Of a stretch of DNA of 64,000 nt, positions 1 to 64,000 are shown one piece after another. Source of the stretch: Candidatus Woesearchaeota archaeon (lineage in GTDB: Archaea > Nanobdellota > Nanobdellia > Woesearchaeales > 21-14-0-10-32-9); the NCBI GenBank assembly GCA_047602735.1, contig JBLKOK010000004.1, positions 13,480 through 77,479 on the forward strand, given 5' to 3'. Below the pieces are notes generated by a model that saw nothing but the letters and a program-made list of their open reading frames with translations, ran no database searches and had not been told where the DNA came from. How positions within the stretch are numbered: the first letter of the stretch is position 1; every line of letters begins with the position of its first letter. Made by a program: the position numbers and the translations under genes.

Positions 1-517
1 ATTCAATAATTCTCAAGTTATTTTTTGACTCGTCACATGCAAGTACATATAAGAAATCTGATAGTCTATTAAAGTAAGTATATATTTCTTCTCTAACTTT
101 TTTTTCTCTTAGCCATTTTGTTAAAGAAACTTCTAATTTTCTTGTTCTAAGTCTAGCTTCATTTAAACGAGCAGCAGATTCTGTTCTAAAGCTAACAAAG
201 TGTTTTAAGTCAATACTATATTTATCTATTAACAATTCTAACTCATCTATATCTTTTTGTTTAACTTCGTCTTTTATCTTGGCGGTAGGACTTCCTCTAC
301 TAAGTTCTCCTGCAGTTTGCCAAAGTTTTGTTTGTATAGATTCTAATATTCGTATCTTAGAAGTGTCTGTGAGGCTCACAATGGCTAAATCAAGGCTTCC
401 AAGCAAAGAATCTACCAAACTAACTATTATTACTGATTCGTCATCTTTTGGCACTCTCTGGCCGTTGTAGCGAAGCGTTGTGCCCTTATCTCCAGTCTTT
501 GTGTATACTTTAACCAT
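1..517 (-). CDS. ATP:cob(I)alamin adenosyltransferase, PduO/MMAB type (C-terminal end runs off window start)
   Basis: Not in the ORF track (no stop in window). Reverse translation from ATG at 515-517 gives MVKVYTKTGDKGTTLRYNG...YFNRLSDFLYVLA. This matches the PduO-type N-terminal TKTGDKG motif and the C-terminal NRLSD helix. Confidence 0.8.
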   Translation of the reverse strand, partial: MVKVYTKTGDKGTTLRYNGQRVPKDDESVIIVSLVDSLLGSLDLAIVSLTDTSKIRILESIQTKLWQTAGELSRGSPTAKIKDEVKQKDIDELELLIDKYSIDLKHFVSFRTESAARLNEARLRTRKLEVSLTKWLREKKVREEIYTYFNRLSDFLYVLACDESKNNLRIIE

Positions 518-556
518 TACTAAAAAAAAAGATTAAGCTTATTTAATTTTTTTGAA

Positions 557-949
557 TTAATAACTCAAAACTTCAAGACCTTCTATTTGTTCAAAATCTT
601 TTTTATTCTTTGTAATTATTGTTTTTACTCCATTAGCCAAATATATTGCGGCTATTGTTGCATCTATTAAGCTTATAGTTTTGCCTTCTTTTTTTAATTT
701 CCAAAAGATATTTCTTGATAATTTAGCTGATGTTTTATCAAGTTCTAAACAGGGGTATACGTCAAATATTTTATCATAAAAAGTTTGTTCATGTTGATGT
801 TTATTATTTTTAGGGTCTATTCCTCTTATCAACTCTAAGTAGGTTAAAATATTCAAATACAAGTTTTGATTTATGCTTTGTACTAATTTTAGTGCTTTTT
901 TATCTTTTTTATAAAGATCAATTAATATTGTTGTATCTAATCCTATCAT
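557..949 (-). CDS. vapC: PIN-domain ribonuclease toxin (VapC-like)
   Basis: 130 aa with N-terminal MIGLDTTILID acidic PIN motif. It overlaps the upstream small antitoxin-like ORF by 4 nt. Confidence 0.7.
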   Translation of the reverse strand: MIGLDTTILIDLYKKDKKALKLVQSINQNLYLNILTYLELIRGIDPKNNKHQHEQTFYDKIFDVYPCLELDKTSAKLSRNIFWKLKKEGKTISLIDATIAAIYLANGVKTIITKNKKDFEQIEGLEVLSY

Positions 950-1209
950 TTTTTAAGATTTCTCTCGAATTCTTGTCTAAACTCTTTAAAAGATTGTTGT
1001 CTTTCTTTAAAATAATATTCGTCTACGTCTTCAGTACCGTATTTTTCTGCTAGTTCTGCAACGAGTAATCCGTCTTTTTTTTGCTCTTCTTTTAGTTTCA
1101 AAATAGCATCAGAAAAACTTTCATCCTCTTTTTTTATGGATTTTAGATAGTCGTATGCTTCTTTTTTTATAGATATATTAATACTACTCATATTCATATG
1201 AGTACTCAT
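946..1209 (-). CDS. vapB: VapB-type antitoxin (archaeal DUF217-like)
   Basis: 87 aa. INISIKKEAYDYLKSIKKEDESFSDAILKL resembles the archaeal antitoxin pattern IS(I/V)xxExYxxLxxxKxxxxSFSDvI. Translationally coupled to the PIN gene. Confidence 0.6.
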   Translation of the reverse strand: MSTHMNMSSINISIKKEAYDYLKSIKKEDESFSDAILKLKEEQKKDGLLVAELAEKYGTEDVDEYYFKERQQSFKEFRQEFERNLKK

Positions 1210-1257
1210 ACTATTATTTATAATTTTTTATTTCACAAAGAATATAATAAAAAGAAT

Positions 1258-1419
1258 TTACTTTTTTTCCATGTAGTCTGTTTTACCACATGTTCTTCTA
1301 TCTGAGTGCTCTGCCATAAAATATCCTTCTCCTGCTTTAGGTGAAAATTTATTTTTTCTAACAAGCTTCCCTTCTTTAACTTCGTATAATTTCCATACTT
1401 GGTAAGGTTTTTTTGCCAT
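1258..1419 (-). CDS. rps27ae: 30S ribosomal protein S27ae (eS31), cysteine-depleted zinc ribbon
   Basis: 53-aa ORF below the track cutoff: MAKKPYQVWKLYEVKEGKLVRKNKFSPKAGEGYFMAEHSDRRTCGKTDYMEKK. It shows the conserved YEVxxGKLxRK...FMAEHxDRxxCGK pattern. Its start overlaps the S24e stop, the classic S24e-S27ae pair. Confidence 0.8.
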   Translation of the reverse strand: MAKKPYQVWKLYEVKEGKLVRKNKFSPKAGEGYFMAEHSDRRTCGKTDYMEKK

Positions 1420-1808
1420 TATTCTTTTGCCTCCTCGCTTGGTTGTTCTTCAGATGCTTCTTCTTCAGCTTTTGGCTCTTCTTTTGCTTCTGGTTTTTCC
1501 TCAGCTTTTGGTTCTTCTGCTGCAGGTTCTTCTTTTTTCTTTGCATGCTTTGTTAGAACGTGTTTAAATTCAACTTCGTTCATTGCATCTTCTTTATCAT
1601 AAACAAAAACTGTAGCGATAACTTCTTTATCTCCGTAGTGATTTTCTATTTTTTTAACTACTGTTAAATCTTCTTTTGTTTTTATCTTAGAAGCAATCTT
1701 TGATTTAAGATCTACTCTACTAGGTGTACTTTGTTCGTATTTCACACTAAAAACATATTCTGTTCTTGGTAGTGCTGATTTTAATTGTGATATTTGTTTT
1801 ATTTCCAT
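1419..1808 (-). CDS. rps24e: 30S ribosomal protein S24e (eS24) with Glu/Lys/Pro/Ala-rich C-terminal tail
   Basis: 129 aa. The N-terminal about 95 aa (LPRTEYVFSVKY...TPSRVDLKSKIA...YDKEDAMNEVEFKHVLTKH) fit eS24. Operon context with spt4, rpoE and S27ae. Confidence 0.85.
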   Translation of the reverse strand: MEIKQISQLKSALPRTEYVFSVKYEQSTPSRVDLKSKIASKIKTKEDLTVVKKIENHYGDKEVIATVFVYDKEDAMNEVEFKHVLTKHAKKKEEPAAEEPKAEEKPEAKEEPKAEEEASEEQPSEEAKE

Positions 1809-1810
1809 TT

Positions 1811-2017
1811 TTATCTTACCTTTATTGCGTATTCTCCGTCGCTATCAAAGCCCATTATCTTTGCGATATCGCTTTTTTTAGAATTTAATACGTTTATTCT
1901 TCCTTGCCAACTAGTTGTTGTACCATTTATTGGCGTGTGACCTTTATGATTTGGATCATCCATGAATTTCTTTGTTTTTTTACATACTTCTCTTTTAACA
2001 GCCATTTTATTGTTCAC
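1811..2017 (-). CDS. spt4: transcription elongation factor Spt4 (RpoE''), degenerate zinc ribbon
   Basis: 68 aa. C-terminal TSWQGRINVLNSKKSDIAKIMGFDSDGEYAIKV matches the Spt4 NGN-binding region. Sits between rpoE' and S24e as in most archaea. Confidence 0.7.
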   Translation of the reverse strand: MNNKMAVKREVCKKTKKFMDDPNHKGHTPINGTTTSWQGRINVLNSKKSDIAKIMGFDSDGEYAIKVR

Positions 2018-2567
2018 CTTTTACTTTGGTTTTGTTTAAGTCTGCTTCAACCCATTCCAACTTACCAAGACCGTCTTGTCTCATTGTCAGTCCTATTTTT
2101 GGGTTTGTTAAATCTTTATATGATACAGATACTATTCTTGCTCTGCACGCATCTCCTACTTTAAGTCCTTTACCTGAATCTTTACCTTGCAATGTTTTTT
2201 CTTTACTAAAGCTTACAAAGTCGTTCATTGTTTGACTGATATGGATCATACCTTCGCTAGGTCCCATGGTCATAAATGCTCCAAAGTCAGCTATATCTCT
2301 TATGCTTCCCAGGATGACTTCTTTAACTTCTGGTAAAAATGATATTAATGTAAATTCTGCTTCATAAAAAGTTGCACCATCTCCTGGTATTATTATTCCG
2401 TCATTAATATTATTTACTTTAATAACATCTATAACTGTTCCAAGATCTTTAGATATATGTCCTTCATATTTATTCTTAATTTCTTGTATTAAAGCTAAAT
2501 CTAAGTCTAATTTGAATTTTTCTGGTGGTATTCTTATGTGGTCTTTTGCTCTTATTTTATAAAACAT
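2007..2567 (-). CDS. rpoE: DNA-directed RNA polymerase subunit E' (Rpo7)
   Basis: 186 aa. N-terminal MFYKIRAKDHIRIPPEKF, then an S1 domain (GSIRDIADFGAFMTMGPSEGMIHISQ). Confidence 0.9.
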   Translation of the reverse strand: MFYKIRAKDHIRIPPEKFKLDLDLALIQEIKNKYEGHISKDLGTVIDVIKVNNINDGIIIPGDGATFYEAEFTLISFLPEVKEVILGSIRDIADFGAFMTMGPSEGMIHISQTMNDFVSFSKEKTLQGKDSGKGLKVGDACRARIVSVSYKDLTNPKIGLTMRQDGLGKLEWVEADLNKTKVKGEQ

Positions 2568-2654
2568 TTATTTTTGCACCTCAATATTATGAGAAAAGGT
2601 TATCTATTTACAACCCCTTAGGGTTTGTGAAACTCTATTAGTTTTTAAATGTTT

Positions 2655-3062
2655 TTATGATTCAAAGTCTAAATACTTTTTTTGTTTGAGCACAATAACT
2701 TTAGCTTTTGTATTTTTTAACCTATTTTTTAGCTCCTTGTCCTGAGTACAAACAAAGCAATCCTTACTGCTAGCAAAGCTAACTATTGCGTCATCTGCAT
2801 AATCTTGTGTGTGAGTTATCACTTTAATCTTTTTTTGATGTATCATTATATAAGCAAGCTTGGCGTTAAAACCTTTCTTTTTAGCTCTGTGTTTTTCAAC
2901 AATTTTTTGAAGTTCTTTTTGTGTTGCTTCCATTATACAAAGCACATAAGATTCGTCTATTAATCTATCTATCTCACTAAATATATCGATTCCTAACTCT
3001 CCGGGTATCATCAAAAAATTAGTGTCTATTATTACTTTCTTTTTAAATAGTTTAAACATCAA
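2655..3062 (-). CDS. PIN-domain nuclease, Fcf1/Utp24-like
   Basis: 135 aa. VIIDTNFLMIPGELGIDIFSEI and CTQDKELKNRL motifs are typical of the archaeal Fcf1-type PIN protein usually found upstream of rpoE'. Confidence 0.65.
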   Translation of the reverse strand: MMFKLFKKKVIIDTNFLMIPGELGIDIFSEIDRLIDESYVLCIMEATQKELQKIVEKHRAKKKGFNAKLAYIMIHQKKIKVITHTQDYADDAIVSFASSKDCFVCTQDKELKNRLKNTKAKVIVLKQKKYLDFES

Positions 3063-3627
3063 GTATCACTCCTAATGGTCCTGGGTTTATTATTATTGTA
3101 TCGTTGATCTTATCAATTTTACCAAAATGCTCGTGTATATGGCCGCAAACAACTAGTCTGGGCTTATGTTGTGTTATTATGTTGGTGTAGCTCTCATTAC
3201 CGCAATGTCCAAAACCTACTTCGTCTAGACTAATGCCAAACGGAGGTCCGTGAAATAATATTATGGAATCTTTGGGTTTAGATTTGTCAAAAAATTTTTC
3301 TGCTTCTAAATCTTTGTGAGAAAACCCGTCTCCTCCATATCCTGCTATTTCTAAAGTCTTATACTTTATTTTTCTTTTATGTATAAATTCTAAATTTTTA
3401 AATTTTTTAATTTCTTCTTCCATTTCTTTAGGTTCTTCATGATTTCCGTGAATTAAATAACAGGGTTTGTTTAATGAATTGATCATACTAAGCAATTTAT
3501 TTAGTTTATTTCCAAACAAGGTGTAGTCTCCTGCTCCAAGTATTATTTCTGCTTGTTTAGCTTTTTCTTTTAATACTTCAAAACATTCATAATCTTCGTG
3601 TAGGTCTGCAAATACTAGTACTTTCAT
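3052..3627 (-). CDS. metallophosphoesterase (calcineurin-like, YfcE/MJ0936 class)
   Basis: 191 aa with MKVLVFADLHED, GDY, GNHE and GHIH metal-binding motifs in canonical order. Confidence 0.8.
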   Translation of the reverse strand: MKVLVFADLHEDYECFEVLKEKAKQAEIILGAGDYTLFGNKLNKLLSMINSLNKPCYLIHGNHEEPKEMEEEIKKFKNLEFIHKRKIKYKTLEIAGYGGDGFSHKDLEAEKFFDKSKPKDSIILFHGPPFGISLDEVGFGHCGNESYTNIITQHKPRLVVCGHIHEHFGKIDKINDTIIINPGPLGVILDV

Positions 3628-3933
3628 TCTTATTAGTATAATTATTTGTTTTTATATTATTTTCCTAAAACTCGTACTTTGAAACTACTAACAAATGATT
3701 AATAAGCTCGATGAAAAAATAAGGTTATTTTAAGCTTTATTTAATTAAAAAAACCTATTTTATAGTTTTTTAATATATAAAAAACTAAATTATTCATTTT
3801 AAATCTTTATTAAAACATATATTTAGTTTTATATTTAATTTTACAGAAATATTTATATATTATTTTAATTATCTAATTCATAAAAGGTTTTTTAATTTTT
3901 TTTCGGCCTTTATTTATGTTAGTTTAACTCAAA

Positions 3934-5073
3934 ATGGATTTAAATAATAAAATTGGTTTGGAAATAGAATTTTTGACTTTGGATAAGTCGTATAATGAAG
4001 TTAATGCTGCAGATATAGTTCTTGAAGTTGCAAGAGAGAATAATTTGAGATTCGTGGCTGAATGTTCTAAATGCATGGTGGAATTTAATAGTTTACCGGG
4101 TACTATTTTTGAAGTAATGAAAGATACAATTTTTCAATTAACTAAAATGAATGAGTTATTATCTGAAAAAAACATTTTACTTATGCCTATAGAATATCCT
4201 TTAAACGAGTATTTCGTTCCTCAAATAAGATCTGATTTAAGATATGATGCCAAATTACAATTATTAGGGTTTGATAAATTTAAAGTGTCTGGCCATACTG
4301 TGGCAACTCACATCCATTTTTCATTAGAAGATAATGATTATGATAAAGTTAAACAAATAAACGTGCTGCAATTTCTAGATGCATTATCTTTAGCGATTAC
4401 TTCTTCTAGTCCGAGGATTATAAAAGGGGATTATATACATAATTTGAGGGTGACTAATTATAGGTATTTTGTACATGGTGATTATCCTTTTCAAGGTGAT
4501 GCTCATGGTCTAATAAGTGATTATGAAGGTTATAATGCTTTGTTATTAGATGAGTTTAACAAATTTAAACAAAAAACGCTTTCTAAAGGTATTGACTTTG
4601 GTCAATCAATAAATCCTATTAATGCTATTTGGGGTCCTATAAGATTAAATAAGACATACAACACTGTTGAAATAAGGTCGCCTGGTGCAAATCCCAGTTT
4701 ATCTATGGTTTTTTCTCTGTGTACTTTGTTTATAGGTTTGCTTAGAAAAGTCAAATACGATGAAGAGTTTTATCTTGAGCTAAAAGATAAATTCGGGGGG
4801 GTTAATTTGTCTGAACTTGCAAAATCTGCGGCTAAAAAAGGTTTTGAAGATAAAAAAATAAGAGAATTATATGGGTTTTTATTAGAAAATGCATCTAATT
4901 ATTTGACTGAATCGGAATTTTTATTATTCTCTAATTTGAAAACACTTGTTGAGAGTGATCAAGTAAGAAAAATAATTATGGGTCCGGGGGATTCTAAATA
5001 TAAATATTGTTTATTACATAACATCTATTTAAAAGAATTGGGGGAGTTAAAGTATGAATCAATCAAAATTTAA
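3934..5073 (+). CDS. carboxylate-amine ligase, glutamate-cysteine ligase family 2 (GCS2/YbdK-like)
   Basis: 379 aa. Motifs IGLEIEFLTLD, CMVEFNSLP, ATHIHFS, LSLAITSSSPRIIKG and IWGPIRLNKTYNTVEIRSPG follow the GCS2 motif order. Confidence 0.8.
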   Translation: MDLNNKIGLEIEFLTLDKSYNEVNAADIVLEVARENNLRFVAECSKCMVEFNSLPGTIFEVMKDTIFQLTKMNELLSEKNILLMPIEYPLNEYFVPQIRSDLRYDAKLQLLGFDKFKVSGHTVATHIHFSLEDNDYDKVKQINVLQFLDALSLAITSSSPRIIKGDYIHNLRVTNYRYFVHGDYPFQGDAHGLISDYEGYNALLLDEFNKFKQKTLSKGIDFGQSINPINAIWGPIRLNKTYNTVEIRSPGANPSLSMVFSLCTLFIGLLRKVKYDEEFYLELKDKFGGVNLSELAKSAAKKGFEDKKIRELYGFLLENASNYLTESEFLLFSNLKTLVESDQVRKIIMGPGDSKYKYCLLHNIYLKELGELKYESIKI

Positions 5074-5905
5074 TTTAGGGGTTGTTTTAAGAGATAGTTT
5101 AAATAAATTAAGATATGATCCTGATCAAGAAGGAGACTATGAGTTAGTGGGTAGATTTGTAGATGGTCAAAATTATATTGATATAAATTCTCCTGATGAA
5201 ATAACTAATTCTCTTGATGCTGTTATTTTTATGCACTATCCATTTAATAAGAATTTAGCTAAGATTTTTTCTGAAAAAGAATCTGATGTATTTTTTTTAA
5301 ATTCTCCTTCTGGTGTTTTAAACACTTCCGAAAAAACTTTTGAACATTTCAACTTTTCAAAATATATGCCGGAGTCCTTATATATAAATAAAGATGTGTC
5401 TGATGAAAATATACTTGAGTTTTTCAATTCGTATGAGTCTGTAATAGTAAAGCCTATTAATGGTACGGGGGGAAAAGGGATAGATTTATACAAAAAAGGG
5501 AGTGAATTACCTGATTTAATTTCTAAATATAAATCTGAAAATTATATAGCTCAGGAGTTTATAAAAAATGAAGGTGATAAAAGAATATTGTGTTTAGGGG
5601 GGGACATTTTAGGTTATTTTGGCAGATTTAATGATTCAAATTATATTAATAATATCTCTTCTGGAGGATCTATGATTTCTGTTGATCTTTCTAAAGAAGA
5701 AGTTGATATGGCATTAGATATTTCTAACAGATTAGTTAAAGAAGGTATTTATTTTTCTGGATTAGATGTGATTGATGGCAAATTGATAGAGGTAAACACT
5801 GCTTCTCCTGGGGGGATAGATGTGGTTGAACCTTATAAATTCAAATCAAAAGACAATATGTATGACTATGCTAAACGTAAAGTTTATGATTTGTTTAAAA
5901 AATGA
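5054..5905 (+). CDS. ATP-grasp ligase, glutathione synthetase (GshB)-like
   Basis: 283 aa. Motifs SPSGVLNTSEKTF, VIVKPINGTGGKGIDLY, EFIKNEGDKRILCLGG, NNISSGGS and GLDVIDGKLIEVNTASPGG mirror prokaryotic GshB. Confidence 0.8.
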   Translation: MNQSKFNLGVVLRDSLNKLRYDPDQEGDYELVGRFVDGQNYIDINSPDEITNSLDAVIFMHYPFNKNLAKIFSEKESDVFFLNSPSGVLNTSEKTFEHFNFSKYMPESLYINKDVSDENILEFFNSYESVIVKPINGTGGKGIDLYKKGSELPDLISKYKSENYIAQEFIKNEGDKRILCLGGDILGYFGRFNDSNYINNISSGGSMISVDLSKEEVDMALDISNRLVKEGIYFSGLDVIDGKLIEVNTASPGGIDVVEPYKFKSKDNMYDYAKRKVYDLFKK

Positions 5906-7041
5906 AGGTGGATAATTCTCTTAAATTCATAATTGATTTTGATAAAAGGTTATTTGACTTTATTAATAATCAAAGATTGAACGAGCCATATTTGTTCTTG
6001 AGTCCTAATAATAGGGCAAATCAAGAATCTTTATTTTTTGAAAGATTGGCGGCGGGGGCTAGTTATGAACCTAGTTTTGAATATGATGATTTGGGGTTTG
6101 AGCAGGAAATAAATACTTTAAATTCTTTCAAAGAAGAAATAAAACTTGCAAAATTAGACGAGTTCTTCAATAAATTGAGGGGCTTTTATATTGATAAAAT
6201 AGATGAAATTATTTTATTTGCTAAATTAATAGAGTCTAGAGGTACTAATAAATTTAACAATTATTCTATACAAGCTTATGGTAGTCCTACTAAAAAAGAT
6301 TTTTTATTGGCTTTTTTTATTGCAAAGATCTATTATTATTACGGCGTGATAGGTAAATTTTTTAAAAAGAGATATTTATCTCGAGATGATATTTATCTTT
6401 ATTTTAAATCTTTTTTTTTTAAAAAAAACATGATTGGTTGGAAGTTAGAGTTTGATGATGGTTTATTATCTACTGCTGTATTAATTTCTCATGAGAAAAA
6501 AGTAGTTCTTAATGGGAGACATTCTTTTACAAAACAAGAGATAATGATGTTGATAAGACATGAATTGGGTGTTCATGCATTAAGAAATATAGAGGGGGGT
6601 AAGGTTCTTGATTTATTTGCTTTTGGTTTCGCTAAGTATGATTTTTTAGAGGAGGGTCTTGCTACTTATAAAGAGTTTGGATTTTATAATCCTTTAGATG
6701 TTTTAATAGGTCCTGCTCTAAAATTAATTGCGGTATATAAAGCAAATAATTTGAGTTTTTTTGAGACGTATAGTTATTTAAAGAAATTAACATCTAATTC
6801 TCAATTATCTTTTGATTTAACTCTGAGGGCTAAAAGAGGGACGGAATTTAATGTGGGTGCTTACACAAAGGATTTTTTATATTTTAAGGGATACACTAAA
6901 TTATTGGTTTTAACGTTGAAAAATATTTTTAATCCTTTTTTTATAAATTCTCTTTCTATAGGTAAAATAGGATTTGGTGAAATTAAAGATTTGGATTATT
7001 TGAGAAAGATAAAAAAATTAATTCTTAATAAACGTAACTAA
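5902..7041 (+). CDS. MATCAP/DUF1704-family putative zinc carboxypeptidase (QEGLA-motif protein family)
   Basis: 379 aa. HELGVH (HExxxH) is followed about 25 residues later by EEGLATY (family signature QEGLA). Overlaps the preceding ATP-grasp gene by 4 nt. Confidence 0.65.
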   Translation: MKVDNSLKFIIDFDKRLFDFINNQRLNEPYLFLSPNNRANQESLFFERLAAGASYEPSFEYDDLGFEQEINTLNSFKEEIKLAKLDEFFNKLRGFYIDKIDEIILFAKLIESRGTNKFNNYSIQAYGSPTKKDFLLAFFIAKIYYYYGVIGKFFKKRYLSRDDIYLYFKSFFFKKNMIGWKLEFDDGLLSTAVLISHEKKVVLNGRHSFTKQEIMMLIRHELGVHALRNIEGGKVLDLFAFGFAKYDFLEEGLATYKEFGFYNPLDVLIGPALKLIAVYKANNLSFFETYSYLKKLTSNSQLSFDLTLRAKRGTEFNVGAYTKDFLYFKGYTKLLVLTLKNIFNPFFINSLSIGKIGFGEIKDLDYLRKIKKLILNKRN

Positions 7042-7065
7042 TATACAAAAACGTATACAAATAGA

Positions 7066-7080
7066 AACATTTATATATTA
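7066..7080 (+). promoter_or_regulatory. BRE/TATA-like promoter element (aacaTTTATATAtta)
   Basis: TTTATATA at 7070-7077, about 25 nt upstream of ATG 7102. The same spacing recurs at many first genes of operons in this window. Confidence 0.45.
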
Positions 7081-7101
7081 TTTGTGTTATTTAGTATAAA
7101 T

Positions 7102-7515
7102 ATGGTAATATTATTTGATCAATATAACTTGCCTGAAAGTATATTTGAAATTATTTTCAGCACAGAACAGCAAGTCATAGTTGCAAACTTATTACTAGAA
7201 GAAATGAAGTTAAAAGATGGAGAGATAGGAAAGACAGAAATGTCTATGTTTGCTACAGCTCTTCATGATGGTACGCTCATAAAACCAAAAGAATCGAAAG
7301 GTTTTTCCACAAAGAAACCTGAACCAATATCGTACAATAAAAGACAGTTTTATGATAGGATATTAACGCCTATGAAAACTATGGGTATGATAGATTATGA
7401 CATGTACAAGAAAACTTACAAAATTAGCGAAAAGTTCAATAAGAATATGATGAGAATTGGACTTTTATGGCTTCAAGAATTAAGAAAGCCGCCTAAAGCT
7501 CATACATTTAAGTAA
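7102..7515 (+). CDS. hypothetical protein
   Basis: Track ORF 7084-7515 starts at GTG. The in-frame ATG at 7102 sits about 25 nt after a TATA-like box. No recognisable domain. Confidence 0.4.
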   Translation: MVILFDQYNLPESIFEIIFSTEQQVIVANLLLEEMKLKDGEIGKTEMSMFATALHDGTLIKPKESKGFSTKKPEPISYNKRQFYDRILTPMKTMGMIDYDMYKKTYKISEKFNKNMMRIGLLWLQELRKPPKAHTFK

Positions 7516-7523
7516 AAGGAGAT

Positions 7524-7590
7524 ACTCCAGGTGATTTCTAACCACCCTCCCCTTAAAAAACCTGGAGTTTTTCTTCCTTTTATTTATTTT
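7524..7590. terminator. candidate bidirectional terminator between convergent genes
   Basis: 8-bp inverted repeat ACTCCAGG (7524-7531) / CCTGGAGT (7561-7568) with a 29-nt loop, followed by a T-rich run (tttttcttccttttatttattttttttt). An oligo-T also follows the stem arm on the other strand. Confidence 0.3.
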
Positions 7591-7593
7591 TTT

Positions 7594-8625
7594 TTAAAAT
7601 CCAAAGCTAAATATGTTTTGAAGAACAACTTGGAAAATTAAATATAAGACTGTACTTGTTACTATAAAGAATGGAAGGTATTTTATTCCTCCTTTTATAT
7701 CTCCTTTTTGAATTATACTTATTATCATGCTTGCAAACAAGCTTATAACTGCTAGTGCTGCTACTGAAAACCATTCAAAATAATCAGGGTCAATATCTAT
7801 TTCATTAATTGTAAACATAACATCTGTTCCTGCTGTCGCGCTTCCAAGTATCTGGGTTACATTAATTAAAACGATTAATAAGTTATAGGATAATGCAAAT
7901 AATAGGGGACTTATAACTAAAACTATAGCTCCAATAAAAATTGTGAAAGTAAGTGTATTTGCTGCCATCTGATTTTTTATATTTCTGCTTTTTCTAAGAT
8001 TATCTATTATACTATCTAAAACAGTTGTTATTTTTCCTCCTGTTTCCAGCTCGCTTACTAATATGTTTATGTTTCTATTAACTAATGCGCTATCGTATTT
8101 TTCTGCAAACGAAAGAAGAGCTTCATTAAGATCTGTTCCAGTCATAACTTTTTTACTAACTGTACTCATCTCTTCAGATAATATTCCAAATTCTGGTTTT
8201 ATACTTGCCCATAAACTTTTTTCAAAACTAAGTCCTCCTTTAAGATTTGTACTAACAACAACTAAGTAGTCAATCATATTTGCTTCAATTTCTTTAATTC
8301 TATTGTATATCTTAAGATTAAGAGAAAAATATATTCCTCCCATAACAACAACTATTATAAGTCCTCCTACAACTATCCAAAATAAAAACGTAAATAAACT
8401 AACAATAAAAGGGGAGTATTCTGATAATAATCCATAAACATTAAACCCGAAATATATTGCTGCAGTAAAAATCATGGTAAGTAAAAACATCAAAGAAAAA
8501 AAGTTATATGGTCTTTTTTGTATTCCTGCAGATGTTAAATATAGTCTAAGTTGAGGTCTAAACTTTTGTGGAACAAGACTTTGTCCAAACTGTTCTATTA
8601 TATTTATTTTATCTCCGGAATCCAT
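7594..8625 (-). CDS. type IV pilus/Tad-like platform membrane protein (T2SSF domain, TadC/FlaJ-like)
   Basis: 343 aa, polytopic. The cytoplasmic T2SSF-like segment is LKGGLSFEKSLWASIKPEFGILSEEM...LNEALLSFAEKY...ELETGGKITTVLDSI. Confidence 0.7.
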   Translation of the reverse strand: MDSGDKINIIEQFGQSLVPQKFRPQLRLYLTSAGIQKRPYNFFSLMFLLTMIFTAAIYFGFNVYGLLSEYSPFIVSLFTFLFWIVVGGLIIVVVMGGIYFSLNLKIYNRIKEIEANMIDYLVVVSTNLKGGLSFEKSLWASIKPEFGILSEEMSTVSKKVMTGTDLNEALLSFAEKYDSALVNRNINILVSELETGGKITTVLDSIIDNLRKSRNIKNQMAANTLTFTIFIGAIVLVISPLLFALSYNLLIVLINVTQILGSATAGTDVMFTINEIDIDPDYFEWFSVAALAVISLFASMIISIIQKGDIKGGIKYLPFFIVTSTVLYLIFQVVLQNIFSFGF

Positions 8626-8627
8626 TT

Positions 8628-9440
8628 TTATATATTTATATCTGGCCTTATAGCCTTATATGTGATTAGGAATAATAGTTGTATTGTTATTAAAAAGAAT
8701 AATATTATTCCAAAAAATAATATGCCTACTTCTATATTCATAAGACTAACTACTACTATCATAATTGTAAGTCCTAAGCTAGGAAGTACTACTGCTAATA
8801 GCATGTAAAATAATGTTAAACTATTTAGTTTTTTACCATATCTTTCAATTTCTAATATTTGTTCATGCGCAACATCGTCTAGTGTAGATTCTAAGTACTC
8901 AGTCACATCTATACCTATTTTTATTGCGTTACTTATTTGAAATAATATTCTTCTAAGTTTATCACTTGGACTATAATCTGATGCGTCGCTCAATGCATGT
9001 TCTAATGATTTTCCTAGTTGTATGTCTTCTACTATTTCTTTAAAATAATCATTTGCAACTCCAGGACTATTACTTGCGTCTATTAAAGCATTAATTAAGG
9101 GTTGTCCTGAATTTAGTTTTACTAATAAAAATCTTCCGCTAAACAAAACATCTCGGTCTATTATTTTTCTCCGACTAATAATTTTACTCTGAATTCCTAA
9201 TAAGGAATAGTAAAAAAATCCTAGTGTTAGAATAAAAAATCCTAGTGGTATAAATGCATAAGAATAGCCTCTTGAATCTACTAAAAAGAAAACCATGACT
9301 GTCATAAGGCCTCCCATTAAAAGACCTGATTTTATAGCTTCTAGTACTGCTTGCTCAGGTGTTTTTTTTATTCTAGCCATCTTAAGTTGTTTCTTAAGAT
9401 AAGGGAATTTTGTTGCTATTAGTTTTACTAAATTATTCAT
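8628..9440 (-). CDS. type IV pilus/Tad-like platform membrane protein (T2SSF domain, TadB-like)
   Basis: 270 aa. T2SSF-like segment LNSGQPLINALIDASNSPGV...IQLGKSLEHALSDAS...ISNAIKIGIDVTEYLES, flanked by TM helices. Confidence 0.7.
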   Translation of the reverse strand: MNNLVKLIATKFPYLKKQLKMARIKKTPEQAVLEAIKSGLLMGGLMTVMVFFLVDSRGYSYAFIPLGFFILTLGFFYYSLLGIQSKIISRRKIIDRDVLFSGRFLLVKLNSGQPLINALIDASNSPGVANDYFKEIVEDIQLGKSLEHALSDASDYSPSDKLRRILFQISNAIKIGIDVTEYLESTLDDVAHEQILEIERYGKKLNSLTLFYMLLAVVLPSLGLTIMIVVVSLMNIEVGILFFGIILFFLITIQLLFLITYKAIRPDINI

Positions 9441-10915
9441 TTTTTAATCTTTAACCTTCCTGTGTAGTATTTAGTCATAATGTTTCCAACATCGTGAATA
9501 TCTGATACTTTATTTTTAACCATCCACTTAAGTATGCTAACTTTTTCTTTTAAATCTTGACTTATTTTTTCTTTAGTCATTCCGGTATAAAGAGAAATGT
9601 TTTTCATCAGACTTATACTATTATTAACTTGAACCATTGTATCGTCTAAAACATTATATTGCATAAGTATTCTTTCTTCTCCTTCAGGTGTAATCTCTGC
9701 TATTTGAAATGTTCTTCTTTTACCTGTTTTTCTATTTCTATTTTGAACAAGTATTAATGACAAACTACTAAGCATCTTTTTTGGAACATCTATTGGGGGG
9801 TTTGTAAGTCTTGTTACTGTCTCTTCTGCAGTGCTTGCGTGAATAGTTGCATATACGCTATGACCGGTATGCATAGATTCCATTAAAACTTGGGCTTCTT
9901 CTTTTCTTCTTATCTCTCCAACTATTATTCTATCAGGTCTCATCCTAAGGCTATTTACAAGCAAATCTATCATTTTAACTCCTCCTTTACCTTCTGGATT
10001 TGGAAGCCTTGTAGCTAAAGGAACCCAGTGAAGTTGGCTTGGAAGCTCAAGTTCTCTTGTATCTTCAATACTTATAACTCTTTGATTTGGTGGTAAAAAA
10101 TTGCTAACTACATTAAGCATACTTGTTTTACCGCTACCTGTTCCTCCTGCAATCATGATACTCATCTCGTTTTGAATAGCAAGCCAAATAAGAGCTGCGG
10201 CGCTATATGTAATTGTTCCTTCTTGAATAAACTTAGTAATGGTCCAAGGATCCTCTGCAAACTTTCTAATTGTTAAAGTATTACCTTTAGAGCTTATAGG
10301 TGTAAGTGTTGCATTTACTCTATCTCCTGTTAAAAGATGTGCATCCATTAACGGATTTAAATTTGTTATTTCTTTATTAACATCTCTACCTATCATAGTT
10401 GCATAGTGCCTTATTCTGCTCTCGGTCAAAATATTTATATTTGTTTTAAGCCATCCAAATTTTTTATGATAAACCCAAACTGGTTCTCTATGACTATTAA
10501 TTACAATTTCTTCTAAGTTCGCGTCTTTTAGTAAAATATCTATTTTACCAAGCCCTAAATTTTCTTCTAGTAAATAGTTAAGCAAAGTATTTTTTGTACT
10601 AGGGCTGCTATCTGGGAAATATTTATCGATTAACTTAGAAATTTCTTCTTTAAATCTCTCTCTTAGATTATTAAAGTCTTCTTCTTTGCTTTTTTGTAGT
10701 TGATCAAAATTAAGTTTACCTATAAATTCTTCTCTGATTTTTTCAAGAACAATCTTGGTATTCTCGGTTATATTACTAACATTTATTATGTAGCTAGGAA
10801 CTGACTCGTTCTCATCATTTAGTATATTTATGTCAACAGTTATACCGTTTGCTTCTAAAGTATATTTATCTAGTAAATTATTACTATGGTTTTGTTCCAT
10901 TTTTAACTTTCTCAC
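9437..10915 (-). CDS. type II/IV secretion family ATPase (FlaI/TadA/VirB11-like)
   Basis: 492 aa. Walker A is GGTGSGKTS. It also has RPDRIIVGEIRRKEEAQVLMESMHTGHSVYATIHA (Walker B plus His box). The start is probably the MEQNHS ATG at 10900. Confidence 0.9.
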   Translation of the reverse strand: MRKLKMEQNHSNNLLDKYTLEANGITVDINILNDENESVPSYIINVSNITENTKIVLEKIREEFIGKLNFDQLQKSKEEDFNNLRERFKEEISKLIDKYFPDSSPSTKNTLLNYLLEENLGLGKIDILLKDANLEEIVINSHREPVWVYHKKFGWLKTNINILTESRIRHYATMIGRDVNKEITNLNPLMDAHLLTGDRVNATLTPISSKGNTLTIRKFAEDPWTITKFIQEGTITYSAAALIWLAIQNEMSIMIAGGTGSGKTSMLNVVSNFLPPNQRVISIEDTRELELPSQLHWVPLATRLPNPEGKGGVKMIDLLVNSLRMRPDRIIVGEIRRKEEAQVLMESMHTGHSVYATIHASTAEETVTRLTNPPIDVPKKMLSSLSLILVQNRNRKTGKRRTFQIAEITPEGEERILMQYNVLDDTMVQVNNSISLMKNISLYTGMTKEKISQDLKEKVSILKWMVKNKVSDIHDVGNIMTKYYTGRLKIKK

Positions 10916-11834
10916 CCTTTAATTCATTCATATTTTTTGCCATTTCAATTCTTTGATTAACAATATTTATTTTTGTTTCAAGCACTCTTTTTAGTCTACT
11001 ATAACTATCAGGTATTTTACTAACTTTATGTTTTAAGTCGATGACTTTCTGTCTTGCAGAAGTAAAATTTCCTTTTCTAACATCTTCTTTAATATTCTCA
11101 ATTATTGTATTTATATAATTTACTTTCAAATAGTTTTTTTTATCTGTCGGGGTTGTAACATCAAAACCATAGTTATCTGGCTTGTTTTTTTTATTTTTTA
11201 ATTCATCTCTTAATTTTTTAAGTTGTATATAATGAGCAAGCAAGTCATTGTAGTAATCTTGTTTGTCTGATTCAAATCTTCCAGGATATTGGTCAAAATA
11301 TAATCTCATTTTTCTATAGCTAGTGTATGCTTGTTTCAAATCCTTTTTTTTTATATACAAAAATATGTTTTTACTCTCTTCTTCAAACTTACCATCTAGT
11401 TCTGATTTTAATTTATAGTCTTTATCAGTTCTAAGTTTTTCTTTTTTTTCTCTCTCTTTTTCTTGTTCATCAAAAACAGTTATCTTAATATCTTTTTCAT
11501 TAAGTTGATCGTTTTCTTTCATTTTCTTAATTATTTTTCCAAGAGAATTATTCCAAGTTGTTTTATCTAAGTAATAAGAAGTTATTTTAACCATGTCTTG
11601 TATTTTATTCAAAGTAAGTTCTTTATAAATATCTGAGCTTGTAAGTTGATTATATTCTTTAACTAGTTGCTTTAAAATTTCTATTGCGTTTGTTATGTCG
11701 TGTCTTTTAAGGGCGTCTTTATAATCTTTTGTTCTATCTGTATAATTGCTGTTTGTGCTCTTTGCTTTTTCATCTAAAAATTGTATTATATCTTTTTCGA
11801 AATGTTTTTCTAATGCAATATTTTTAGAATTCAT
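10884..11834 (-). CDS. hypothetical Lys/Asp/Glu-rich coiled-coil protein in pilus locus
   Basis: 316 aa with no recognisable domain. Same strand as both neighbours and overlapping them. Confidence 0.45.
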   Translation of the reverse strand: MNSKNIALEKHFEKDIIQFLDEKAKSTNSNYTDRTKDYKDALKRHDITNAIEILKQLVKEYNQLTSSDIYKELTLNKIQDMVKITSYYLDKTTWNNSLGKIIKKMKENDQLNEKDIKITVFDEQEKEREKKEKLRTDKDYKLKSELDGKFEEESKNIFLYIKKKDLKQAYTSYRKMRLYFDQYPGRFESDKQDYYNDLLAHYIQLKKLRDELKNKKNKPDNYGFDVTTPTDKKNYLKVNYINTIIENIKEDVRKGNFTSARQKVIDLKHKVSKIPDSYSRLKRVLETKINIVNQRIEMAKNMNELKGEKVKNGTKP

Positions 11835-12253
11835 AGGTTAGTCACCTTATTTTTGTATTCTTGCCATAGCTTTTCAGGGTTTTGCAATCTTCTTTTTTTT
11901 GCTTCTCTAATAAAAAAAGTTTTATGATTTTCTATTACTTGTAAAATGTAGTTTTTCCAATTATACTCTTTCATACTCTCATTTAAAGAATTATCTTGTC
12001 CTTGGAATTCTTTTCTAAAATAATTTATATCTTTATTTTTATCAGCTGTTATTAGATACAGATAAGGTGTTGTAAGTCTATATTCTATTCCTATAACTTT
12101 TTCTTCAATTAAGAATTCTGCCCAGCTTTCTATAATTTTTGGAGTTGTATTTAAAGCTTTAGCTAAATCATTTATATTTGTTGGTTCGTGGAATTTAAGA
12201 TAACTAACAAGTTGATCTACTCCTGTTTCTATAGTAATTCTTGTATCTCCCAC
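11831..12253 (-). CDS. hypothetical protein, possible winged-helix domain, pilus locus
   Basis: 140 aa with a GTG start. The segment NINDLAKALNTTPKIIESWAEFLIEEKVIGIEY looks like an HTH. Overlaps the downstream gene by 4 nt. Confidence 0.4.
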   Translation of the reverse strand: MGDTRITIETGVDQLVSYLKFHEPTNINDLAKALNTTPKIIESWAEFLIEEKVIGIEYRLTTPYLYLITADKNKDINYFRKEFQGQDNSLNESMKEYNWKNYILQVIENHKTFFIREAKKRRLQNPEKLWQEYKNKVTNL

Positions 12254-12324
12254 TTAAACTTAGCACCTCTTTTAATTATATAATTTTATTTCTTGTATTT
12301 AAAATCTTTGTTTAATATTCTCTA

Positions 12325-13344
12325 TTAAGGACAACTAATAGTGCTAATATATGTGGTGTTACTCATATTAGTAAAATTCGCTATTATTTCAGGTAATATT
12401 GCTCCATCAAGCCCTTCTCCTTCAAATATTCCTGCCAATCCATCTTGAATAAAATCTGAGTTTGAGAAATTATATTTAACTAAAGGTATACTTGAATTAC
12501 AGGTTTGGCTCCAAAAATAAGTATCTATGTGTATTACTCCGTCATATATACCTGTTTTATTTGGTTCTACTATAGATATTATTCCTCTTGGTCCAGGGGT
12601 ATAATTTCCTCTAAGTCTGTTTAAAAAACTAACTCCTGCAGGATGTGCAAAATAAGTTCCATTTACAACTAAAGTGTTAAGATCACTGGGAATTTCTCTC
12701 CATTGTCCTTGTGCTCTACCTCCTCTAGTTATGTTATTAGAAAACTGGAAGTCTTCAACATCGTCATGTATGTTTATTTCATAAACTAAATCGGGCATAC
12801 CTTCAATTGGTATTCTACCAACACTTGTTCTTGAAATATTCCAGTTTGCAAACCCATCACTAACAATAAAATCGTATTCTAAAACTAAGTCTATGTGCCA
12901 AGCAGTTGTTTGTCTCAAAAATAAGTTTCTTTGATGTATCTCAATATCTATATTAAAATATTTATCAAGTAACTCTTTCCAAACATTCAATCTTTCTGTT
13001 AAATAACTATCATCACTACAACTAACAACAGTTCCTAAATGATTAAATTCTTTATCAATCAAACAGCTAATTAATTCAGTATCATAATCCTCTATAAAGC
13101 TCTCAGAGCTTATACTTGCAGAAATAGTCTCTATTATTGCATTAGTGCCAGTAACAGTTAAGATATTAGAAATATAATTATCTGATTGAGATATGAATTG
13201 ATTAGTATTTCTTATTTTTGTTTCTTCAACGCTTAGCAGTTCATTTATGGGTGTTCTATTAGCAAATAAGAAAAGGGTTAGAAGTATAATAGAAAACACT
13301 ATTACTATGCTTGTAAATACAAAACCTTTTTTATTTAATACCAT
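12325..13344 (-). CDS. type IV pilin-like protein (class III signal peptide), large globular domain
   Basis: N-terminus MVLNKKG/FVFTSIVIVFSIILLTLFLF fits the archaeal prepilin motif: basic residues, Gly, then a hydrophobic helix. Many N-x-S/T sequons. Confidence 0.6.
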   Translation of the reverse strand: MVLNKKGFVFTSIVIVFSIILLTLFLFANRTPINELLSVEETKIRNTNQFISQSDNYISNILTVTGTNAIIETISASISSESFIEDYDTELISCLIDKEFNHLGTVVSCSDDSYLTERLNVWKELLDKYFNIDIEIHQRNLFLRQTTAWHIDLVLEYDFIVSDGFANWNISRTSVGRIPIEGMPDLVYEINIHDDVEDFQFSNNITRGGRAQGQWREIPSDLNTLVVNGTYFAHPAGVSFLNRLRGNYTPGPRGIISIVEPNKTGIYDGVIHIDTYFWSQTCNSSIPLVKYNFSNSDFIQDGLAGIFEGEGLDGAILPEIIANFTNMSNTTYISTISCP

Positions 13345-13820
13345 ATAGTTATCCTCGTTATATTTGGTCCGAATACTTCGTCGTTATATCTATAATAGGT
13401 AAGTAAATTCATACTTATATTAATCCTGGGATTTATAACGTTTTGATTATCTAAAAAAATTGTGTCATTATTTAATGTATAACTAATACCTCTTCCTTCA
13501 GGAATTATTTGTCTAACAATATTTCTTATAAAATCGTTTGCTTTAGTCTCATTTCCTTGGTTTATATATAAGTTGTGTATTTGTTCATGTACTTTAAGAC
13601 TTCCAACACCCTCGTTTTGTGCATCGTATTCATAAATTAGTCCTACTGCGTCCATATCTGTAAACATTAAATAATCATATAAGTTTTGCAAGTTTGCCTG
13701 TGTATCGTCAAGTCTTGGTCCGTCTACACTAAGGTTTAATGCGAGCACTATTGTTAAAGAAAGTATGATTCCTGCAATTAGTGTATCTAGTGTAAAAAAT
13801 AATGCTCCTCTTTTATTCAT
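13335..13820 (-). CDS. type IV pilin-like protein (class III signal peptide)
   Basis: N-terminus MNKRG/ALFFTLDTLIAGIILSLTIVLAL is a typical archaeal prepilin signal. 161 aa. Confidence 0.65.
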   Translation of the reverse strand: MNKRGALFFTLDTLIAGIILSLTIVLALNLSVDGPRLDDTQANLQNLYDYLMFTDMDAVGLIYEYDAQNEGVGSLKVHEQIHNLYINQGNETKANDFIRNIVRQIIPEGRGISYTLNNDTIFLDNQNVINPRINISMNLLTYYRYNDEVFGPNITRITIWY

Positions 13821-13873
13821 AATAAAATTATATGTTAATTCATATTAAAAAGATTTCTCTTTATATTACTGTT

Positions 13874-14989
13874 TTAGTTTCTATAAATTGCTATCTTAAC
13901 AGTTATTTGTTCATTATTAAGAGTTCTTACAAAATCTCTTGTTAAAAGATCAGACACGTCTCCGCTTATTTCCAGTATAGGTCTAGATATTATCTGTGTG
14001 TCTTGATTACAACACTGAGCAACTTCTACATGTGTATCATTTATTCTTCCAAGTGTAACTGTGCTTCCTGCAGGTCTTCCATTACATGTATCTGCAATAC
14101 TTATATTTTGATCTAGTACTTCGCTATAAGGCATGTTAAAAGAACAATTATTTTGGCCTTCACAAAACGATCTACATATTGGGACTCCATCAACATTATC
14201 AATTGTACATTGGTTTTCGTTACATGACGCTTCTCTTAAAGGACAATCTATTATCATTGTTCCTCTGTGTATAAATAAAGATTCGATGTCAAACGGTTCA
14301 TAGTTTTCTTTTACACATTCAACATTAAAGTTCCCTCTAATTCCGTCTGTTTCTAATTTTCCATCCTCGTTAACCACGATTTCTATTGGAGATACTGTGC
14401 TTTGAGGATTTTCTGGTGTAAATCTAAGGCTTGCTCTAGGTATTGGTTCTCCTGTTGTACTATCAAACGTGTTTATTCTAAGTGTGTTGGTACAATCTGG
14501 ATCTGGGCAGTTATAGCATCCGGCGGTTCTTGGAACATTAGTACAAACTGCTCTAAGCGCTTCTTCTTCATTTGAAATATCTTGACTACAAGTAATGCTA
14601 CTAGCATTCCAGCTTTCGCCATCATATCTCTCTATTGACTGGCAGGTTCCTCCAAGAATCGGACAAGCTTCATCGCCTGTATTATAAATGATAGAATATT
14701 CATCAAAATCATTAGGTCTTATCGTGTTATCTCCTTTAAGTTGTATTCTTAATCTTTCAGGAACAGTTTCCATTTCATCAGAAGCAAAGTCCTCGGGACA
14801 AACTCCGTCTGATACTCCGCAAATAAAACAATTTTCGCATAGTTGAACAGCTCCTGTTCCTGGTTCTGTTATACTAAAAGATCCACATGCTTCGTCTGAG
14901 TCTGGATCGCACGCTTGAGCTTGAATTAAAGGTATAAATAAACCTATTCCTATTAAAAATGCAGCTATAAATAAAAGATTTCTCACCAT
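13874..14989 (-). CDS. secreted cysteine-rich protein (23 Cys), possible pilus-associated adhesin
   Basis: Sec-type signal MVRNLLFIAAFLIGIGLFIPLIQAQA. I count 23 cysteines in 371 aa. The central LRINTFDSTTGEPIPRASLRF resembles a CarboxypepD_reg/Ig-like strand pattern. Confidence 0.55.
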   Translation of the reverse strand: MVRNLLFIAAFLIGIGLFIPLIQAQACDPDSDEACGSFSITEPGTGAVQLCENCFICGVSDGVCPEDFASDEMETVPERLRIQLKGDNTIRPNDFDEYSIIYNTGDEACPILGGTCQSIERYDGESWNASSITCSQDISNEEEALRAVCTNVPRTAGCYNCPDPDCTNTLRINTFDSTTGEPIPRASLRFTPENPQSTVSPIEIVVNEDGKLETDGIRGNFNVECVKENYEPFDIESLFIHRGTMIIDCPLREASCNENQCTIDNVDGVPICRSFCEGQNNCSFNMPYSEVLDQNISIADTCNGRPAGSTVTLGRINDTHVEVAQCCNQDTQIISRPILEISGDVSDLLTRDFVRTLNNEQITVKIAIYRN

Positions 14990-15034
14990 TGTTACATCTC
15001 AATTAAATTTTTATGTATTTAAATATTTTCTTGT

Positions 15035-16090
15035 TCATATTATTAGTCTTTTTCCATCCAGTTTTATAACAGGATTCTTTATTACTTGGTCTAAGTGTAT
15101 TATGCTTTTTATATCTCCGCCAAACCAATAATTACTTCCTATTGCAAAATGTGCTGTTCCAAGAACTTTCTCATCTATAATTGTACTTCCAATTATTTTA
15201 GCTCTCTCATTTAACCCAATACCTAGCTCTCCTATCCTTATACATCTATCAGGATATTTAGCTTTTGCTTGAGCCCATTTTAAAGTATTGTTTAACATTG
15301 TTGCTTCCATAGTATCATTAATATTTGTTATTGAGCCATTCTTTATTTCTAATTCTATAGGATTTTTAACTTTAACAGTAGTAGTTTTAACATTAGAACT
15401 ACCGTCAATAACGATTGTGCCTTCAACTTTTTTACCATTTGGAGCAGTATACGCTTCGGCTCCCGGAATATTTCCTCCTTTACCATTCTCATGATATACT
15501 CCTGTACTATCTCTTGCTTCTATTCCTTCAATATTATAAAGAATATCTGTTCCTAGCTTAGTTTTAACATGAACTTCGCTTGTATTATCTAATTTTTCTT
15601 TCAGTCTCAGAGTTTTCTTTTGTAATTTTTTATAATCTACATCTAAGCAGTTAACAACTAATCTAAGATTATCATTAGTTATAGTTCCAAGACTGCTCGC
15701 GCTTCCAAATCTATGATTTCTCTTGGCAGCAAACTTCCTATAACTCTTACCTATTTCGCCAAGTCCACCTATACCTTGACTGGTATTAATCAACAAAACA
15801 TTTCCTTTATCTAATTTAACCATGCTATTAACTATTTTCTTATCAGCATCTTGTCCTACTTCCTTTCTATCTTGCAAAAGCATCTTATGTTTTATTCCAA
15901 GCTCTTTTGCAGCAAGACTATATCCATAAGTTAAAAGACCTGAAACATTCTTATCTTCTTCTCCCTTATCTCCAATTATAAGTAATTCTTCATTCGTTAA
16001 ATTAAGATTATAGCTTAATACTTTTTTAAAAATACCAATTTTAGAACTAAGATATTCTTCATACTCTTTTTTTACATCCTCAAAATTCAT
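15035..16090 (-). CDS. aminopeptidase, M29 (AmpS/PepS) family
   Basis: 351 aa. GNIPGAEAYTAPNGKKVEGTIVIDGS and LGTAHFAIGSNY...IHLD match M29 signature regions. Confidence 0.7.
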   Translation of the reverse strand: MNFEDVKKEYEEYLSSKIGIFKKVLSYNLNLTNEELLIIGDKGEEDKNVSGLLTYGYSLAAKELGIKHKMLLQDRKEVGQDADKKIVNSMVKLDKGNVLLINTSQGIGGLGEIGKSYRKFAAKRNHRFGSASSLGTITNDNLRLVVNCLDVDYKKLQKKTLRLKEKLDNTSEVHVKTKLGTDILYNIEGIEARDSTGVYHENGKGGNIPGAEAYTAPNGKKVEGTIVIDGSSNVKTTTVKVKNPIELEIKNGSITNINDTMEATMLNNTLKWAQAKAKYPDRCIRIGELGIGLNERAKIIGSTIIDEKVLGTAHFAIGSNYWFGGDIKSIIHLDQVIKNPVIKLDGKRLII

Positions 16091-16177
16091 TCTAACATTA
16101 TTTTAGTCATTACTTTTTAAGTTTTTGGTTATTCACAAAAAGATTTTTAACTACTCATTTATTTTATCTTTAAGATT

Positions 16178-17266
16178 ATGGGAACTGCAGATCGTATAAA
16201 GGAGCTTGAAGACTTAATTGCAAACTCGCAATATAATAAAAGAACTCAAAAAGCAATAGGACTATATAAGGCTCAATTAGCAAAGCTTAAAGAAAAAGCA
16301 GAAGGATCTTCAAAAAGTGGTGGGGGAGAAGGATATAGTGTTAGGAAAACAGGGGATGGAACAGTAGCTCTACTAGGATTTCCAAGTGTTGGAAAAAGCA
16401 CTCTTCTGAACAATTTAACTGGGGCAGAATCTGAAGTTGCACCTTATGCATTCACAACTCTTACAGTAATACCAGGGGTATTAGATTACAAGTTTGCTAA
16501 AATACAAATATTAGATGTGCCTGGAATAGTTCATGGTGCTGCGTCTGGGAAAGGAAGAGGAAGCGAAGTGTTAGGAGTTTTGAGAACTGCAGATTTAATA
16601 TTGATAGTTATAGATGTTCAAAAACCAGAGCATCATCAAGCTTTACTAAAAGAAATATATGACTCGGGTATAAGAATAAACAAACAAGCTCCTGATGTAA
16701 AAATAACTAAGACTTCAAAAGATGGTATAAAAATTGGAAGAACAGTTAAAACGCCGAATTTAGACGATGACACAATTGAGACTATCTTAAGAACATTCAG
16801 AATAAATAATGCGGATGTTTTAATTAGAACAGAAATAGACGTTGATGACTTTATTGATTGTATTGAAGCAAACAGAGTATACATTCCTTCTGTTACTGTA
16901 TTAAACAAGGTTGATCTTGTTTCTGAAGAAACTGCAAAAAAAGTAGCTAAGCAAATTGGTGCTGATATACTTATAAGTGCTGATAAATCTAAAAATCTTG
17001 AAAATTTAAAAGAGTTAATATTTGAAAACTTAAATCTCATAAGGCTCTATATGAAAGAACCTGGAAAAGAACCTGACCTAAAGGAGCCTCTTATTATAAG
17101 AAAAGATTCTACTATAAAAGATGTATGTAACAAGCTTCACAGAGATTTTGTTAAGAAATTTAAGAATGCTCGTATATGGGGTAAAAGTGCTAAGTTTCCA
17201 GGTCAAAGACAAAGCTTAAAACACGTCTTAAAAGATGAAGACATAGTTGAGCTTCACATGCGATAA
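16178..17266 (+). CDS. developmentally regulated GTP-binding protein (DRG/Rbg, OBG-HflX superfamily) with TGS domain
   Basis: 362 aa. G1 is GFPSVGKSTLLN, G3 is DVPG, G4 is NKVD. The C-terminal TGS-like region ends DIVELH. Confidence 0.9.
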   Translation: MGTADRIKELEDLIANSQYNKRTQKAIGLYKAQLAKLKEKAEGSSKSGGGEGYSVRKTGDGTVALLGFPSVGKSTLLNNLTGAESEVAPYAFTTLTVIPGVLDYKFAKIQILDVPGIVHGAASGKGRGSEVLGVLRTADLILIVIDVQKPEHHQALLKEIYDSGIRINKQAPDVKITKTSKDGIKIGRTVKTPNLDDDTIETILRTFRINNADVLIRTEIDVDDFIDCIEANRVYIPSVTVLNKVDLVSEETAKKVAKQIGADILISADKSKNLENLKELIFENLNLIRLYMKEPGKEPDLKEPLIIRKDSTIKDVCNKLHRDFVKKFKNARIWGKSAKFPGQRQSLKHVLKDEDIVELHMR

Positions 17267-17297
17267 ATTTAAAAAAAGAACAAATAATTATATTTCT

Positions 17298-17447
17298 ATG
17301 AATTTTGACGATCTTAAAAATATTGACGTAAACCAAGTAATTGATACAATAAAAAACTATTTTGAAAGCCTTGAAATTGAAGGAATAATTGGTTGGTTAT
17401 GCTTGGTTTTGGGTATAATATTGATTGCAGTAAGTATAATTCTTTAA
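17298..17447 (+). CDS. hypothetical small membrane protein
   Basis: In-frame ATG at 17298 inside track ORF 17247-17447. Single C-terminal TM (IIGWLCLVLGIILIAVSIIL). Weak support. Confidence 0.3.
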   Translation: MNFDDLKNIDVNQVIDTIKNYFESLEIEGIIGWLCLVLGIILIAVSIIL

Positions 17448-17491
17448 AAAAAACAATAATCTTATATACTATTAAAATCAAGGAATGAATT

Positions 17492-17686
17492 ATGGGTCAA
17501 CAAGAAGTTTATGATTTCCTATGTAAAAATAAAGATAAGTGGTTCACTTCAAGAGATATAAGTGAAGCTTTAGGGGTTAGTATAGGCTCTGTTACTATGT
17601 CTTTGAAAAAACTTAGGAAAACAAATCTTATAAAATATAAAAATACTGGCAAACGTAATACTTATTGGTACAGAGTAGATAGTTAG
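17492..17686 (+). CDS. small winged-helix DNA-binding protein
   Basis: 64 aa. SRDISEALGVSIGSVTMSLKKLRKTNLIKY is an HTH plus wing pattern. Confidence 0.5.
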   Translation: MGQQEVYDFLCKNKDKWFTSRDISEALGVSIGSVTMSLKKLRKTNLIKYKNTGKRNTYWYRVDS

Positions 17687-17737
17687 TTGATTGTAAAGCC
17701 AAAACTTTTATATAATTAGTATGTGCTCTTAATTCTT

Positions 17738-19660
17738 ATGATAAAAATAACTCTTCCTGATGGTTCAACAAAAAATTATCCTTCTAAGACTACGGGTTAC
17801 GATGTTGCTTTAAGTATAGCTGAGGGTCTTGCAAGAAATGCGTTAGCTGTTGAAATAAATGGAGAAATAGTTGATCTAAATTCTAATATTCCAAATAATT
17901 CTGAAGTTAGAATAATAACTTTTAGAGATGATGAAGGTGTTGAAATATTTAGACATAGTACTGCTCATTTAATGGCGCAAGCAATTCTAAGGCTGTATCC
18001 AGAAGCAAAGCTTGCTATTGGTCCGGTTATTGAAAATGGTTTTTATTATGATATTGGTCATGCGCCTTTCAAAGAAGAAGACTTATTAAAAATAGAAGCT
18101 GAAATGAAGAAAATAGTAAAAGAAAACATTGAAATTAAAAGAAAAGAAGTTTCTACAAAAAAAGCATTAGAATTATTCAAAGATAATAAGTACAAAGTTG
18201 AAATAATAAAAAACATAGAAGAGTTTGGTGAAGGAAAAACATCTAAATCTGACACTGTAAGTATATATGAACAAGGAGAATTTTTCGATCTTTGTCGAGG
18301 ACCTCACGTTCCAAGAACAGGTATGTTAAAAGCATTTAAACTAACAAAAATAAGTGGTGCTTACTGGAGAGCTGACTCAAACAATGATCAACTTCAAAGA
18401 ATATACGGGATTAGTTTCCCTGATAAAAAACAACTAAAAGAATATCTTCATAAAATAGAAGAAGCGAGCAAAAGAGATCATAGAAAACTCATGAAACAAC
18501 TAGATCTTGTTATGCTTCACGAAACTAGTCCTGGAAGTCCTTTCTTTTTAGAAAAAGGAGCTATAATATATAATGAACTAGTAGATTTTATTAGGTCTGA
18601 ATACAAAAAAAGAGGATATAAAGAAGTTATAACTCCTCAGATGTTTAACAAAAAGCTTTGGGAAATGTCTGGTCACTGGGAGCATTATAAAGAAAACATG
18701 TTTGTATTAAATTCTGAAGGTCAGGAGTTTTCTCTAAAACCTATGAATTGTCCAAGTCACTGTTTAATATTTAACAATAGCACTCACAGCTACAAGGATT
18801 TACCTTTAAGAATAGCTGATTTTTGTGCGTTACACAGAAATGAATTATCTGGAACATTATCTGGTCTTACAAGGGTTAGGAAATTCAGTCAAGATGATGC
18901 CCACATATTTTGTACTTTAGATCAAGTTCAACAAGAAGTTGAAGGAGTAATAGATTTCATAAAATATGTATGGGAAGAAATATTTGGTTTCAATCTTACT
19001 TACTATGTATCTACTAGACCAGAAAAATACTTAGGTGATCCTAATACTTGGGATGATGCTGAAAGAATGCTTTTTACTGCTTTAGAAAAAAATAACATTC
19101 CTTATTCTGTAAAAGAAGGAGATGGCGCTTTTTATGGTCCAAAGATTGATATAGATTTAGAAGATGCTCTTGGAAGAAAATGGCAGTGTCCTACTTGTCA
19201 GCTTGATTTTAATCTTCCTGAAAGGTTTAGCTTAACTTATGAAGGAAGCGATTCTAAAAAACACAGACCTGTAATGATACATAGAGCTATTCTTGGAAGT
19301 ATAGAAAGATTCTTTGGTATAATGATTGAACACTATGCGGGTAAATTTCCTTTATGGATAAGTCCTGTTCAAGTAAAAGTTTTAACTCTTGCAGACAGAC
19401 ACAATGATTATGCTACTCAGGTAATAAATTACTTTAAAGAGCATGATATAAGGGTTGAGCCTGATTTTAGATCTGAGACTATTTCTAAAAAAGTAAGAGA
19501 TGCTCAGTTAGAGCAAGTAAATTATATTTTAGTTGTTGGAGATAAAGAAGTTAAAGATGCTACTGTGACTATAAGAACTAGAGATGGTAACGTAGTTGGA
19601 TCTAAAAAATATGAGTTGGTCTCTAAAGAATTAGTCGAAGAAATTAAATTAAAAAAATAA
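17738..19660 (+). CDS. thrS: threonine--tRNA ligase (bacterial-type architecture: TGS, editing, class II core, anticodon-binding)
   Basis: Starts MIKITLPDGS (TGS domain). Carries the editing motif FRHSTAHLMAQA and core motifs FRDDEG, RVRKFSQDDAHIF and GAFYGPKID. ATG 17738 lies about 25 nt after TATA-like cttttatataat. Confidence 0.95.
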   Translation: MIKITLPDGSTKNYPSKTTGYDVALSIAEGLARNALAVEINGEIVDLNSNIPNNSEVRIITFRDDEGVEIFRHSTAHLMAQAILRLYPEAKLAIGPVIENGFYYDIGHAPFKEEDLLKIEAEMKKIVKENIEIKRKEVSTKKALELFKDNKYKVEIIKNIEEFGEGKTSKSDTVSIYEQGEFFDLCRGPHVPRTGMLKAFKLTKISGAYWRADSNNDQLQRIYGISFPDKKQLKEYLHKIEEASKRDHRKLMKQLDLVMLHETSPGSPFFLEKGAIIYNELVDFIRSEYKKRGYKEVITPQMFNKKLWEMSGHWEHYKENMFVLNSEGQEFSLKPMNCPSHCLIFNNSTHSYKDLPLRIADFCALHRNELSGTLSGLTRVRKFSQDDAHIFCTLDQVQQEVEGVIDFIKYVWEEIFGFNLTYYVSTRPEKYLGDPNTWDDAERMLFTALEKNNIPYSVKEGDGAFYGPKIDIDLEDALGRKWQCPTCQLDFNLPERFSLTYEGSDSKKHRPVMIHRAILGSIERFFGIMIEHYAGKFPLWISPVQVKVLTLADRHNDYATQVINYFKEHDIRVEPDFRSETISKKVRDAQLEQVNYILVVGDKEVKDATVTIRTRDGNVVGSKKYELVSKELVEEIKLKK

Positions 19661-19662
19661 GC

Positions 19663-19866
19663 TTATTTTTTCTTTGAAGATTTATTTTCTTCAAAAGCTC
19701 TCTCATAAGCTTCGTCGCCTTCAGAAGTTCCTTTCTTGTCGTCTTTTACTTCGTTATATCCCTTCATAAATGCTTCTTCTTCTGGGCTTATCTCGTCGTT
19801 TTCAACAAGATCTTCTGTAGCTTCGTCGTCGTAAACTTCATCAAAACCTTGATCTTCGTCTTTCAT
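19663..19866 (-). CDS. hypothetical small acidic protein
   Basis: 67 aa, Asp/Glu-rich, convergent with thrS. No domain recognised. Confidence 0.35.
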   Translation of the reverse strand: MKDEDQGFDEVYDDEATEDLVENDEISPEEEAFMKGYNEVKDDKKGTSEGDEAYERAFEENKSSKKK

Positions 19867-19944
19867 AACTTAAATCGCGTATTAGGGGTTTAAATATTTT
19901 TCTGTAAGAAAATGTTTTTATATCTATAGGTATTTGTAATTATT

Positions 19945-20352
19945 ATGTCGTTTACAAGAATAACTATAATAAGAACTGAAACAACTGATTATAATAATCT
20001 AAATGATCAGCTTAAATGGTTCGGTGCAAGTCTTGGATTGTTTAACTTAAGAGATAAAGATGGGAGTTGTTTTAGGATATTTATTGTTCTTTTAAAGGAT
20101 TTAAAATCTTTAAACAAGGGTCTTAGCAGTGATGAGATTGCGGCTAAAACTCTTTTATCTAGGGGTACTGTTGTTCATCATTTAAACAAACTTATGGATT
20201 CTGGATTTGTAGTTAGTGTTGATAATCGTTATTTTTTAAAAGCAAACAGCATGGAAGAATTAGTTGATGACGTTGAGAAAAATATTTTAAAGTCGTTAAA
20301 ATCCCTAAGAGAAGTAGGAAAAGATTTAGATAAGAATTTGGGATTGAAATGA
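19945..20352 (+). CDS. winged-helix transcriptional regulator (ArsR-like)
   Basis: 135 aa. LSSDEIAAKTLLSRGTVVHHLNKLMDSGFVV is an HTH-wing pattern. Overlaps cbf5 by 4 nt. Confidence 0.6.
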   Translation: MSFTRITIIRTETTDYNNLNDQLKWFGASLGLFNLRDKDGSCFRIFIVLLKDLKSLNKGLSSDEIAAKTLLSRGTVVHHLNKLMDSGFVVSVDNRYFLKANSMEELVDDVEKNILKSLKSLREVGKDLDKNLGLK

Positions 20353-21314
20353 AACTACCGTTTGAAAAATTTAAACAAGAAATAATAATTAAGCATGAAT
20401 CAGAAACTGATGCTTCTAAAGGATGCAATCCTCATGATAGATCTGTTAAAGAGTTATTAGAAAAAGGTATAATTATACTAGACAAGCCTTCTGGTCCAAC
20501 CAGTCATATGGCTGTTGATTATTTTAAAAATATATTGGGTCTGAAAAAAGCAGGACATTCTGGTACTTTAGACCCTGGGGTTACTGGTGTTTTACCTATA
20601 GCTATAGGAAAAGCTACTCGTATAACGCACTCTCTTTTAACTGCTGGAAAAGAATACATTTGCTTAATGCATATGCACAGTGATCATTCGGATGAAGAGT
20701 TAAACAAAGTATTAGAAGAATTTACAGGAACTATAACTCAGCTTCCTCCAAAAAAAAGTGCTGTTAAAAGGCAACTTAGAAAAAGAACGATTTATTATAT
20801 AAAAGTTTTAGATCGGGTTGATAATGATGTATTATTTTTAGTTGGATGCGAAGCGGGAACTTATATAAGAAAACTTGTTCACGATATTGGGCTGGCTCTT
20901 GGTTCTGGTGCTCATATGGCTGAGCTTAGAAGAACAAAAGCAGGGCCTTTTATAGAAGAAGAAAGTAAAACTTTACAAGACATAGCCGATGCATATCATT
21001 ATTACAAGCAAGGCGATGAATCTATTCTAAAAAGCTATCTTCATCCTATTGAAAGAGGTGTTGAACATCTAAGAAAAGTATGGATTCATGATGGTGCTGT
21101 TCAAACAATTTGTCAGGGTGCAAGTCTTAAAAGTCCTGGTGTGTCTAAGATAAGTGCGGATATAAGTGTGGGTGAGCTTGTTGCTGTTATGACTTTAAAA
21201 GACGAGCTTGTAATGGTTGGAGAAGCAAGAATGAATTCTCATGACCTTAAAATTTCTAAAAGAGGAGTTGCAGTAAAACCAAAACAAGTATTCATGGAAC
21301 CTGGAACTTATTAA
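20349..21314 (+). CDS. cbf5: H/ACA RNP pseudouridine synthase Cbf5 (TruB family) with PUA domain
   Basis: 321 aa. Catalytic motif GHSGTLDPGVTGVLPIAIG, plus a C-terminal PUA region (GAVQTICQGASLKSPGV). Confidence 0.9.
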   Translation: MKLPFEKFKQEIIIKHESETDASKGCNPHDRSVKELLEKGIIILDKPSGPTSHMAVDYFKNILGLKKAGHSGTLDPGVTGVLPIAIGKATRITHSLLTAGKEYICLMHMHSDHSDEELNKVLEEFTGTITQLPPKKSAVKRQLRKRTIYYIKVLDRVDNDVLFLVGCEAGTYIRKLVHDIGLALGSGAHMAELRRTKAGPFIEEESKTLQDIADAYHYYKQGDESILKSYLHPIERGVEHLRKVWIHDGAVQTICQGASLKSPGVSKISADISVGELVAVMTLKDELVMVGEARMNSHDLKISKRGVAVKPKQVFMEPGTY

Positions 21315-21592
21315 TCATCAACTGTAAACAAAGTAGAATCATTAACTTTAAACAATCTTATCCTAGCTCCAGCATCAAGCCAGCCATGTGCATAGTTTAG
21401 TGCTCCGTATGCTAAAACATAATCTCCTTTATCTTTAAAATGTTTAGCGTCACTAAAATAGCTCTGTGCCATATTCAAAAAGTCTTTTGCATCTTCTATT
21501 CTTGTTTCATCTAGATTAGTTTTTACCATTTCTAATGCTTTACCTGTCACTTCAAAATATTTTTTTAGTTTTTCATCGGTTATTTCTCTCAT
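21311..21592 (-). CDS. DUF357-family protein
   Basis: 93 aa, helical. AQSYFSDAKHFKDKGDYVLAYGALNYAHGWLDAG matches the DUF357 pattern. Confidence 0.55.
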   Translation of the reverse strand: MREITDEKLKKYFEVTGKALEMVKTNLDETRIEDAKDFLNMAQSYFSDAKHFKDKGDYVLAYGALNYAHGWLDAGARIRLFKVNDSTLFTVDD

Positions 21593-21645
21593 AAAACATT
21601 GTATTTAAGGCAAACTATTTAAATATTAATTATATTATTATACTC

Positions 21646-22641
21646 ATGGAATTTCCACAATCTCATTTTAAGTTTGATCCTTCTAATTTTAGAAGGTTTT
21701 TAGCAGTGCACAGTGACATAATTCAAAGTTATTCTTCAAATCCTAGAAATTTATTGGAGAAATATGATAAGCCTAGTCGTATATTTATTTGTGGTATGGG
21801 TGGGAGTGCTATTGTTTCTGATTTGTTAAATATTTATTTAGCGGAGTTAGAAATAATTAGTGTTCGTGATTATTTTCTTCCAGTTACTGTTAAAAAAGAT
21901 GATTTGGTGATTATTAGTAGTTATTCTGGTAACACTGAGGAAGCTATAAGTTGTTATCGTAATGCTAGAAGGATTGGTTGTCAAGTACTTATTCATACAA
22001 GTGGTGGTAAGTTAGAAGAAACTGCTAAGCAAGCAGGCATTCCTGTTATTTATCTTCCTAAAGGTTATCCTCCAAGAAGCGCGGTGGTTCCTTCATTTTT
22101 CTTATTGCTTAGAGTATTTGAAGAACTTGGTCTTGTTAAATCTAAAAAAGATGATGTTGATAGACTTATTAGTTATCTTCAAAAGACTGATTTTAGTGCT
22201 TTAAGCATTGGTTTGTCTCAAAAGCTTGTTGGTAAGATTCCTATTATTTATAGTTCACATAATTATTATCCTATTGCTTATAGGTGGAAGACTCAGTTTA
22301 ATGAGAATGCTAAGGTCGCGGCGTTTTCTAATTTTTTCCCTGAGTTAAATCATAATGAGCTTGAGGGTTTTAATTTGGAGAATGTTCATGTTGTTATGCT
22401 TAGTTTTGATGATGATTTTAGTAGGATGAAGAAAAGGATTTCTAATACTAAGAATGCTTTAACTACTAATTCTGTTTCTGTAACTGAGCTAGATATTAAG
22501 GGTGAGAAGCTTAACAAGATTTTTAGCGCTTTACTTTTAGGTGATCATGTTTCTTATTACTTAGCTTTGTTGTTAGAAGTCGATCCTTATCCTGTTGATG
22601 TGATTGAGCGTTTTAAGCGTAGTATGGGTCCTTTCATATAA
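21646..22641 (+). CDS. bifunctional phosphoglucose/phosphomannose isomerase (SIS domain)
   Basis: 331 aa with CGMGGSAIVSD, SYSGNTEE and YRWKTQFNENAK motifs. Confidence 0.8.
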   Translation: MEFPQSHFKFDPSNFRRFLAVHSDIIQSYSSNPRNLLEKYDKPSRIFICGMGGSAIVSDLLNIYLAELEIISVRDYFLPVTVKKDDLVIISSYSGNTEEAISCYRNARRIGCQVLIHTSGGKLEETAKQAGIPVIYLPKGYPPRSAVVPSFFLLLRVFEELGLVKSKKDDVDRLISYLQKTDFSALSIGLSQKLVGKIPIIYSSHNYYPIAYRWKTQFNENAKVAAFSNFFPELNHNELEGFNLENVHVVMLSFDDDFSRMKKRISNTKNALTTNSVSVTELDIKGEKLNKIFSALLLGDHVSYYLALLLEVDPYPVDVIERFKRSMGPFI

Positions 22642-22687
22642 ATATTTAAAAGATTATTTGTTTTCTTTTGTTTTAACTTATTTTTTT

Positions 22688-22760
22688 GCCCGATTGGTGT
22701 AGTTGGATATCATATAGCCCTGCGGAGGCTGTGACCCGGGTTCAAATCCCGGATTGGGCG
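22688..22760 (+). tRNA. tRNA-Arg (anticodon GCG)
   Basis: 73-nt cloverleaf read by eye. Acceptor GCCCGAT/ATTGGGC. Anticodon arm TAGCC-CTGCGGA-GGCTG. T arm CCGGG-TTCAAAT-CCCGG. No encoded CCA. Confidence 0.9.
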
Positions 22761-22768
22761 TATTTTAA

Positions 22769-23278
22769 CTATAAGTATTGCTCTATCTCTTTTTTTATTT
22801 CGTCTATTGGCTTTGAAGAATCTATTTTAAGATCATATTTTATTTTTGTTTGTTCTATTTCTTTTTTTAGGTCTAGTAGGTCTTTACTTTTAGTATTTCT
22901 ATATTGTTTATCTCGCTCTAACAATACTTCTATGTCTGCATCTAGCAATATCCATTTATGACTAAAACTATACTCTTTGAAGAGTTCTTCATATTTTGTT
23001 AATAGTTCTTGGTATCTAAATAATCCTTCTATGAATATGTAGTCGTAATTATCTAGTTCTAAAATCTTTAAGATTGTGTTTTTTATTAATTCAAATGATT
23101 GTAGATGCATCTTTTTATCGTTGGCTTTATACTTATTTTGCATTTCTTTTCTGAAGTTGTCTTCTGATATATATGCACAGTCTAATTTTTTATCTAGTTT
23201 TAGTTCTTTAATTAGTTTTTTTGTGATAGTGGTCTTTCCTGATGAAGGAGGTCCTCTAATCATAATTATTTTTACCAC
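22769..23278 (-). CDS. P-loop NTPase/kinase (AAA_33-like)
   Basis: 169 aa with Walker A at the N-terminus (MIRGPPSSGKTTITKKL) and a kinase-like size. Lies between the two copies of the tRNA-Arg 3' repeat. Confidence 0.6.
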   Translation of the reverse strand: MVKIIMIRGPPSSGKTTITKKLIKELKLDKKLDCAYISEDNFRKEMQNKYKANDKKMHLQSFELIKNTILKILELDNYDYIFIEGLFRYQELLTKYEELFKEYSFSHKWILLDADIEVLLERDKQYRNTKSKDLLDLKKEIEQTKIKYDLKIDSSKPIDEIKKEIEQYL

Positions 23279-23326
23279 ATTACCTAATCTATTTTTATTT
23301 TTTTTAAACTTTATTAAATTTTATTT

Positions 23327-23374
23327 GGGATTTGAACCTGAAATGTCCCAAATCCTGGATTGGGCGTATCTTAA
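23327..23374 (+). repeat. partial duplicate of the tRNA-Arg(GCG) 3' end, preceded by an inverted T-arm fragment
   Basis: 23349-23374 (caaatcctggattgggcgtatcttaa) matches 22743-22768 (caaatcccggattgggcgtattttaa) at 24/26 positions. 23327-23338 (gggatttgaacc) is the exact reverse complement of 22739-22750. Confidence 0.75.
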
Positions 23375-23398
23375 GCCTACTTTCGCTAGTAAGATTCT

Positions 23399-23496
<98 letters not shown>

Positions 23497-23554
23497 AAAT
23501 AATACAAATGCCAACAATTAATAATTTTAATCACTTATAAGTAATAAACAAACA

Positions 23555-23568
23555 AAATATTTATATAC
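23555..23568 (+). promoter_or_regulatory. BRE/TATA-like promoter element (aaatATTTATATAc)
   Basis: TATA-like box at 23559-23567, 22 nt upstream of ATG 23589. Confidence 0.45.
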
Positions 23569-23588
23569 TTATATTCGTTTCTTAGGGT

Positions 23589-24299
23589 ATGGATTTTCAA
23601 ATAAAAATAGAAAAATTCAAACCCAAGAATGAGTTTTACGGGTTATTTACTGAACAAATTCCTAAATTAGTGGCTTTAGAAAAGCGCCCTATGTCTATTT
23701 CTGAAATAATGATTAAAAGAATAGAAGCAGATATGACTGGTTCTGTTGGAGTTAAAAACTATTGGCATAATAATTTCTTTGATAGTGGTGATGCATTTCT
23801 TTATCATCCGAGTGGAGATATAAAAGTTGTGCCAACTTTCAAATATTTCTTGAAAGTTAATGAAAATACTAAACTAAAAGAAGGCTTTTTGCCTTTAGGT
23901 AGGAGTGTTAATGAATCTATTGATAAATATAATTCTATTGAGGGTGTTGTTTTTACAAAAGGGGAGTTAGAAAAATTCACAAAGAAAGATGTCGTTTTAA
24001 TGTATTCTTCAAAAGAAGATATAATAAATAATCCTGTTTGGAATGCTGTTGTTTCTGATAAAGATTTACTTAAAGATTATGTTGATATGGCTCATAAAAA
24101 TATACGTTCTATTTTTAAGCAAGATAATTTAATGGATATTGTAATTGGAGAACCTGGAAAATTTGCAGGAGCTAAAAATCTTTCTTTGAAAAACATTGTT
24201 TTATTTGGTAATTCTAATTTACGTGCAGATTACGATTTAAATGATCAAGATGGAGTAGGAAGGTTTATGGGTGTGGATTTAGATAAATCTTATTTTTAA
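23589..24299 (+). CDS. hypothetical protein
   Basis: 236-aa clean ORF with its own TATA-like box. No recognisable domain. Confidence 0.5.
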   Translation: MDFQIKIEKFKPKNEFYGLFTEQIPKLVALEKRPMSISEIMIKRIEADMTGSVGVKNYWHNNFFDSGDAFLYHPSGDIKVVPTFKYFLKVNENTKLKEGFLPLGRSVNESIDKYNSIEGVVFTKGELEKFTKKDVVLMYSSKEDIINNPVWNAVVSDKDLLKDYVDMAHKNIRSIFKQDNLMDIVIGEPGKFAGAKNLSLKNIVLFGNSNLRADYDLNDQDGVGRFMGVDLDKSYF

Positions 24300-24318
24300 A
24301 TTTAAAATCTTCAATGAT

Positions 24319-24984
24319 TTATTTATTTTTTCTTATCATGAAATAAACAAAAACTAAGATGTATGCTATGCTAATAATTGTAAAAGTTATGAGTGCTATT
24401 TGATTTTCTAAAATTGCTTCGCCTATATATGCTTGAATAAATATTAATGGAAGCAGTCCAAGAGATGTTCCTATTATAAATGGCCAAAATCTAAGCTTGG
24501 TAAGTCCTGCTATGTAGCTAAAAACATCAGAAGAAGTAAGAGGATTAACTCTTAGCAAAAATATGGCGTAAACTCCGTATTTCTCCACATATTTATTGAA
24601 TCTAGTTAATTGTTTTTCAGGTATTTTTTTTTCAAAGTATTCTCTAAGTAATGTTTTTGACAAGTAATAAGCTATTGCTGATCCTAATATGTTTCCTATT
24701 AGTATAATTATGCTTCCGTAAACAGATCCAAATATTATTCCTCCTGCTGTATAAAGTAAAATACTGGGTATTGGCGCGACAACAACTTCTAGTGCTATTA
24801 TTAAAATAAATATTATTGTTGCAAATCTTCCAAACTCATTTATTTGTTGAACTACTTCAGAGAGTTCTCCTTGAAATAATAAATAAATTAATCCTCCACT
24901 AAAATAGCTGTAAAAAGAATAAATAATTGTTAAACCCAGTAATGTTAATAATATGTTGTTTTGGTTAAAAATATTTTTTTTCAA
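24319..24984 (-). CDS. DedA/TVP38-TMEM64 (SNARE-associated) family membrane protein
   Basis: 221 aa, polytopic. VVAPIPSILLYTAGGIIFG and NPLTSSDVFSYIAGLTKL are motifs typical of PF09335. Confidence 0.75.
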   Translation of the reverse strand: MKKNIFNQNNILLTLLGLTIIYSFYSYFSGGLIYLLFQGELSEVVQQINEFGRFATIIFILIIALEVVVAPIPSILLYTAGGIIFGSVYGSIIILIGNILGSAIAYYLSKTLLREYFEKKIPEKQLTRFNKYVEKYGVYAIFLLRVNPLTSSDVFSYIAGLTKLRFWPFIIGTSLGLLPLIFIQAYIGEAILENQIALITFTIISIAYILVFVYFMIRKNK

Positions 24985-25691
24985 ACAAACCAGCCTGTTA
25001 TTGCAATCCTACTCTTTTTCACCCCTTGGTTTACGTGTGATACGTAATGCCATTTACCTTTTTGATCTGGTAATTTAAATAAAGTTAGGGCATTAAATTT
25101 AGGTATTTTTACATCTGTAATTTTATCACAGTCGTCATTTAAAAAGGTTAGTAGTCCGCCCCATTGTGGGAGCCAGTCTTTTGTTAGTTGTAAAACAAAT
25201 CCTATATCTCCATTACTTTCATCTGTGTGCGGGGATAAAAAACATCCTTCGCTATATTTAGATGCAAATAAAGTAGCATACCTTGTAAATTTCATGCCAG
25301 TCATCTTATTAAGTGCTTTTAAAAATTCTTCTCCAACAACCCATTTTCTAAATTCGCACTCTCTACAAGTACATTCTTCTATGTGGTCGTTTAATGTTCT
25401 ATAAAAGTGATATGAAAAATCTCCTTTATTGAAAGTTCTTTCTGCCATTAGTCTTTCTTGTATAATTCTATATTTATTTTCTACAAGATTTCTTGTAGTC
25501 ATAAAATCCTGATCTTTATCTGAAAGTGAAACACTATACCACCAATCTAGTGGCATTTCGTAATTTAAAAAATTATAAAGTTCTTCTGCGTATTTTTCAT
25601 CTAAAAAATCTTCTATTACAACATAATTACTTTTTTCAAATTTCTTTTTAATATTAGAATAATCTATTTTGTTATTTAACTTAGGTTTCAT
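24981..25691 (-). CDS. 2OG-Fe(II) oxygenase, Tpa1/OGFOD1-like prolyl hydroxylase family
   Basis: 236 aa. N-terminal YVVIEDFLDEKYAEELYNFL, the HxD motif (SPHTDES), a distal His (WHYVSHV), and C-terminal SRIAITGWF, which resembles the RxSxxxWF of this family. Confidence 0.6.
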   Translation of the reverse strand: MKPKLNNKIDYSNIKKKFEKSNYVVIEDFLDEKYAEELYNFLNYEMPLDWWYSVSLSDKDQDFMTTRNLVENKYRIIQERLMAERTFNKGDFSYHFYRTLNDHIEECTCRECEFRKWVVGEEFLKALNKMTGMKFTRYATLFASKYSEGCFLSPHTDESNGDIGFVLQLTKDWLPQWGGLLTFLNDDCDKITDVKIPKFNALTLFKLPDQKGKWHYVSHVNQGVKKSRIAITGWFV

Positions 25692-25788
25692 GGATTTATG
25701 ATTATACTTATTTTATTTAAATATATTGCTATTTGTTTTATATTTTTTATTTCAATAATAATTAAATACTGATTAGTTACAAAGTATT

Positions 25789-26844
25789 ATGATGAAACAA
25801 TACCACGACCATTTAATTAAAATTTTAACAGATGATTTCTCACAATACAAACCAAACAGGACGGGAATTGACACTATAAGTCGATTTGGTTACCAAAACG
25901 AATATGATTTATCTAAAGGATTTCCTCTTTTAACAACAAAAAAAGTTTATGCTCGTGCAATAATTCATGAATTATTATGGTTTATGCGAGGAGATACAAA
26001 TTTAAAATATTTAGTGGATAATAACGTTAGGATATGGAATGAATGGGGTTTTGAGCGTTATTTAAAATCAATAAATAAAGAACTAAAGATGTATAGTGAC
26101 GAGTGGAAAAATGAGCTTGACAATTATATTAATAAAATAAAAGAAGACTCTGAGTTTGCAAAAAAACATGGTGAACTTGGTCCTGTTTATGGTAAGCAAT
26201 GGAGGAAGTGGGAAGTTGATGGTGAAGTAATTGATCAGTTCAAAAATGCTGTTGAGACTCTAAAAAAGTCTCCTAATAGTAGAAGAATAATAGTTACTGC
26301 TTGGAATCCGGCTGAAGTAAAGAATATGGCTTTACCTCCGTGTCATAGTTTTTATCAATTAAACGTTACAGGTGACGCTTTGGATTTACAGCTCTATCAA
26401 AGAAGTGCAGATATGTTTTTAGGAGTTCCTTTCAATATTGCAAGTTATGCACTATTAGTATTTGTATTGGCTAAACAAGCAGGGTTAAAGCCAGGGAGAT
26501 TCATTCACACATTTGGTGATTCACATATTTATTGTGGTGCTGGAGAAAGAGGTGCATTCTATGGAAAAAATAAAGAGTTATTAAAACAAAAAATTCTTTC
26601 AGTAAAAAAAAGAGAAGACTATTTAGAAATAAAAGAATGGATAGAAAAAACTGCTCCTGATGAACCTAAAGGAAAAGAAGGACAAGATCATATAACTGCG
26701 GTATTAGAACAACTAAGTAGGGAACCAAAACCAATTCCTAAAATAAAGATAAAAGACAAACCTTTAGAAGAATTACAATTTGAAGATTTTGAAATAATAG
26801 ATTATGATCCTCATCCTGCTATAAAGAGGAATGTTGCTGTATGA
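25789..26844 (+). CDS. thyA: thymidylate synthase ThyA (with two insertions)
   Basis: 351 aa with NRTGIDT, FPLLTTKK, HELLWFMRGDTN, GPVYGKQWR, PPCH, DLQLYQRSADMFLGVPFNIASYALL and DYDPHPAIK motifs. Confidence 0.9.
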   Translation: MMKQYHDHLIKILTDDFSQYKPNRTGIDTISRFGYQNEYDLSKGFPLLTTKKVYARAIIHELLWFMRGDTNLKYLVDNNVRIWNEWGFERYLKSINKELKMYSDEWKNELDNYINKIKEDSEFAKKHGELGPVYGKQWRKWEVDGEVIDQFKNAVETLKKSPNSRRIIVTAWNPAEVKNMALPPCHSFYQLNVTGDALDLQLYQRSADMFLGVPFNIASYALLVFVLAKQAGLKPGRFIHTFGDSHIYCGAGERGAFYGKNKELLKQKILSVKKREDYLEIKEWIEKTAPDEPKGKEGQDHITAVLEQLSREPKPIPKIKIKDKPLEELQFEDFEIIDYDPHPAIKRNVAV

Positions 26845-27377
26845 AAAGAGTGGCGTTTTTTTCAAGTGGAAACTTAAATGCTCTAGATGTTGCGATATCT
26901 TCAAAAATAATAAATCCGGTCTTACTTGTAAGCAATAATGATTTAAAAGAACTAGCAAAATTAAGAAATGTATCATTCTTAAAATATACAGATGATGCAT
27001 CTTTAATACTTGAATTGGAGTATCAAGAAATAGATTTTATAATACTTGGAGGTTATAACTTATTAGTGTCTAGAAATATATTTGCTAAGTATCCGACTTA
27101 TAACATTCACCATTCTCTATTACCAAAATTTTCTGGTAAAGGTATGTATGGGTATAAAGTTCATGAAGAAGTAATTAAGAATAATGAAAAGAAATCTGGA
27201 TTTACAATACATAGGGTGGTGGGTGGTTATGATGAAGGACCTATAATTTTCCAAAAAGAAGTATCTGTATTAAACGATAACAAGTTCACTTTATTTAATA
27301 AAATCAGTCTTCTTGAAAAAACACATTTACCTGAATTTTTTAAAAAATATCTGATGTTTGAGGAATTAAAAGTATGA
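26841..27377 (+). CDS. formyltransferase-domain protein (PurN-like)
   Basis: 178 aa. NIHHSLLPKFSGKGMYG...SGFTIHRVVGGYDEGPIIFQ parallels the PurN pattern N(I)HPSLLP...G(C)TVH.V....D.G.II.Q. Overlaps thyA and folA by 4 nt each. Confidence 0.6.
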   Translation: MKRVAFFSSGNLNALDVAISSKIINPVLLVSNNDLKELAKLRNVSFLKYTDDASLILELEYQEIDFIILGGYNLLVSRNIFAKYPTYNIHHSLLPKFSGKGMYGYKVHEEVIKNNEKKSGFTIHRVVGGYDEGPIIFQKEVSVLNDNKFTLFNKISLLEKTHLPEFFKKYLMFEELKV

Positions 27378-27835
27378 TGTCTATAATTGTTGCTATGACA
27401 AAAAATAAGGTTATAGGAAATGACTTAAAAATACCCTGGTATATATCTGAAGATTTTAAACACTTCAAACAAACAACGCTTAACTCAGTTATAATAATGG
27501 GGAGAAAAACATATGAAAGCATAGGAAAACCTCTTCCTCAAAGAATAAACATAGTAGTATCTAAAACCTTAGAAAAATCTCCTGATTTCGAATTAGCTAA
27601 CTCATTTGAAGAAGCAATTAAAATAGCAAAGGGTTTTAACAAGAAAATATTTTTAATAGGAGGCTCATCTATTTACAAAGAAGGATTAAAATATGCGGAT
27701 GAGTTAATAATTAGTTGGATAAAAAAAGATTATCCTGGCAATATTTATTTTCCAAAATTTAATGAAGAGGATTGGATTGAAACAAAAGCAAAAGAACATG
27801 ATGAGTTTATAATAAAATGGTACGAGAAAAAATGA
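27374..27835 (+). CDS. folA: dihydrofolate reductase
   Basis: 153 aa with [42 protein letters not shown] and LIGGSSIY motifs. Confidence 0.85.
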
Positions 27836-29043
27836 ATTTAAAAGAAGTAGATTTTGAAATATACGAAGCGATAAAAAATGAAGAAAAAAGACAAAGACAA
27901 GGAATAGAGTTAATTCCGTCTGAAAATATTGTGAGTGAAGCCGTATTAGAAGCTGCAGGATCTGTTCTAACAAATAAATACTCTGAAGGATATCCTGGAA
28001 GAAGATATTATGGTGGTAACGAATTCATTGATGTATCTGAACAATTAGCAATTGATAGGGCTAAAAAATTATTTGGAGCAGATCATGCAAATGTTCAGCC
28101 ACATTCAGGTGCAAATGCAAACATGGCGGCATATTTAGCATTACTCAAACCAGGAGATACTGTGCTTGGATTAAAATTAGATCATGGGGGGCATTTAACT
28201 CACGGGCATCCTGTAAATATATCTGGGATATTTTATAATTTTTTACAATATAAATTAAATGAAGAAGGATTTATTGATTATGATGAACTTGAAAAATTAG
28301 CAATAGAACACAAACCAAGATTAATAATCGCGGGCTTCTCAGCATATAGTAGGGAGATTGACTTTAAGCGTTTTAAAGAAATAGCTGACAAATCTGGTTC
28401 ATTATTAATGGCAGATGTTGCGCACATAGCAGGTTTAATAGTTGCAGGTGTTCATCCTTCGCCTTTTCCATATTGTGATGTTGTAACAACAACAACTCAT
28501 AAAACTCTAAGAGGACCAAGAGGAGGTTTAATACTTTGTAAACAAGAATTTGCAAAAGCAATAGATAAAGCAATATTTCCAGGGTTACAAGGAGGTCCTT
28601 TAGAACACATAATTGCGGCTAAAGCTGTTGCTTTTAAAGAAGCTCTTCAGCCAGAATTTAAAAAATATCAAGAACAAATAGTGAAAAATGCAAGAGCATT
28701 AGCAAATGAACTTATAAAAAAAGATGTAAAAATTGTAAGTAGTGGAACTGATAATCATTTAATGTTAATTGATCTAAGAGATGAGCGTTTAAAAGGAATT
28801 GAACTTGAAGAAGCTTTAGATGAATTAAACATTTTTGCAAACAAAAACACTGTTCCTTTTGATCCTGCAAGCGCATTCAAACCTTCAGGTTTAAGAATTG
28901 GAACACCGGCTATAACTACTCGTGGCATGAAAGAAGAAGAAATGAAACTAATTGCTAGTTGGATAGCTGACGTAATAAAAAATCAGAGTTATGATAAAGA
29001 AAAAATAAAGCGTGAAGTATTAGAACTCTGTGAAAAGTTCTAA
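27832..29043 (+). CDS. glyA: serine hydroxymethyltransferase
   Basis: Motifs [27 protein letters not shown] and [14 protein letters not shown] (PLP lysine). ATG 27832 overlaps the folA stop as ATGA. The track ORF begins at the upstream in-frame ATG 27817. Confidence 0.95.
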
Positions 29044-29702
29044 AGTAAATCAGCTAAATATTTTATATCTTTAAAAACTCCAAGGCTTGGATTTGATTCT
29101 TTTAATCTAACTTCGTCTTGTATACCACAACTAACTGCTATTTGTTCAATGCCGTTTTGTTGGCCTGCGTATATATCTTTTGTAGAATCTCCTATGATTA
29201 CAGCCAGTTCTCTTTTAACATTATTTTCTTTTAAAAATTCTTTTATAAAACCAGTCTTATCATAAACCTCTCCAAAAACTCCTAGATCAAACATATCTCT
29301 AATATTATACTCATCTACTCTATCTTGAAGCTCTTGTTCTGGAGACGAGCTTACAATAATCATTGGCTTATCTGAAAATTTTATTAATGCATCAAAAGCA
29401 AAAGGATAAATCTTTGGAGGATTATTTGCTTTTACTTCTGCATACGTTTTTGAAAACTCTTGGTTAACTAAATTTCTCTCTTCATCATTATAGGATATAT
29501 CTAAGTATGCTTCAAAAAATTGTGCGGGAGTACCTTGTGTGTGTTTTTTCCATTCTTCAAAACTTATTGGGTTTAGTCCTCTTACTTGGATCATCTCATT
29601 ATTAGCAAGATAAACTGGGTATATGCTATCGTTGACAACTCCGTCAAAATCAAATAAATGATATTCTAAATCCCTAATTTTTTTTATTATCCATTCTTTC
29701 AT
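29040..29702 (-). CDS. HAD-superfamily hydrolase
   Basis: 220 aa with motif I (LFDFDGVV), motif II (IVSSS) and motif IV (GDSTKD). Confidence 0.7.
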
Positions 29703-29735
29703 GGTAACAAATTAAAATTGGTATTATTTAAACTT

Positions 29736-30878
29736 TTATATTATTTCAAAGAATTCATCAACTTCATAAAAATGTTTTTTACTCAAATCAATTGCTAGCG
29801 GCGTTTTCTTTGCTCTTAGTGCAATTAAATCATTTGTTGCAATCGGCTTAAAATACTTAGGCATTCTAGGTCCGTGTTGACCTGCGTAGTTACTTCCTGA
29901 TTTTTCATCTCCATAAATCTTATCTGGAATAACTCTTGTTCTATAAAAATCAAATTCTGCTATTGGGCTTTTATTACTTAAAAGAAAACTTCCTTTTTCT
30001 TCACTCATTAGCTCAATCACGCCGTCTCCTCTAAATCCATTATCAAAAAATCCTGCAAAGTGAAGTGGTCCTCTAATATTTGTAAGGCTGTATGCTCTCA
30101 TCTCTGCATTTATGTGTGCTGGTAAATCAAATATCTCATCAGTAAATAATAATATGCAATCTCCTCTCTCGACCTTTAAGTTCTTTAATTTTTTCCTCTG
30201 ATTTCTTGATGTTAAACAAACATGAACAACTACTCCGTCCTCTGTTATAAATGCATCATAGGGCTTGCCTTCTCTATTTTTTAAAAATGGTCTTTTTTCA
30301 AATTCTTCTACTAATTCTTTTCTTGAAAGCCTTGCTCCAACTCCTTTAAAAATCCTGAGTTGATTCATTGAAAGCCCTGGTTTTACTACAACATTAAATT
30401 TTTGTGGATGAACTAATAACCAAAGTTTTACATATTCTTTTCCACTATATCTTGGATGAACAATATCTGAACAAGGATTTTTTTCTGCAAAAGCTCTAAC
30501 ATCTAAAAAAGTTCTTCCTATACTACTTTTTGGACTTATCTTAACATATTCATCATCTTCAAGTTTTATTCGCTCATTTAATGGAAATAAATAGCTGTGT
30601 CCTACATTTAAAATAAATCCTTGACTAATATCGAACTTTTTCTTTTTGTGTCTTGGTATCTCTTTTAGTGCTTCTTCTATTGGTTGAGTAGTATTGGATC
30701 TTAAAAAAGTAGCAATCTCATCGTCTAACCAATAACAACAAGTTCCTATTGTCGGCTCATAAGAATTAGTTTGTATTCTCTTTTCGGTTTCTTCGTTATA
30801 GTCTACATCTATTCTTCTTTGTTTGATGTATTCTCTAAGATCTTGACTTGGAAGACAATACCCTATTTCTTTTTTCAT
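29736..30878 (-). CDS. dcd: 2'-deoxycytidine 5'-triphosphate deaminase-like protein (long tandem dUTPase-fold form)
   Basis: 380 aa. N-terminal CLPSQDLREYIKQRRI. C-terminal AGFFDNGFRGDGVIELMS resembles the dCTP deaminase pattern pGxfDpGfxGxxtlEl. Confidence 0.55.
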   Translation of the reverse strand: MKKEIGYCLPSQDLREYIKQRRIDVDYNEETEKRIQTNSYEPTIGTCCYWLDDEIATFLRSNTTQPIEEALKEIPRHKKKKFDISQGFILNVGHSYLFPLNERIKLEDDEYVKISPKSSIGRTFLDVRAFAEKNPCSDIVHPRYSGKEYVKLWLLVHPQKFNVVVKPGLSMNQLRIFKGVGARLSRKELVEEFEKRPFLKNREGKPYDAFITEDGVVVHVCLTSRNQRKKLKNLKVERGDCILLFTDEIFDLPAHINAEMRAYSLTNIRGPLHFAGFFDNGFRGDGVIELMSEEKGSFLLSNKSPIAEFDFYRTRVIPDKIYGDEKSGSNYAGQHGPRMPKYFKPIATNDLIALRAKKTPLAIDLSKKHFYEVDEFFEII

Positions 30879-30974
30879 TAGTTAGTTATAACCTTTACTG
30901 TTTTTAAATGTTTTTCTAGATAAGCCGGATATTTTACATAATTTTTATAAAAACCTTGTTTTTTTTATGTTTTT

Positions 30975-31244
30975 ATGCGAAAAAAAGAATATGGCTCTTA
31001 CAAAATTGATAGCTGTCCTTTTTGTGGTCTTCAAGCAACAACAAAAAACTCACAACAAGTTCCTGTATGCTTAAAACATAAAAGTCTTTTACTTCAAGAT
31101 TTAAAATGTTCTTGTGGTGACTACTTAGATATAAAAACAGGTAAGTACGGAGTATTTTTCACTTGTTTTAATTGCGGGGCTGTTAATTTTAACAAAGGAT
31201 TATCTATTAATGGTTATCCTCTAAAAAGTATAAATGATCTTTAA
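30975..31244 (+). CDS. small zinc-ribbon protein (topoisomerase-type C4 finger-like)
   Basis: 89 aa. CPFCG...C..H and CSCGDYLDIKTGKYGVFFTCFNCG resemble the zf-C4_Topoisom pattern. Confidence 0.45.
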   Translation: MRKKEYGSYKIDSCPFCGLQATTKNSQQVPVCLKHKSLLLQDLKCSCGDYLDIKTGKYGVFFTCFNCGAVNFNKGLSINGYPLKSINDL

Positions 31245-32914
31245 AAGAAGTAGCTCTTACTAACATATTCTTTAATCATTCTATGCGTATTAAAATAACT
31301 AGCATTAACACTAATTGAATGCTTCATAATACTTATCCATTCTTTCCTATTACTATAATACGTAGGTATTATTTTTTCAAGTTTTTCATAAATAGATTTA
31401 GCATCTACTTCGTCTTGGTTTTGACCTTCAACGTATCCTTCTCCTATGCTCCAACCAGTTATACCTTCTATGCATCCTTCAAGCCACCACCCATCTAAAA
31501 CAGATAAGCTAGGAACTCCATTATGTGCTGCCTTCATACCACTTGTACCAGAAGCCTCATTTGGTCTAAGAGGAGTATTTAACCAAAGATCCACTCCTGA
31601 CAAAATAATCTTTGCAAGAGCCATATCATAATCTTCTAAATAAATAAATTTCACATCTCCTCTTATTTGATCCTTCAGACCATGTATGTGTTTAATATAT
31701 TCTTTACCTTGAGTATCATTTGGATGCGCTTTACCTCCAAAAACAATTTGAATTCCTCCTTTCTCACTTACATTCTTAAGACTCTCAATATCTCTAAAAA
31801 GTAGAGAAGCTCGTTTATAGCCTGTTGCTCTTCTAGCAAAACCAACAGTAAATGTATCTATATTAAAGTCTAAATTGTATTTTGAATTAATATATTCGAT
31901 TAATTTCTTTTTTGCGCTTTGGTGAGCTGTCCAAATTTCTTCATCATTAATTTTTAATGCTTCTCTCAAAAACTCTGGATTTTCATTCCACATACTAATG
32001 TTTCTATTAAAAACTTCTGCTAATTCATCACAAACCCATGTTCTAGAGTGAACTCCGTTAGTTATACTTTTAATTTCATATCCTGGAAACATATCTCTAC
32101 TTACTTGGCTGTGTCTTCTTGCAACTCCATTAACAAACCTAGAAAACTTCAAAGCTAAATGAGTCATATTAAGACCATCACTTATATCAATGAATTTTAA
32201 GGTAACAGAAGGATATCCTTTTAAAACATCCATTGCTTGCTCGTGGCTAAAACAATCATGTCCTGCAGGCACAGGGGTGTGTGTTGTAAAAACACATTTC
32301 TTTTTTATTAATTGCTCGTATTCTTCAAGGCTTTTTCCTGGATTTAGCTCTTTTATTTGTTCCAAAAGCTCAATTATAAGCAAGGCTGCATGACCTTCAT
32401 TCATATGATATGTATAAATTTCATCATAACCTAGTTCTTTTAATATCTTAACTCCTCCGACTCCTAAAATAACTTCTTGGCAAAGTCTATAATATCTATC
32501 TCCTCCATAAAGATAACTAGTAAGAGTTCTATCATAATCTGAGTTGCCTTCAATATTTGTATCTAATAATATGATGGGTATTTTATTATCGCTTATGCCT
32601 GTTAGTTCATATTTCCATGCTCCAACTTTTACGTCTCTTCCAGAAATACTAACTGTTACTTGAACATCTAACTTAGTAAGATACTCTTCTTTATTCCAAC
32701 TCTCATTTAATTCTTGCTGTTCACCATTAACTATTTTTTGTTTAAAATATCCTTTCTCGTGAAGTAGTGTAACTCCGAGTATTGGCATCTTAAGATCTGC
32801 TCCGCTCTTTAAAGTATCTCCTGCTAATATGCCTAAGCCTCCGCTATAAGTCTCCATCTCTTCTTTTACGCCTATCTCCATAGAAAAATAGGCTATTCTT
32901 GGTTTTTGATTCAT
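31241..32914 (-). CDS. glgP: alpha-glucan (glycogen/maltodextrin) phosphorylase, GT35
   Basis: 557 aa with IAYFSMEIG, YSGGLGILAGD, TTHTPVPAGHD and EASGTSGMKAAHNG (PLP-Lys region) motifs. Confidence 0.85.
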   Translation of the reverse strand: MNQKPRIAYFSMEIGVKEEMETYSGGLGILAGDTLKSGADLKMPILGVTLLHEKGYFKQKIVNGEQQELNESWNKEEYLTKLDVQVTVSISGRDVKVGAWKYELTGISDNKIPIILLDTNIEGNSDYDRTLTSYLYGGDRYYRLCQEVILGVGGVKILKELGYDEIYTYHMNEGHAALLIIELLEQIKELNPGKSLEEYEQLIKKKCVFTTHTPVPAGHDCFSHEQAMDVLKGYPSVTLKFIDISDGLNMTHLALKFSRFVNGVARRHSQVSRDMFPGYEIKSITNGVHSRTWVCDELAEVFNRNISMWNENPEFLREALKINDEEIWTAHQSAKKKLIEYINSKYNLDFNIDTFTVGFARRATGYKRASLLFRDIESLKNVSEKGGIQIVFGGKAHPNDTQGKEYIKHIHGLKDQIRGDVKFIYLEDYDMALAKIILSGVDLWLNTPLRPNEASGTSGMKAAHNGVPSLSVLDGWWLEGCIEGITGWSIGEGYVEGQNQDEVDAKSIYEKLEKIIPTYYSNRKEWISIMKHSISVNASYFNTHRMIKEYVSKSYFF

Positions 32915-33077
32915 ATTTATTTATTATAATACTTAAGTTTTATAAGTTTATCTGAATTTATTTTTTTAATCAGTAAGTAACAAATTATTATCAAGAGAAA
33001 ATTATATAAATAAAACAAATATTCAATTATATGATGGGTTATATATTTTATATAATCTGTATTATTTGGGGAGCTAA

Positions 33078-33350
33078 ATGGTTAAAAATAAAAAAATATT
33101 CGGAACATTCTTTAGAGAAAAGCCAGCTATGATGTTAATTGCTTTAAAAAATAGTTCTTCGGAGATTTATGCTTCTTCACTTGCAAAAACCGTTGATTGT
33201 ACTTATAGTCACGTAGTTAAAATTCTTCAAGAAATGGAACGTTATAACATTGTTGCTTTTGAAAAACAAGGAAGGCTAAAAATAATAAGGCTTACTGAAA
33301 AAGGTTTAAAAGTTGCAAATAGTATTGAAGATATAAGGTTGACTTTATAG
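33078..33350 (+). CDS. winged-helix transcriptional regulator
   Basis: 90 aa. IYASSLAKTVDCTYSHVVKILQEMERYNIVAFEKQGRLKIIRLTEKG is an HTH-wing pattern. The upstream Shine-Dalgarno-like sequence is ggggag. Confidence 0.55.
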   Translation: MVKNKKIFGTFFREKPAMMLIALKNSSSEIYASSLAKTVDCTYSHVVKILQEMERYNIVAFEKQGRLKIIRLTEKGLKVANSIEDIRLTL

Positions 33351-33431
33351 TTTTATTCGTATAATTTTCGATTTTTCTTTGATAATTGTTTTTAATTAGT
33401 TTAACTTTTATTGTGTCATGGTGAAATTAAC

Positions 33432-33725
33432 ATGGCGGATTTATTAGATAGTATAATACTAGGTAGTGTTGCTTATTATCTTGCAACAAAATCTAAAGAA
33501 GAAGACGAAAGCTTTAATAGAGCTCTTGCTGCTGTTGCTGCAGGTACAATAACTTATGTTAAAGGACCTGATGTGTACGATTCATTAAAAAACTATTTTG
33601 ATGATGATGCAACTCAACAACAAAAAGACAGAATATTGGCAAGTGTTGTTTTAGGCGCTACAGGTTATATAACAGGGGACAAAATAGGAGATTCATTGAG
33701 GGGTAACAAAGGTGGCAAACCTTAA
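33432..33725 (+). CDS. hypothetical small protein with Gly/Ala-rich hydrophobic segments
   Basis: ATG at 33432 (MADLLDSIILGSVAYYLA...); the track ORF starts at TTG 33411. First gene of a four-gene overlapping set. Confidence 0.4.
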   Translation: MADLLDSIILGSVAYYLATKSKEEDESFNRALAAVAAGTITYVKGPDVYDSLKNYFDDDATQQQKDRILASVVLGATGYITGDKIGDSLRGNKGGKP

Positions 33726-33948
33726 ATTATTAATTAATGCTTTTGAAATTTATTCTGATGCGTATAATAATAAGGATGATCTTGGAAGTTATCTTTTAAA
33801 AAATCATAAAAATATAGTTGATAAGTTAAATAAAGATATTAGTGTAAGGGATATTGATATAAAAAAAGTGTTGACAAGTACATTCATAAAAGATAATTTT
33901 TCTGATTTTTATGATTTCTCGATGAAATATTTGGGGGGTGGATTATGA
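33712..33948 (+). CDS. hypothetical protein
   Basis: 78 aa. A GTG start overlaps the previous gene by 14 nt. The stop overlaps the next ATG as ATGA. No domain recognised. Confidence 0.35.
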   Translation: MANLKLLINAFEIYSDAYNNKDDLGSYLLKNHKNIVDKLNKDISVRDIDIKKVLTSTFIKDNFSDFYDFSMKYLGGGL

Positions 33949-34862
33949 AAGCTAAAAAAACTGCGGTAGGAATAATAATTGGGGGTGTGTTGGTTAAAGG
34001 TCTTAAGAATTTAGTTTTTGGAAATCCACCTAGTAAAGTTAGAAAAACAATAATTTACAGTGCGCTTGCTGGAACTTTAATATATAATAGTTGTCAACCT
34101 CAGCTAAATTCAGCTAAAAACTATTTAGATTTGTCCATTGACAAATATATTGAAACTGTCCAATTGAAAAAGGACAATGAGTCAAATGCTCTAAGAGTTA
34201 GTTTAGATTCTTTATATAACATAAATAAAAGTCTTGATAGTCAGATAAATAATTTAGTTCTTAAAAACGGCGAGTTAATTGCAAAAGCAAGAGAATCTGA
34301 AAGAAAATATCAAGATAAAGCTAAAAAGGTCTTGGATTTAAAATCAAATCAATCTAATAATAATTTTGCAAATGAATCTGTTAGATATAATAATAATGAT
34401 TTAGTTAATATACAAAATAATAATTATTCTTCGCCTAATAGATCGGTAATAAATCGAGCAAATATTAATTCTGAATATTATTGGTATGTTGCAAAAAGAT
34501 TTGATAGCTCAATAAGAATTGCAAGGAATTTTACACATCATGAGAGTTATGCTCAAAAAATATTGGATTTCAATGGAATATCTGAACAAGATATAATAAA
34601 AGGATATCCTATTATAATTCCTCAAGAATTCTTAAAATTTGAACATAGTTCTCTTAGAAAAGATTATGTTCCAAGAAATATTGCTATAAGAAAAAATGAA
34701 ACTTTAGATGAATTTGTTATACGTGTTAAAAATCCTCCTACTATAACTCAGAGAAGAAAACTAGTTAATGAAATCAAAAGATATAATAACTCTAAAGGAA
34801 ATATAATGGACTATAATGGTAGAACAAGCAAATCATTGGTGTATTTGCCTAACGGGTGGTAA
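33945..34862 (+). CDS. membrane-anchored coiled-coil protein with C-terminal LysM-like domain
   Basis: 305 aa. N-terminal TM (TAVGIIIGGVLVKGL), then an Asn-rich linker. Residues about 178-227 (YWYVAKRFDSSIRIARNF...AQKILDFNGISEQDIIKGYPIIIP) follow LysM spacing. Confidence 0.5.
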   Translation: MKAKKTAVGIIIGGVLVKGLKNLVFGNPPSKVRKTIIYSALAGTLIYNSCQPQLNSAKNYLDLSIDKYIETVQLKKDNESNALRVSLDSLYNINKSLDSQINNLVLKNGELIAKARESERKYQDKAKKVLDLKSNQSNNNFANESVRYNNNDLVNIQNNNYSSPNRSVINRANINSEYYWYVAKRFDSSIRIARNFTHHESYAQKILDFNGISEQDIIKGYPIIIPQEFLKFEHSSLRKDYVPRNIAIRKNETLDEFVIRVKNPPTITQRRKLVNEIKRYNNSKGNIMDYNGRTSKSLVYLPNGW

Positions 34863-34864
34863 AA

Positions 34865-35404
34865 ATGTTTAAAAGCTTAGCAGATAACATAAAGTCAAGT
34901 ATTGTTTCAATATCTAACACACTAAAATACTTAGATGAATTTTCTTATGAATTAGAATCAAGATTTAATCAAACCAAAAAGTCATATAATGAGTTATGGG
35001 ACAAATCTTTCAATTATCATCTGTCTAGTGATTTTAAAGAATTCGAAGAGTTTACTTATACCTTAACAGATAATCTTAGTTGGTATAATAACAAAATGTC
35101 AGACCTTGAAAATAACTTATTTAATAATTCAACCATGTCTACTGGTGATATAGGTTCTAAATTTAATTCATATGATGAAGCAGATAACTCTTTTGATGAT
35201 TTAAAACACGTTTTAGATGGAGGTTTAAGATCTCAAGGAATATGGTCTTGGGAAGATAGATTAGACTATGTAAAAAATAATGCTGATAAATATGATTTGT
35301 CTTCTTATGATGATAACATGTTAAGAGATTATTTATTTTCTAAAGAATATTTGTTTCGTAACAAAAAAGATGTTTTTTATGAATTATTAGATTTACTTGA
35401 CTAA
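34865..35404 (+). CDS. hypothetical acidic protein
   Basis: ATG 34865 lies 2 nt after the upstream stop; the track ORF uses GTG 34856. No domain recognised. Confidence 0.45.
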   Translation: MFKSLADNIKSSIVSISNTLKYLDEFSYELESRFNQTKKSYNELWDKSFNYHLSSDFKEFEEFTYTLTDNLSWYNNKMSDLENNLFNNSTMSTGDIGSKFNSYDEADNSFDDLKHVLDGGLRSQGIWSWEDRLDYVKNNADKYDLSSYDDNMLRDYLFSKEYLFRNKKDVFYELLDLLD

Positions 35405-35447
35405 ACAAAACTTTTTTAAATAAACTTGAAGTCTCTATTAGTTAAAT

Positions 35448-35520
35448 GGCTCCGTAGCTTAGCAGGTGGAGCGGTCGGCTGTTAACCGACAGGTCGCCAG
35501 TTCAAATCTGGCCGGAGCCG
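35448..35520 (+). tRNA. tRNA-Asn (anticodon GTT)
   Basis: 73 nt. Acceptor GGCTCCG/CGGAGCC. Anticodon arm GTCGG-CTGTTAA-CCGAC. T arm GCCAG-TTCAAAT-CTGGC. TATA-like cttttttaaataaac lies about 25-35 nt upstream. Confidence 0.9.
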
Positions 35521-35569
35521 TTTTTTTTTTATAAAATAATTTAAATAATGGTTGTTTTTATTTATTCTT

Positions 35570-35839
35570 ATGAAATTAAATAAAGAGCTAATCTTAGACA
35601 TAGCTAAGGTATCAAGATTAAACTTATCTGATAAAGAAATAAAAGAATTCTTACCTCAGCTCCAAGAAGTTTTAGATGCTTTTGATAAATTAGAAGAATT
35701 AGACACAACAAATGTTGAGCCAAGTCTTCATCCTGTAAAAATAAATAGTAGTTTAAGAGAAGACAAAGTTATTAAGACTAATATTTCTATAAATGGAGAA
35801 ACAGAAGAAAACTATTTTGTGGGGCCTAAACTAAAATGA
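35570..35839 (+). CDS. gatC: Asp-tRNA(Asn)/Glu-tRNA(Gln) amidotransferase subunit C
   Basis: MKLNKELILDIAKVSRLNLSDKEIKEFLPQLQEVLDAF...LDTTNVEP is the canonical GatC pattern. The track ORF starts at an upstream TTG/ATG, 35552. Confidence 0.8.
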   Translation: MKLNKELILDIAKVSRLNLSDKEIKEFLPQLQEVLDAFDKLEELDTTNVEPSLHPVKINSSLREDKVIKTNISINGETEENYFVGPKLK

Positions 35840-37074
35840 AAGGATTTAGTGTACAATCTAACATTCAAGTAAAAAAAAGTGGATTGTTAAAAGACATAAC
35901 TGTCAGTTTTAAAGATTGTATATGTGTAAAAGACTTAGAAACTACAAGTAGTAGTAAGATTTTAAAAGGTTATGTCCCGAATTTTGACGCTACTATTGTT
36001 ACAAAAATAAAAAATGAAGGCGCTAAAATAATTGGTAAAACTTATCAAGACGAATTTGGTTTTGGAAGCTTTGGACTAAACAACGAGGCAGGTCTTAAAA
36101 ATCCCAATGATGAATCAAGAGTTCCAGGAGGAAGTAGTGCTGGAAGTGCGATTGCTGCAAGAACAATAAAAAATCATTTAGCTATAGCTGAAAGCACGGG
36201 AGGAAGTATAGTAAATCCTGCAGCTTTTTGCGGAGTTATTGGTATTTGTCCAACATACGGCCGGGTTTCAAGGTATGGTCTTATAGATTATGCAAATAGC
36301 TTAGATAAAATAGGTGTTATGGCAGATAACTTACAACTTGCAGCTCTTGGTATTAAAATAATATCTGGATATGATGAAAAAGATTCTACTTCTGTAAATA
36401 TTCGTGTTGAAGAATTCCAAAAATTTAGTGATTTCAAATCAACATTAGGCATCCCGAAAGAATATGTAGAGGGATTAGATGAAGAAGTAAAAGAATTATT
36501 TAATAAAAAAATAGCTGAACTAAAAAATAAAGGCATAAAAATAATTGATGTGTCTTTACCTCTAAACTCAAAATATAGTATTCCTACTTATTACGTAATT
36601 GCTTTAAGTGAAAGTAGCACAAATCTTTCTAAATATTCAGGTATAAGGTATGGGCCTCAACTTAGCTTAAACAATCATTATGATAAATACTTTAGTATGG
36701 TTAGAGAAAAATTCTTTGGAAAAGAATCAAAGAGAAGAATAATTCTTGGAACATTCACAAGGATGGCGGGTTATAGGAGTAAATACTATATTAAAGCATT
36801 AAAAGTAAGAACTCTTCTAATCAAAGAATACAAAAAAGTATTTGAAAAAGTAGATGGGTTAATTCATCCAACAATGCCTTTTATACCTCCAAAAATAGTC
36901 GATGCAAACAAACTAACACCAATACAAATATACAACATGGATTTATTTACTGCTGGAGCAAACCTTGCAGGACTTCCTCACATATCAATACCTCTCTCAA
37001 ACATGATTGGAATAATGATTACAACAGATCACTTCAAAGAAAAACTAATGATAGATATAGGTGCTAAGATATGA
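35836..37074 (+). CDS. gatA: amidotransferase subunit A (amidase signature), N-terminally short
   Basis: 412 aa with FKDCICVKD, GKTYQDEFGFGS and VPGGSSAGSAIA (amidase signature). Overlaps both gatC and gatB by 4 nt. Confidence 0.85.
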   Translation: MKGFSVQSNIQVKKSGLLKDITVSFKDCICVKDLETTSSSKILKGYVPNFDATIVTKIKNEGAKIIGKTYQDEFGFGSFGLNNEAGLKNPNDESRVPGGSSAGSAIAARTIKNHLAIAESTGGSIVNPAAFCGVIGICPTYGRVSRYGLIDYANSLDKIGVMADNLQLAALGIKIISGYDEKDSTSVNIRVEEFQKFSDFKSTLGIPKEYVEGLDEEVKELFNKKIAELKNKGIKIIDVSLPLNSKYSIPTYYVIALSESSTNLSKYSGIRYGPQLSLNNHYDKYFSMVREKFFGKESKRRIILGTFTRMAGYRSKYYIKALKVRTLLIKEYKKVFEKVDGLIHPTMPFIPPKIVDANKLTPIQIYNMDLFTAGANLAGLPHISIPLSNMIGIMITTDHFKEKLMIDIGAKI

Positions 37075-38414
37075 AAGTAGGATTAGAAATTCACGCAACT
37101 CTAAACACAAAATCAAAGATATTTTGTAGCTGTAGCACTAGTGAAGAAAAACCAAACACAAATATTTGTCAAATATGTCTTGGTTGTCCTGGAAGCAAAC
37201 CAGTTCTTAACAAAGAAGTATTAAAACAAGGAATATTACTTGCAAGAGCATTAAATTTCAAGGTTGCTAATCAAATTGTTTTTAGCAGAAAATCTTACTT
37301 TTATCCAGATCTTTCAAAAAATTATCAGATAACACAATTTGAAGAACCTCTTGGATTAAATGGAAGTATAAAGATCTCTGATAAAATTATCAGACTTAAA
37401 AGAATACATTTAGAAGAAGATCCAGCTCAAATAATTAGAACTGATAAAACACTAATAGATTACAATAGAAGTGGTATGCCGCTAGCTGAAATAGTAACGG
37501 AGCCAGACATTGAAACTGCAAATCAAGCAAGAGAATTTATGAAAAAATTAAGCAGAACACTTCTCTATTTAGGCATAACTGACAATGTAAAAGCAGACGT
37601 AAATATATCTATAAAAGAATCTGGTTTTAAAAGAGTAGAAGTAAAAAACGTTACTGGATTTAAAGAAATAGAGCGTTGCATATTATATGAGGCTAAAAGA
37701 CAAAAAAAAGATTATGGGGAGGGTTCTTTAATTGAAAACGCGACTTATGGTTGGGATGCTGCTAAGTCAAAAACATATCTTATGAGAAAAAAAGAAAGCG
37801 AAGCAGACTATGGCTACATATATGATCCTGATCTTGTACCTATAAAAACTCCAAAAGAATTGTTGCAAGAAAAATTACCTGAATTTAGTGATTCAAAAAT
37901 AGCTCGTTACACAAAATTAGGGGTTACAAAAGAAGATGCTGACATAATAACTATGGATCCTAACATTGCAAAGCTATTTGAAGAAATAAAATTAGACACT
38001 GTATTTGTATCAAAATGGTTTAGAGGAGAAATACTAAGAGTTCTAAACTATAACAAACTAACTTTAAACGAATCTAAATTTAATAATAAAAATATTAGTG
38101 AGTTATTAGAACTAGTTTATAACAAAAAAATTAATGATACAACTGCAAAAAAAATACTTGAAAAATTAGTAGTTGAAGATTTTGATGTAAACGATTATGT
38201 CAAAAAAAATAACTTGCTACAGCTATCTGATGATTCATTAATACTGAGCTCTATAAAAAAAGTAATAGATGAAAATAAAGAAGCAGTAAATGACTATTTG
38301 GCAGGTGAAGAAAAATCATTTAATTTCTTATTTGGAAAAGTAATGAGAGAAACAAAAGGAAAGGCAAATCCTGTTATTGTTAAAAAACATTTAATTGAAC
38401 AGCTCAAAAAATAA
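37071..38414 (+). CDS. gatB: amidotransferase subunit B
   Basis: 447 aa with VGLEIHATLNTKSKIFCSC, SRKSYFYPDL, HLEEDPA and NRSGMPLAEIVTEPD motifs, plus a C-terminal YqeY-like tail. Confidence 0.9.
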   Translation: MKVGLEIHATLNTKSKIFCSCSTSEEKPNTNICQICLGCPGSKPVLNKEVLKQGILLARALNFKVANQIVFSRKSYFYPDLSKNYQITQFEEPLGLNGSIKISDKIIRLKRIHLEEDPAQIIRTDKTLIDYNRSGMPLAEIVTEPDIETANQAREFMKKLSRTLLYLGITDNVKADVNISIKESGFKRVEVKNVTGFKEIERCILYEAKRQKKDYGEGSLIENATYGWDAAKSKTYLMRKKESEADYGYIYDPDLVPIKTPKELLQEKLPEFSDSKIARYTKLGVTKEDADIITMDPNIAKLFEEIKLDTVFVSKWFRGEILRVLNYNKLTLNESKFNNKNISELLELVYNKKINDTTAKKILEKLVVEDFDVNDYVKKNNLLQLSDDSLILSSIKKVIDENKEAVNDYLAGEEKSFNFLFGKVMRETKGKANPVIVKKHLIEQLKK

Positions 38415-38462
38415 CATCTTTAAATCAGAATATTTATAATAATTAAATTATTTTCAGAAATT

Positions 38463-38960
38463 ATGATTAATAAAAAGTTGGGTGTTGTTTTTATAATACT
38501 TGCACTTGTAATTAGTGTAATTCTTTACATGATGTCTGGAGCTCTAAGAGCAGAAGCAGAAATATTGGGGTGTTATGAAAACATAGGGTGTGCTAACATA
38601 GAAAGTAGCTTAACTATGACTCATTTTGCTTTTGGAATAATAGGTTTTTTATTATCTTTGGGTGTTTATTTATTATTTTTCTATACTGGGGAAAAACAAA
38701 TACTTGAAGCTTTAAAAGAACAAAAAGAAAGAGAATTAAAAGAACAAAAATTTGATATAATTTTATCTGTTTTAGATCCTTTCGAGTCAAAAATTTTAAA
38801 GGACGTAAAAGAACAAGACGGTATAGGTCAAAGAACGCTTGTTATAAGAACTGGCTTTTCTAAATCTAAAGTTAGCGAAGTCTTAAAAAGTTTAGAGACT
38901 AAAAAACTCATAAAAAGAGTAAAAAAAGGCAAAACAAACCAGGTTTATTGTTTAAAATAA
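38463..38960 (+). CDS. membrane-anchored winged-helix regulator
   Basis: 165 aa. Two N-terminal TM helices, then QRTLVIRTGFSKSKVSEVLKSLETKKLIKRVKKGKTN (MarR-type wHTH). Confidence 0.55.
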   Translation: MINKKLGVVFIILALVISVILYMMSGALRAEAEILGCYENIGCANIESSLTMTHFAFGIIGFLLSLGVYLLFFYTGEKQILEALKEQKERELKEQKFDIILSVLDPFESKILKDVKEQDGIGQRTLVIRTGFSKSKVSEVLKSLETKKLIKRVKKGKTNQVYCLK

Positions 38961-39000
38961 TATTTTTCTTCCTTTTTCTTTCATGAACAATATTTTATCT

Positions 39001-39051
39001 TTATGAACTATAAAAAGCATTTTTAGGCCTTATAATTTAAACAGTTCATAA
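39001..39051. promoter_or_regulatory. 9-bp perfect inverted repeat, candidate operator upstream of the dsbA-like gene
   Basis: TTATGAACT (39001-39009) and AGTTCATAA (39043-39051) are separated by 33 nt. A further ATGAAC copy lies at 38983-38988. The repeat ends just before a TATA-like gttaaatatataat. Confidence 0.35.
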
Positions 39052-39114
39052 CGTTAAATATATAATGTATACTAAAAACAAATTAGTATATACACGGAGG
39101 TGTAAGATATAAAA

Positions 39115-39801
39115 ATGGCAAAATCGTCAAAAAAAAGAAAAACTGCAGCTAAAAAAACTGCAACAAAACCAAAAAGCGAAGAGACATTATCAATCTCAAA
39201 AACGGCTTTATGGCAAATTATTTCTGGAGCTTTAGCAGTGATACTAATAGTTTTACTAGCATTTAGCTTCACAAATACAACGACAACACAACCAGGACAA
39301 CCTCTTGAAGGTGCAAGAAGCGTTGGTGATGAAAACGCACCTGTTGTAATAGTTGAGTACAGTGACTTTACATGTCTTTTCTGTAAAAGATTTTATGATG
39401 ATACGTATGGTCTAATAAAACAGAACTTTATTGATCAAGGACTTGTTAGGTTTGTATACAAGGATTTCCCTGTTGTTGGTGGTCAAAGAGCTGCTGAAGC
39501 AGGATGGTGTGCACATGAACAAGATAGATTCTTTGATTATAAAGATAGAATTTTCCAAACACCTACTCAAGTAAGTGATTCAAACTTAATTGCATGGGCA
39601 GGAGAATTAGGACTAAATGTTGGTCAGTTTGAAGAATGTTTAACTACTGGAAGATACCAAAGTAATGTTGCTGCTGAAAGGCAAGAAGCAATAAACAATG
39701 GTGTAAGGGGAACTCCTGGGTTCTTAATTAACGGTCAGTTAGTTAGTGGAGCTCAACCATACAACGTCTTTGAACAAGCAATTAATGCAGCTCTAAATTA
39801 A
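39115..39801 (+). CDS. DsbA-family thiol:disulfide oxidoreductase, membrane anchored
   Basis: 228 aa. N-terminal Lys-rich region plus a TM helix. Active site is YSDFTCLFCKRF (CxxC). A cis-Pro region (RGTPGFLING) is also present. Shine-Dalgarno ggaggtg lies 11 nt upstream. Confidence 0.75.
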   Translation: MAKSSKKRKTAAKKTATKPKSEETLSISKTALWQIISGALAVILIVLLAFSFTNTTTTQPGQPLEGARSVGDENAPVVIVEYSDFTCLFCKRFYDDTYGLIKQNFIDQGLVRFVYKDFPVVGGQRAAEAGWCAHEQDRFFDYKDRIFQTPTQVSDSNLIAWAGELGLNVGQFEECLTTGRYQSNVAAERQEAINNGVRGTPGFLINGQLVSGAQPYNVFEQAINAALN

Positions 39802-39882
39802 AAGAGCTAACTTTTTTCTTTTTTTTCTTTTTTTAATTAAAATAATAAAAAAATTTATATACTACTATTGAGTAACTATGTT

Positions 39883-40401
39883 ATGAAGGGAATAATTATA
39901 GGGTTTTTAGGGGTATTTTTACAATTAGTAGGAGCTATATCATTTTACAACAATGCAAACTTTTTTGGACTTGCAATATCTGTTATTGGAGCAACATTAG
40001 TTTTTATAATGATTGCAAACTTTGCTTTAAAAAAATCTTATCAAATATTCATTGTATCTTCAACTCTTTTATTCTTAGTTATCATAACTTTAGACTTATT
40101 ACTTGATTTTGTATCATTTAACTATGTGTTCATGGTGGCTTTACTTGCAATAGTATTAATTATGATGCCATTTAGTAAATTAACAAAAAGAAAAGTAATC
40201 AGGACAAAAAAACAAGTTCAAAAAGAAGTAGTTAATGAAAAAGAACAAATGGTTATAGCGTTAAAAAACGGAACTATTTTCCACAGGTTGAATTGTCCGC
40301 TTATACAAAAATCTAAAAAACAAAACTTGATTTATTTCAAGTCTGCAAAAGAAGCTATATCTAAGGGGTACAGGCCTTGTAAGATGTGTGATCCTCAATA
40401 A
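39883..40401 (+). CDS. four-TM membrane protein fused to an Ada-like Cys-rich metal-binding motif
   Basis: C-terminal IFHRLNCPLIQKSKKQNLIYFKSAKEAISKGYRPCKMCDP resembles the Ada_Zn_binding pattern FHxxxC...F.s...A...GyRPCkxC.P. ATG 39883 lies about 25 nt after tttatatac. Confidence 0.45.
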   Translation: MKGIIIGFLGVFLQLVGAISFYNNANFFGLAISVIGATLVFIMIANFALKKSYQIFIVSSTLLFLVIITLDLLLDFVSFNYVFMVALLAIVLIMMPFSKLTKRKVIRTKKQVQKEVVNEKEQMVIALKNGTIFHRLNCPLIQKSKKQNLIYFKSAKEAISKGYRPCKMCDPQ

Positions 40402-41138
40402 TCAAATACACTTTTTTGTTTGCTATTATATCTTTCTAGTCGTTTAGGTGGGTTTACACTAACAAAATTAAATCCCCAATCATTTAACATATCTTTGGCG
40501 TTTTTAGCAATCTCGGGTGCGGCAATCACTCCTTTAACTTTTTCTTTTTTAATACCTTTAAGTTCTACTATTTTTTCTACGTATCTTCTAAGTTGTTGAA
40601 CTGCAGAAAGCCCAGCACTATATCTCTTACATTCAACAATTACCAAGTTACCATTCTTATCATGCCCAAAAACATCTATAAAACCATATTTTGTATGTTC
40701 TTCTCTGCTTAAAGGAGTAAAATCCTCTGCAACCATCCAAGGTTTTTCTTTTAACATATCACTCATATCTTTTTCTGTACCTACAAGTACAAGCTTCTTG
40801 CCATCTTCTAGCTTTCTAGAACTAAAATCAAAAACTCTATGTATAATTATATCTAAATAATCTTTATTCTTAGAATTATAGCTCTCAATAACCATGCCTT
40901 GATCTGCTTCAAATAAACTAATTGAACTATCTGCTTTCATATAATTAATAGGGTTACTTCCATCTGGTTGATGAACAAGCAAAGTATTATCTGATTTAAT
41001 TACTATCAGTCTTTCTCCAAGTTCAAGCTCAGCTTCAGCTCTACCACTATATTTTATCTCACACAAACAAAAAAAGCTCATAGTTTTATTACTCATTATT
41101 GCATCGTTAAATTCTTGTTTAAACTCTTTAAGATCCAT
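40395..41138 (-). CDS. nucS: endonuclease NucS (EndoMS)
   Basis: 247 aa. The C-terminal RecB-like nuclease motif is GFIDVFGHDKNGNLVIVECKRYSAGLSAVQQLRRYV. Confidence 0.85.
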   Translation of the reverse strand: MDLKEFKQEFNDAIMSNKTMSFFCLCEIKYSGRAEAELELGERLIVIKSDNTLLVHQPDGSNPINYMKADSSISLFEADQGMVIESYNSKNKDYLDIIIHRVFDFSSRKLEDGKKLVLVGTEKDMSDMLKEKPWMVAEDFTPLSREEHTKYGFIDVFGHDKNGNLVIVECKRYSAGLSAVQQLRRYVEKIVELKGIKKEKVKGVIAAPEIAKNAKDMLNDWGFNFVSVNPPKRLERYNSKQKSVFDY

Positions 41139-41192
41139 ATAATTAAAAGAATATTAGGCTATTATAAAAAGTTATTTTTATTACTCTAAAAA

Positions 41193-41207
41193 AAAGATTT
41201 ATAAACT
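41193..41207 (+). promoter_or_regulatory. BRE/TATA-like promoter element (aaagaTTTATAAAct)
   Basis: TTTATAAA at 41198-41205, 23 nt upstream of the rps17e ATG (41228). Confidence 0.45.
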
Positions 41208-41227
41208 AACATTGATTCCACAAGGGT

Positions 41228-41416
41228 ATGGGAAGAATTAAAACTAAACAAGTTAAGGCTATAACTCACGAATTACAAGATAAATACGGAGATGAATTCA
41301 AAGACAACTTTGAAGATAACAAAGTATTAGTTTCGTCTAAATTATCTGGTACTTCTAAAAAGCTAAGAAACATCATAGCAGGTTATGTTACTAGATTACA
41401 AAAATCAAACAAGTAA
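41228..41416 (+). CDS. rps17e: 30S ribosomal protein S17e (eS17)
   Basis: 62 aa. MGRIKTKQVKAITHELQDKYGDEFKDNFEDNK is the conserved eS17 N-terminus. Confidence 0.85.
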   Translation: MGRIKTKQVKAITHELQDKYGDEFKDNFEDNKVLVSSKLSGTSKKLRNIIAGYVTRLQKSNK

Positions 41417-41454
41417 ACTAGTTAAACAAGAGTTGGGACATAAAGGTACAAAAA

Positions 41455-41760
41455 ATGTCCTCGATAGATGATTTAATAAATAAAGATAAAAAGATTTTAT
41501 CTAAATTGAATTCTAATTCTAACAAAACTTATTCTACTTATAGTCTATCTAATCAGGGCTTTGATAATTATTTCTCTCCACCGAATTTTTCTAGGGGTAT
41601 GGATAATTATAAGAAAGAGTCACCTCTTCCATACAAAATTACTGGGCCTGAAGAATTCATAATTTTAAAAGACATATATCTTGGTTCTGGAAGTATTATT
41701 TCAACAAAATCTAATTATAACACTCAAAATGAGTCTAGTTCTAAGTATAGTTCTAAATAA
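41455..41760 (+). CDS. hypothetical Ser/Asn-rich protein
   Basis: 101 aa, low complexity, no domain recognised. Confidence 0.3.
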   Translation: MSSIDDLINKDKKILSKLNSNSNKTYSTYSLSNQGFDNYFSPPNFSRGMDNYKKESPLPYKITGPEEFIILKDIYLGSGSIISTKSNYNTQNESSSKYSSK

Positions 41761-41806
41761 TTTTTTAAATAAAGACTTTTACATTATTAATATTAATTTT
41801 TTTTTT

Positions 41807-41880
41807 GGGCTTATAGCACAGTCTGGATAGTGCAACCGGCTTCGGACCGGTAGACCCCGGTTCAAATCCGGGTAAGCTCA
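41807..41880 (+). tRNA. tRNA-Arg (anticodon TCG)
   Basis: 74 nt. Acceptor GGGCTTA/TAAGCTC. Anticodon arm ACCGG-CTTCGGA-CCGGT. T arm CCCGG-TTCAAAT-CCGGG. Confidence 0.9.
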
Positions 41881-41901
41881 TTTTTTTTTAGTTTAAGAAG
41901 T

Positions 41902-42519
41902 TTATTTATACTTATAAGAATTATTTTCTTCGTCAAATATTAAGTTGTTTTTTTTTCTTTTTAAAAGGTCTAAAATCATATCACAAATCTCTTTTGTTGT
42001 CAAAAGAGCTCTTTTTTCGTATTCTTCTTTTGTCAAATCTGTTTTACTCACTCCTCCTTCAAAAGGTCCTAAATAAGCATTTTTAACTCTGTATTTATGA
42101 CTAAACAATATTGCTAAATCATCAAGCCATTTCTTTGTTAAACTATAAAACGCGGGTTCTTTTTTAAGTTTAAGGCCATGCCTGCTATTAATAAATAAAA
42201 TTGTTGCATCTTTTTTTAATAATGTGTGTCTTGTAACATTCCAAGCACCTATAACATTAGTTTTCACTATATCTTCAAAATCATTTAAACTATTATCTAA
42301 AATACTGCCTCTCTTCATAATGCCTGCGTTATTTATCACTAAATCAACTTCTCCAATATTTGTCAAAACTTTATTCAAATCCTTAGTGATATCAATGACA
42401 TGATAATGGACTTTGTTATTATCTCCTTTAATTATATCCAATACGTGGATTTCTCCTTTAAGATTTTTTGCAAGCTCAGCTCCAAGCCCTCTGCTTCCTC
42501 CAGTTATTATTATTTTCAT
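41902..42519 (-). CDS. short-chain dehydrogenase/reductase (SDR)
   Basis: 205 aa. N-terminal MKIIITGGSRGLGAEL (TGxxxGxG), then NNAG. The expected YxxxK is less clear. Confidence 0.75.
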   Translation of the reverse strand: MKIIITGGSRGLGAELAKNLKGEIHVLDIIKGDNNKVHYHVIDITKDLNKVLTNIGEVDLVINNAGIMKRGSILDNSLNDFEDIVKTNVIGAWNVTRHTLLKKDATILFINSRHGLKLKKEPAFYSLTKKWLDDLAILFSHKYRVKNAYLGPFEGGVSKTDLTKEEYEKRALLTTKEICDMILDLLKRKKNNLIFDEENNSYKYK

Positions 42520-44348
42520 TTTATTTCAAATATGTGGCTCTCTCCAGGTTCTAGCTCTATATATAATTCTCTGCCTCTTCTTTCATATTTCTCGCCATTA
42601 ATTTTGTCTTTAAGAACATATTCATCAAATGTTTCATCAAGATACAAAGTAGTATGTGCTTTATGGTATATGTCCATATTGACACAAACTAATATTTTTT
42701 CTTTTTTATATTCTCTAATAAATGCAAAAACTTGGCTTTGTTCTAATGGTTGATTATTATATATGTATTTATATGAACCTTTTTGTAATGCTAAGCTCTT
42801 ATTTCGTATATTATTAATCTTAGAAATATATTTTTTAAGATCTTTATCGCTTTCCCAATCGATACTGCTATAACTAAAAAGGTTAACTTGTTGCCATTCA
42901 ATTTTTTCAAATCCATTAAAAATCATAGGGATTCCTGGAATTGTCGCTGTAAGCATATATCTTGATTTATTTGCACGCTCTCCTAATATTTCTTCTCTTG
43001 ATTGAGTTAGTTTCTTTGTGGTTCTGTGAAAATCATGACATTCTGAAAACAAGAAGAACAATCCTTTATCAACAACTCCTGTGAGCATATAATCAACATA
43101 TCCTTTAAGGCTTAAAGGACTATAAAGTTTATTTGAAAAATCTCCGTAAACAGCGCTAAATCCTGCTTCAAATAATTCTTTTATATTATCTGTAAAGCTC
43201 TCGGCGATAAAAACAACATCTCCTGATAAATTATTATTAAGTTTTTTTGCAAGTTCTCTGCTCTCGCCTATACATTCTTTCCAAAACTTTGGAGGTATTC
43301 TATATGCTACATCACATCTAAATCCATCAATACCTATTTCTTTAATCCAATACTTAGGTATGCTCTTAAAATATGTATACATCTCTTTAATAGTAGGATT
43401 TTTAGGAGGTTCATTTGAAGCTTTAGGTATCATATACTCCCAGTTAATTTGAGCTGCGTCTCTCCACCAGGTTCCATGATCGAATGGAGAAAAAGTATGT
43501 TTTGGATCTCCCCATGGTTTTCCATCTTTTATTTCTTCAGGATAAATATAAGGATCTTCTAAGCTAGTAATGTTTTCTTTATACAAAAACCATTCTGGGT
43601 GAAGTCTTTGAAAAACAAAATCGTGACTAGTATGATTAAAAACAAGGTCCATAAAGACTTTTATGTTAAGTCTGTGTGCTTCTTTAACCATTTCTTTAAA
43701 TTCTTTTAAGGGATTACTAAGACTTGTATAGCTTCCTCCATCTTTATCAATACCTAATTCTGGATCTATTGCCTTATAATCTTTAATACTATATGGGCAT
43801 CCTGGTTGCAAATAATTAGGATAATGATCATGGGGATTATAATTTCTATAAAGCTCACCTATGGGGTGAATTGGGTTTAAGTATAAAACGTCGCATCCCA
43901 TATCTTTAATTTCTTTTAATCTATGTTTTAAATCATCAAAAGTTCCGCTATCTCCAAAACTAATTTTTCCTTCTTCATCAATCTTTTTATGTCCATAAAA
44001 CCTTATGAAGCTATTATAAAAAACACTCTTTTTAATATAACTTGGATCTACATGTACTTCTGTTTTATCTAGCCAATGCCAAAACTTTTGATCTTTATAC
44101 CTCCATCTAATACGTACTTCATAAAAACCTGTTTTTAAAGAAAATTTTTTTGTATACACACCGTTTTTTTTATTCATCAAAAAACCATGTGGTCTTCCTA
44201 ATATATTGCTCCAAACTTCAACTACTAGGTCGTTATCATCTCTAAACTTACAAGAAACCACTAGTTCTTCATCATCAGTTCTTTTCACAACTCCTGGCTC
44301 TGGATAAAAATGTTCAATTAATGTTTGGTCTAAAAGTTTTTGCTCCAT
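42516..44348 (-). CDS. alpha-amylase family glycoside hydrolase (GH13)
   Basis: 610 aa with GH13 regions DLVFNHTSHD, GIDGFRCDVAYRIP, FIAESF and FSECHDF in canonical order. Confidence 0.8.
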   Translation of the reverse strand: MEQKLLDQTLIEHFYPEPGVVKRTDDEELVVSCKFRDDNDLVVEVWSNILGRPHGFLMNKKNGVYTKKFSLKTGFYEVRIRWRYKDQKFWHWLDKTEVHVDPSYIKKSVFYNSFIRFYGHKKIDEEGKISFGDSGTFDDLKHRLKEIKDMGCDVLYLNPIHPIGELYRNYNPHDHYPNYLQPGCPYSIKDYKAIDPELGIDKDGGSYTSLSNPLKEFKEMVKEAHRLNIKVFMDLVFNHTSHDFVFQRLHPEWFLYKENITSLEDPYIYPEEIKDGKPWGDPKHTFSPFDHGTWWRDAAQINWEYMIPKASNEPPKNPTIKEMYTYFKSIPKYWIKEIGIDGFRCDVAYRIPPKFWKECIGESRELAKKLNNNLSGDVVFIAESFTDNIKELFEAGFSAVYGDFSNKLYSPLSLKGYVDYMLTGVVDKGLFFLFSECHDFHRTTKKLTQSREEILGERANKSRYMLTATIPGIPMIFNGFEKIEWQQVNLFSYSSIDWESDKDLKKYISKINNIRNKSLALQKGSYKYIYNNQPLEQSQVFAFIREYKKEKILVCVNMDIYHKAHTTLYLDETFDEYVLKDKINGEKYERRGRELYIELEPGESHIFEIK

Positions 44349-44400
44349 ATTATAACAATTATATTTTTTAGGCTTTATATGTTTTTCAGTTAAAATTTTT

Positions 44401-45039
44401 TTAGTTAGAAAAATCTATTTCTCCTTCAAAGTATACTCCTTTCTTAAGCTCTACTGGTCTCCAACTATCTTCAATTAACTCTGCGTTAAGCCAGCTTGCA
44501 AGTTCTTTTGGATTACCAATAGTGGCACTAAGTCCTATAACTTGTATGTTTTTTAAGTTCTTTCTCAAAAGAGTAATTACGACTTCCAAAGTAGGACCTC
44601 TGCTCTGATCATTTAATAAATGAATCTCATCAATAACTATAACTCCTAATTTATTTATCCACTCAGCTCTATGCCTAGTTAAACTATCCATCTTTTCACT
44701 TGTAGTAATAATAATATCTGCATCGTTTAAGAATCTATCAGCACTATCAACCTCTCCGCTACTAACTTTTACGTTAAACTCAGGGTATTCTTTTTTAAAA
44801 TGCTTAAATTTCTCTGAAGCTAGTGCTCTTAAAGGAACAATATAAACTCCTTTTTTACCATTAAGAACATGTTGAACAATACTAAGTTCTCCAACAAGGG
44901 TCTTACCAGAAGCAGTAGGTGTACAAACAAGTAAGTTTTTTCCTTCAAACAAACCTGCATCAATACTTTTTTTTTGACTAGGTCTTAGTTCTTTAAATCC
45001 TTTTTTATCTATTATTTCCTTTATTTTTGTAGGAATCAT
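44401..45039 (-). CDS. Hel308/Ski2-like helicase, RecA1 domain only (truncated)
   Basis: Motifs LRPSQKKSI (Q/Ia), CTPTASGKT (I), DEIHLL (II) and SATIGN (III). The ORF stops right after WRPVELKKGV. No RecA2, winged-helix or ratchet domains follow. The ATG at 45039 is preferred over TTG 45057. Confidence 0.7.
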   Translation of the reverse strand: MIPTKIKEIIDKKGFKELRPSQKKSIDAGLFEGKNLLVCTPTASGKTLVGELSIVQHVLNGKKGVYIVPLRALASEKFKHFKKEYPEFNVKVSSGEVDSADRFLNDADIIITTSEKMDSLTRHRAEWINKLGVIVIDEIHLLNDQSRGPTLEVVITLLRKNLKNIQVIGLSATIGNPKELASWLNAELIEDSWRPVELKKGVYFEGEIDFSN

Positions 45040-45130
45040 ATTATTTTGAAATATCAATAAATTTATAAATTAATTTATTTATAAATGGTGTATATCAACT
45101 AAAAAAAATTGATATGGGGGAAAAATAAAA

Positions 45131-45304
45131 ATGTTAAATACGATATTGTGGATATTAGGAATAGTTTGTATGGTGTGGGTTATTTATGACGTACTTGCAA
45201 ACAACAAAAAACTTTCTACAACCGCAAAAGTCTTATGGATTATTGCAGCAGTACTATTTAGTGTTATAACTGCAATTGTATATTACTTTGTTGCTAAGAA
45301 ATAA
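45131..45304 (+). CDS. small two-TM membrane protein (PLD N-terminal-domain-like)
   Basis: 57-aa ORF below the track cutoff: MLNTILWILGIVCMVWVIYDVLANNKKLSTTAKVLWIIAAVLFSVITAIVYYFVAKK. The pattern W..i.Dvl......K..W...v......Y resembles PF13396. Confidence 0.5.
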   Translation: MLNTILWILGIVCMVWVIYDVLANNKKLSTTAKVLWIIAAVLFSVITAIVYYFVAKK

Positions 45305-45359
45305 ACAAAATTGATTTTTTTCTTTTTTTTTAAAAATTATAAAAAAAATTTAGAAAGAA

Positions 45360-45809
45360 TTATTCTTCTTTCTTTTCTTCAGTTGGTTGTTCTGCAGCAG
45401 TATCTTCAGCTTTTGTTTCTTCTGAAGCTTCCTCTTTTGGTTCTTCAAACAAAGGTGTTTTTCCGTGCTTTACAACTTTCATATTAATCTGAACTGTGCC
45501 GTCATAAATAGTGTTTCCTGCAACAGTAATTCTTCTTCTATTACCGTCTCTATTTTTTCTAATACCTACGCCTGAAACAATTAAAACTTTTTTTCTTTGA
45601 CTTCCCAGTACGTCTCGTCTCATAGGAAATCCTGCGTTATCGCTTCCGCCTGTAATTTCGAATTCGTATCCTGGTAATTCTAGGATTTCTCCTTTGATTT
45701 TGTCGCCTATTCTTTTACCAATTAAAGGTTTTGTTTCTGCATCTTTCAAATCTTTTTTTAAGATTTTCTTTGTCTTTGGATCTCCAATATTTAATTTAAA
45801 TTCTGCCAT
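45360..45809 (-). CDS. rps6e: 30S ribosomal protein S6e (eS6) with acidic C-terminal tail
   Basis: 149 aa. MAEFKLNIGDPKTKK..., GGSDNAGFPMRRDVLGSQRKKVL and GNRRRITVAGNT are eS6 hallmarks. Confidence 0.85.
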   Translation of the reverse strand: MAEFKLNIGDPKTKKILKKDLKDAETKPLIGKRIGDKIKGEILELPGYEFEITGGSDNAGFPMRRDVLGSQRKKVLIVSGVGIRKNRDGNRRRITVAGNTIYDGTVQINMKVVKHGKTPLFEEPKEEASEETKAEDTAAEQPTEEKKEE

Positions 45810-45930
45810 TTTATTTTTTACCTCCCGAGTAACCCCTTTATTAATTAAAGGCTCAGTGAATTAGAAGAATTGTGTTTAGTTTATAAATATTATCGATACA
45901 ATTATATAATTAAATCACTATAAAATCATT

Positions 45931-47220
45931 ATGGAACTATTTAAAGAATATGATATACGTGGAATTTATGGCGAAGAACTCACTCCTGACTTTGCTTATA
46001 AACTTGGAAGAAGCATCGTGATATTCTTAAAATGTTCAGATCTGATAATTGCTAGAGATGGAAGGCTGTCAAGTGATATTATCCATCAACATTTTTGTAA
46101 AGGCGTAATGGATCAAGGATGTAATGTAAATGATATAGGTATTTTAAGTACACCTAATTTTTATTTTAATATTATGAGATTTCAAAAGCCAGGAGTTATA
46201 ATAACTGCAAGTCATAATTCAAAAGAATATAATGGATTTAAAATTATGGATCAAAATCTAAATGCGGTTCATCTTGGAAATGGTCTAAAAGATATAAAAA
46301 AATTAGTTGAAAATAAAAACTTCCAAGAACCATATAAAAAAGGAAATTTTGTTCATCTTAGCGCAAACAAATATTATATTGAATACTTAGAAAAATTCTT
46401 TGTAGATAAAGATGTATCTTTTGTTTTAGATATGAGTAATGGGTCAGGAAAAGTAGAAGCGGATTTCTTAGATGGAAGATACAACAATTGCATAGTTATA
46501 AATGGGGATATAGATGGAAATTTCCCTGCTCACAGTCCTGATCCTACAAATATTGAAAGTCAAGTCCAATTAAAAAAGAAAATACTAGAAAACAATGCAG
46601 ATTTTGGAGTAATATTTGATGGGGACGCTGATAGAGCTATGTTTTTTGATGAAAAAGCTAATATGATAAGACCTGAAATTGTTGTTAGTTTATTTAATCT
46701 AAAAGAAAAAGTAATCTATGATGTAAGAAGCTCTCAAAGTCTAAGCAGGGTTTGTTCAGAGCAAGATGTTGACACATTCATGGTAAAAGCTGGAAGAACA
46801 AATATGGTGAGTGATATGAAAAAACATGATGCGTTCATAGGTGTAGAAGGTTCGGGTCATTATTTTTTTAAAGAGTTTGGATATGTAGACTCAGCTATAT
46901 TAGCTGTTTTAAAACTAATTGAAAACCTAAAAACTCCATTATCTGAATACGTACAAAAAAACACTCGTTATAACCATAGTGGAGAAATAAATTTCCAAGT
47001 AAAAAATCGCTTAAAATCAATAGAAAAAATAAGACAAGAATTCAATGATGCTCAAACATTAAATCTTGATGGTTATTCTTTTTATCTAACAGATTCTTGG
47101 TTCAACATACGGTTATCTAACACAGAACCTCTTATAAGGTTAAATGCTGAGTCAAAAACAAAAGAATCACTAACAGTCTTGATTAATAAAATAAAGGCTA
47201 TATTAAAAGATGAAAATTAA
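45931..47220 (+). CDS. phosphoglucomutase/phosphomannomutase (alpha-D-phosphohexomutase)
   Basis: 429 aa with the active-site loop TASHNSKEYNGFK, the metal loop FDGDADR and the sugar loop GVEGSGH. Confidence 0.85.
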   Translation: MELFKEYDIRGIYGEELTPDFAYKLGRSIVIFLKCSDLIIARDGRLSSDIIHQHFCKGVMDQGCNVNDIGILSTPNFYFNIMRFQKPGVIITASHNSKEYNGFKIMDQNLNAVHLGNGLKDIKKLVENKNFQEPYKKGNFVHLSANKYYIEYLEKFFVDKDVSFVLDMSNGSGKVEADFLDGRYNNCIVINGDIDGNFPAHSPDPTNIESQVQLKKKILENNADFGVIFDGDADRAMFFDEKANMIRPEIVVSLFNLKEKVIYDVRSSQSLSRVCSEQDVDTFMVKAGRTNMVSDMKKHDAFIGVEGSGHYFFKEFGYVDSAILAVLKLIENLKTPLSEYVQKNTRYNHSGEINFQVKNRLKSIEKIRQEFNDAQTLNLDGYSFYLTDSWFNIRLSNTEPLIRLNAESKTKESLTVLINKIKAILKDEN

Positions 47221-47674
47221 AGTTCTTTTTGTTTGTATGGGAAATATTTGTAGAAGTCCTGCAGCTGAAGCTGTATTCAAAAAAATAACAAAAAACGATA
47301 AAAAATTCTTGGTAGACAGTGCAGGAGTAATTGGCTTTCATGCAGGTAGCAATGCAGATAATAGAATGATAAAAACTGCTAAAAAAAGAGATATAATTAT
47401 AACGAGTATTTCTAGGAAGTTAACAAAACAAGACTTGGAAGAATTCGATTACATAGTGGTTATGGATGATCAAAATTATGAAGATGTTTTAAACCTTTCA
47501 ACTAATGAAAATGAGTATAAAATACTAAAAATGGCTAATTTTTTATCGGCCAAACACAAAAATCACACCAAAATACCTGATCCTTATTATGGGGGTATTG
47601 ATGGATTTGAATTAGTTTTAGACTTACTTGAAGATTCTTGTAACAATTTATACGAACATATTTCAAACAGTTAA
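47210..47674 (+). CDS. low-molecular-weight protein-tyrosine phosphatase
   Basis: 154 aa with the P-loop VLFVCMGNICRSPAAE and a C-terminal DPYYG. Confidence 0.85.
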   Translation: MKIKVLFVCMGNICRSPAAEAVFKKITKNDKKFLVDSAGVIGFHAGSNADNRMIKTAKKRDIIITSISRKLTKQDLEEFDYIVVMDDQNYEDVLNLSTNENEYKILKMANFLSAKHKNHTKIPDPYYGGIDGFELVLDLLEDSCNNLYEHISNS

Positions 47675-47747
47675 CTTTAAATATGATTTTATATTTCTTT
47701 CATTTAGAGAGAGAAAGAAAGCGAGGTTTATTCTTAAAACAAAAAAA

Positions 47748-48092
47748 ATGCCTAAGAAAATTAAAGGTTTAGCACCAAGTTTAAGGGAAAAAAAGAGATA
47801 TTTAAGATTTGAAATTTTAACACTTGATAATCAAAAGCTTTTCTTAACAAAACCCATGAATGAAGTTATAAAAAAATTAAGAGAAATACTAGGAGTTTTT
47901 GATTCTGCTGATGCAGGAATAGTTCCTATAAAGTATGAAGCTAAGTTAAACCAAGCAATAATTAGGGTTTCAACAAGAAGCTTAGACAAAATAAAAGCAG
48001 CTTTCTTATTCATAACAACTCTTGGCACTCAAGAAGTGATCATAAAATCACTTAAAGTGTCAGGTAACATAAACAAAGTGATGGAGGAATAA
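47748..48092 (+). CDS. rnp2: RNase P protein component 2 (Pop5/Rpp14 homolog)
   Basis: MPKKIKGLAPSLREKKRYLRFEI matches the archaeal Pop5 N-terminus. The track ORF 47628-48092 carries an implausible leader overlapping the PTP gene. Position just before psmA is conserved in archaea. Confidence 0.75.
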   Translation: MPKKIKGLAPSLREKKRYLRFEILTLDNQKLFLTKPMNEVIKKLREILGVFDSADAGIVPIKYEAKLNQAIIRVSTRSLDKIKAAFLFITTLGTQEVIIKSLKVSGNINKVMEE

Positions 48093-48097
48093 AATAT

Positions 48098-48814
48098 ATG
48101 GAACCAATACAACACCAAATGATGGGATATGATAGAGCCATAACAATGTTTAGTCCGGATGGAAGACTTTTGCAAGTTGAATACGCAAAAAGAACTGTAA
48201 GACTAGGAAACACAGCAATAGGTATGGTTTGTAGTGACGGAGTTATCTTAGTTACTGATAAAAGATTAATTGACAAATTAGTAATCCCTGATACAATAGA
48301 AAAAATATTCAAAATAGATGATCACGTAATGGCTACGGCTGCAGGAATACTAAGTGATGCACGTGTACTTGTTGAAAGAGCACAACTAAAAGCTCAACAA
48401 CACAACGTAGAATATGACTCGCCAATTGATAATTTGGCTATCGTAAAAGATCTTTGTAACTTAAAACAATTAACAACACAAAGCGGAGGGTACAGACCTT
48501 TTGGTGTTAGCTTGTTAATAGCAGGATATGACAACGGAAAGCCGTCATTGTTTGAAACTGATCCTACAGGACTTTATTATCAATATAAAGCAACAATTAT
48601 AGGTGAAGGAGAAGCAGAGGGTGAAGAATTGTTACACAAAGAATATCGTGAAGATATGACTGTTGAACAAGGTCTTGCATTAGCTGTAAAAATACTAAAA
48701 AAGACACTTAATAACAATTTCACGGCTGACAGATTAGACGCTGCAGTTATACCTATTAAAACAGGTGTAATGGAAAAAGTAAGTAAGGAGAAATTAGATA
48801 AATTAGTAAAATGA
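48098..48814 (+). CDS. psmA: proteasome subunit alpha
   Basis: 238 aa. YDRAITMFSPDGRLLQVEYA is the alpha-subunit signature. Confidence 0.95.
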   Translation: MEPIQHQMMGYDRAITMFSPDGRLLQVEYAKRTVRLGNTAIGMVCSDGVILVTDKRLIDKLVIPDTIEKIFKIDDHVMATAAGILSDARVLVERAQLKAQQHNVEYDSPIDNLAIVKDLCNLKQLTTQSGGYRPFGVSLLIAGYDNGKPSLFETDPTGLYYQYKATIIGEGEAEGEELLHKEYREDMTVEQGLALAVKILKKTLNNNFTADRLDAAVIPIKTGVMEKVSKEKLDKLVK

Positions 48815-49530
48815 GAAGACAAACATATGATCAGGAAAAAGTAAGTTTTAACTTAATCAAATACTCTAAGTTTGGTATAGATTTTGAGTTAGTTGTAGAT
48901 CCTGATTTAGCTGTTAGTGAAAAAAACAAATCTGAAAATTCAAAAGAAGATATAATGGAACTTTTAAAAGCACACAACGTTTTTAGTGATGCAAAGAAAG
49001 GAGTTATTGCTTCTGAAGAAGATGTTCAAAAAGTTTTTTCAACAACAGACATATACAAAATTGCTGTACGTATGTTAAAAGAAGGAGAAATCCAGTTAAC
49101 ATCAGAGTACAGAGAAAAACTCAGAGCTGAAAAGAGAAGAAAAATAATAAATATAATACATCGTACAACGATTAACCCTCAAACAAATCTTCCTCATCCA
49201 GCAACAAGAATTGAAAATGCTTTAAATGAGGCAAAAGTAAAAATTTCTGAGTTTTCAAGAGCAGAAGATCAAGTAAAAGATATAATTCAGAGCTTAAAGC
49301 CAATTATACCAATTAAAAAAGATGATACAAGTCTTTACATAAAACTTCCTCTAAATTATGCTTCTAACTTAAGAAATGTATTAATTAAGTATGGAGAAAT
49401 AAAAGATGAAAATTGGACGGCTCAAAGCTTTACATGCGAACTTGTAGTTCCTAGTGGAATAAAACAAGACGTAATAGATGAATTAAATAGTAAAACCAGA
49501 GGGGAAGTACAAATAAATTTAGAAAGGTGA
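48811..49530 (+). CDS. sdo1: ribosome maturation protein Sdo1 (SBDS family)
   Basis: 239 aa. FELVVDPDLA..., VFSDAKKGVIASEEDVQKVF. Conserved position between psmA and rrp4. Confidence 0.85.
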   Translation: MRRQTYDQEKVSFNLIKYSKFGIDFELVVDPDLAVSEKNKSENSKEDIMELLKAHNVFSDAKKGVIASEEDVQKVFSTTDIYKIAVRMLKEGEIQLTSEYREKLRAEKRRKIINIIHRTTINPQTNLPHPATRIENALNEAKVKISEFSRAEDQVKDIIQSLKPIIPIKKDDTSLYIKLPLNYASNLRNVLIKYGEIKDENWTAQSFTCELVVPSGIKQDVIDELNSKTRGEVQINLER

Positions 49531-49535
49531 AAATA

Positions 49536-50222
49536 ATGGGAGAATTATTAGTTAAAGAAAAACAAGTTGTCGTCCCAGGTCAAGTACTTGCAAAGGGCAT
49601 GGATTATCTGCCTAGTCAAGGAACATACAGACTTGGAGAAGACGTAATAGTAAATAGATTAGGAGTATTATCAGTTGAAGGAAAAGTTCTAAAAACAACT
49701 CCTTTAGCAGGAAGATACATACCTAAAAAAGATGATGTAATCATTGGAAAAATAATAGACATTTTAATGAGTGGATGGAGACTGGACTTAAACAGTCCAT
49801 ATAGTGCTATGTTACCATTAAAAGATGCAAGTTTTGATTATATTGCAAAAGGTGCAGACCTTTCAAAATACTTTGCATTAGAAGACTTTGTTGTTGTAAA
49901 AGTTACAAGTGTAACCTCGCAAAACCTAGTTGATGTAAGTGCAAAAGGACCAGGACTTAGAAGATTAAAAGGTGGCAGAATAATAAAAATAAACTGCAAA
50001 AAAGTACCTAGGGTTATTGGAAGAAATGGAAGTATGGTTTCAATGATAAAAGATGCAACAAACTGTAAGATAATAGTTGGTCAAAATGGAATAATTTGGC
50101 TAGAAGGACAACCAGAAATGGAAGTTATAGCAGTAAAAGCTATTAAGATGATTGAAGAAAACGCACACATTTCAGGTCTTACAGAAAAAATATCAAAATT
50201 CTTAGAAGGTGAAAAGAAATGA
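49536..50222 (+). CDS. rrp4: exosome complex RNA-binding subunit Rrp4 (S1 + KH)
   Basis: An S1-like region (GDVIIGKIIDILMSGWRLDLNSP) and a KH region (VPRVIGRNGSMVSMIKDATNCKIIVGQNGIIW). The track ORF starts at GTG 49527. Confidence 0.85.
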   Translation: MGELLVKEKQVVVPGQVLAKGMDYLPSQGTYRLGEDVIVNRLGVLSVEGKVLKTTPLAGRYIPKKDDVIIGKIIDILMSGWRLDLNSPYSAMLPLKDASFDYIAKGADLSKYFALEDFVVVKVTSVTSQNLVDVSAKGPGLRRLKGGRIIKINCKKVPRVIGRNGSMVSMIKDATNCKIIVGQNGIIWLEGQPEMEVIAVKAIKMIEENAHISGLTEKISKFLEGEKK

Positions 50223-50917
50223 GTTTTAAAAGACCAAGTGGAAGAAAAATTAATGAACCTCGTAAAATAGAGGCAGAAGTTGGCGTTATCAAAAAAGCAG
50301 ATGGAAGCGCAAGATTCAAAATTGGAGATACAGAAGCATATGCAGCTGTATATGGACCAAGAGAGCTACATCCAAGATTTTTACAAGATCCTAAAACAGG
50401 GATTTTAAGATGTAATTATAGTATGATGCCGTTTTCTGGTGACGGTTCAAGGGTTAGACCTGGACCTAGTAGAAGAAGCAAAGAAATAAGCTTAGTTACA
50501 GAAAAAGCTTTGATACCTGTTTTAGATTTAACAGACTATCCAAACACAGTAGTTGATGTATTCATTGAGTTACCACAAACTGATGCGGGAAGCAGATGTG
50601 CAGGTATTTGTGCTGCTTCAATGGCTTTAGCAGATGCAGGACTTATAATGAAAGACATGGTTGCTTCTGTAAGTGTTGGAATGGTAAGAGAACAACTATT
50701 AGTAGATTTAGATGGAGAAGAAGAACACATGGATGAAAACGAAGCTGCAGATATTCCTGTTGCTATGATTCCAAACACGGGTGAAATAACTCTTCTTCAA
50801 ATGGATGGAATAGTTTCAAAACAAAATTTAAAGAAAGCTATGGAGCTTGTAAAGCCAGCATTATTAGAAATTGCTGAAAAACAAAGACAAGCAATACTTT
50901 CAAGGTATAACGGGTGA
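50219..50917 (+). CDS. rrp41: exosome complex exonuclease Rrp41 (RNase PH fold)
   Basis: 232 aa with DGRKINEPRKIEAEVGVIKKADGSARFKIGDT, GPSRRSKEIS and QTDAGSRCAG motifs. Confidence 0.9.
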   Translation: MSFKRPSGRKINEPRKIEAEVGVIKKADGSARFKIGDTEAYAAVYGPRELHPRFLQDPKTGILRCNYSMMPFSGDGSRVRPGPSRRSKEISLVTEKALIPVLDLTDYPNTVVDVFIELPQTDAGSRCAGICAASMALADAGLIMKDMVASVSVGMVREQLLVDLDGEEEHMDENEAADIPVAMIPNTGEITLLQMDGIVSKQNLKKAMELVKPALLEIAEKQRQAILSRYNG

Positions 50918-50922
50918 TTATA

Positions 50923-51708
50923 ATGAATCAAGATATGAAAGAACACATTAAATCTGCTCTAAGAAAAGGAGTAAGACTTGATGGAAGAAAATTAGATGAA
51001 CTAAGACCTATAACAATTGAAACAGGTATGATAAGCACAGCAGAAGGAAGTGCAAGAGTTAAATTTGGAGATGCAGAAGTTTTAGGAGGTCTTAAAATGG
51101 CTGTTGAAAAACCTTATCCTGACACTCCAGATAGTGGAACCTTAATGGTTAACGCTGAACTTTTACCTATGAGTAATCCTGATTTTGAATCAGGACCTCC
51201 AAGTATAGACAGCATTGAAACATCTAGAGTAATTGATAGAGGAATTAGAGAAAGTAAGGCTATGGATACAAAGTCTTTATGTATTGAAAAAGGAGAAAAA
51301 GTTTGGAGTATGGCTGTTGATGTTGTTCCAATAAATTATGGTGGAAACCTAATTGATATGGGTGGACTTGCAGCTATTGCAGCAATTAAAGCTGCGTTTT
51401 TTCCAACAATGGATAAAGATGGAAATGTAGATTACCATAAACCTTCAAAAGAAAAAGTAAAAATGGGAGCTTATCCTATACCGGTTACGGTTTGTAAGGT
51501 TGGCGAGTTTTTAATAGTAGATCCTACTGATGAAGAAGAGAAAGCTATTGATGCAAGACTAACTGTTACAAGTATTGGAAAAGATAAGATTTGCAGTCTT
51601 CAAAAAGGAGGTTCAAGTCCTTTAACCGCAGATGATTTTGAGAATATGATAGATCTTGCTTTAAAGAAGGCTGAAGAAATAAGAAAAGTATTGGATGGGG
51701 TGAAGTGA
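50923..51708 (+). CDS. rrp42: exosome complex subunit Rrp42 (RNase PH fold)
   Basis: GVRLDGRKLDELRPITIETGMISTAEGSARVKFGDAEV. Follows rrp41. The track ORF starts at GTG 50914. Confidence 0.9.
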   Translation: MNQDMKEHIKSALRKGVRLDGRKLDELRPITIETGMISTAEGSARVKFGDAEVLGGLKMAVEKPYPDTPDSGTLMVNAELLPMSNPDFESGPPSIDSIETSRVIDRGIRESKAMDTKSLCIEKGEKVWSMAVDVVPINYGGNLIDMGGLAAIAAIKAAFFPTMDKDGNVDYHKPSKEKVKMGAYPIPVTVCKVGEFLIVDPTDEEEKAIDARLTVTSIGKDKICSLQKGGSSPLTADDFENMIDLALKKAEEIRKVLDGVK

Positions 51709-51930
51709 ATGAACTTAGAAATACCTGAAGGACAGTATACAAAGTATGAAAAAGCTAGGATGATTGGAAGTAGAGCTCTCCAAATAAGTATGGGTGCTCC
51801 TCTTTTAATAGAGGTTGATGAAAAAAAGTTAAAGGAATTAAACTATAATCCTGTTGAAATTGCAAAGTTAGAATTTGAACAAGGAAAAATTCCTATGACT
51901 GTTAAAAGACCTCATCCTCATCAGAGATGA
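51709..51930 (+). CDS. rpoK: DNA-directed RNA polymerase subunit K (Rpo6)
   Basis: 73 aa. TKYEKARMIGSRALQISMGAPLLI is the Rpo6/omega-like core. Confidence 0.85.
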   Translation: MNLEIPEGQYTKYEKARMIGSRALQISMGAPLLIEVDEKKLKELNYNPVEIAKLEFEQGKIPMTVKRPHPHQR

Positions 51931-52586
51931 ATTATACTTTTTTTGTTACAGATGATAACAGTCCATCTCTAAGAAACTTAGAGGTGGATGAGCCTTATCA
52001 TTCTAAAGCGGGTGCGTATCTTGAAGCTAGGGAAAAATATGTTTTAGCTTTAAATATTAGTTCTAAAAAAAATCCTGTTATTTTTGATGTTTGTTTTGGT
52101 CTTGGGTATAACACTGCTGCTGCAGTTGATGAATTATTAAAAGAAAAATCGTCAGCCACGTTTATTTGTTTTGAAAACGATTTATTAATATTAAAAGAGT
52201 TAATAAAATTAGAATATGATTCTGTTGGATTTAAAATAATGCAACAAGCAGTCAAACAATTCTTAGACGGACAAAAAAATATTGTTATACAAAATTTTAA
52301 TTTCTTATTTAAGCTAGGCGATGCTAAAAAGTTAATAAAAAAATATGATTCATTTGCTGACTTCGTATTCTTTGATCCTTTCAGTCCTAAAAAAACTCCA
52401 GGTATGTGGCAAGAAAGCTTTTTACAAGATGTTTATGATGCTATGAAAAAAAATTCTGGTCTAGCAACTTATAGTTATGCGAGGATGGTTCGAGAAAACC
52501 TAAAAAGTGCGGGGTTTACGCTTTTAGACGGGCCTATAGTTGGAAGAAGAAGTCCAAGTACTATAGCTATTAAGAAAACTTTATAA
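51927..52586 (+). CDS. MnmC-like SAM-dependent methyltransferase (Methyltransf_30-like)
   Basis: 219 aa. VCFGLGYNTAAAV and FFDPFSPKKTPGMWQESFLQDVYDAMKKNSGLATYSYARMVRENLKSAGF parallel the MnmC methyltransferase domain. Confidence 0.6.
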   Translation: MNYTFFVTDDNSPSLRNLEVDEPYHSKAGAYLEAREKYVLALNISSKKNPVIFDVCFGLGYNTAAAVDELLKEKSSATFICFENDLLILKELIKLEYDSVGFKIMQQAVKQFLDGQKNIVIQNFNFLFKLGDAKKLIKKYDSFADFVFFDPFSPKKTPGMWQESFLQDVYDAMKKNSGLATYSYARMVRENLKSAGFTLLDGPIVGRRSPSTIAIKKTL

Positions 52587-52590
52587 ACTA
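52576..52590 (+). promoter_or_regulatory. BRE/TATA-like promoter element for tRNA-Pro (aaacTTTATAAActa)
   Basis: TTTATAAA at 52580-52587, 28 nt upstream of the tRNA 5' end. Overlaps the stop codon of the upstream CDS. Confidence 0.45.
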
Positions 52591-52614
52591 ACTTCCTTTT
52601 CTCGTCTCTATATT

Positions 52615-52719
52615 GGGGCTGTGGGGTAGCTTGGCTAACCTTTTAGGTTTGGGACCTGAAGCCCCCGGTTCAAAGAGATTCGACGGAGACGTAAATCGCT
52701 GAAAGTCCGGGCAGCCCCA
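52615..52719 (+). tRNA. tRNA-Pro (anticodon TGG) with a 31-nt intron in the T loop (position 59/60)
   Basis: Acceptor GGGGCTG/CAGCCCC. Anticodon arm TTAGG-TTTGGGA-CCTGA. T stem 52664-52668/52707-52711. Removing 52675-52705 restores the T loop TTCAAAT. A bulge-helix-bulge motif is visible (see findings). Confidence 0.8.
52675..52705 (+). other. non-canonical tRNA intron (T loop, 59/60)
   Basis: Central 4-bp helix TTCA (52669-72) / TGAA (52700-03), flanked by 3-nt bulges AAG (52673-75) and AGT (52704-06). Both predicted cuts fall after the second bulge nucleotide. Confidence 0.7.
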
Positions 52720-52742
52720 TATAATTATATTGGAGAAATAAA

Positions 52743-52955
52743 ATGACTACTAATAATACAACAAAAAGGTTTGGTGCAAGATATGGTAGAACTGTAAAAC
52801 ATAAACTTGCTAAAGTAGAAAGACAAATGAAGACTACTTATAAGTGTCCTTATTGTGCTTCTACTAGTGTTAAAAGAAAAATGGCAGGTATTTGGTCTTG
52901 TAACAAATGTAATAAGACTTTTACGAGCAAAGCTTACTACGTGGATAAGGTGTGA
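52743..52955 (+). CDS. rpl37ae: 50S ribosomal protein L37Ae (eL43)
   Basis: 70 aa. TKRFGARYGRTVKHKLAKVE, with an intact zinc ribbon (CPYC...CNKC). Confidence 0.9.
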   Translation: MTTNNTTKRFGARYGRTVKHKLAKVERQMKTTYKCPYCASTSVKRKMAGIWSCNKCNKTFTSKAYYVDKV

Positions 52956-52957
52956 AT

Positions 52958-53095
52958 ATGGCAGAATACAAATGTTTTAATTGCGATAAGAATCTGAGTG
53001 CAGATCAAATGAGAAAAAGAGTTAGATGCATATATTGTGGTTCAAAGATAGTTTTTAAACCAAGAACTAAGCCTACAATAGTTGATGCAGTTTAA
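52958..53095 (+). CDS. rpoP: DNA-directed RNA polymerase subunit P (Rpo12)
   Basis: 45-aa ORF below the track cutoff: MAEYKCFNCDKNLSADQMRKRVRCIYCGSKIVFKPRTKPTIVDAV. It has an intact CxxC...CxxC ribbon. Conserved position after rpl37ae. Confidence 0.8.
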   Translation: MAEYKCFNCDKNLSADQMRKRVRCIYCGSKIVFKPRTKPTIVDAV

Positions 53096-53337
53096 TGATG
53101 TTAAAATCTTTAATAACACTTCCTGATAATGGGGAGTTATACAAAATATTTTCAGTTGAAGACAAAGATTTTGGAAGTGATAGAGCAAGTTATGAAGTAT
53201 CTTTTAAAGACGACATATTAACTATAACTGTTTTAGCAAAAGATAGTGTTGCTTTAAGAAGCGTTTTGAATACTGTTACAAAAATTATAACTGTTTATGA
53301 AAAAACATCAAGTGTTTTGGAGAGTTTAGATGAATAA
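53095..53337 (+). CDS. pcc1: KEOPS complex subunit Pcc1-like
   Basis: 80 aa. ASYEVSFKDDILTITVLAKDSVALRSVLNTVTKIITV matches the Pcc1/CTAG pattern (...LRAslNsflr.l.v). Operon position fits. Confidence 0.6.
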   Translation: MMLKSLITLPDNGELYKIFSVEDKDFGSDRASYEVSFKDDILTITVLAKDSVALRSVLNTVTKIITVYEKTSSVLESLDE

Positions 53338-53653
53338 AGAAACTGAAGAAAAGATAAATAAGCTTGCAATGTTTGAGCAAAATTCTCAGAAATTATTAAA
53401 TCAAAAGTATGCTTATCAAAATGAGTTACTTGAAATTGAGAGTGCTTTAGAAGAGTTAAAAAGTAGTTCTAGTTCTTATAGGATTTTAGGTAATGTTATG
53501 ATAAAATCTGATTCTAAAAAAATCAAAGCTGATTTAGATGAAAGAAAAGAATTAATTGCTTCTAGGATAAAAAGTATTGAGTCTCAAGAAAAGAATTTGT
53601 TTGATCAAGTAAAAAAATTACAATCTGAAGTTATGAATGAGTTAGATGGGTGA
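53330..53653 (+). CDS. pfdB: prefoldin subunit beta
   Basis: 107 aa: coiled coil, then a beta hairpin (YRILGNVMIKSD), then coiled coil. Confidence 0.8.
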   Translation: MNKETEEKINKLAMFEQNSQKLLNQKYAYQNELLEIESALEELKSSSSSYRILGNVMIKSDSKKIKADLDERKELIASRIKSIESQEKNLFDQVKKLQSEVMNELDG

Positions 53654-53659
53654 AAAGAA

Positions 53660-53899
53660 ATGGATTTAGATCATGTTATTGAAATGTTTGTAGAACTTGG
53701 TGAAGATTCTACTGTTTCTAAGGGTATAAGAGTTAAGATTGTGGCTATGAAAGAGGAGTTAGAAAACACAAAAGATGTTAGTTTGAGTGTTAATAAAGTT
53801 TTAAGTGATTTAGAAGAGTTATCTAGTGATGTTAATATTCCTGCATATGTTAGAACACAATTTTGGCATATAACTAGTGTGCTTGAATCTTTAAGCTAA
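53660..53899 (+). CDS. UPF0147-family protein
   Basis: 79 aa. EDSTVSKGIRVKI...LSSDVNIPAYVRTQFWHITSVLE parallels the UPF0147 pattern D.svPrNIRr...DpN.p...Rt.iW.i.s.LE. Confidence 0.65.
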   Translation: MDLDHVIEMFVELGEDSTVSKGIRVKIVAMKEELENTKDVSLSVNKVLSDLEELSSDVNIPAYVRTQFWHITSVLESLS

Positions 53900-54439
53900 T
53901 TTCCTGTAATTTTTTTCAAAGTAGCTATTTGGTATAATTATTCTGTCTTTTGTTTTAGTTCTCATTTCTACTCTAAGAAAGTTCTTACTTGTTACTTCTC
54001 CGTATACAAGTCCTACTCTTATTTTTTTACCTATAATGGTTTTTTTTCTAATTTTAAAACCTGCTATTAAGTTCTTTGGCATATCTTTTAATCCAAGAAT
54101 AATGCTGCCTATTATTACTAATGTTGATAATATTATTAAGAAGTTAAGAATTATATTTGCGATTCCTAGTTGGTTTAGTGCTAAAAAAAAGCTTATTGCA
54201 TAAATGGGTATACTCAAACTTAAACTAATAATATTTGTAATATTTATTTTTATAGGGCTTATTTTATTGACGGTTTTATCTGCTTGCATCTCTAAAAGTA
54301 TCTTTTTTATAAACATACTTGTAAGTTTACCAATCATTAAGCCAATAAGTAATATTAATATGGCTCCGCTAATATTGATTATTACGGGATTGATAGTTTC
54401 TGTTATTATGCTATCTTGACTATATGTCGCGATTTCCAT
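53891..54439 (-). CDS. small MscS-like mechanosensitive channel family protein
   Basis: 182 aa. Three TM helices, then IGKKIRVGLVYGEVTSKNFLRVEMRTKTKDRIIIPNSYF (MscS beta-domain pattern). No C-terminal vestibule domain. Confidence 0.5.
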   Translation of the reverse strand: MEIATYSQDSIITETINPVIINISGAILILLIGLMIGKLTSMFIKKILLEMQADKTVNKISPIKINITNIISLSLSIPIYAISFFLALNQLGIANIILNFLIILSTLVIIGSIILGLKDMPKNLIAGFKIRKKTIIGKKIRVGLVYGEVTSKNFLRVEMRTKTKDRIIIPNSYFEKNYRKLA

Positions 54440-54441
54440 TT

Positions 54442-56382
54442 TTATAAGGGTTCATATCTTAAAAGAAATACTTCGTCCACTTCTTTTATTTTAGTAAATT
54501 TCTCAAATTCTTTAATTATATCTTCTTTTGATTTATTAGCTTCAATTACTTCGTCGTATTTTACTTGTTCAAATCCTATTTTATCATGATTTTCAAAATT
54601 ATAAAGCTTAGAAAATGCATATTTATCTCCAAGTTCAATTCTATCGTTTTTCCTTGTAATAAATCCTCCTGCTACTAAGCTTTTTATTTGTTCTTTATCA
54701 TAATCTGTTTCTTTAATACTCTTATTCTTAAATACTTCTTTTAGTATACTTATTTGTTCTTTATTCAAAAGCTTCATATCGGGAACTCTCTTTGTTTTAA
54801 GTTCGTCCTTATTAGTAATTATTCCTCCATGAACTCTTTCTACAAGCAACTTATAACTCTTTGAACTATCTTCGCAAGTTAGCTGGTAACATGGAAGTAA
54901 AACGTATTTTAGCTTATCTGTACCTTCAATTATCATAACATCTTTTGGTTCGATATTTGGTTTTATTAGTGGTTTAAATTCTTCTTCTTTAAATTCTTCG
55001 AGTTTTGCAGTAAAATCTTCTTGGATTATATCTTTACTAGTTCCGCCATGCTTACTCTTTCTTGGTCTAATATTTACAAGAAGGGGCATATCTGTAATAC
55101 CTGTTATAAGTCCTTGTCCTATTACTAGGTTTTGTATCTCTTTTTCTGTATTTCCTGTAAGACCTTCTACGCTATTGCTAAGTGCTTTTAAGTCATTTGG
55201 ATTTGTAACTTTTAGTATAAGTTGTGTGCTACACTGACTTAAAACAGATTTATCTACTCTTGCAGGTCTTTGACTAATTATACAAAGGCCTAATCCGAAT
55301 TTTCTTCCTTCACTTGCTATGTTTCTTAAAATCTTACTGGATTTTGTCTCTCCAAAGCTTCTCTCTGGGCAATAGTTATGTGCTTCTTCTATTACAAAGA
55401 AAAATGGGGGTATCTTCTCTTTTTTCCTTAGTTCAAATAATTCTTTTGCTAGTTTATATACAATTATTTCTTGAACATCTGGGTTTATTCCTTTAAGATT
55501 AATTATTGTAGCGCTACCTTTCTTTACAAAGTTAGCATAGTTTACATTACTATTTGTAAAAACTTTTAAGTCTTTAATGTACTCAATCATATTCATAACG
55601 CTATATTTTGAGTTGCTCTCTTCTTGATCTAGTGCTAAAAGAAGTCCATCGATCTCGCTTGGTTCATATTTAAAAGCGCTATAAAGAAGTGCTAGTTGAC
55701 TACTATTTAATTTTCCGGGCAACAAATTAAGTATTTCTTCTTGTTGCATGTTAAGCTCAAGTTTTAATGGTTTAACACCTCTATTAATCTCTATATCTCC
55801 GTATTCTTCAACGTTAAATCCTTGTGCTTGAAGTCCAAATTTTGTAAGACGCTCCACGTCTTTTTGTTCATCGTTTTTATATTTTAAGGTATTATATTCT
55901 CCGTGAGGATCTATAATTATTAAAGGTATTTTTTTATCAATCATCTCTTCAAGCAAAACTCCTACAGCATAACTCTTTCCACTACCACTTTTTGCTAAAA
56001 CTGACATGTGCATACTTAAAACTTTATTAAGGTCTAATTGAACATCTATATCTTTGCCATCTAATTTACCTATTAGTCCTCCATATTCGCTTCCTTCAAG
56101 TTTAACTATTGTTTTAATAAACTCATCTTCTGCTTTAAGCACCTCGCTTCCAGGATCAAAAGGTATTCTTATTTTTTTTATACGTCCTTTATCTTTATAG
56201 CCAAGGATTTGACAATAAGCAATAGTATTATTATGGTCTGTTTCGAGTTCTATTACTTGACAAAGAACATACTCGTACGCTTTATGATATACTTGTACGT
56301 ATTCAAATTTCTTTGTTTGTTTTTCTACAACGAATTTAAAATCATTTGTTGTTATCTTTCCGGTTATTTTTCCAAGAATCAT
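54442..56382 (-). CDS. herA: HerA-family (DUF87) hexameric ATPase/helicase with about 190-aa C-terminal extension
   Basis: 646 aa. N-terminal HAS-barrel-like region. Walker A is LAKSGSGKSYAVG and Walker B is FFFVIEEAHNY. Also GRKFGLGLCIISQRPARVDKSVLSQCSTQLILKV. Confidence 0.8.
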   Translation of the reverse strand: MILGKITGKITTNDFKFVVEKQTKKFEYVQVYHKAYEYVLCQVIELETDHNNTIAYCQILGYKDKGRIKKIRIPFDPGSEVLKAEDEFIKTIVKLEGSEYGGLIGKLDGKDIDVQLDLNKVLSMHMSVLAKSGSGKSYAVGVLLEEMIDKKIPLIIIDPHGEYNTLKYKNDEQKDVERLTKFGLQAQGFNVEEYGDIEINRGVKPLKLELNMQQEEILNLLPGKLNSSQLALLYSAFKYEPSEIDGLLLALDQEESNSKYSVMNMIEYIKDLKVFTNSNVNYANFVKKGSATIINLKGINPDVQEIIVYKLAKELFELRKKEKIPPFFFVIEEAHNYCPERSFGETKSSKILRNIASEGRKFGLGLCIISQRPARVDKSVLSQCSTQLILKVTNPNDLKALSNSVEGLTGNTEKEIQNLVIGQGLITGITDMPLLVNIRPRKSKHGGTSKDIIQEDFTAKLEEFKEEEFKPLIKPNIEPKDVMIIEGTDKLKYVLLPCYQLTCEDSSKSYKLLVERVHGGIITNKDELKTKRVPDMKLLNKEQISILKEVFKNKSIKETDYDKEQIKSLVAGGFITRKNDRIELGDKYAFSKLYNFENHDKIGFEQVKYDEVIEANKSKEDIIKEFEKFTKIKEVDEVFLLRYEPL

Positions 56383-56440
56383 AGTATTTTATAAAATTCA
56401 ACAATCATTTATAATTATTTTCGTTTTAAGATATATGAGT

Positions 56441-56455
56441 AAGGTTTATATATTA
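56441..56455 (+). promoter_or_regulatory. BRE/TATA-like promoter element (aaggTTTATATAtta)
   Basis: TTTATATA at 56445-56452, 24 nt upstream of ATG 56476. Confidence 0.45.
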
Positions 56456-56475
56456 TTTTACTACTAAGAAGTATT

Positions 56476-56934
56476 ATGTCATCTGAATTAGCAGAATTTA
56501 AAATTTTTGAAAAAGTAGTATTAAAATTATATGCTTCTAAGAAGTTTGACGAGTTAGAAAATTTAAGAAAACAAGCTTTAACCAACAGTGAGGCATTAAA
56601 ATATTATTATATCTGTGATATTTTGGGTATAAGTCCTGAAGATAAACAATTATTTAGACGAGGTAATGACTTTTTAATGATTTTAAAAGAACAAGAAAAA
56701 GAGTTAGTTGATCAAAAAATTAAAGCTGAAAACAAAAAAATTACTGGTTTTTTAAAAGAAGCTGAAAACTTATTATCTCAAAACATGCTTCATCCTCCTT
56801 ATTGTAGAGGTATTTTAATAAAATATTTTGATAAATTCAAAGATTCTGGTAATCAACCTGTGAATAAAATGGAAGATAGTGCTGTAAAGACTTTATTTGT
56901 TAACATATATGAATCATATAAAAACAGACAATAA
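56476..56934 (+). CDS. hypothetical helical protein
   Basis: 152 aa with its own TATA-like box. No domain recognised. Confidence 0.4.
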   Translation: MSSELAEFKIFEKVVLKLYASKKFDELENLRKQALTNSEALKYYYICDILGISPEDKQLFRRGNDFLMILKEQEKELVDQKIKAENKKITGFLKEAENLLSQNMLHPPYCRGILIKYFDKFKDSGNQPVNKMEDSAVKTLFVNIYESYKNRQ

Positions 56935-57032
56935 ATTCCCAAACATATTTTATAACTACTAATAAGTAACGAAACATTTATATAGGTGTTTTATATACTC
57001 ATATTATAAATACTAATAGGGGTGTAATTTAA

Positions 57033-57257
57033 ATGGAAAATATGAGTGAAGAAAAACAAATAGGATTTCATCAAGGAGCATTAACAACACTAATTAAAGA
57101 AAAAGAAGCTTTAATGAATATGTTAAATGTAGTAGATCAACTAATCAATATGCATTCTAAAGGATTATCTGAACTAGGTGTAGATGTACAAAATCAAAGC
57201 TCAGCTGAAGAAAAAGAGCCAAGAAAAAAGAAAATGCCTATAGAAGATATATTATAA
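57033..57257 (+). CDS. hypothetical small coiled-coil protein
   Basis: 74 aa. Ends 5 nt before the next gene. No domain recognised. Confidence 0.35.
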   Translation: MENMSEEKQIGFHQGALTTLIKEKEALMNMLNVVDQLINMHSKGLSELGVDVQNQSSAEEKEPRKKKMPIEDIL

Positions 57258-57261
57258 GCTT

Positions 57262-58332
57262 ATGAAAAATAAATTTTACATAAATGACATAGATTCATTC
57301 ATTAAAAGTCTCTATGAAGACATAGACGAATTTAAAGATATTAATACATCTTTAAGAATTAAAGAAAACGACAAGTTTCAAGATGAATTAATAGAGCTAA
57401 TTGATTCTCATTTAGACGAAGCAACAATTAAGTATATGTCTATTCTTCATCATACCAGAAATCATAATAGGGAGAACGTATTAAAAAAATATTTAGGTAA
57501 AAGACTTCCTCAGATATTTCCAAAAAAATCAGATATAGTTCATGCTCTTGAAACAAAATCTGTTTCTAGAAAAACAAATAAAATAAAAACAAAGTTAGTA
57601 AATCCGACACCTTTCTCTTTAGATGATGGAATTCCTCATGTATCTGAAGCTCAAATAGAATATTTAGTAGATACAAATCCTGCTGATTTTTTGCATATGT
57701 TTAGAGATCACGATTTTCAAGATATTGAAGTATTATCTGTTTCTAACAAGTACGTAAGGGAAAGTACTGGTGAATCAGTTTCAATTAGAATAAAAAGAAA
57801 TGAGCGAGAATCTAAGAAAACAGTTGATAGAATTGTTGGAATTGGTCCGAGAATAATATACTATGATGGTTCTGGTTCTTTAGAAATATTAAAAGACTCA
57901 AAAAAAGCTTATGACTCGGTAGATAAAATAATAAGGCTTGGTGATGATAAAGATAAAATGCTTGGTCTTGAAATAAAATATCATGCACTTCCAATAAATT
58001 ATAATGAATCATTAGTAAATCAATCAGAAAAAAATGCAAAAAAAGCTCTTCAAGACATTCTCACAAAAGTTAGAAAAAACAAAAATTATGTTCCTGAAAG
58101 AGATAATAAATTAATGCCTGGAATTCAAATAAAAAGACATTTTGGAAGTGTTCCGATGGAAACTCAGTTATATACTCCTGGGTGGTTTAATTTTTATGAT
58201 AAATACCATAAATTAGCTTTTGTTCAAGGAAGAGCAGATAAACGAATTATTGATGCTAAAAACGCAGGTCTTGATAAAGTAGTACAATACTTAGATGAAA
58301 AGTTCAAACCAATATTCACTCTAAACTTATAG
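57262..58332 (+). CDS. hypothetical protein (weak RelA/SpoT-like nucleotidyltransferase motif order)
   Basis: 356 aa. DRIVGIGPRIIYY, KYHAL, PMETQLYT and YDKYHKLAF appear in the order of RSH Syn2-Syn5 motifs, but the spacing is atypical. Motif-level impression only. Confidence 0.4.
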   Translation: MKNKFYINDIDSFIKSLYEDIDEFKDINTSLRIKENDKFQDELIELIDSHLDEATIKYMSILHHTRNHNRENVLKKYLGKRLPQIFPKKSDIVHALETKSVSRKTNKIKTKLVNPTPFSLDDGIPHVSEAQIEYLVDTNPADFLHMFRDHDFQDIEVLSVSNKYVRESTGESVSIRIKRNERESKKTVDRIVGIGPRIIYYDGSGSLEILKDSKKAYDSVDKIIRLGDDKDKMLGLEIKYHALPINYNESLVNQSEKNAKKALQDILTKVRKNKNYVPERDNKLMPGIQIKRHFGSVPMETQLYTPGWFNFYDKYHKLAFVQGRADKRIIDAKNAGLDKVVQYLDEKFKPIFTLNL

Positions 58333-58333
58333 T

Positions 58334-58795
58334 TCATTCATTAACAACAATAAGTCTTCTACTTTTTGGAATACCTGTCAGTAAAATATTATTTTTAACG
58401 GTTCCAGAACCAATAAAATCATCTTCACATTTAACAATATAAATACCATTATCTACATTTACTGCAAGGTCTTCTCCTTTAAGCCAACTATGTCTTTGCT
58501 CTAGGGTTATATCTAAAACATTTTTTTTAGCTCTTGGTCCAATAATTTGACTACCTTCAATGCTTGGTCTAAAGCCATCGCTTTGATACTTACCAATATA
58601 CAGACCCATACTATCTATTCTATAATTATCGATATAGATATTAGTTAGCTCTGTATTAATTACATAGATTTTTTGTTTAGAACTTTCCATAAAAAAATAA
58701 TCTTGATCTAACTCAAAGTCGAATTGCTCTTTAAGCATCTTTAAAAACTTTTTTTTCTCTCGGCTATTATAAATAGTAAGATTCATACTCCCCAC
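58334..58795 (-). CDS. NIP7-like pre-PUA/PUA domain protein
   Basis: 153 aa. GLYIGKYQSDGFRPSIEGSQIIG... and WLKGEDLAV...IVKCEDDFIGSGTVKNNILLTGIPKSRRL fit the archaeal NIP7/UPF0113 pattern. Confidence 0.5.
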   Translation of the reverse strand: MGSMNLTIYNSREKKKFLKMLKEQFDFELDQDYFFMESSKQKIYVINTELTNIYIDNYRIDSMGLYIGKYQSDGFRPSIEGSQIIGPRAKKNVLDITLEQRHSWLKGEDLAVNVDNGIYIVKCEDDFIGSGTVKNNILLTGIPKSRRLIVVNE

Positions 58796-60540
58796 ACCGG
58801 ATTTTGTTTTCTTTTAATCTCTGCAATATCTTTTAAGATCTCTTTATCTTCTTCGCTTAAATATCTTTTAAGTTCTTTATAGCGCTTAAATTCTTCTTCA
58901 TTAATATCGGAATAATAAACTTCTCCTTCAAGAATTTGTCGTCCTCCAACAACTCTTGGAAGACTAACTGCTACTTGTCTTCCTTTCTCAGCACTATTAA
59001 TAGAATCTTTATCTGCTTGAATACTTTTAACTAATGTGAGTCTATCTCCTGCTCTGTTAATTAAATGAATATTTGTCTTTAATGTTCCTTTCAAAATTTC
59101 AACTCCTGCAATACAAGGGTTGCTTTGTCTAAAAATACAATTTTGTAAAACCTCAATTACGACTGGTGTTGTTAATTTTTCAAGTTCTTTTGCTTCCAAT
59201 TCTTTCTCTTTTTGCTTCATCCACTCTTCATATTCATCAATCAAAGCATAAATAACATCTCTAACAACAACATATACTTTATCTGTACTTTCTTCTTCTT
59301 TAATATTAAATCCTAGTATGCAACTATAAATTGGGTTTTCTTCAAAATTACTCTCAGCATCACTAATATCTTTTTTTGTAATATTACCTATACTTGCTTT
59401 TCTGATAGGGATATTTTTTTCACGTAAAAGCTTTGTTAATGCTTCTAAGCTTCCAATAGTATCTGCTTTAATTATAATTCCTTTCTTATCAGTATCTATT
59501 GTAACATTATTTATTTGATTATTAATTGTATTTTTAGTTTCTTCAACATCTCCCTTAATGCTATGAATTGGCATTCCTGCTATAACGTCATTTGGTATAT
59601 TTGAGCAACTAACTTTAACTCCTGTAGCTGCAACCATTTCCTTGACTGCTTTATACTTATTTTTTTTATCTCGCATATCTGTTAAATCTTGAGGCATAAA
59701 TAGTGCTTTAATCTTTGTCTCTTTTGGACCTGTGAGTGTTCCCAAAACAACTTCGTCTCCAACTCTAAGAGTTCCGTCATACAATATAACGTCTAAAGTA
59801 GTTCCAAGACCCACGCTTTCTTTTACTTCTAAAATAACTCCTTTACCAGGACCTTTAGCATTTAATGAAAGATTCTCTTCTAAATATCTTTGGCTCATGC
59901 CTGTAATAATCATAAGCATTTCTTCAAGACCAATTTTTTTTAGTGCACTACAAGGAACAATTGCCACTTGTTTTGTATAATTTGAAACTCTATCATATCT
60001 CTCGCACTCAATACCAAACTTCTCGTGCATATTACCTACGATTTCATAAAGCTTAGTCTCAATATGTGTTTTTACTGATTCGTTTTGTTTTGAAAAACTC
60101 TTCAAAAAATTAGGATCATTTTGAACATATCCAGAAACAAGATCTACTTTATTTGCAGCTATAATAAAAGGAGTTTTATAACTCTTCAAAATCTCTATAG
60201 CTTCAATTGTTTGAGGCTTAAAACCTTCGTTAATGTCAACAACAACTATGGCTATATCTGCTAAGTTACCGCCTCTTTTTCTAAGACTAGTAAAGGCTGC
60301 GTGTCCCGGAGTATCAATAAACAAAATCCCGGGAATTGTAAGCTTCATATTAAGCTGATTCATAAGTGCTCCACATCTTTTTTGTATAACGTGAAGTGGC
60401 ATAATACTTGCACCAATAGCCTGAGTTATTCCTCCTGCTTCTCCTTTAACAATATTACTACCTCTAAGACTATCTAAAATACTACTCTTGCCGTGATCTA
60501 CATGTCCAAGCACTGAAATAATTGGAGCTCTATTTACCAT
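58783..60540 (-). CDS. infB: translation initiation factor aIF5B (IF-2 homolog)
   Basis: 585 aa. G1 is VLGHVDHGKSS, G3 is DTPGH, G4 is NKVD. Followed by domains II-IV. Confidence 0.95.
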   Translation of the reverse strand: MVNRAPIISVLGHVDHGKSSILDSLRGSNIVKGEAGGITQAIGASIMPLHVIQKRCGALMNQLNMKLTIPGILFIDTPGHAAFTSLRKRGGNLADIAIVVVDINEGFKPQTIEAIEILKSYKTPFIIAANKVDLVSGYVQNDPNFLKSFSKQNESVKTHIETKLYEIVGNMHEKFGIECERYDRVSNYTKQVAIVPCSALKKIGLEEMLMIITGMSQRYLEENLSLNAKGPGKGVILEVKESVGLGTTLDVILYDGTLRVGDEVVLGTLTGPKETKIKALFMPQDLTDMRDKKNKYKAVKEMVAATGVKVSCSNIPNDVIAGMPIHSIKGDVEETKNTINNQINNVTIDTDKKGIIIKADTIGSLEALTKLLREKNIPIRKASIGNITKKDISDAESNFEENPIYSCILGFNIKEEESTDKVYVVVRDVIYALIDEYEEWMKQKEKELEAKELEKLTTPVVIEVLQNCIFRQSNPCIAGVEILKGTLKTNIHLINRAGDRLTLVKSIQADKDSINSAEKGRQVAVSLPRVVGGRQILEGEVYYSDINEEEFKRYKELKRYLSEEDKEILKDIAEIKRKQNPVWGV

Positions 60541-60597
60541 AATTATAACAAAGAACTAACACTTATTTAAATAAGTTAAGATTAAAAACAAACAATT

Positions 60598-61332
60598 CTA
60601 AATCCTTGTTTTATCTGAATCTATTTCCCATCTTTTATCAAAAACAAATAATTTACCGTCCCAATACTTTTCAGAACCTTCAAGCTTCATAAAATCTATT
60701 ATTCCTCCATTAAGCTTATAGATTTCATTAAAACCTTTACTTTTCATATAAGCTGAAGCTTTCTCACAGCGTATTCCGCCTGTACAATATGTAACGACTT
60801 TTTTATCTTTCAAATCTTCTAACTCGTCTACATATTTTTTAAAATCTCTAAATTTCTCTATGTTGGGATTATCTGCTCCTTTAAACTTACCAACTTCCCA
60901 TTCATAATCATTTCTAGCATCAATTATTACAAAATCTTCGCCTGACTTATACCATTTCATAAGTTCTTTTGGATCTAAAGGTTTACCGCCTCCATTACTA
61001 TGAGGGGTTATTCCGCTAACTCCTAGGGGAACTAATTCTTCTCTTATCTTAACAAGTGTTCTTTTAAAAGTCTGAATATCTGAAAGAGTAATACGACAAT
61101 CTAACTCTTCAAGATTAGAATCTATTTCTCCTATCTTATTCATAAATTTCTTAACATCATCTTTTAATCCACAAATAGCTCCGTTCACGCCCTCTGCAGA
61201 AATGATTATTTTTCCTTTAATATTATAATCTAGCATCATATCTCTTAGAGGAAATCTTTTATCTTCTATGTTTTTAAAATCAAAGTATTTGTAAAATGTT
61301 ATGGAATAATAATTCATAAGCTTACAAATCAT
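60598..61332 (-). CDS. trhO: rhodanese-domain protein, TrhO/UPF0176 family (tRNA U34 hydroxylase-like)
   Basis: 244 aa. N-terminal YceA-like ferredoxin fold, then a rhodanese domain with the active-site loop YCTGGIRCEKAS. Confidence 0.75.
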   Translation of the reverse strand: MICKLMNYYSITFYKYFDFKNIEDKRFPLRDMMLDYNIKGKIIISAEGVNGAICGLKDDVKKFMNKIGEIDSNLEELDCRITLSDIQTFKRTLVKIREELVPLGVSGITPHSNGGGKPLDPKELMKWYKSGEDFVIIDARNDYEWEVGKFKGADNPNIEKFRDFKKYVDELEDLKDKKVVTYCTGGIRCEKASAYMKSKGFNEIYKLNGGIIDFMKLEGSEKYWDGKLFVFDKRWEIDSDKTRI

Positions 61333-61413
61333 ACTTTTTTTTTAAAATTATCGCATATTAACAGAAAAATATATAAACTTAATACTAAGCATTTATGAGT
61401 GGGAGGAATACAT

Positions 61414-62835
61414 ATGAAAAAAGCATTAATTTTAACTTTACTAGTCTTGGCATTACCTTTTTTAATGCCACAAGTTCAAGCAATAGAGGTTGAAGTTCAA
61501 CCAATAGTTGACAGAATACCGCCTCAAGGAATAGCATCTTATAATATTACAATTACAAATCCTGAATCTAGGGACATATCTGTTAGCTGGTCTCTTAGTC
61601 CTGCTCAGGCAACAAATTGGATTATAAGTCCAAACAGTGTTTCTGTTCCTGCTTTAGATTCAAGATCTTTTACTCTAACTGCAATACCAAAAAGTGTTGT
61701 AATTCCTTCTCAATATAACTTGTTATTTGATTTTAGGTATTTGGGAATAAGTCAAGAAATTCGTATTCCTGCAAGGGTTGTAAGTGTAGACTCGGTCTTT
61801 GGATTTCAGCCTCACATATCTCTTGTTTTAGAACATGATAGACAAGCAGATCCAAGACAGCCTTATAGGGTATCTGTAACTGTTATAAATCAAAATCCTA
61901 GAAATTTAGAAAACTTACAAATAAGATTAGAAAGTCCTTTATTTTCAAGAGAGTTTGATCTTAATGTTTCTCCTAGTGGACAAATAACTAGGGAAGTACA
62001 ATTTGAAATAGATCCTCTTCAAGAACCAGGAACTTATCAGCTTTATGCAAGAGCATTTTATCCTGTAACTAATACTGTATTAAATGATAAGAGTTCTAAC
62101 TTTGAAGTTATATCCTACAGTGATATAATGCCTAGATTTGAAAGTAAAACTTCTTGGTTTAAAACAACACAAACTATTACTATAATAAATAATGGTAATG
62201 TGGCTAGAACAAAAGAAGTTGCACTTAAAGCTCCTTTTTATCAAAGATTATTCTTGTCTTCATCACAAGAATATGAAATTGTAAGTATTGATGGGTCTGC
62301 AAATGTTCAATGGGCTCCATTTTTACAACCTGCTGAACAAATAGATATAATTGTAACTAAAAATTATAGGCCGTTAGTTATAGTAATATTATTGTTATTG
62401 GTGGGTACTGTTTTATATTTTGTGTTGAGAAGTCCTTTAGTTGTTCAAAAACATGCATTTGTTATAAAACAACTAGAAGAAGGCGTTTCTGATATAAAAA
62501 TAAGGTTATATGTCAAAAATAGGTCCAAGAAGGTTATCTATAACATAAATATAAGTGATATGATTCCTAGAATAACTGAGTTTGTTCCAAGTAATCAGTT
62601 AGGGAGTCTAAAGCCTACAAAGGTTACAAATACGAGTAAAAAAGGAACTATACTTAATTGGAACTTTGAAAGTTTAGATGCTTTAGAAGAGAGAATTGTT
62701 ACTTATAAGATTAGAAGTACGCTCAGAATAGTGGGGGATTTATCATTACCTAAAGCAAGAGTTAAATTTGAAAATTCTGAAGGCAAAGAATCATTTGTTG
62801 ATTCTTCAACTGCTAAGTTTTTTTCTAAACAGTAA
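61414..62835 (+). CDS. cell-surface protein: signal peptide, beta-rich ectodomain, TM helix, DUF11/CARDB-like C-terminal domain
   Basis: ATG 61414 (MKKALILTLLVLALPFLMPQVQA) lies 8 nt after gggagg. TM helix RPLVIVILLLLVGTVLYFVL is at about residue 325. No catalytic motifs. Confidence 0.55.
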   Translation: MKKALILTLLVLALPFLMPQVQAIEVEVQPIVDRIPPQGIASYNITITNPESRDISVSWSLSPAQATNWIISPNSVSVPALDSRSFTLTAIPKSVVIPSQYNLLFDFRYLGISQEIRIPARVVSVDSVFGFQPHISLVLEHDRQADPRQPYRVSVTVINQNPRNLENLQIRLESPLFSREFDLNVSPSGQITREVQFEIDPLQEPGTYQLYARAFYPVTNTVLNDKSSNFEVISYSDIMPRFESKTSWFKTTQTITIINNGNVARTKEVALKAPFYQRLFLSSSQEYEIVSIDGSANVQWAPFLQPAEQIDIIVTKNYRPLVIVILLLLVGTVLYFVLRSPLVVQKHAFVIKQLEEGVSDIKIRLYVKNRSKKVIYNINISDMIPRITEFVPSNQLGSLKPTKVTNTSKKGTILNWNFESLDALEERIVTYKIRSTLRIVGDLSLPKARVKFENSEGKESFVDSSTAKFFSKQ

Positions 62836-62847
62836 TTTTTATATATT
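62834..62847 (+). promoter_or_regulatory. BRE/TATA-like promoter element for tRNA-Tyr (aaTTTTTATATAtt)
   Basis: TATA-like box at 62837-62846, 25 nt upstream of the tRNA 5' end (62871). Confidence 0.45.
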
Positions 62848-62870
62848 CACTTATTTTCTTTTCTTTTTAT

Positions 62871-62995
62871 CCCTCGGTAGCTCAACGGCAGAGCGTCCGG
62901 CTGTAGATATTGTTTGACTGCTCTGGTTTACAGAGTTGGATGAAAAATGATCAGCCGATACCGGAAGGCTGGGAGTTCAAATCTCCCCTGGGGGA
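62871..62995 (+). tRNA. tRNA-Tyr (anticodon GTA) with 53-nt intron at canonical 37/38
   Basis: Acceptor CCCTCGG/CTGGGGG gives a C1-G72 pair plus A73, the archaeal/eukaryal Tyr identity set. D arm GCTC-AACGGCA-GAGC. Anticodon stem TCCGG/CCGGA. Loop CTGTAGA is restored after removing 62907-62959. T arm GGGAG-TTCAAAT-CTCCC. Confidence 0.8.
62907..62959 (+). other. tRNA-Tyr intron (53 nt; boundary ambiguous by 1 nt because A flanks both junctions)
   Basis: Defined by restoring a 7-nt anticodon loop. An internal hairpin is CTCTG (62921-25) / CAGAG (62931-35). I could not draw a clean bulge-helix-bulge by eye. Confidence 0.6.
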
Positions 62996-63016
62996 TTCAT
63001 TTTTTTTTATCCACCA

Positions 63017-63031
63017 AAAGGTTTATAAATC
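63017..63031 (+). promoter_or_regulatory. BRE/TATA-like element (aaaagGTTTATAAATc)
   Basis: Strong match to the local promoter consensus, but it lies about 105 nt upstream of tRNA-Asp. The transcript it would start is unexplained. Confidence 0.35.
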
Positions 63032-63134
63032 GATTGTGTTTCCAAATGGTACATGAGTCATGATTTTAGAGCTCTATCAGATGGGGGAAAACTTCTGAAT
63101 TGAATTAATTTTCAATACAGATGTCTCTATGTTT

Positions 63135-63207
63135 GCCTTGGTAGTGTAGTGGCCTATCATGAAGCCCTGTCGAGGCTTCGACCCGGGTTCAAATCCCGGC
63201 CAGGGCG
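63135..63207 (+). tRNA. tRNA-Asp (anticodon GTC)
   Basis: 73 nt. Acceptor GCCTTGG/CCAGGGC. Anticodon arm AAGCC-CTGTCGA-GGCTT. T arm CCGGG-TTCAAAT-CCCGG. Confidence 0.9.
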
Positions 63208-63231
63208 TATAACCTTATCTTGACTCATGAC

Positions 63232-63305
63232 GGGTCGTTAGCTCAGCCTGGTAGAGCACTTGGCTTTTAACCAAGGTGTCGCGAGTTCGAATCTCGTACG
63301 ACCCA
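63232..63305 (+). tRNA. tRNA-Lys (anticodon TTT)
   Basis: 74 nt. Acceptor GGGTCGT/ACGACCC. D arm GCTC-AGCCTGGTA-GAGC. Anticodon arm CTTGG-CTTTTAA-CCAAG. T arm GCGAG-TTCGAAT-CTCGT. Confidence 0.9.
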
Positions 63306-63329
63306 TAACAATAATCGCGTGATATAAAA

Positions 63330-63575
63330 ATGGCTGAAAAAAAGAAAATACCTGTTGAACACATACTCGTCCCAGAACACATCAAGCTTTCTGAAGACGA
63401 TAAGAAGAAGTTGCTTGATTTTCACAATATTACAATAAGGGATTTACCTAAGATTTTGATTTCTGATCCTGCAATAAGGCATTTAGATGCTAAGGAAAAT
63501 GATATTATAAAAATTATTAGAAATAGTAGTACTGCTGGTAAATCAGTTTTTTATAGGGGGGTCGTAAATGAGTAA
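63330..63575 (+). CDS. rpoH: DNA-directed RNA polymerase subunit H (Rpo5)
   Basis: 81 aa. HILVPEHIKLSEDDKKKLLDFHNITIRDLPKILISDPAIRHL...DIIKIIRNSSTAGKSVFYRGVV is the canonical RpoH sequence pattern. Confidence 0.9.
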   Translation: MAEKKKIPVEHILVPEHIKLSEDDKKKLLDFHNITIRDLPKILISDPAIRHLDAKENDIIKIIRNSSTAGKSVFYRGVVNE

Positions 63576-64000
63576 ACAATCAAGTATATTATTATCAAAA
63601 TATTTTGAAGAAAACAGCTTTGTGGCTGGAAATATAAATTCTTTCAATAAATTTGTGGATGAAGAACTTCAAAATATAGTTGAAGAAAACAAAGAAGTTG
63701 AACCTACTATTATTCCTGCTAATGTCGAAAAATTTGTTATTAAATTAGATAAAATAACTGTTGGCAAGCCAGAGATTACTGAAGCAGATGGTTCTAAAAG
63801 AGATCTTATGCCTAGTGAAGCAAGAATTAGAAATTTAAGTTATGCTGCTCCTATTCATTTAGAAGTTAGTGCTCATGTTAATGGTGTTCAAAGAGAAAAT
63901 TTCACCACACAAATTGGTAGTCTTCCAATAATGTTAAAGTCTAAATATTGTCATCTAAGAAATTTAAGTAGAGATGATTTAATAAAAAGGGGAGAAGATC
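63568..64000 (+). CDS. rpoB: DNA-directed RNA polymerase subunit B (Rpo2), N-terminal part; continues beyond window
   Basis: ATG 63568 overlaps the rpoH stop. Translation MSKQSSILLSKYFEENSFVAGNINSFNKFVDEELQNIV...PSEARIRNLSYAAPIHLEV...IGSLPIMLKSKYCHL matches the Rpo2 N-terminus. Confidence 0.9.
   Translation, partial: MSKQSSILLSKYFEENSFVAGNINSFNKFVDEELQNIVEENKEVEPTIIPANVEKFVIKLDKITVGKPEITEADGSKRDLMPSEARIRNLSYAAPIHLEVSAHVNGVQRENFTTQIGSLPIMLKSKYCHLRNLSRDDLIKRGED

Follow-up and report, generated by a model that had tools for sequence, protein, structure and literature searches.

A probable operon encoding a GCS2-like ligase, a GshB-like ATP-grasp ligase and a MATCAP-like carboxypeptidase in a Woesearchaeota archaeon

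Three same-strand genes in the window (the whole stretch of 64,000 nucleotides that was analysed) are predicted to encode a GCS2-like ligase, a GshB-like ATP-grasp ligase and a MATCAP-like carboxypeptidase (Table 1), and they are best explained as one translationally coupled operon. By analogy with characterised relatives, we see an even chance that the two ligases would act in succession and that the carboxypeptidase would trim their product, a short non-ribosomal, probably gamma-glutamyl, peptide. A free small peptide other than glutathione is our preferred substrate. An earlier reading made from the DNA letters (the sequence-only reading) had labelled the host DPANN-like, which is right, the host being a member of Woesearchaeota, as the label (Candidatus Woesearchaeota archaeon) of a protein with 100% identity shows.

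Table 1. Features of the cassette and its immediate borders (coordinates within the window).
Feature	Coordinates	Strand	Basis
Metallophosphoesterase backbone gene, left slot boundary, outside the module	3052..3627	-	Pfam Metallophos 9.2e-17
Divergent AT-rich intergenic region, 306 bp; presumed operon promoter region	3628..3933	.	sequence read
ORF1, operon gene 1: GCS2/YbdK-fold carboxylate-amine ligase, divergent, 379 aa	3934..5073	+	Pfam, TIGR02050, AF2 model
ORF2: "mini-GshB" ATP-grasp ligase with shortened pre-ATP-grasp N-domain and lid loop, 283 aa	5054..5905	+	Pfam, GshB alignment
ORF3: MATCAP/DUF1704-family zinc carboxypeptidase, 379 aa	5902..7041	+	PF08014, TIGR02421, AF2 model
Ultra-conserved DPANN protein, 137 aa, right slot boundary, backbone gene	7102..7515	+	start 7102 backed by alignment

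The operon-like packing described in the sequence-only reading is real: ORF1 and ORF2 overlap by 20 nt (5054-5073), and ORF2 and ORF3 by 4 nt (ATGA, 5902-5905). The three ORFs and every motif quoted for them were likewise found in the translations, namely GLEIEF, ATHIHFS, LSLAITSSSPR and VEIRSPG in ORF1; VIVKPINGTGGKGI, GDKRILCLGG, NNISSGGS and LIEVNTASPGG in ORF2; and HELGVH (residues 220-225) and EEGLA (250-254) in ORF3. Orthologue alignments back the start codons of all three, and L004 and L096, two orthologous cassettes, show gene overlaps too. The intergenic region preceding ORF1 is presumed to hold the putative promoter. No ORF of at least 20 aa was found in it, and therefore no small carrier or precursor gene of that size lies upstream of the cassette.

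ORF1 scored 20.7 bits against Pfam GCS2, just below the gathering score of 21, and matched TIGR02050 (YbdK family) at 1.6e-10. Its AF2 model (pLDDT 91.7) has YbdK (1r8g, TM 0.65-0.69) and a plant glutamate-cysteine ligase (2gwc, TM 0.70) as best PDB matches, and thereby indicates a GCS2/YbdK fold. Across 15 homologues, E50, H126, H128, R172, R177 and E246 do not vary, and E10, E12, R237 and R248 are nearly invariant. The family is small: of 1.84 billion representatives, 133 match at E<=1e-3. Against glutamate-cysteine ligase (GshA-type) models, ORF1 reached 14-34 bits, the cut-offs being 332-409.

By sequence, ORF2 is a GshB-like member of the ATP-grasp family, with Pfam matches to GSH-S_ATP (3.4e-31) and RimK (1e-11). 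GSH-S_N was not matched in the Pfam scan, and the alignment with E. coli GshB covers GshB residues 106-294 only. Within it, the equivalents of the ATP/Mg residues K125, K160, D208, R210, R225, N235, D273, E281 and N283 are kept; R233 and R241 have no conserved equivalents, the residues there varying between orthologues, and the lid loop is seven residues shorter than in GshB. Although GshB gives the best similarity in Pfam, NCBIfam and PDB, ORF2 scored 122.5 bits against the GshB model NF003573 (cut-off 272) and 108.6 against TIGR01380 (cut-off 299). The corresponding values were 76.1 for the RimK-family model (cut-off 143.4) and 19.1 bits for TTL in Pfam (cut-off 20.1).

ORF3 matched the MATCAP family (PF08014, 3.9e-35) and TIGR02421 (1.3e-33), its score of 116.8 for the latter lying far under the cut-off of 338.65. 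H220, E221, H225, E250, E251, G252, L253, R309, K311, R312 and G313 are invariant in the alignment. The ORF3 profile matches human MATCAP (7z5g) at 4.5e-29 with HExxxH and EEGLA aligned, and 7z5g is also the top PDB match of the AF2 model (pLDDT 91.1), which points to a MATCAP-like peptidase fold. All three family assignments of the sequence-only reading (GCS2/YbdK, GshB-like ATP-grasp, MATCAP/DUF1704) thus hold, and the catalytic motifs are intact in all three enzymes.

Four divergent genomes of Woesearchaeota type carry the triad, and synteny among relatives, which had been proposed as a check, was found: the three-gene order is common to the window, L002, L004 and L096/L097. Since this order is kept at just 35-44% protein identity, the triad is more than a chance arrangement. 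It occupies a constant slot, with the metallophosphoesterase gene (which flanks the slot in L002, L004, L093-L096, L099 and L101) on one side and the 137-aa ORF on the other. In other relatives the GCS2-like gene is retained in the same slot and the third gene is another peptidase. L101 has GCS2-like, ATP-grasp and Peptidase_S66 LD-carboxypeptidase genes; L099 has GCS2, mini-GshB, DUF3335 and GATase_4; and L095 has GCS2, a 427-aa unknown protein and a C39-like peptidase, with Peptidase_M49 upstream. The replacements of the third gene are non-homologous peptidases, either S66 or DUF3335/C39-like, the latter in some cases with GATase_4 as well. In the closest relatives the whole cassette is missing, its slot being filled by a glycosyltransferase and a GFO/IDH/MocA oxidoreductase. 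As an accessory module, the operon occupies a genomic slot whose content varies.

The genes beside the cassette are backbone genes common to cassette-less relatives. The 137-aa ORF, suggested earlier as a speculative partner, was rejected as such: it matches 3,784 protein clusters at 74-88% identity, occurs in thousands of cassette-less genomes including close relatives, and keeps 77-88% identity even in relatives where that of the cassette enzymes is only 35-44%. It is also present beside different slot content in L093/L094, and its C-terminus is variable and basic. The ribosomal protein eS24, likewise suggested as a partner, was rejected as well, its acidic tail being found also in a cassette-less relative.

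Linkage of ATP-grasp ligases with MATCAP proteins is general. Among 80 species-level MATCAP loci, 32 encode ATP-grasp fusions (all in CPR bacteria) and 10 encode adjacent pairs, and the MATCAP clades track the type of ligase partner. In other DPANN loci, MATCAP stands beside true ligases of the RimK type (Rimk_N+RimK); some of these loci have two ligases or two paralogues of MATCAP. The RimK-partnered MATCAP proteins form sister clades. Proteobacterial loci combine a GshB-like ligase, FGase and MATCAP. The statement in the sequence-only reading that ATP-grasp ligases pair with QEGLA proteins in proteobacteria is correct as to the pairing but not as to a RimK-like ligase, the partner there being of GshB type and usually coming with an FGase domain; nor is the pairing mainly proteobacterial, since it is much more conspicuous among DPANN archaea and CPR bacteria. 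Many further microbes whose genomes are very small have similar ligase-MATCAP pairings.

According to the preferred small-peptide reading, the GCS2/YbdK-fold ligase would use ATP to form an acyl-phosphate on a carboxylate, by family precedent that of the glutamate gamma-carboxyl group, and would join it to the amino group of another amino acid. The GshB-like ATP-grasp enzyme would then activate the C-terminal carboxylate of this first product and add at least one residue, and the MATCAP-like zinc carboxypeptidase would take off the C-terminal residue or residues. This last step would be the exact reverse of the ATP-grasp step and would so set length, turnover or recycling. Characterised S66, GATase_4 (EgtC type), M49 and FGase members act on small peptides, N-acyl or gamma-glutamyl compounds, which favours a small-peptide substrate. 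The same is suggested by the joining of GshB-like ligase, FGase and MATCAP in proteobacteria, by the lack of a substrate or carrier gene of at least 20 aa upstream of the cassette, and by the backbone nature of its neighbours. A further argument is the ligase/MATCAP-family pair of Photobacterium damselae, whose genes are co-induced 38-fold and 27.5-fold at low salt (PMC10308900).

Several observations count against a small-peptide substrate and bear on the second reading, reversible tagging of a protein, to which we assign a clearly lower though appreciable probability. Here the ATP-grasp enzyme, after priming by the GCS2-like ligase or complemented by it, would add amino acids to the C-terminus or a glutamate side chain of a cellular protein, and the MATCAP-like peptidase would remove them, in parallel to RimK/RimB on S6 and, on tubulin, to TTL/TTLL and the opposing MATCAP/TMCP. 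The usual substrates of C39-type peptidases are peptides or proteins. Ribosomal protein S6 is the substrate of the characterised RimK, with RimB as the documented protease on the S6 tail, and RimK-type ligases are the partners of the sister MATCAP clades. The 32 ATP-grasp-MATCAP fusions, each from a different CPR species, and the occurrence of the protein ligase PafA among the structural neighbours of the ORF1 model point the same way. ORF2 lacks a large part of the N-domain and some of the lid loop, which in GshB enclose the small substrate, and this loss would also suit a bulky acceptor. In addition, characterised MATCAP-family enzymes act on protein tails only, by detyrosination and deglutamylation of tubulin (PMC10499314), and prokaryotic ATP-grasp peptide tags undone by a linked peptidase are a published concept, as summarised in PMC3495828. 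However, a candidate target gene is missing from the cassette, the 137-aa ORF and eS24 fail as targets on the grounds given above, and the alternative third genes S66 and GATase_4, together with the bacterial FGase partners, point to small substrates. Both proposals of the sequence-only reading, a gamma-glutamyl-type small peptide with trimming and a writer/eraser pair at a protein C-terminus, remain the leading explanations.

A role at the cell surface or in export is unlikely; in that reading the ligases would build or modify an amino-acid-containing polymer of the surface, a pilin or a peptide for export, which the peptidase would mature or edit. The slot content of the closest relatives would suit this, as would the T2SSE/T2SSF pilus-type operon bordering the slot and the CPR ATPgrasp_ST-MATCAP fusion, which in 31 of 32 loci is preceded by a membrane protein (PKD + 7TM_transglut) and resembles Pseudomonas RloB/RloC. 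However, a membrane or export component is absent from the archaeal cassette itself, its ATP-grasp belongs to the GshB-like and not the ATPgrasp_ST type, and the pilus operon is a neighbour through backbone synteny, seen also in cassette-less genomes. Still less probable is true gamma-glutamylcysteine/glutathione synthesis with MATCAP as a glutathione-degrading carboxypeptidase, and the glutathione flavour of the sequence-only reading is not supported: the order of a GCS-fold ligase before a GshB-like ATP-grasp mimics the two-step pathway, ORF2 is most similar to GshB and the ORF1 model resembles bona fide glutamate-cysteine ligases, but the GshA/GshB cut-offs, GSH-S_N and Arg233 all fail, Arg241 and the full lid loop are not kept, and the third gene is freely swapped for other peptidases.

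Compared with known systems, the cassette shares with the tubulin cycle (TTL/TTLL versus MATCAP/TMCP, i.e. KIAA0895L/KIAA0895) the peptidase family, its motifs and fold, and the partnership with an ATP-grasp amino-acid ligase expected to run the opposite reaction; however, its host has no tubulin, its ligase is not TTL, and it forms one operon with an extra GCS2-fold ligase. In proteobacterial "QEGLA motif protein" loci (TIGR02421), the MATCAP-family protein also adjoins a GshB-like ATP-grasp, annotated as glutathione synthetase (Shinella pShin-02, Photobacterium sp. GJ3), but there the ligase keeps GSH-S_N, an FGase amidohydrolase is fused to the peptidase or lies next to it, and a GCS2-like gene is lacking. 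Pseudomonas RimK/RimB and RloABC likewise co-encode an ATP-grasp C-terminal ligase and a trimming peptidase, and RloB/RloC is mirrored by the CPR relatives with MATCAP in the peptidase role. In contrast to the cassette, the Pseudomonas peptidase is retropepsin-like, the S6 target is bacterial and a second GCS2-type ligase is absent; ORF2 also falls under the RimK-family cut-off. The succession of a GCS-fold ligase and a GshB-like ATP-grasp recalls GshA/GCS2, GshB and EgtA/EgtC enzymes, and the variant L099 adds a GATase_4 protein of the EgtC family. EgtC removes a gamma-glutamyl group. The cassette differs from the glutathione, gamma-Glu-Cys and ergothioneine enzymes in missing all equivalog cut-offs, GSH-S_N and Arg233, and in having a dedicated carboxypeptidase. 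Our literature search, in which Iyer, Abhiman, Burroughs and Aravind 2009 was covered through the summary in PMC3495828, found no paper tying MATCAP/DUF1704 to prokaryotic ATP-grasp ligases. As summarised there, those authors predicted amidoligase-plus-peptidase operons for peptide tagging or synthesis, in which a peptidase thought by them to undo the ligation or process the ligated peptide is linked with ATP-grasp and/or GS-fold (COG2170) ligases, the peptidase side being transglutaminase-like peptidases, alpha-E domains and Anbu, unlike the MATCAP-like enzyme here. The cassette follows this known amidoligase-plus-peptidase theme.

The cassette of the window consists of ORF1, ORF2 and ORF3 (see the table), all on one strand, with an overlap of 20 nt between the first two genes and of 4 nt (ATGA) between the last two. 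The start codons match those of the orthologues in alignments. The motifs quoted in the sequence-only reading were all found in the translations, and its attribution of the DNA to a DPANN-like archaeon agrees with the label Candidatus Woesearchaeota archaeon carried by a 100%-identical copy of the ORF3 protein. The GC content of the cassette is uniform at 0.28-0.29 and equals that of the flanks, so that no signal of horizontal transfer is seen in this comparison. According to Pfam, the left flank holds VapBC, eS24, Spt4, Rpb7, PIN_9 and a metallophosphoesterase, and the right flank ORF 7102-7515 followed by a T2SSF-T2SSF-T2SSE operon. Upstream of the cassette, 3628-3933 contains no ORF of at least 20 aa, that is, no small carrier or precursor gene, and a LysW-like or RiPP-like small gene was therefore rejected for this position.

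Features of the window and of the compared loci from other genomes (L-numbers); the slot is the variable site between the metallophosphoesterase gene and ORF 7102-7515
Feature	Position	Strand	Length and content
VapBC pair	window 557-1209	-	VapB antitoxin and PIN-domain (VapC) genes
eS24 gene	window 1419-1808	-
Metallophosphoesterase gene	window 3052-3627	-	left edge of the slot
ORF1	window 3934-5073	+	379 aa, predicted divergent GCS2/YbdK-fold ligase
ORF2	window 5054-5905	+	283 aa, GshB-type ATP-grasp ligase
ORF3	window 5902-7041	+	379 aa, MATCAP/DUF1704 member
ORF 7102-7515	window 7102-7515	+	137 aa
Slot of L101/L102			GCS2-like; ATP-grasp (YheCD/RimK-like); Peptidase_S66 LD-carboxypeptidase; then ORF 7102-7515 homologue
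Slot of L099			GCS2-like; mini-GshB; DUF3335 (C39-like cysteine peptidase); GATase_4
Slot of L095			GCS2-like; 427-aa protein; C39-like peptidase; upstream Peptidase_M49 and MarR/AsnC regulator
Slot of L096			MATCAP triad; Peptidase_M49 upstream
L098			DUF3335 gene adjoining GCS2-like gene
Slot of L093/L094			GFO/IDH/MocA oxidoreductase; glycosyltransferase; opposite strand
Second gene, L095	L095:6179-7459		427 aa
Second gene, L103	L103:2814-3557		247 aa
Small ORF	L101:1758-1892; L102:19-153		44 aa
RimK-type ligase with tandem MATCAPs	L051:1920-4197; L074:4726-7008; L086:4817-7059
MATCAP, GshB-like and SET-domain genes	L017:5592-8260
Membrane protein and fusion	L027:3089-7056
NB-ARC–TPR–MATCAP protein	L049:661-4458		1,266 aa
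Vibrio sp. HDW18 locus	L104:5065-7056
Shinella pShin-02 locus	L105:4391-8135
Photobacterium sp. GJ3 locus	L106:3110-6113

The assignment of ORF3 to the DUF1704/MATCAP family, first proposed from its motifs, was borne out by PF08014, which matches residues 50-369 of 379 with 121.9 bits (E 3.9e-35; cut-off 27). The protein stays below the cut-off of TIGR02421, the hypothetical equivalog 'QEGLA motif protein' (116.8 vs 338.65 bits, E 1.3e-33), and to judge from sequence it belongs to a distant, separate clade. In an alignment of 10 homologues, H220, E221 and H225 of HExxxH and E250, E251, G252 and L253 of EEGLA are invariant, as are R309, K311, R312 and G313. A profile from this alignment matched human MATCAP (7z5g, 7z6s) at 4.5e-29, with the archaeal motifs aligned with HEIGTH and EEGLA of the human protein; ORF3 thus appears to carry an atypical gluzincin site made of HExxxH and the glutamate of a downstream (Q/E)EGLA. 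The structural comparison with human MATCAP gave the same answer. The top five PDB matches of the AlphaFold2 model (pLDDT 91.1) are 7z5g/7z6s (E 1e-9; TM 0.58 query-normalised, 0.66 target-normalised), followed weakly by M32 metallocarboxypeptidases. Databases already name the protein 'tyrosine/phenylalanine carboxypeptidase domain-containing protein'; to our knowledge, no function has been established for any prokaryotic MATCAP/DUF1704 member.

ORF1 had been read as a GCS2/YbdK-type ligase, and its structure model (15 relatives, pLDDT 91.7) indeed has the GCS/GS fold. The best PDB matches are YbdK 1r8g (TM 0.65-0.69) and plant glutamate-cysteine ligase 2gwc (TM 0.70), both at E ~1e-11 to 1e-10, followed by bifunctional GshF and E. 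coli GshA and, more distantly, by PafA/Dop and glutamine synthetases. Pfam GCS2 (PF04107) gives 20.7 bits at a gathering score of 21 for ORF1 and 47 bits for its L095 orthologue, and TIGR02050 gives 40.9 bits (E 1.6e-10, cut-off 176.4). The GCL models together score 14-34 bits, all below their cut-offs (NF010041 30.6/332, NF010043 26.5/409, NF010045 14.3/395). Across 15 homologues, E50, H126, H128, R172, R177 and E246 are invariant, and E10, E12, R237 and R248 nearly so. The model therefore points to a divergent GCS2/YbdK-fold ligase. Its family is small: among 1.84 billion representatives searched exhaustively with HMMER, only 133 are related to ORF1 at E<=1e-3, 14 of them at <=1e-30. A word-indexed homology search returned no relatives of the GCS2-like protein, and a metagenome scan yielded two loci only. 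We know of no physiological reaction assigned to YbdK-type ligases since the structure was solved in 2004.

For ORF2, the GshB-type label holds for the ATP-grasp part, since the closest relatives are GshB-type (GSH-S_ATP, 3.4e-31), but the protein falls short of the GshB equivalogs (NF003573, 122.5 of 272 bits needed; TIGR01380, 108.6 of 299.05). It aligns with E. coli GshB (1gsa, 1.9e-14) only over GshB residues 106-294, Pfam finds no GSH-S_N (PF02951) domain, and the region before the ATP-grasp falls about 50-60 residues short of that in the two full-length GshB-like neighbours of MATCAP at L017 and L083; ORF2 and its cassette orthologues are here called mini-GshB. An alignment was made of ORF2, four of its orthologues, these two neighbours and E. 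coli GshB. The ATP/Mg/acyl-phosphate residues of GshB (1gsa) are kept in ORF2 and its orthologues (equivalents of K125, K160, D208, R210, R225, N235, D273, E281 and N283). Residues vary among the five cassette orthologues at the sites matching GshB Arg233 (I, R, R, V, T) and Arg241 (S, K, K, H, F), and compared with GshB their large lid loop is shorter by 7 residues. Arg233, in the flexible loop, was reportedly found by Tanaka et al. in 1992 to be critical for catalysis by E. coli GshB. ORF2 is also below the cut-off of RimK-family TIGR00768 (76.1 vs 143.4 bits), has no Pfam match to the Rimk_N domain present in the RimK-type MATCAP neighbours L042 and L074, and reaches 19.1 bits against the TTL gathering score of 20.1 (PF03133), over residues 104-172 only. 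Mini-GshB looks like an active ligase and is no orthologue of glutathione synthase. GshB-like paralogues are commonly annotated 'glutathione synthetase'.

Synteny in related genomes, on which the idea of a functional unit depended, was found: L002, L004 and L096/L097/L100 have the same three-gene cassette in the same place and backbone, and their enzymes share just 35-44% identity with the counterparts in the window. Tracing the relatives of the GCS2-like protein revealed further contents of the slot (see the table). The GCS2-like ligase is the constant element of the slot in this lineage and the ATP-grasp ligase is usually next to it, while the third position is taken by non-homologous peptidases of metallo, serine or cysteine type. 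The second genes of L095 and L103, which follow the GCS2-like ligase in the position held by the ATP-grasp ligase in other slot variants, belong to no detectable family; a hidden ATP-grasp was not detected in the one from L095 (hhalign probability 2%). A small ORF lies immediately 5' of the GCS2-like gene in L101/L102. It is the sole small-gene candidate beside any cassette variant and, being low-complexity and AT-rich, is probably spurious.

ORF 7102-7515 and the acidic tail of eS24 had been offered as speculative partners of the cassette, and neither survived the comparison. ORF 7102-7515 is 77-88% identical among relatives whose cassette enzymes share 35-44%. Over at least 120 listed homologues its identity is 74-88%, a degree of conservation well beyond that of the neighbouring genes. 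The protein has matches in 3,784 clusters, every one labelled Woesearchaeota, Nanoarchaeota or DPANN. Its closest relatives, L093 and L094 (88%), have unrelated slot contents. The protein has an invariant core, SYNKRQFYDRILTPMK...DYD.YKKTYK, and a variable C-terminus; it has no match in Pfam or NCBIfam, no significant PDB match by profile, and a single weak 'transcriptional regulator' match in PHROGs (E 0.0046). Its conservation, cluster number and the L093/L094 slot contents make it a backbone gene at the right edge of the slot, and its product appears to be a core protein specific to the lineage; as a substrate or partner it was rejected, because it is conserved far above the cassette, present beside unrelated slot contents and variable at its C-terminus. 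eS24 bears a long Glu/Lys/Pro-rich acidic C-terminal extension, and since cassette-less L093 has a similar tail, this is a lineage trait and not a cassette-linked target. Beside the eS24–Spt4–Rpb7 block of the window, a VapBC pair is inserted which is missing at the equivalent position in L093/L094.

MATCAP relatives were sought in one genome per species; the scan gave 162, mostly from DPANN archaea and CPR bacteria, and the 80 loci retained were sorted with our own HMM, with a check by Pfam. ATPgrasp_ST–MATCAP fusion proteins of ~790-815 aa occur at 32 of the 80 loci, mostly in Peregrinibacteria/Peribacteria, Gracilibacteria and Altimarinota, plus single Nitrospirota and unclassified bacterial MAGs. 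An ATP-grasp gene is adjacent to MATCAP at 10 loci and nearby at one; at 21, no ATP-grasp gene turned up in flanks of 1.5 kb or more on both sides, and 16 are too truncated for judgement. The adjacent ligase is RimK-type (Rimk_N+RimK) at L042, L051, L074, L079, L081 and L086 and a full GshB type at L017 and L083, and L031 has two RimK-like genes. HExxxH is kept in 88/88 MATCAP domains and (E/Q)EG(L/I) in 85/88. On a rough neighbour-joining tree the domains cluster by partner type, with the cassette clade monophyletic and most divergent. MATCAP has thus been coupled to ATP-grasp ligases repeatedly and independently.

Several of these loci have features of their own. In the DPANN loci L051, L074 and L086, the ligase is followed by two tandem MATCAP paralogues from separate clades, both with HExxxH, and in a Woesearchaeota MAG (L017) a gene of the SET-domain (protein methyltransferase) family comes after MATCAP and the full GshB-like gene. 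A PKD + 7TM_transglut membrane protein is encoded directly 5' of the fusion (~800 aa) in 31/32 fusion loci, namely L027 and 30 other CPR loci (among them L035, L059 and L091). Phocoenobacter atlanticus (L049) encodes an NB-ARC (STAND NTPase) protein with TPR repeats and a C-terminal MATCAP, an architecture typical of conflict/immunity sensors in which MATCAP would be the presumed effector; PADLOC has no match for this protein. In proteobacteria the 'QEGLA motif proteins' are either fused to FGase or encoded beside an FGase gene, and their partner is a full-length GshB-like gene with the annotation 'glutathione synthetase': FGase, MATCAP and 'glutathione synthetase' genes lie in sequence in Shinella pShin-02, and a full GshB-like gene overlaps an FGase–MATCAP fusion in Photobacterium sp. 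GJ3; such a fusion stands alone in Vibrio sp. HDW18. In P. damselae, low salinity induced the 'GshB' and QEGLA genes, which carry consecutive locus tags, 38-fold and 27.5-fold, and this was read as glutathione synthesis (PMC10308900).

The cassette offers two ligases and one peptidase with intact catalytic motifs, in overlapping co-directional genes whose order is kept across deep divergence, and a mechanism can be proposed on this basis. GCS/GS-fold ligases of known function activate the glutamate gamma-carboxylate. GshB/RimK-type ATP-grasp enzymes attach an amino acid to a C-terminal carboxylate that they have activated, and a carboxypeptidase removes the C-terminal residue; ORF2 and ORF3 are therefore expected to run opposite reactions at the same molecular end. 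ORF1 would make a (gamma-glutamyl) amide, ORF2 would lengthen the C-terminus of this product, and ORF3 would trim the extended form. With all three enzyme groups packed into a single 3.1-kb operon, the system suits in vitro reconstitution.

For the substrate, our preferred reading is a small free peptide, to which we give an even chance. The interchangeable or accessory hydrolases (S66, GATase_4/EgtC-type, M49 and bacterial FGase) belong to families in which the enzymes characterised so far use small peptides or acyl-amino acids as substrates, and no substrate gene accompanies the cassette, whose neighbours are backbone genes; both points favour this reading. They weigh against a writer/eraser pair acting on a protein tail, which we consider possible and rather less probable. 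That pair would have a prokaryotic precedent in RimK/RimB, mini-GshB has lost some of the segments with which GshB closes around its small substrate, and the characterised MATCAP-family enzymes all act on protein tails (PMC10499314). It is a more doubtful proposition still that the ATP-grasp/MATCAP pairs of DPANN and CPR, the cassette included, are forerunners of the tubulin-code writer/eraser, serving reversible C-terminal tagging of proteins for regulation, with the GCS2-fold ligase initiating or branching in this clade. FtsZ as a tubulin-like target found no support: the window has no FtsZ gene, and the FtsZ tails of relatives are ordinary. A surface or exported-product role, suggested by the genomic context, is improbable. 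Genuine glutathione synthesis is very improbable, as ORF2 and ORF1 score below the GshB and GCL equivalogs and ORF2 has neither a GSH-S_N domain nor a conserved Arg233, and such archaeal loci should not be annotated as glutathione biosynthesis. A defence system found no support, PADLOC and PHROGs giving no meaningful matches.

No description of a GCS2 + mini-GshB + MATCAP operon was found in the literature searched, nor, with Iyer et al. 2009 itself outside its coverage, any link between MATCAP/DUF1704 and ATP-grasp ligases in prokaryotes. A passage of PMC3495828 that cites Iyer et al. 2009 does link prokaryotic ATP-grasp peptide ligases to peptidases reversing the ligated tags, with TTL enzymes as comparison. 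Outside eukaryotes MATCAP is habitually tied to ATP-grasp, fused in CPR and adjacent in DPANN and proteobacteria. This wiring bears on the origin of the tubulin tyrosination/glutamylation machinery and on the use of energetically costly peptide ligases by genome-reduced symbionts. The CPR fusion loci share their arrangement with RloB/RloC of Pseudomonas, MATCAP standing in for the retropepsin-like RloA.

Follow-up and report, generated by a model that had tools for sequence, protein, structure and literature searches.

A conserved locus for assembly of a probable non-archaellar type IV filament in a freshwater Woesearchaeota archaeon

Genes of the locus

Eight co-oriented open reading frames (Table 1) lie together in a 64-kb stretch of DNA (64,000 nucleotides, hereafter the window) from a freshwater member of the Woesearchaeota, probably a tiny archaeon with a symbiotic lifestyle. 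Neighbouring genes overlap or are separated by at most 2 nt, except at two spacers, 53 and 71 nt long, that are AT-rich and TATA-like, and the gene for the 371-aa protein appears to have its own promoter. An assembly ATPase, a T2SSF platform and substrates with a class III signal are all present, which assigns the locus to the type IV filament superfamily. An earlier note on this DNA had described eight minus-strand genes, among them a Cys-rich Sec-secreted protein, two prepilin-type proteins, the larger of them rich in glycosylation sequons, a winged-helix-like protein, accessory genes and a platform split into two genes, and it had proposed profile searches for T2SSE and T2SSF; on all these points the description is upheld by the evidence given below. 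The accessory proteins are without annotation. Transcripts of the locus were not detected in three metatranscriptomes, a result of weak negative value.

Table 1. Features of the locus in order of transcription, with positions counted from the first letter of the window.
Feature	Positions	Strand	Remarks
Pilus assembly locus	7594-14989	minus	eight co-oriented ORFs
Sec-secreted Cys-rich protein	13874-14989	minus	371 aa, 23 Cys; optional first gene of the cluster
Pilin-like protein, class III signal MNKRG/ALFFTLD	13335-13820	minus	161 aa
Pilin-like protein, class III signal MVLNKKG/FVFTS	12325-13344	minus	339 aa; 10-nt overlap with the 161-aa gene
Winged-helix protein, cytoplasmic, first gene of the motor module	11831-12253	minus	140 aa
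Helical-repeat (TPR-like or coiled-coil) protein, soluble, basic	10884-11834	minus	316 aa
T2SSE assembly ATPase (FlaI/TadA/VirB11-type, secretion superfamily)	9437-10915	minus	492 aa; Pfam
Platform protein, N-half (TadC-type equivalent)	8628-9440	minus	270 aa; one T2SSF domain
Platform protein, C-half (TadB-type equivalent)	7594-8625	minus	343 aa; one T2SSF domain

The ATPase matches the Pfam family T2SSE (PF00437) at 2e-37, and its translation probably begins at the ATG at 10900, which yields a protein of 487 aa. Among 25 aligned homologues the Walker A P-loop GGTGSGKT is kept, with one position near-invariant, and the blocks IEDTRE, RPDRI.VGE.R and HTGH......H are invariant or nearly so; read as Asp box, Walker B and His box, these motifs mark a catalytically intact enzyme of the hexamer type. 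Against models of named proteins the ATPase reaches 276 bits with the FlaI equivalog (cut-off 550), 186 bits with TadA (TIGR03819, cut-off 373) and 160 bits with the bindosome protein BasE (cut-off 1000). In the PDB the best match is GspE of A. fulgidus (2OAP, 233 bits), followed by FlaI (195 bits) and CpaF (167 bits), so that by score the enzyme is nearer to A. fulgidus GspE and FlaI than to CpaF, whose branch in the ATPase tree is very long. Across the Woesearchaeota, orthologues are 61-87% identical.

The T2SSF domain (PF00482) is found once in each of the two membrane proteins (5e-12 and 8e-11 in Pfam). On the 465 positions of the NCBIfam ArlJ/FlaJ model the 270-aa protein covers 3-176 and the 343-aa protein 189-463, with scores of 31 and 42 bits and a cut-off of 400. 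Equally, on the unsplit haloarchaeal PilC the 270-aa family profile aligns with residues 124-321 and the 343-aa family profile with residues 426-678 (75 bits). The 270-aa family profile scores higher with Rhizobium TadC (10 bits) than with TadB (0 bits), and the 343-aa family profile higher with TadB (34 bits) than with TadC (20 bits). The concern, raised earlier, that the pair is a single frameshifted gene is ruled out, as the halves are separate ORFs in 69 of 69 related loci, spaced from -11 to +393 nt in all three relative frames, and the junction is free of indels in independent assemblies, that of a second study having 17 substitutions and 0 indels. Downstream of the 343-aa gene lies an oligo-T tract or T-rich sequence.

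Every ORF start in the window was scanned with a FlaFind-style pattern combined with hydrophobicity, which returned six rows that fall at four loci. The 161-aa and 339-aa proteins (KRG/ALFF... and KKG/FVFT...) account for two of the loci, and homologues in dozens of species share their conserved N-termini; the candidates at 39868-40401 and 61399-62835 were discounted, the first having four predicted TM segments and the second a Sec-like leader. In 33 aligned homologues the 161-aa family shows KRG/AYFFVIDA, in which the Asp at +7 is invariant, and a conserved C-terminal GP...E.x.W. Its AlphaFold2 model (pLDDT 89), in which a helix at residues 3-32 leads through further helices into a four-stranded sheet, suggests a pilin-like architecture; a search with this model gave no significant fold match in the PDB, including any solved pilin, and the protein has no Pfam family. 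It is probably a minor pilin. The 339-aa protein contains 11 N-x-S/T sequons for N-glycosylation, has C282 and C338 invariant in its family alignment and is without a relative in PDB or Pfam; its probable role is that of a large minor pilin or a tip subunit.

Cysteine also dominates the conservation of the 371-aa family, in which most of the 15 invariant alignment columns are Cys and the motifs CPEDF, CxDPDC and a C-terminal strand PVKVxIAYW recur. A DsbA-like oxidoreductase is encoded within the window, which supports the presence of disulfides. The family profile matches the carboxypeptidase D regulatory domain (E 8e-5), and the centre of the protein is a carboxypeptidase-regulatory-like beta-sandwich; position and composition make it a candidate tip-associated adhesin.

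For the 140-aa protein, an AlphaFold2 model (pLDDT 85) combines a winged helix with a helical tail, and its Foldseek matches are all of the MarR/ArsR type (E about 4e-3). Over the family, the winged-helix domain has a median pI of 4.7 and a third helix with a net charge of -2, and the tail has a pI of 9.5; since the domain is acidic, DNA binding is unlikely. The family comprises 955 clusters, nearly all named 'hypothetical', and has no Pfam domain. The gene of the 316-aa protein is translationally coupled to its neighbours on both sides. Members of this family range from 305 to 700 aa, possess a TM segment in 0 of 69 cases and share a short N-terminal motif as their only conserved part; TPR-like matches in Pfam are weak and sub-threshold.

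Gene order among relatives and components outside the locus

One scan of genome contigs returned only Woesearchaeota-like MAGs, under assorted submitter labels. Gene order was counted in the 46 species-level loci with enough flanking sequence. All 46 have the winged-helix gene and 45 have the helical-repeat gene; the pilin pair occurs in 39 of them, and in 20 the Cys-rich gene lies upstream of this pair. With the same gene order recurring in 46 species-level loci, the arrangement is more than chance.

More distant relatives, with ATPases 39-55% identical, retain the winged-helix gene, the ATPase and the two-gene platform. In six distant loci (L087, L088, L089, L091, L092 and L093), one of which has been labelled Altiarchaeota by a source, the gene immediately upstream of the ATPase encodes a homologue of the 140-aa protein, so that the description of the accessory genes as lineage-specific, given in the earlier note, is upheld in part. 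The helical-repeat gene went undetected in the more distant loci. Additional components occur in these distant loci, namely a secondary ATPase of the FlaH/KaiC-like or MinD/FleN-like type after the platform gene(s) in L087, L089 and L092, the genes in L089 and L092 being FlaH-like, and canonical pilins in L088, L091 and L093. Pilin genes of the typical Q-x-S-x-E type flank the motor in relatives.

None of the multi-TM ORFs of the window is a prepilin peptidase (family A24), as had been stated before, and the window encodes no major pilin, including, among ORFs of at least 35 aa, the short (about 60-70 aa) headless major pilins of the system 1 type. As both are absent from the window, prepilin peptidase and major pilins probably act in trans. 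Neither the window nor the Woesearchaeal loci contain the secondary ATPase of the FlaH/KaiC-like or MinD/FleN-like type; equally, a FlaH-like query was without a match both in the window and, over about 10 kb, in about 80 related loci, and archaellin-like genes were likewise not found in the window or over that distance in related loci. The locus contains no secretin, TadZ or Flp-type pilin, and its other proteins are without a Tad-family match in Pfam and NCBIfam.

Proposed function and alternative readings

Taken together, the locus quite likely encodes the conserved machinery by which Woesearchaeota assemble a non-archaellar type IV filament, in or near the archaeal Epd-like or 'system 1' group, to which it is likened by its platform arrangement and by published descriptions. 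The core machinery is ordinary, and a two-gene platform is already known from archaea; five of the eight proteins, however, have been undescribed, and these keep one gene order across the lineage.

In the mechanism proposed for such a filament, a prepilin peptidase encoded elsewhere would cleave the KRG/A and KKG/F leaders, whereupon the 161-aa and 339-aa minor pilins might assemble on the platform into a complex for priming or for the tip, joined, in genomes having the gene, by the disulfide-rich, Sec-exported 371-aa protein as adhesin. The ATPase would then polymerise major pilins encoded in trans. Judged from position and composition, the winged-helix and helical-repeat proteins may be cytoplasmic partners of the ATPase, the pair standing in for the FlaH/KaiC-like or TadZ/MinD-like proteins of related systems. 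The filament would probably attach the cell to a partner cell or to a surface. A bolder extension, which is decidedly unlikely, takes the operon as the sole motor for pilin-like proteins that would be encoded elsewhere in the genome without machinery of their own, such as prepilin-type cell-wall hydrolases and giant adhesins, with the winged-helix/helical-repeat pair as an unrecognised cytoplasmic replacement of FlaH/TadZ and with the two minor pilins and the C-terminal strand of the Cys-rich protein forming a strand-complemented licensing tip like PilK-PilY1. If this were true, the filament would both grip a bacterial host and deliver lytic enzymes to it.

Instead of a long adhesive pilus, the motor might build a short pseudopilus, bindosome- or type II secretion-like, that displays or exports class III cargo such as binding proteins and cell-wall hydrolases. 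Functionalised filaments with class III binding proteins have been proposed (PMC13705601), the ATPase is homologous to BasE and no major pilin lies beside the motor. However, the BasE score is far under its cut-off, ordinary Q-x-S-x-E pilin genes stand beside the motor in related loci and the window holds no obvious cargo, so that the pseudopilus is unlikely.

Many biosynthetic pathways are missing in DPANN cells, and these gaps would fit a DNA-uptake (competence-type) pilus by which a biosynthesis-poor cell is supplied with nucleotides or genes. DNA uptake is a function of type IV filaments in a number of lineages, and Sulfolobus exchanges DNA by means of its Ups pilus (PMC13705601). On the other hand, no ComEC-, ComEA- or DNA-translocase-like gene was present among the 28 window ORFs, flanking ones included, that were scanned against Pfam or among the Pfam-matched called genes of the related loci inspected, the locus has no second, PilT-like ATPase, and the acidic winged-helix domain is an unlikely DNA binder, which leaves DNA uptake very improbable as the function.

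That the locus is a degenerate archaellum, hence a motility organelle, is scarcely credible even though sources name homologues 'flagellar protein FlaI', and flaI, flaJ and flaK have been listed as flagellar genes of Woesearchaeota (PMC5994134; PMC11606122), because the FlaI and ArlJ model scores lie far below their cut-offs, neither the window nor the related loci yielded an archaellin-, FlaF/G- or FlaH-like gene and a published classification lists a platform of two single-T2SSF-domain genes for systems 1, 4A and 4B, not for the archaellum (PMC13705601). The preferred reading thus agrees with the pilus-type, non-archaellar filament for which the earlier note had argued.

Comparison with known systems

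Host attachment by pili has a parallel among the episymbiotic Patescibacteria/CPR bacteria, for example the Saccharibacteria, which are ultrasmall, host-dependent cells that bind their hosts by means of type IV pili (PMC11623550). This likeness would be one of lifestyle only, as their pili are of the bacterial T4aP type with PilB/PilT and homology would be at the superfamily level at most.

The archaellum ArlI/ArlJ pair is homologous to the ATPase and platform described here and supplies the best-scoring named NCBIfam models. However, relative to the equivalog cut-offs the scores are roughly half for ArlI/FlaI and a tenth for ArlJ/FlaJ, the platform here is split, and archaellins and ArlF/G/H/X/CDE are absent. 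The euryarchaeal 'system 2' (PilB/PilC of Haloferax, GspE of A. fulgidus) provides with 2OAP the best solved match of the ATPase and resembles the locus as an adhesion-type filament with pilins partly in trans, but its platform is a single gene with two domains and its ATPase is lengthened by a long N-terminal segment; in a haloarchaeal example the proteins measure 989 aa and 679 aa.

The bacterial Tad/Flp system (TadA/CpaF, TadB, TadC) equally places two single-domain platform proteins beside a related ATPase, with the 343-aa protein closest to TadB and the 270-aa protein closest to TadC. The order of the halves is, however, opposite: ATPase, N-half and C-half here, TadB (C-half-like) followed by TadC (N-half-like) in Tad. 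Furthermore, the locus has no secretin (RcpA), TadZ/CpaE, TadD/E/F/G or Flp pilin, the TadA score is about half its cut-off and CpaF scores lowest among the three solved relatives of the ATPase. The label 'Tad-like' used in the earlier note is therefore loose, and its view of the two-gene platform as the bacterial Tad arrangement is not supported, since archaeal Epd-like or system 1 pili have such a pair as their hallmark (PMC13705601; PMC6668835). Bacterial Tad is thought to descend from such an archaeal system (PMC6668835).

System 1, also clade 1 of Makarova 2016 and treated by Sivabalasarma & Albers 2026, has as its named reference EpdJ/EpdK/EpdL of Methanococcus maripaludis, a system dependent on EppA, and is known from DPANN archaea (PMC13705601; PMC4858521). 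The Woesearchaeal loci differ from Epd in being without a second ATPase of the FlaH/MinD type and without a nearby EppA-type peptidase, in placing winged-helix and helical-repeat genes directly upstream of the ATPase and in having pilin-like proteins that belong to no Pfam family. On the other hand, the locus shares with Epd an ATPase beside two adjacent platform genes with one T2SSF domain each, and several class III minor pilins in the locus with major pilins often elsewhere, while a FlaH/KaiC-like gene is common to Epd and the more distant relatives of the locus. An arrangement with ATPase and platform adjacent and pilins scattered has been described for Epd/system 1 in DPANN archaea (PMC13705601; PMC6668835).

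Layout, platform and ATPase of the locus

The eight-gene locus can best be read as a Woesearchaeal operon for the assembly of a type IV filament of the Epd-like kind (system 1-type). All eight minus-strand open reading frames (ORFs) described in the earlier note are present with exactly the coordinates it had given, and while its observation has thus been confirmed, its interpretation has been supported in part, but not as regards the split platform as a bacterial trait. Boxes resembling TTTAAATA occur in both spacers (53 and 71 nt) as well as in the 45 nt 5' of the first gene, and the last gene is followed by an oligo-T tract, which suggests that the locus is transcribed as three units, with the Cys-rich gene on its own, the two pilin-like genes together and the other five genes as a motor module. 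The GC content of the window is about 29%, the genomes nearest to it are MAGs under the label Woesearchaeota or Nanoarchaeia and the public runs containing its sequence are lake-water metagenomes. As to expression, only low-complexity 31-mers matched in three lake metatranscriptomes, an uninformative signal. Directly 5' of the Cys-rich gene, an M29-family aminopeptidase-like gene, which sits at the corresponding place in several of the loci nearest to this one (L008, L011, L012, L035), is probably a mere neighbour of the pilus locus. At the other end lies the gene for a 143-aa protein without a Pfam family, 70-93% identical across Woesearchaeota and better conserved than the pilus ATPase. In 12 related loci this gene is found close to the pilus genes, and it often runs convergently to the last of the platform pair.

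Position of features on the window or, where a handle is given, on a related locus
Feature	Position	Strand	Junction with next gene
Cys-rich secreted protein, 371 aa	13874-14989	-	
Pilin-like protein, 161 aa	13335-13820	-	10-nt overlap
Pilin-like protein, 339 aa	12325-13344	-	
Winged-helix protein, 140 aa	11831-12253	-	4-nt overlap
Helical-repeat protein, 316 aa	10884-11834	-	overlap
ATPase	9437-10915	-	4-nt overlap
Platform N-half, 270 aa	8628-9440	-	2-nt gap
Platform C-half, 343 aa	7594-8625	-	
M29-family aminopeptidase-like gene	15035-16090	-	
143-aa protein	7084-7515	+	
DsbA/thioredoxin-like protein	39115-39801	+	
177-aa protein	39868-40401	+	
Discounted class III candidate	61399-62835		
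Unsplit 579-aa platform	L087:5757-7496		
IS605 OrfB/TnpB-type gene	L092:4973-6109		
Second ATPase and two-gene platform	L031:13643-17201		

As proposed previously, the T2SSF HMM finds one domain apiece in the 270-aa and the 343-aa membrane protein. On the ArlJ model (465 positions) the two proteins cover positions 3-176 and 189-463, and their family profiles match residues 124-321 and 426-678, respectively, of an unsplit 679-aa haloarchaeal PilC. Equally, the 270-aa family profile scores Rhizobium TadC with 10 bits versus 0 bits for TadB and the 343-aa family profile TadB with 34 bits versus 20 bits for TadC, half assignments which agree with the published pairing of TadC with the N-half and of TadB with the C-half (Denise et al., 2019, PMC6668835). 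As judged from these placements on ArlJ, PilC and TadB/TadC, the gene order is ATPase, N-half, C-half and collinear with the unsplit gene, whereas the tadB-tadC order of Tad is the opposite. That the two platform genes represent a frameshifted single gene can be rejected, because the ORFs are separate in 69/69 related species-level loci, with gaps between -11 and +393 nt and each of the three relative frames represented, and because the junction is free of indels, being identical in assemblies made independently from two runs of a single study and differing by 17 substitutions and 0 indels over 451 nt in the assembly of another study. The platform split is genuine. Apparent fusions of ATPase and platform in two related loci (L015, L047) are out-of-frame ORF-calling artefacts in genomes of 64-67% GC.

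The assignment of the ATPase to T2SSE holds (Pfam match, 2e-37). In papers on Woesearchaeota, these genes have been named flagellar flaI/flaJ/flaK (PMC11606122, PMC5994134), a common label that is corrected here, as model scores of ATPase and platform below the cut-off argue against the flaI/flaJ annotation. The FlaI equivalog, the best model for the ATPase, reaches 276 bits versus a cut-off of 550, followed by TadA (186 versus 373) and BasE (160 versus 1000), and the nearest solved structures are Archaeoglobus fulgidus GspE (233 bits), FlaI (195) and CpaF (167). Among 25 ATPase homologues, the Walker A P-loop GGTGSGKT is conserved with one position only near-invariant, and little or no variation occurs in the blocks IEDTRE, RPDRI.VGE.R and HTGH......H, which we read as Asp box, Walker B and His box. 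The identity of the ATPase across species sharing the cassette (61-87%), together with the intact catalytic motifs, argues for a working machine. Many ATPase homologues (P0130, P0133, P0137 and other representatives) are approximately 1000-1400 aa long and are matched by the query in two stretches with a break near query residues 254-289, a pattern expected from intein insertions.

Conservation of the cassette and its wider relatives

One scan of GTDB species genomes provided 80 loci with record titles mostly of Woesearchaeota, Nanoarchaeota or Nanoarchaeia, the rest bearing submitter labels that are unspecific or plainly mistaken, for example 'uncultured Methanosarcinales' and, in one case, 'Alphaproteobacteria'. 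Gene content was counted in the 46 loci whose sequence extends 5.5 kb or more 5' of the ATPase gene, where the winged-helix gene is present in 46/46, the helical-repeat gene in 45, both pilin-like genes in 39 and the Cys-rich gene as well in 20. The gene order is identical throughout these 46 loci, with a cassette of 7-8 genes in dozens of species. Some genomes possess two copies. In L031, a second ATPase gene, its product 50% identical to the first, and a two-gene platform follow in tandem directly after the first copy, and two other MAGs carry two unlinked copies (L013 and L025; L052 and L062).

More distant relatives were inspected as representatives with 39-55% identical ATPases (L087-L093). 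Of ten distant ATPase relatives looked up by cluster, two bore a name. A two-gene platform and the winged-helix gene are found in L088, L089, L091, L092 and L093, with a KaiC/FlaH-like gene 3' of the platform in L089 and L092, while L090 is an orphan ATPase with no platform beside it. L087, Altiarchaeota by source name, combines a winged-helix-like gene and a KaiC/FlaH-like gene 3' of the platform with a single platform gene, the product of which strongly matches both half profiles (146 and 152 bits). The ATPase tree pairs L087 with the split L092 as its sister (98/96) and puts both within a clade of split systems (95/96); this nested position suggests that the unsplit state is secondary, through a gene fusion, and adds one case to what is known of how platform genes split and fuse. 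A FlaH-like gene was found neither in the window nor in the sequence flanking the Woesearchaeal loci.

Pilin-like and accessory proteins

When all potential starts in the window were scanned in the manner of FlaFind, six rows from four loci resulted, two of these loci being the pilin-like pair, so that both prepilin-type signals seen earlier have been recovered. Two further candidates were discounted, the 177-aa protein with four predicted transmembrane segments and the ORF at 61399-62835 with a Sec-like leader. The 177-aa protein unusually pairs four N-terminal hydrophobic segments with a C-terminal Ada-type zinc-binding domain (Pfam 2e-11). The 161-aa family shows the consensus KRG/AYFFVIDA (slash, putative cleavage position), in which the Asp at +7 is invariant, and a GP...E...W conserved at the C-terminal end, and the 339-aa family an NKKG/xxFT start and two invariant cysteines, with 11 sequons in the protein of this genome. 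The AlphaFold2 model of the 161-aa protein (pLDDT 89) consists of a 30-residue N-terminal helix, more helices and a four-stranded sheet; a fold search against the PDB gave no significant match to a solved structure, nor did searches of PDB sequences and Pfam with the profiles of both families. In L087, L089, L092 and L093, the winged-helix gene is directly preceded by ORFs whose N-termini are of these two types, and in L091 by profile-confirmed homologues of both proteins; canonical pilins with Q-x-S/A-x-E N-termini are located further upstream or 3' of the platform in those distant loci. From this arrangement we infer that the 161-aa and 339-aa proteins are motor-proximal minor pilins and not the major subunit. 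Genes for a prepilin peptidase, a major pilin and any second ATPase would have to lie outside the window. In L092, the pilin-like genes are separated from the winged-helix gene by an inserted IS605 OrfB/TnpB-type gene.

The 140-aa protein is predicted to have a winged-helix fold and, C-terminal to it, a helical tail (pLDDT 85), with Foldseek matches of the MarR/ArsR type only (E ~4e-3). Its family, which has no Pfam domain, amounts to 955 or more clusters at 90% identity, almost without exception named 'hypothetical', and homologues are located directly 5' of the ATPase gene in six more distant lineages, one of them Altiarchaeota by source name. A classical DNA-binding repressor is unlikely, since the winged-helix domain (median pI 4.7) and its third helix are acidic, although the tail is basic. 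The poorly conserved 316-aa family is soluble in 69/69 members of 305 to 700 aa and produces sub-threshold TPR-like Pfam matches only; a homologue outside the Woesearchaeal loci was not detected. The 371-aa protein combines a Sec leader with a conserved cysteine framework (15 invariant columns in the alignment), a central carboxypeptidase-regulatory-like sandwich (E 8e-5) and a conserved C-terminal strand. A membrane-anchored DsbA/thioredoxin-like protein (Pfam 4e-29) with an N-terminal hydrophobic segment is a plausible oxidase for this 23-Cys secreted protein and the disulfide of the 339-aa protein.

Place among known systems

Woesearchaeota rank among the most abundant of the archaea not yet in culture. 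The five unannotated families defined here, two with class III signals, one winged-helix, one helical-repeat and one Cys-rich secreted, could serve as defined targets in structural modelling, in work with antibodies and in cryo-ET. In DPANN, ATPase and platform genes have been described as adjacent, pilins as scattered and ordered loci as rare, and whether DPANN type IV genes yield functional structures has been considered unclear by the authors of this census (Sivabalasarma & Albers, 2026, PMC13705601). The cassette described here is strictly ordered in dozens of species. Two tadC-like genes have been reported for the archaeal clades 1, 2 and 4B (Makarova et al., 2016), system 1, the archaeal Epd-like pili, has been defined by two platform genes and listed in Nanobdellati (DPANN) (Sivabalasarma & Albers, 2026), and Epd-like systems and Tad have the fissioned platform in common, with Tad of archaeal origin (Denise et al., 2019). 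With archaeal clades already described to possess two platform genes, the two-gene platform as a bacterial trait has not been borne out; the split platform is known from archaea and hence not new. What is new is the conserved accessory set of the operon, hitherto undescribed.

Follow-up and report, generated by a model that had tools for sequence, protein, structure and literature searches.

The tRNA-Pro locus and its surroundings

The gene considered here occupies positions 52615-52719 on the forward strand of the window (the whole 64,000-nt stretch of Woesearchaeota DNA that was analysed), where it is embedded in a proteasome/exosome gene cluster encoding PsmA, SBDS, Rrp4, Rrp41, Rrp42, RpoK, a Methyltransf_30 methyltransferase (MTase), the tRNA, L37ae, Pcc1 and prefoldin. 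This gene order confirms the setting given in the original prediction, that of a tRNA between rpoK/MTase and rpl37ae inside the exosome superoperon. Read from its 5' end, the gene consists of GGGGCTG, TG, GGGT, AGCTTGGCTA, ACCT, T, TTAGG, TTTGGGA, CCTGA, AGCC, CCCGG and TTCAAA, then the putative intron GAGATTCGACGGAGACGTAAATCGCTGAAAG, and finally T, CCGGG, CAGCCCC and A, with no CCA encoded at the 3' end (Table 1). On re-reading of the sequence, the coordinates assigned earlier to the helices, bulges and stems were all correct. The TATA-box-like element upstream, TTTATAAA, is a probable promoter of the tRNA gene's own, judging by its sequence.

Table 1. Features of the interrupted tRNA-Pro(UGG) gene, in window coordinates
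Feature	Position	Strand	Evidence
TTTATAAA, TATA-box-like element, 28-35 nt upstream of the tRNA 5' end	52580-52587	+	Read in sequence; spacing fits an archaeal TATA box
5' exon, tRNA positions 1-59	52615-52674	+	ARAGORN on spliced sequence; Rfam RF00005 41.2 bits; 95-100% identity across family
Predicted 31-nt intron, T-loop position 59/60	52675-52705	+	Excision restores cloverleaf; inserts at same site in 30 orthologs
3' exon: position 60, T-stem 3' strand, acceptor 3' strand, discriminator A73	52706-52719	+	Sequence, ARAGORN, Rfam
Acceptor stem, GGGGCTG / CAGCCCC	52615-52621 / 52712-52718	+	Read in sequence
Anticodon TGG	52650-52652	+	Read in sequence
T stem, CCCGG / CCGGG, outer helix (h) of the motif	52664-52668 / 52707-52711	+	5/5 pairs hold in 25/25 distinct rows, two compensatory changes
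Central 4-bp helix, exon TTCA (T54-A57) / intron TGAA	52669-52672 / 52700-52703	+	99% of cells paired
5' bulge AA|G, predicted cut after 52674	52673-52675	+	Sequence, folding
Intron hairpin (h'): GATT 52677-52680 / AATC 52694-52697, inner ACG 52683-52685 / CGT 52690-52692	52677-52697	+	RNAfold MFE and BHB-constrained folds
3' bulge AG|T, predicted cut after 52705; T52706 becomes tRNA position 60	52704-52706	+	AG|T in 23/30 orthologs
Discriminator A	52719	+	Read in sequence

The locus escapes tRNA predictors in its unspliced form: ARAGORN called five other tRNAs in the window and missed this one, as did Rfam at its default filters. Once 52675-52705 had been removed, ARAGORN returned a 74-nt tRNA-Pro(tgg) with the T loop TTCAAAT. 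The earlier statement that a cloverleaf forms only after 31 nt are taken out is thus upheld, and the predictor run that had been proposed as a check does call tRNA-Pro(tgg), but only on the spliced sequence. With laxer filters, the tRNA family model RF00005 matched 52615-52719 end to end (model positions 1-71, E = 9e-8) with a score of 41.2 bits, above the gathering score of 29 bits that defines membership. The RF00005 alignment places 32 inserted nt within the T loop; a search of the whole genome gave the same match.

Geometry and folding of the junction

The insert sits between bases 6 and 7 of the 7-nt T loop, next to the 5-bp T stem, such that a helix forms between the first four bases of the loop (T54-A57, TTCA) and intron positions -6 to -3 (TGAA). 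Each predicted cut follows the second base of a 3-nt bulge (AA|G and AG|T), and the two bulges lie on opposite strands with the 4-bp helix between them, which is the arrangement expected of a bulge-helix-bulge (BHB) intron. The 5' bulge is not clean, however, as A52676 and the opposite G52698-C52699 are also unpaired and turn it into a 4x2 internal loop; the T stem (h) abuts the 3' bulge, whereas the GATT/AATC helix (h') does not abut the central helix and 5' bulge. The motif therefore lacks the strict hBHBh' structure and is a relaxed (hBH-like) BHB, and an abutting 5-bp h' was seen in only two of 30 orthologs (G030 and G038). In the original prediction, two 3-nt bulges flanked a 4-bp helix; the helix and the 3' bulge stand as described, while the 5' bulge belongs to the 4x2 loop. 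The weaker GATT/AATC helix that had been placed beyond them is also formed by RNAfold.

Folding of the isolated T arm with its intron, again a check proposed at the outset, puts the BHB-constrained structure 1.1 kcal/mol above the minimum free energy (MFE) structure (-14.4 versus -15.5 kcal/mol). For no ortholog does the constrained fold exceed the MFE by more than 2.1 kcal/mol (range 0-2.1), and in 10 of 21 the two coincide. Loose BHB-like geometry is found at 464,690 candidate sites in this 817-kb genome, and geometry alone is therefore weak evidence. When each of the 8,826 GC-rich BHB candidates was excised in silico and the product run through ARAGORN, new tRNAs emerged at only two loci, tRNA-Pro(UGG) and tRNA-Gly(GCC).

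Conservation and covariation among orthologs

The pre-tRNA was used to search 61 related genomes, further loci were fetched, and the orthologs were parsed for an insert. An insert at 59/60 is present in all 16 genomes parsed from the archaeon's own family (including the source genome), in 14 of the 27 parsed from other families of the order, and in a single one of 20 from other orders of the class. In a seventeenth family genome (G010) the locus is cut by a contig end, and both exon matches are found there ~85 nt apart, implying an insert as well. Intron-less orthologs have the T loop TTCAAAT or TTCGAAT, that is, the predicted spliced product, and excision of the 31 nt leaves a cloverleaf identical to theirs. 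Within the family the exons are 95-100% identical to those of the window gene, and the intron cores are mostly 38-58% identical, with 88% in the closest relative.

The junction itself covaries. In an alignment of the junction segments (25 distinct rows, with pairs counted per cell), standard pairs fill 99.6% of cells; position 57 forms A-U with intron position -6 in 15 rows and G-C in the other 10, with no row breaking the pair, and two T-stem pairs show compensatory changes. The 4-bp helix is kept in 30 orthologs. The covariation score of 0.187, counted over rows that are sequences rather than independent events, with the TTCA and TTCG forms scattered through the families, compares with 0.106 +/- 0.012 for shuffled alignments and was reached by 0 of 500 shuffles, and pairing falls to 62-69% when the 3' partners are slid by one column. 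The intron 3' ends read YGRA-AG|T almost without exception, and the 3' half of the motif as a whole (T stem, AG|U bulge and 4-bp helix) is nearly invariant among orthologs. On the 5' side, the number of bases opposite the bulge differs between lineages (0, 1 or 2).

This variable 5' context leaves some room for removal of the insert in another register (58/59 or 60/61), or by another route such as RNase trimming that leaves the halves to act as a split tRNA. Further points in favour of such a reading are a fifth pair (A58-U) that could form in several members of a sister genus (g3) and the splice site of the tRNA-Gly intron described below, which can slide by one base with no change in the product. 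Against it, only a junction at 59|60 gives the TTCAAAT of intron-less tRNA-Pro orthologs, as a shift of one base either way would yield TTCAAAG or TTCAAGT; the 4-bp spacing of the predicted cuts is that of canonical BHB substrates; and the two halves are contiguous in one transcription unit. We consider a different register or route very unlikely.

It might also be supposed that the insert is retained, giving a mature tRNA with an enlarged T loop or an extra arm. The T loop of a tRNA has to make conserved contacts, T54 with A58 and G18/G19 with Psi55/C56. An insert that ranges from 15 to 123 nt among tRNA-Pro orthologs, with an unconstrained core, is moreover ill suited to a structural role, and the part that is conserved is precisely the endonuclease motif. 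Retention thus appears extremely improbable, and an excised intron at 59/60 is the reading that we carry forward.

Other origins for the insert were considered and set aside: an assembly artefact, as 30 independent assemblies have an insert at this site; a group I or group II intron, for which 31 nt is far too short; and an intron housing a C/D-box guide RNA, as the 31 nt contain no boxes.

Copy number and the tRNA set of the genome

The source assembly measures 817 kb with a completeness of 76.5%. ARAGORN with introns allowed finds 28 tRNAs genome-wide; for proline, Pro(GGG) is the only one besides the window gene. Within this ~76% complete assembly, no second tRNA-Pro(UGG) was found by ARAGORN with introns, by a BLAST-type search, by BHB-guided excision or by a scan for T arms, and relatives of 97-100% completeness have the interrupted copy only. 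The concern raised with the original prediction, that a second, intron-less tRNA-Pro(TGG) would suggest that this copy is decaying, finds no support, as no such copy was found in the ~76% complete assembly or in the near-complete relatives.

These results bear on whether the locus might be a pseudogene, a tRNA-Pro copy that fell out of use once junk sequence had been inserted into it, as its being missed by ARAGORN and by default Rfam, together with the incompleteness of the assembly, might lead one to think. However, it is the sole tRNA-Pro(UGG) found and would be needed for CCA/CCG codons, and near-complete relatives offer no intact alternative. Moreover, the exons keep the level of identity given above in four genera and the insert is free to vary outside the positions of the helix and bulges, a pattern that indicates purifying selection on the exons and so counts against decay; the TATA-like box and the conserved operon context do likewise. 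A pseudogene is accordingly a most improbable explanation. The predictors, the orthologs and the covariation instead support the central claim of the original prediction, a tRNA-Pro(UGG) with an endonuclease-type 59/60 intron in a readable BHB-like motif, and we regard 52615-52719, on the evidence of sequence comparison, as very probably a functional tRNA-Pro(UGG) gene interrupted by a 31-nt protein-spliced intron at 59/60.

In all, 30 tRNA genes can be accounted for in the source genome. ARAGORN, Rfam, BHB-guided excision and the T-arm scan all failed to turn up genes for Ala(UGC), Cys, His, Gly(UCC), Leu(UAG) and Arg(UCU); these may be interrupted more severely, or may belong to the portion of the genome missing from the assembly. 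The T-arm pattern scan for hidden tRNAs brought up only look-alikes in AT-rich coding sequence, and a listing of GC islands made for the same end was too noisy.

Other interrupted tRNA genes

The second gene recovered by excision, tRNA-Gly(GCC), lies at C2:66069-66170, directly upstream of a tRNA-Ile/tRNA-Glu pair, and was likewise missed by ARAGORN when unspliced. It has a 30-nt insert at 59/60, bounded by a T stem ACGGG/CCCGT, a helix TTCG/CGGA and bulges AA|T and AG|T, so that the tRNA-Gly and tRNA-Pro introns share a junction design but have unrelated core sequences. The tRNA-Gly(GCC) intron occurs in all four genomes of the genus that could be parsed (30-40 nt), whereas members of genera g2 and g3 have a 72-nt gene with no intron and the T loop TTCGAAT or TTCAAAT; the tRNA-Gly intron looks like a gain younger than the tRNA-Pro intron.

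A further locus, C2:17998-18135, holds a class II tRNA whose discriminator is G73; ARAGORN's own call for it is 'Gly(acc)' interrupted by a 51-nt intron. Removal of a 31-nt BHB-flanked segment from the 5' strand of the anticodon stem (at ~30/31 or 31/32) and of a 22-nt intron at 37/38 turns it into a tRNA-Ser(GGA), and by its sequence it is probably a two-intron gene for that tRNA. In the window itself, tRNA-Tyr(GTA) at 62871-62995 (Rfam, 52.1 bits) has its anticodon loop interrupted by a canonical intron of 53-56 nt and is followed by tRNA-Asp (63135-63207) and tRNA-Lys (63232-63305).

The splicing enzymes and a proposed route of processing

The genome encodes both of the enzymes called for by a BHB intron. 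A 182-aa splicing endonuclease (EndA) with both EndA domains (PF01974, 101 bits; PF02778, 52 bits) and a TIGR00324 match of 113.6 bits is encoded at C7:96176-96724, and a full-length RtcB ligase at C7:56585-57877 (548 bits). A second, shorter RtcB-like frame of 360 aa with partial PF01139 matches is seen at C4:126847-127767.

The best solved relatives of this EndA are the catalytic subunit of Nanoarchaeum equitans (3IEY_A, E = 3e-37) and the enzymes of M. kandleri, M. jannaschii (1A79, E = 7e-30) and ARMAN-2. It aligns without gaps to 1A79 over residues 42-182. Relative to 3IEY_A it is six residues shorter at the VIPKKGKRS loop (KKGKR); the N. equitans loop spans residues 90-98 and includes K93, K94, K96 and R97 (Hirata 2012, PMC3488258). 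Relative to ARMAN-2 it is two residues shorter at the ASL (GTYKVSEH), where K161 falls opposite the gap, and at that site it exceeds the A. fulgidus and M. kandleri enzymes, which have no loop, by only one residue. By sequence alignment, then, none of the broad-specificity inserts L1 (CSL), L2 (ASL) or L3 (NEQ/ARMAN-2) was found. The core of the protein is 63-91% identical across 80 Woesearchaeota-type genomes, the segment RGVKPGEDHARW being conserved in the 80 homologs, and the N-terminal tail is Lys/Arg-rich (MTEQSKRRKKIK, including KRRKKIK).

A second EndA subunit was sought in the ~76% complete assembly with phmmer --max, with the NCBIfam beta-subunit HMM and with an HMM of 81 homologs, and nothing scored below E = 0.1. 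Of the family's 18 genomes, 16 have one significant PF01974 match each and two have none, while one genome shows an additional match below threshold (E = 0.09); several of these genomes are 97-100% complete, and the near-complete ones have no second EndA subunit. A single gene of ~180 aa, with both an N- and a C-terminal EndA domain and no gene for a second subunit, is the sequence profile of the alpha4 type, and by sequence this is an alpha4-like enzyme without L1, L2 or L3 inserts. It had been supposed earlier that non-canonical intron positions are typical of Thermoproteales and some DPANN lineages that have broad-specificity endonucleases. The lineage is indeed DPANN (Ca. Woesearchaeota), but a broad-specificity EndA architecture was not found: the check on EndA type that had been called for returned one alpha-type gene with neither NEQ-type (L3) nor ASL/CSL-type (L1/L2) inserts and no detectable beta subunit.

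The T arm of the pre-tRNA would thus present, in order, the 5-bp T stem, the 3-nt 3' bulge A-G|U60, the 4-bp helix of U54-U55-C56-A57 with intron U-G-A-A, then the 5' bulge A58-A59|G within its 4x2 internal loop, and the intron hairpin. EndA would cut after the second base of each bulge (52674|52675 and 52705|52706), and RtcB would ligate the exons into a 74-nt tRNA with the T loop UUCAAAU. We infer these cuts and this ligation, which together form by far the likeliest mechanism. The near invariance of the 3' bulge and 4-bp helix, set against the variable 5' side, suggests that the 3' half may be the main determinant for EndA, with the 5' cut placed by the length of the helix. Weighing against this reading are the relaxed motif of the gene, whose BHB fold is not its MFE structure; the apparent lack, in the only EndA found, of the inserts that the literature ties to cleavage of relaxed motifs; the poor performance in vitro of loop-less enzymes on the ARMAN-2 59/60 hBH substrate (see below); and the incompleteness of the assembly, which could conceivably hide a second tRNA-Pro(UGG) or a second EndA subunit.

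Comparison with known intron systems

A canonical 37/38 intron pairs with tRNA positions 32-35, and position 37 is the last before the cut. The canonical hBHBh' intron, exemplified by the tRNA-Tyr of the window, and the T-loop intron have the same geometry when each is measured against its 5-bp stem and 7-nt loop: both lie between loop bases 6 and 7, with loop bases 1-4 paired to intron positions -6 to -3 and the cuts after the second bulge base. The T stem here thus corresponds to the anticodon stem, positions 54-57 to 32-35, and 59/60 to 37/38. The two differ in that the canonical intron is in the anticodon arm and this one in the T arm, where one or two unpaired bases stand opposite the 5' bulge.

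Non-canonical tRNA introns, including some at 59/60, occur in Thermoproteales (Crenarchaeota). They share with the present case introns outside the anticodon loop, several recurring positions and relaxed BHBs; their EndA is a heterotetrameric (alpha-beta)2 enzyme with a Crenarchaea-specific loop, in contrast to the Woesearchaeota genome, in which neither a beta subunit nor a CSL was found.

The closest precedent is pre-tRNA-Cys(GCA) of ARMAN-2 (Ca. Micrarchaeum acidiphilum), whose 59/60 intron sits in an hBH motif (Fujishima 2011, PMC3239211; PMC3488258; PMC5829648). Because of this precedent (PMC5829648, PMC3488258), a T-loop 59/60 intron in a DPANN archaeon is a feature of an already known kind; our literature search found no paper on T-loop introns in Woesearchaeota specifically. 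The two cases agree in the DPANN host, the T-loop site, the relaxed BHB and the use of the T stem as outer helix; for ARMAN-2, removal by EndA has been shown in vitro. They differ in the isoacceptor (Cys versus Pro(UGG)) and in that both bulges are recognizable in the Woesearchaeota tRNA-Pro. The enzymes differ too: ARMAN-2 has an EndA of the three-unit epsilon2 type, which depends on its ASL loop (K161) for this substrate, as opposed to one 182-aa alpha-type protein with no apparent insert.

Biochemical work has tied cleavage of relaxed motifs to such loops. Loop-bearing EndAs are said to be the only ones to cut relaxed motifs efficiently (Kaneta 2018, PMC5829648), and the loop-less M. kandleri enzyme gave no cleavage of a mini-helix mimicking the ARMAN-2 pre-tRNA-Cys 59/60 hBH intron (PMC5829648). 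Similarly, the ARMAN-2 T-loop intron is hardly cut by A. fulgidus EndA until that enzyme is given the ASL (Hirata 2012, PMC3488258). Several DPANN lineages with many disrupted tRNAs have alpha4-type EndAs 'harboring L3' (Kaneta 2018, PMC5829648), which resemble the present enzyme in being the product of a single alpha-type gene in a genome with non-canonical tRNA introns; by alignment, the Woesearchaeota EndA differs from them in lacking the NEQ-type L3 insert.

The apparent absence of every known specificity insert does not fit neatly with the loop-bearing rule. It is conceivable, and we put it forward only tentatively as the less likely outcome, that Woesearchaeales splice relaxed T-loop BHB introns, together with the probable two-intron tRNA-Ser, by means of a plain homotetramer-type EndA without a CSL, ASL or NEQ-type loop. 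If so, the loop-centred model of EndA specificity would be incomplete, or there would be an unrecognized determinant or partner; the Lys/Arg-rich N-terminal tail with KRRKKIK is one candidate determinant. The near-invariant T stem, AG|U bulge and 4-bp helix would in that event point to a 'half-site plus ruler' mode of recognition. A conserved, relaxed T-loop substrate paired with an apparently loop-less alpha-type EndA thus offers a testable challenge to the rule that only loop-bearing enzymes suffice.

Consequences for annotation and intron evolution

As long as the intron goes unrecognized, the whole family seems to be without a tRNA-Pro(UGG), and the genus without a tRNA-Gly(GCC) as well; unrecognized T-loop introns in this way inflate the apparent number of 'missing' tRNAs in DPANN genomes. 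The locus is of value as an annotation correction, as a well-documented example of a conserved and covarying T-loop intron, and for the testable question that it raises about EndA specificity. In evolutionary terms, the tRNA-Pro 59/60 intron is fixed in the family and patchy over the order, while the tRNA-Gly intron seems to have been gained in one genus only, and the family, with two introns of one junction design and unrelated cores, is a clean natural experiment.

Further variation is seen among the tRNA-Pro orthologs of the order. Six other Woesearchaeales have a tRNA-Pro(UGG) with two introns, at 37/38 and 59/60 (L028 in G030, L030 in G041, L139 in G055, L144 in G057, L146 in G027 and L149 in G040), and in G007, G027, G032 and G035 the T-loop introns reach 85-123 nt and form long hairpins on folding.
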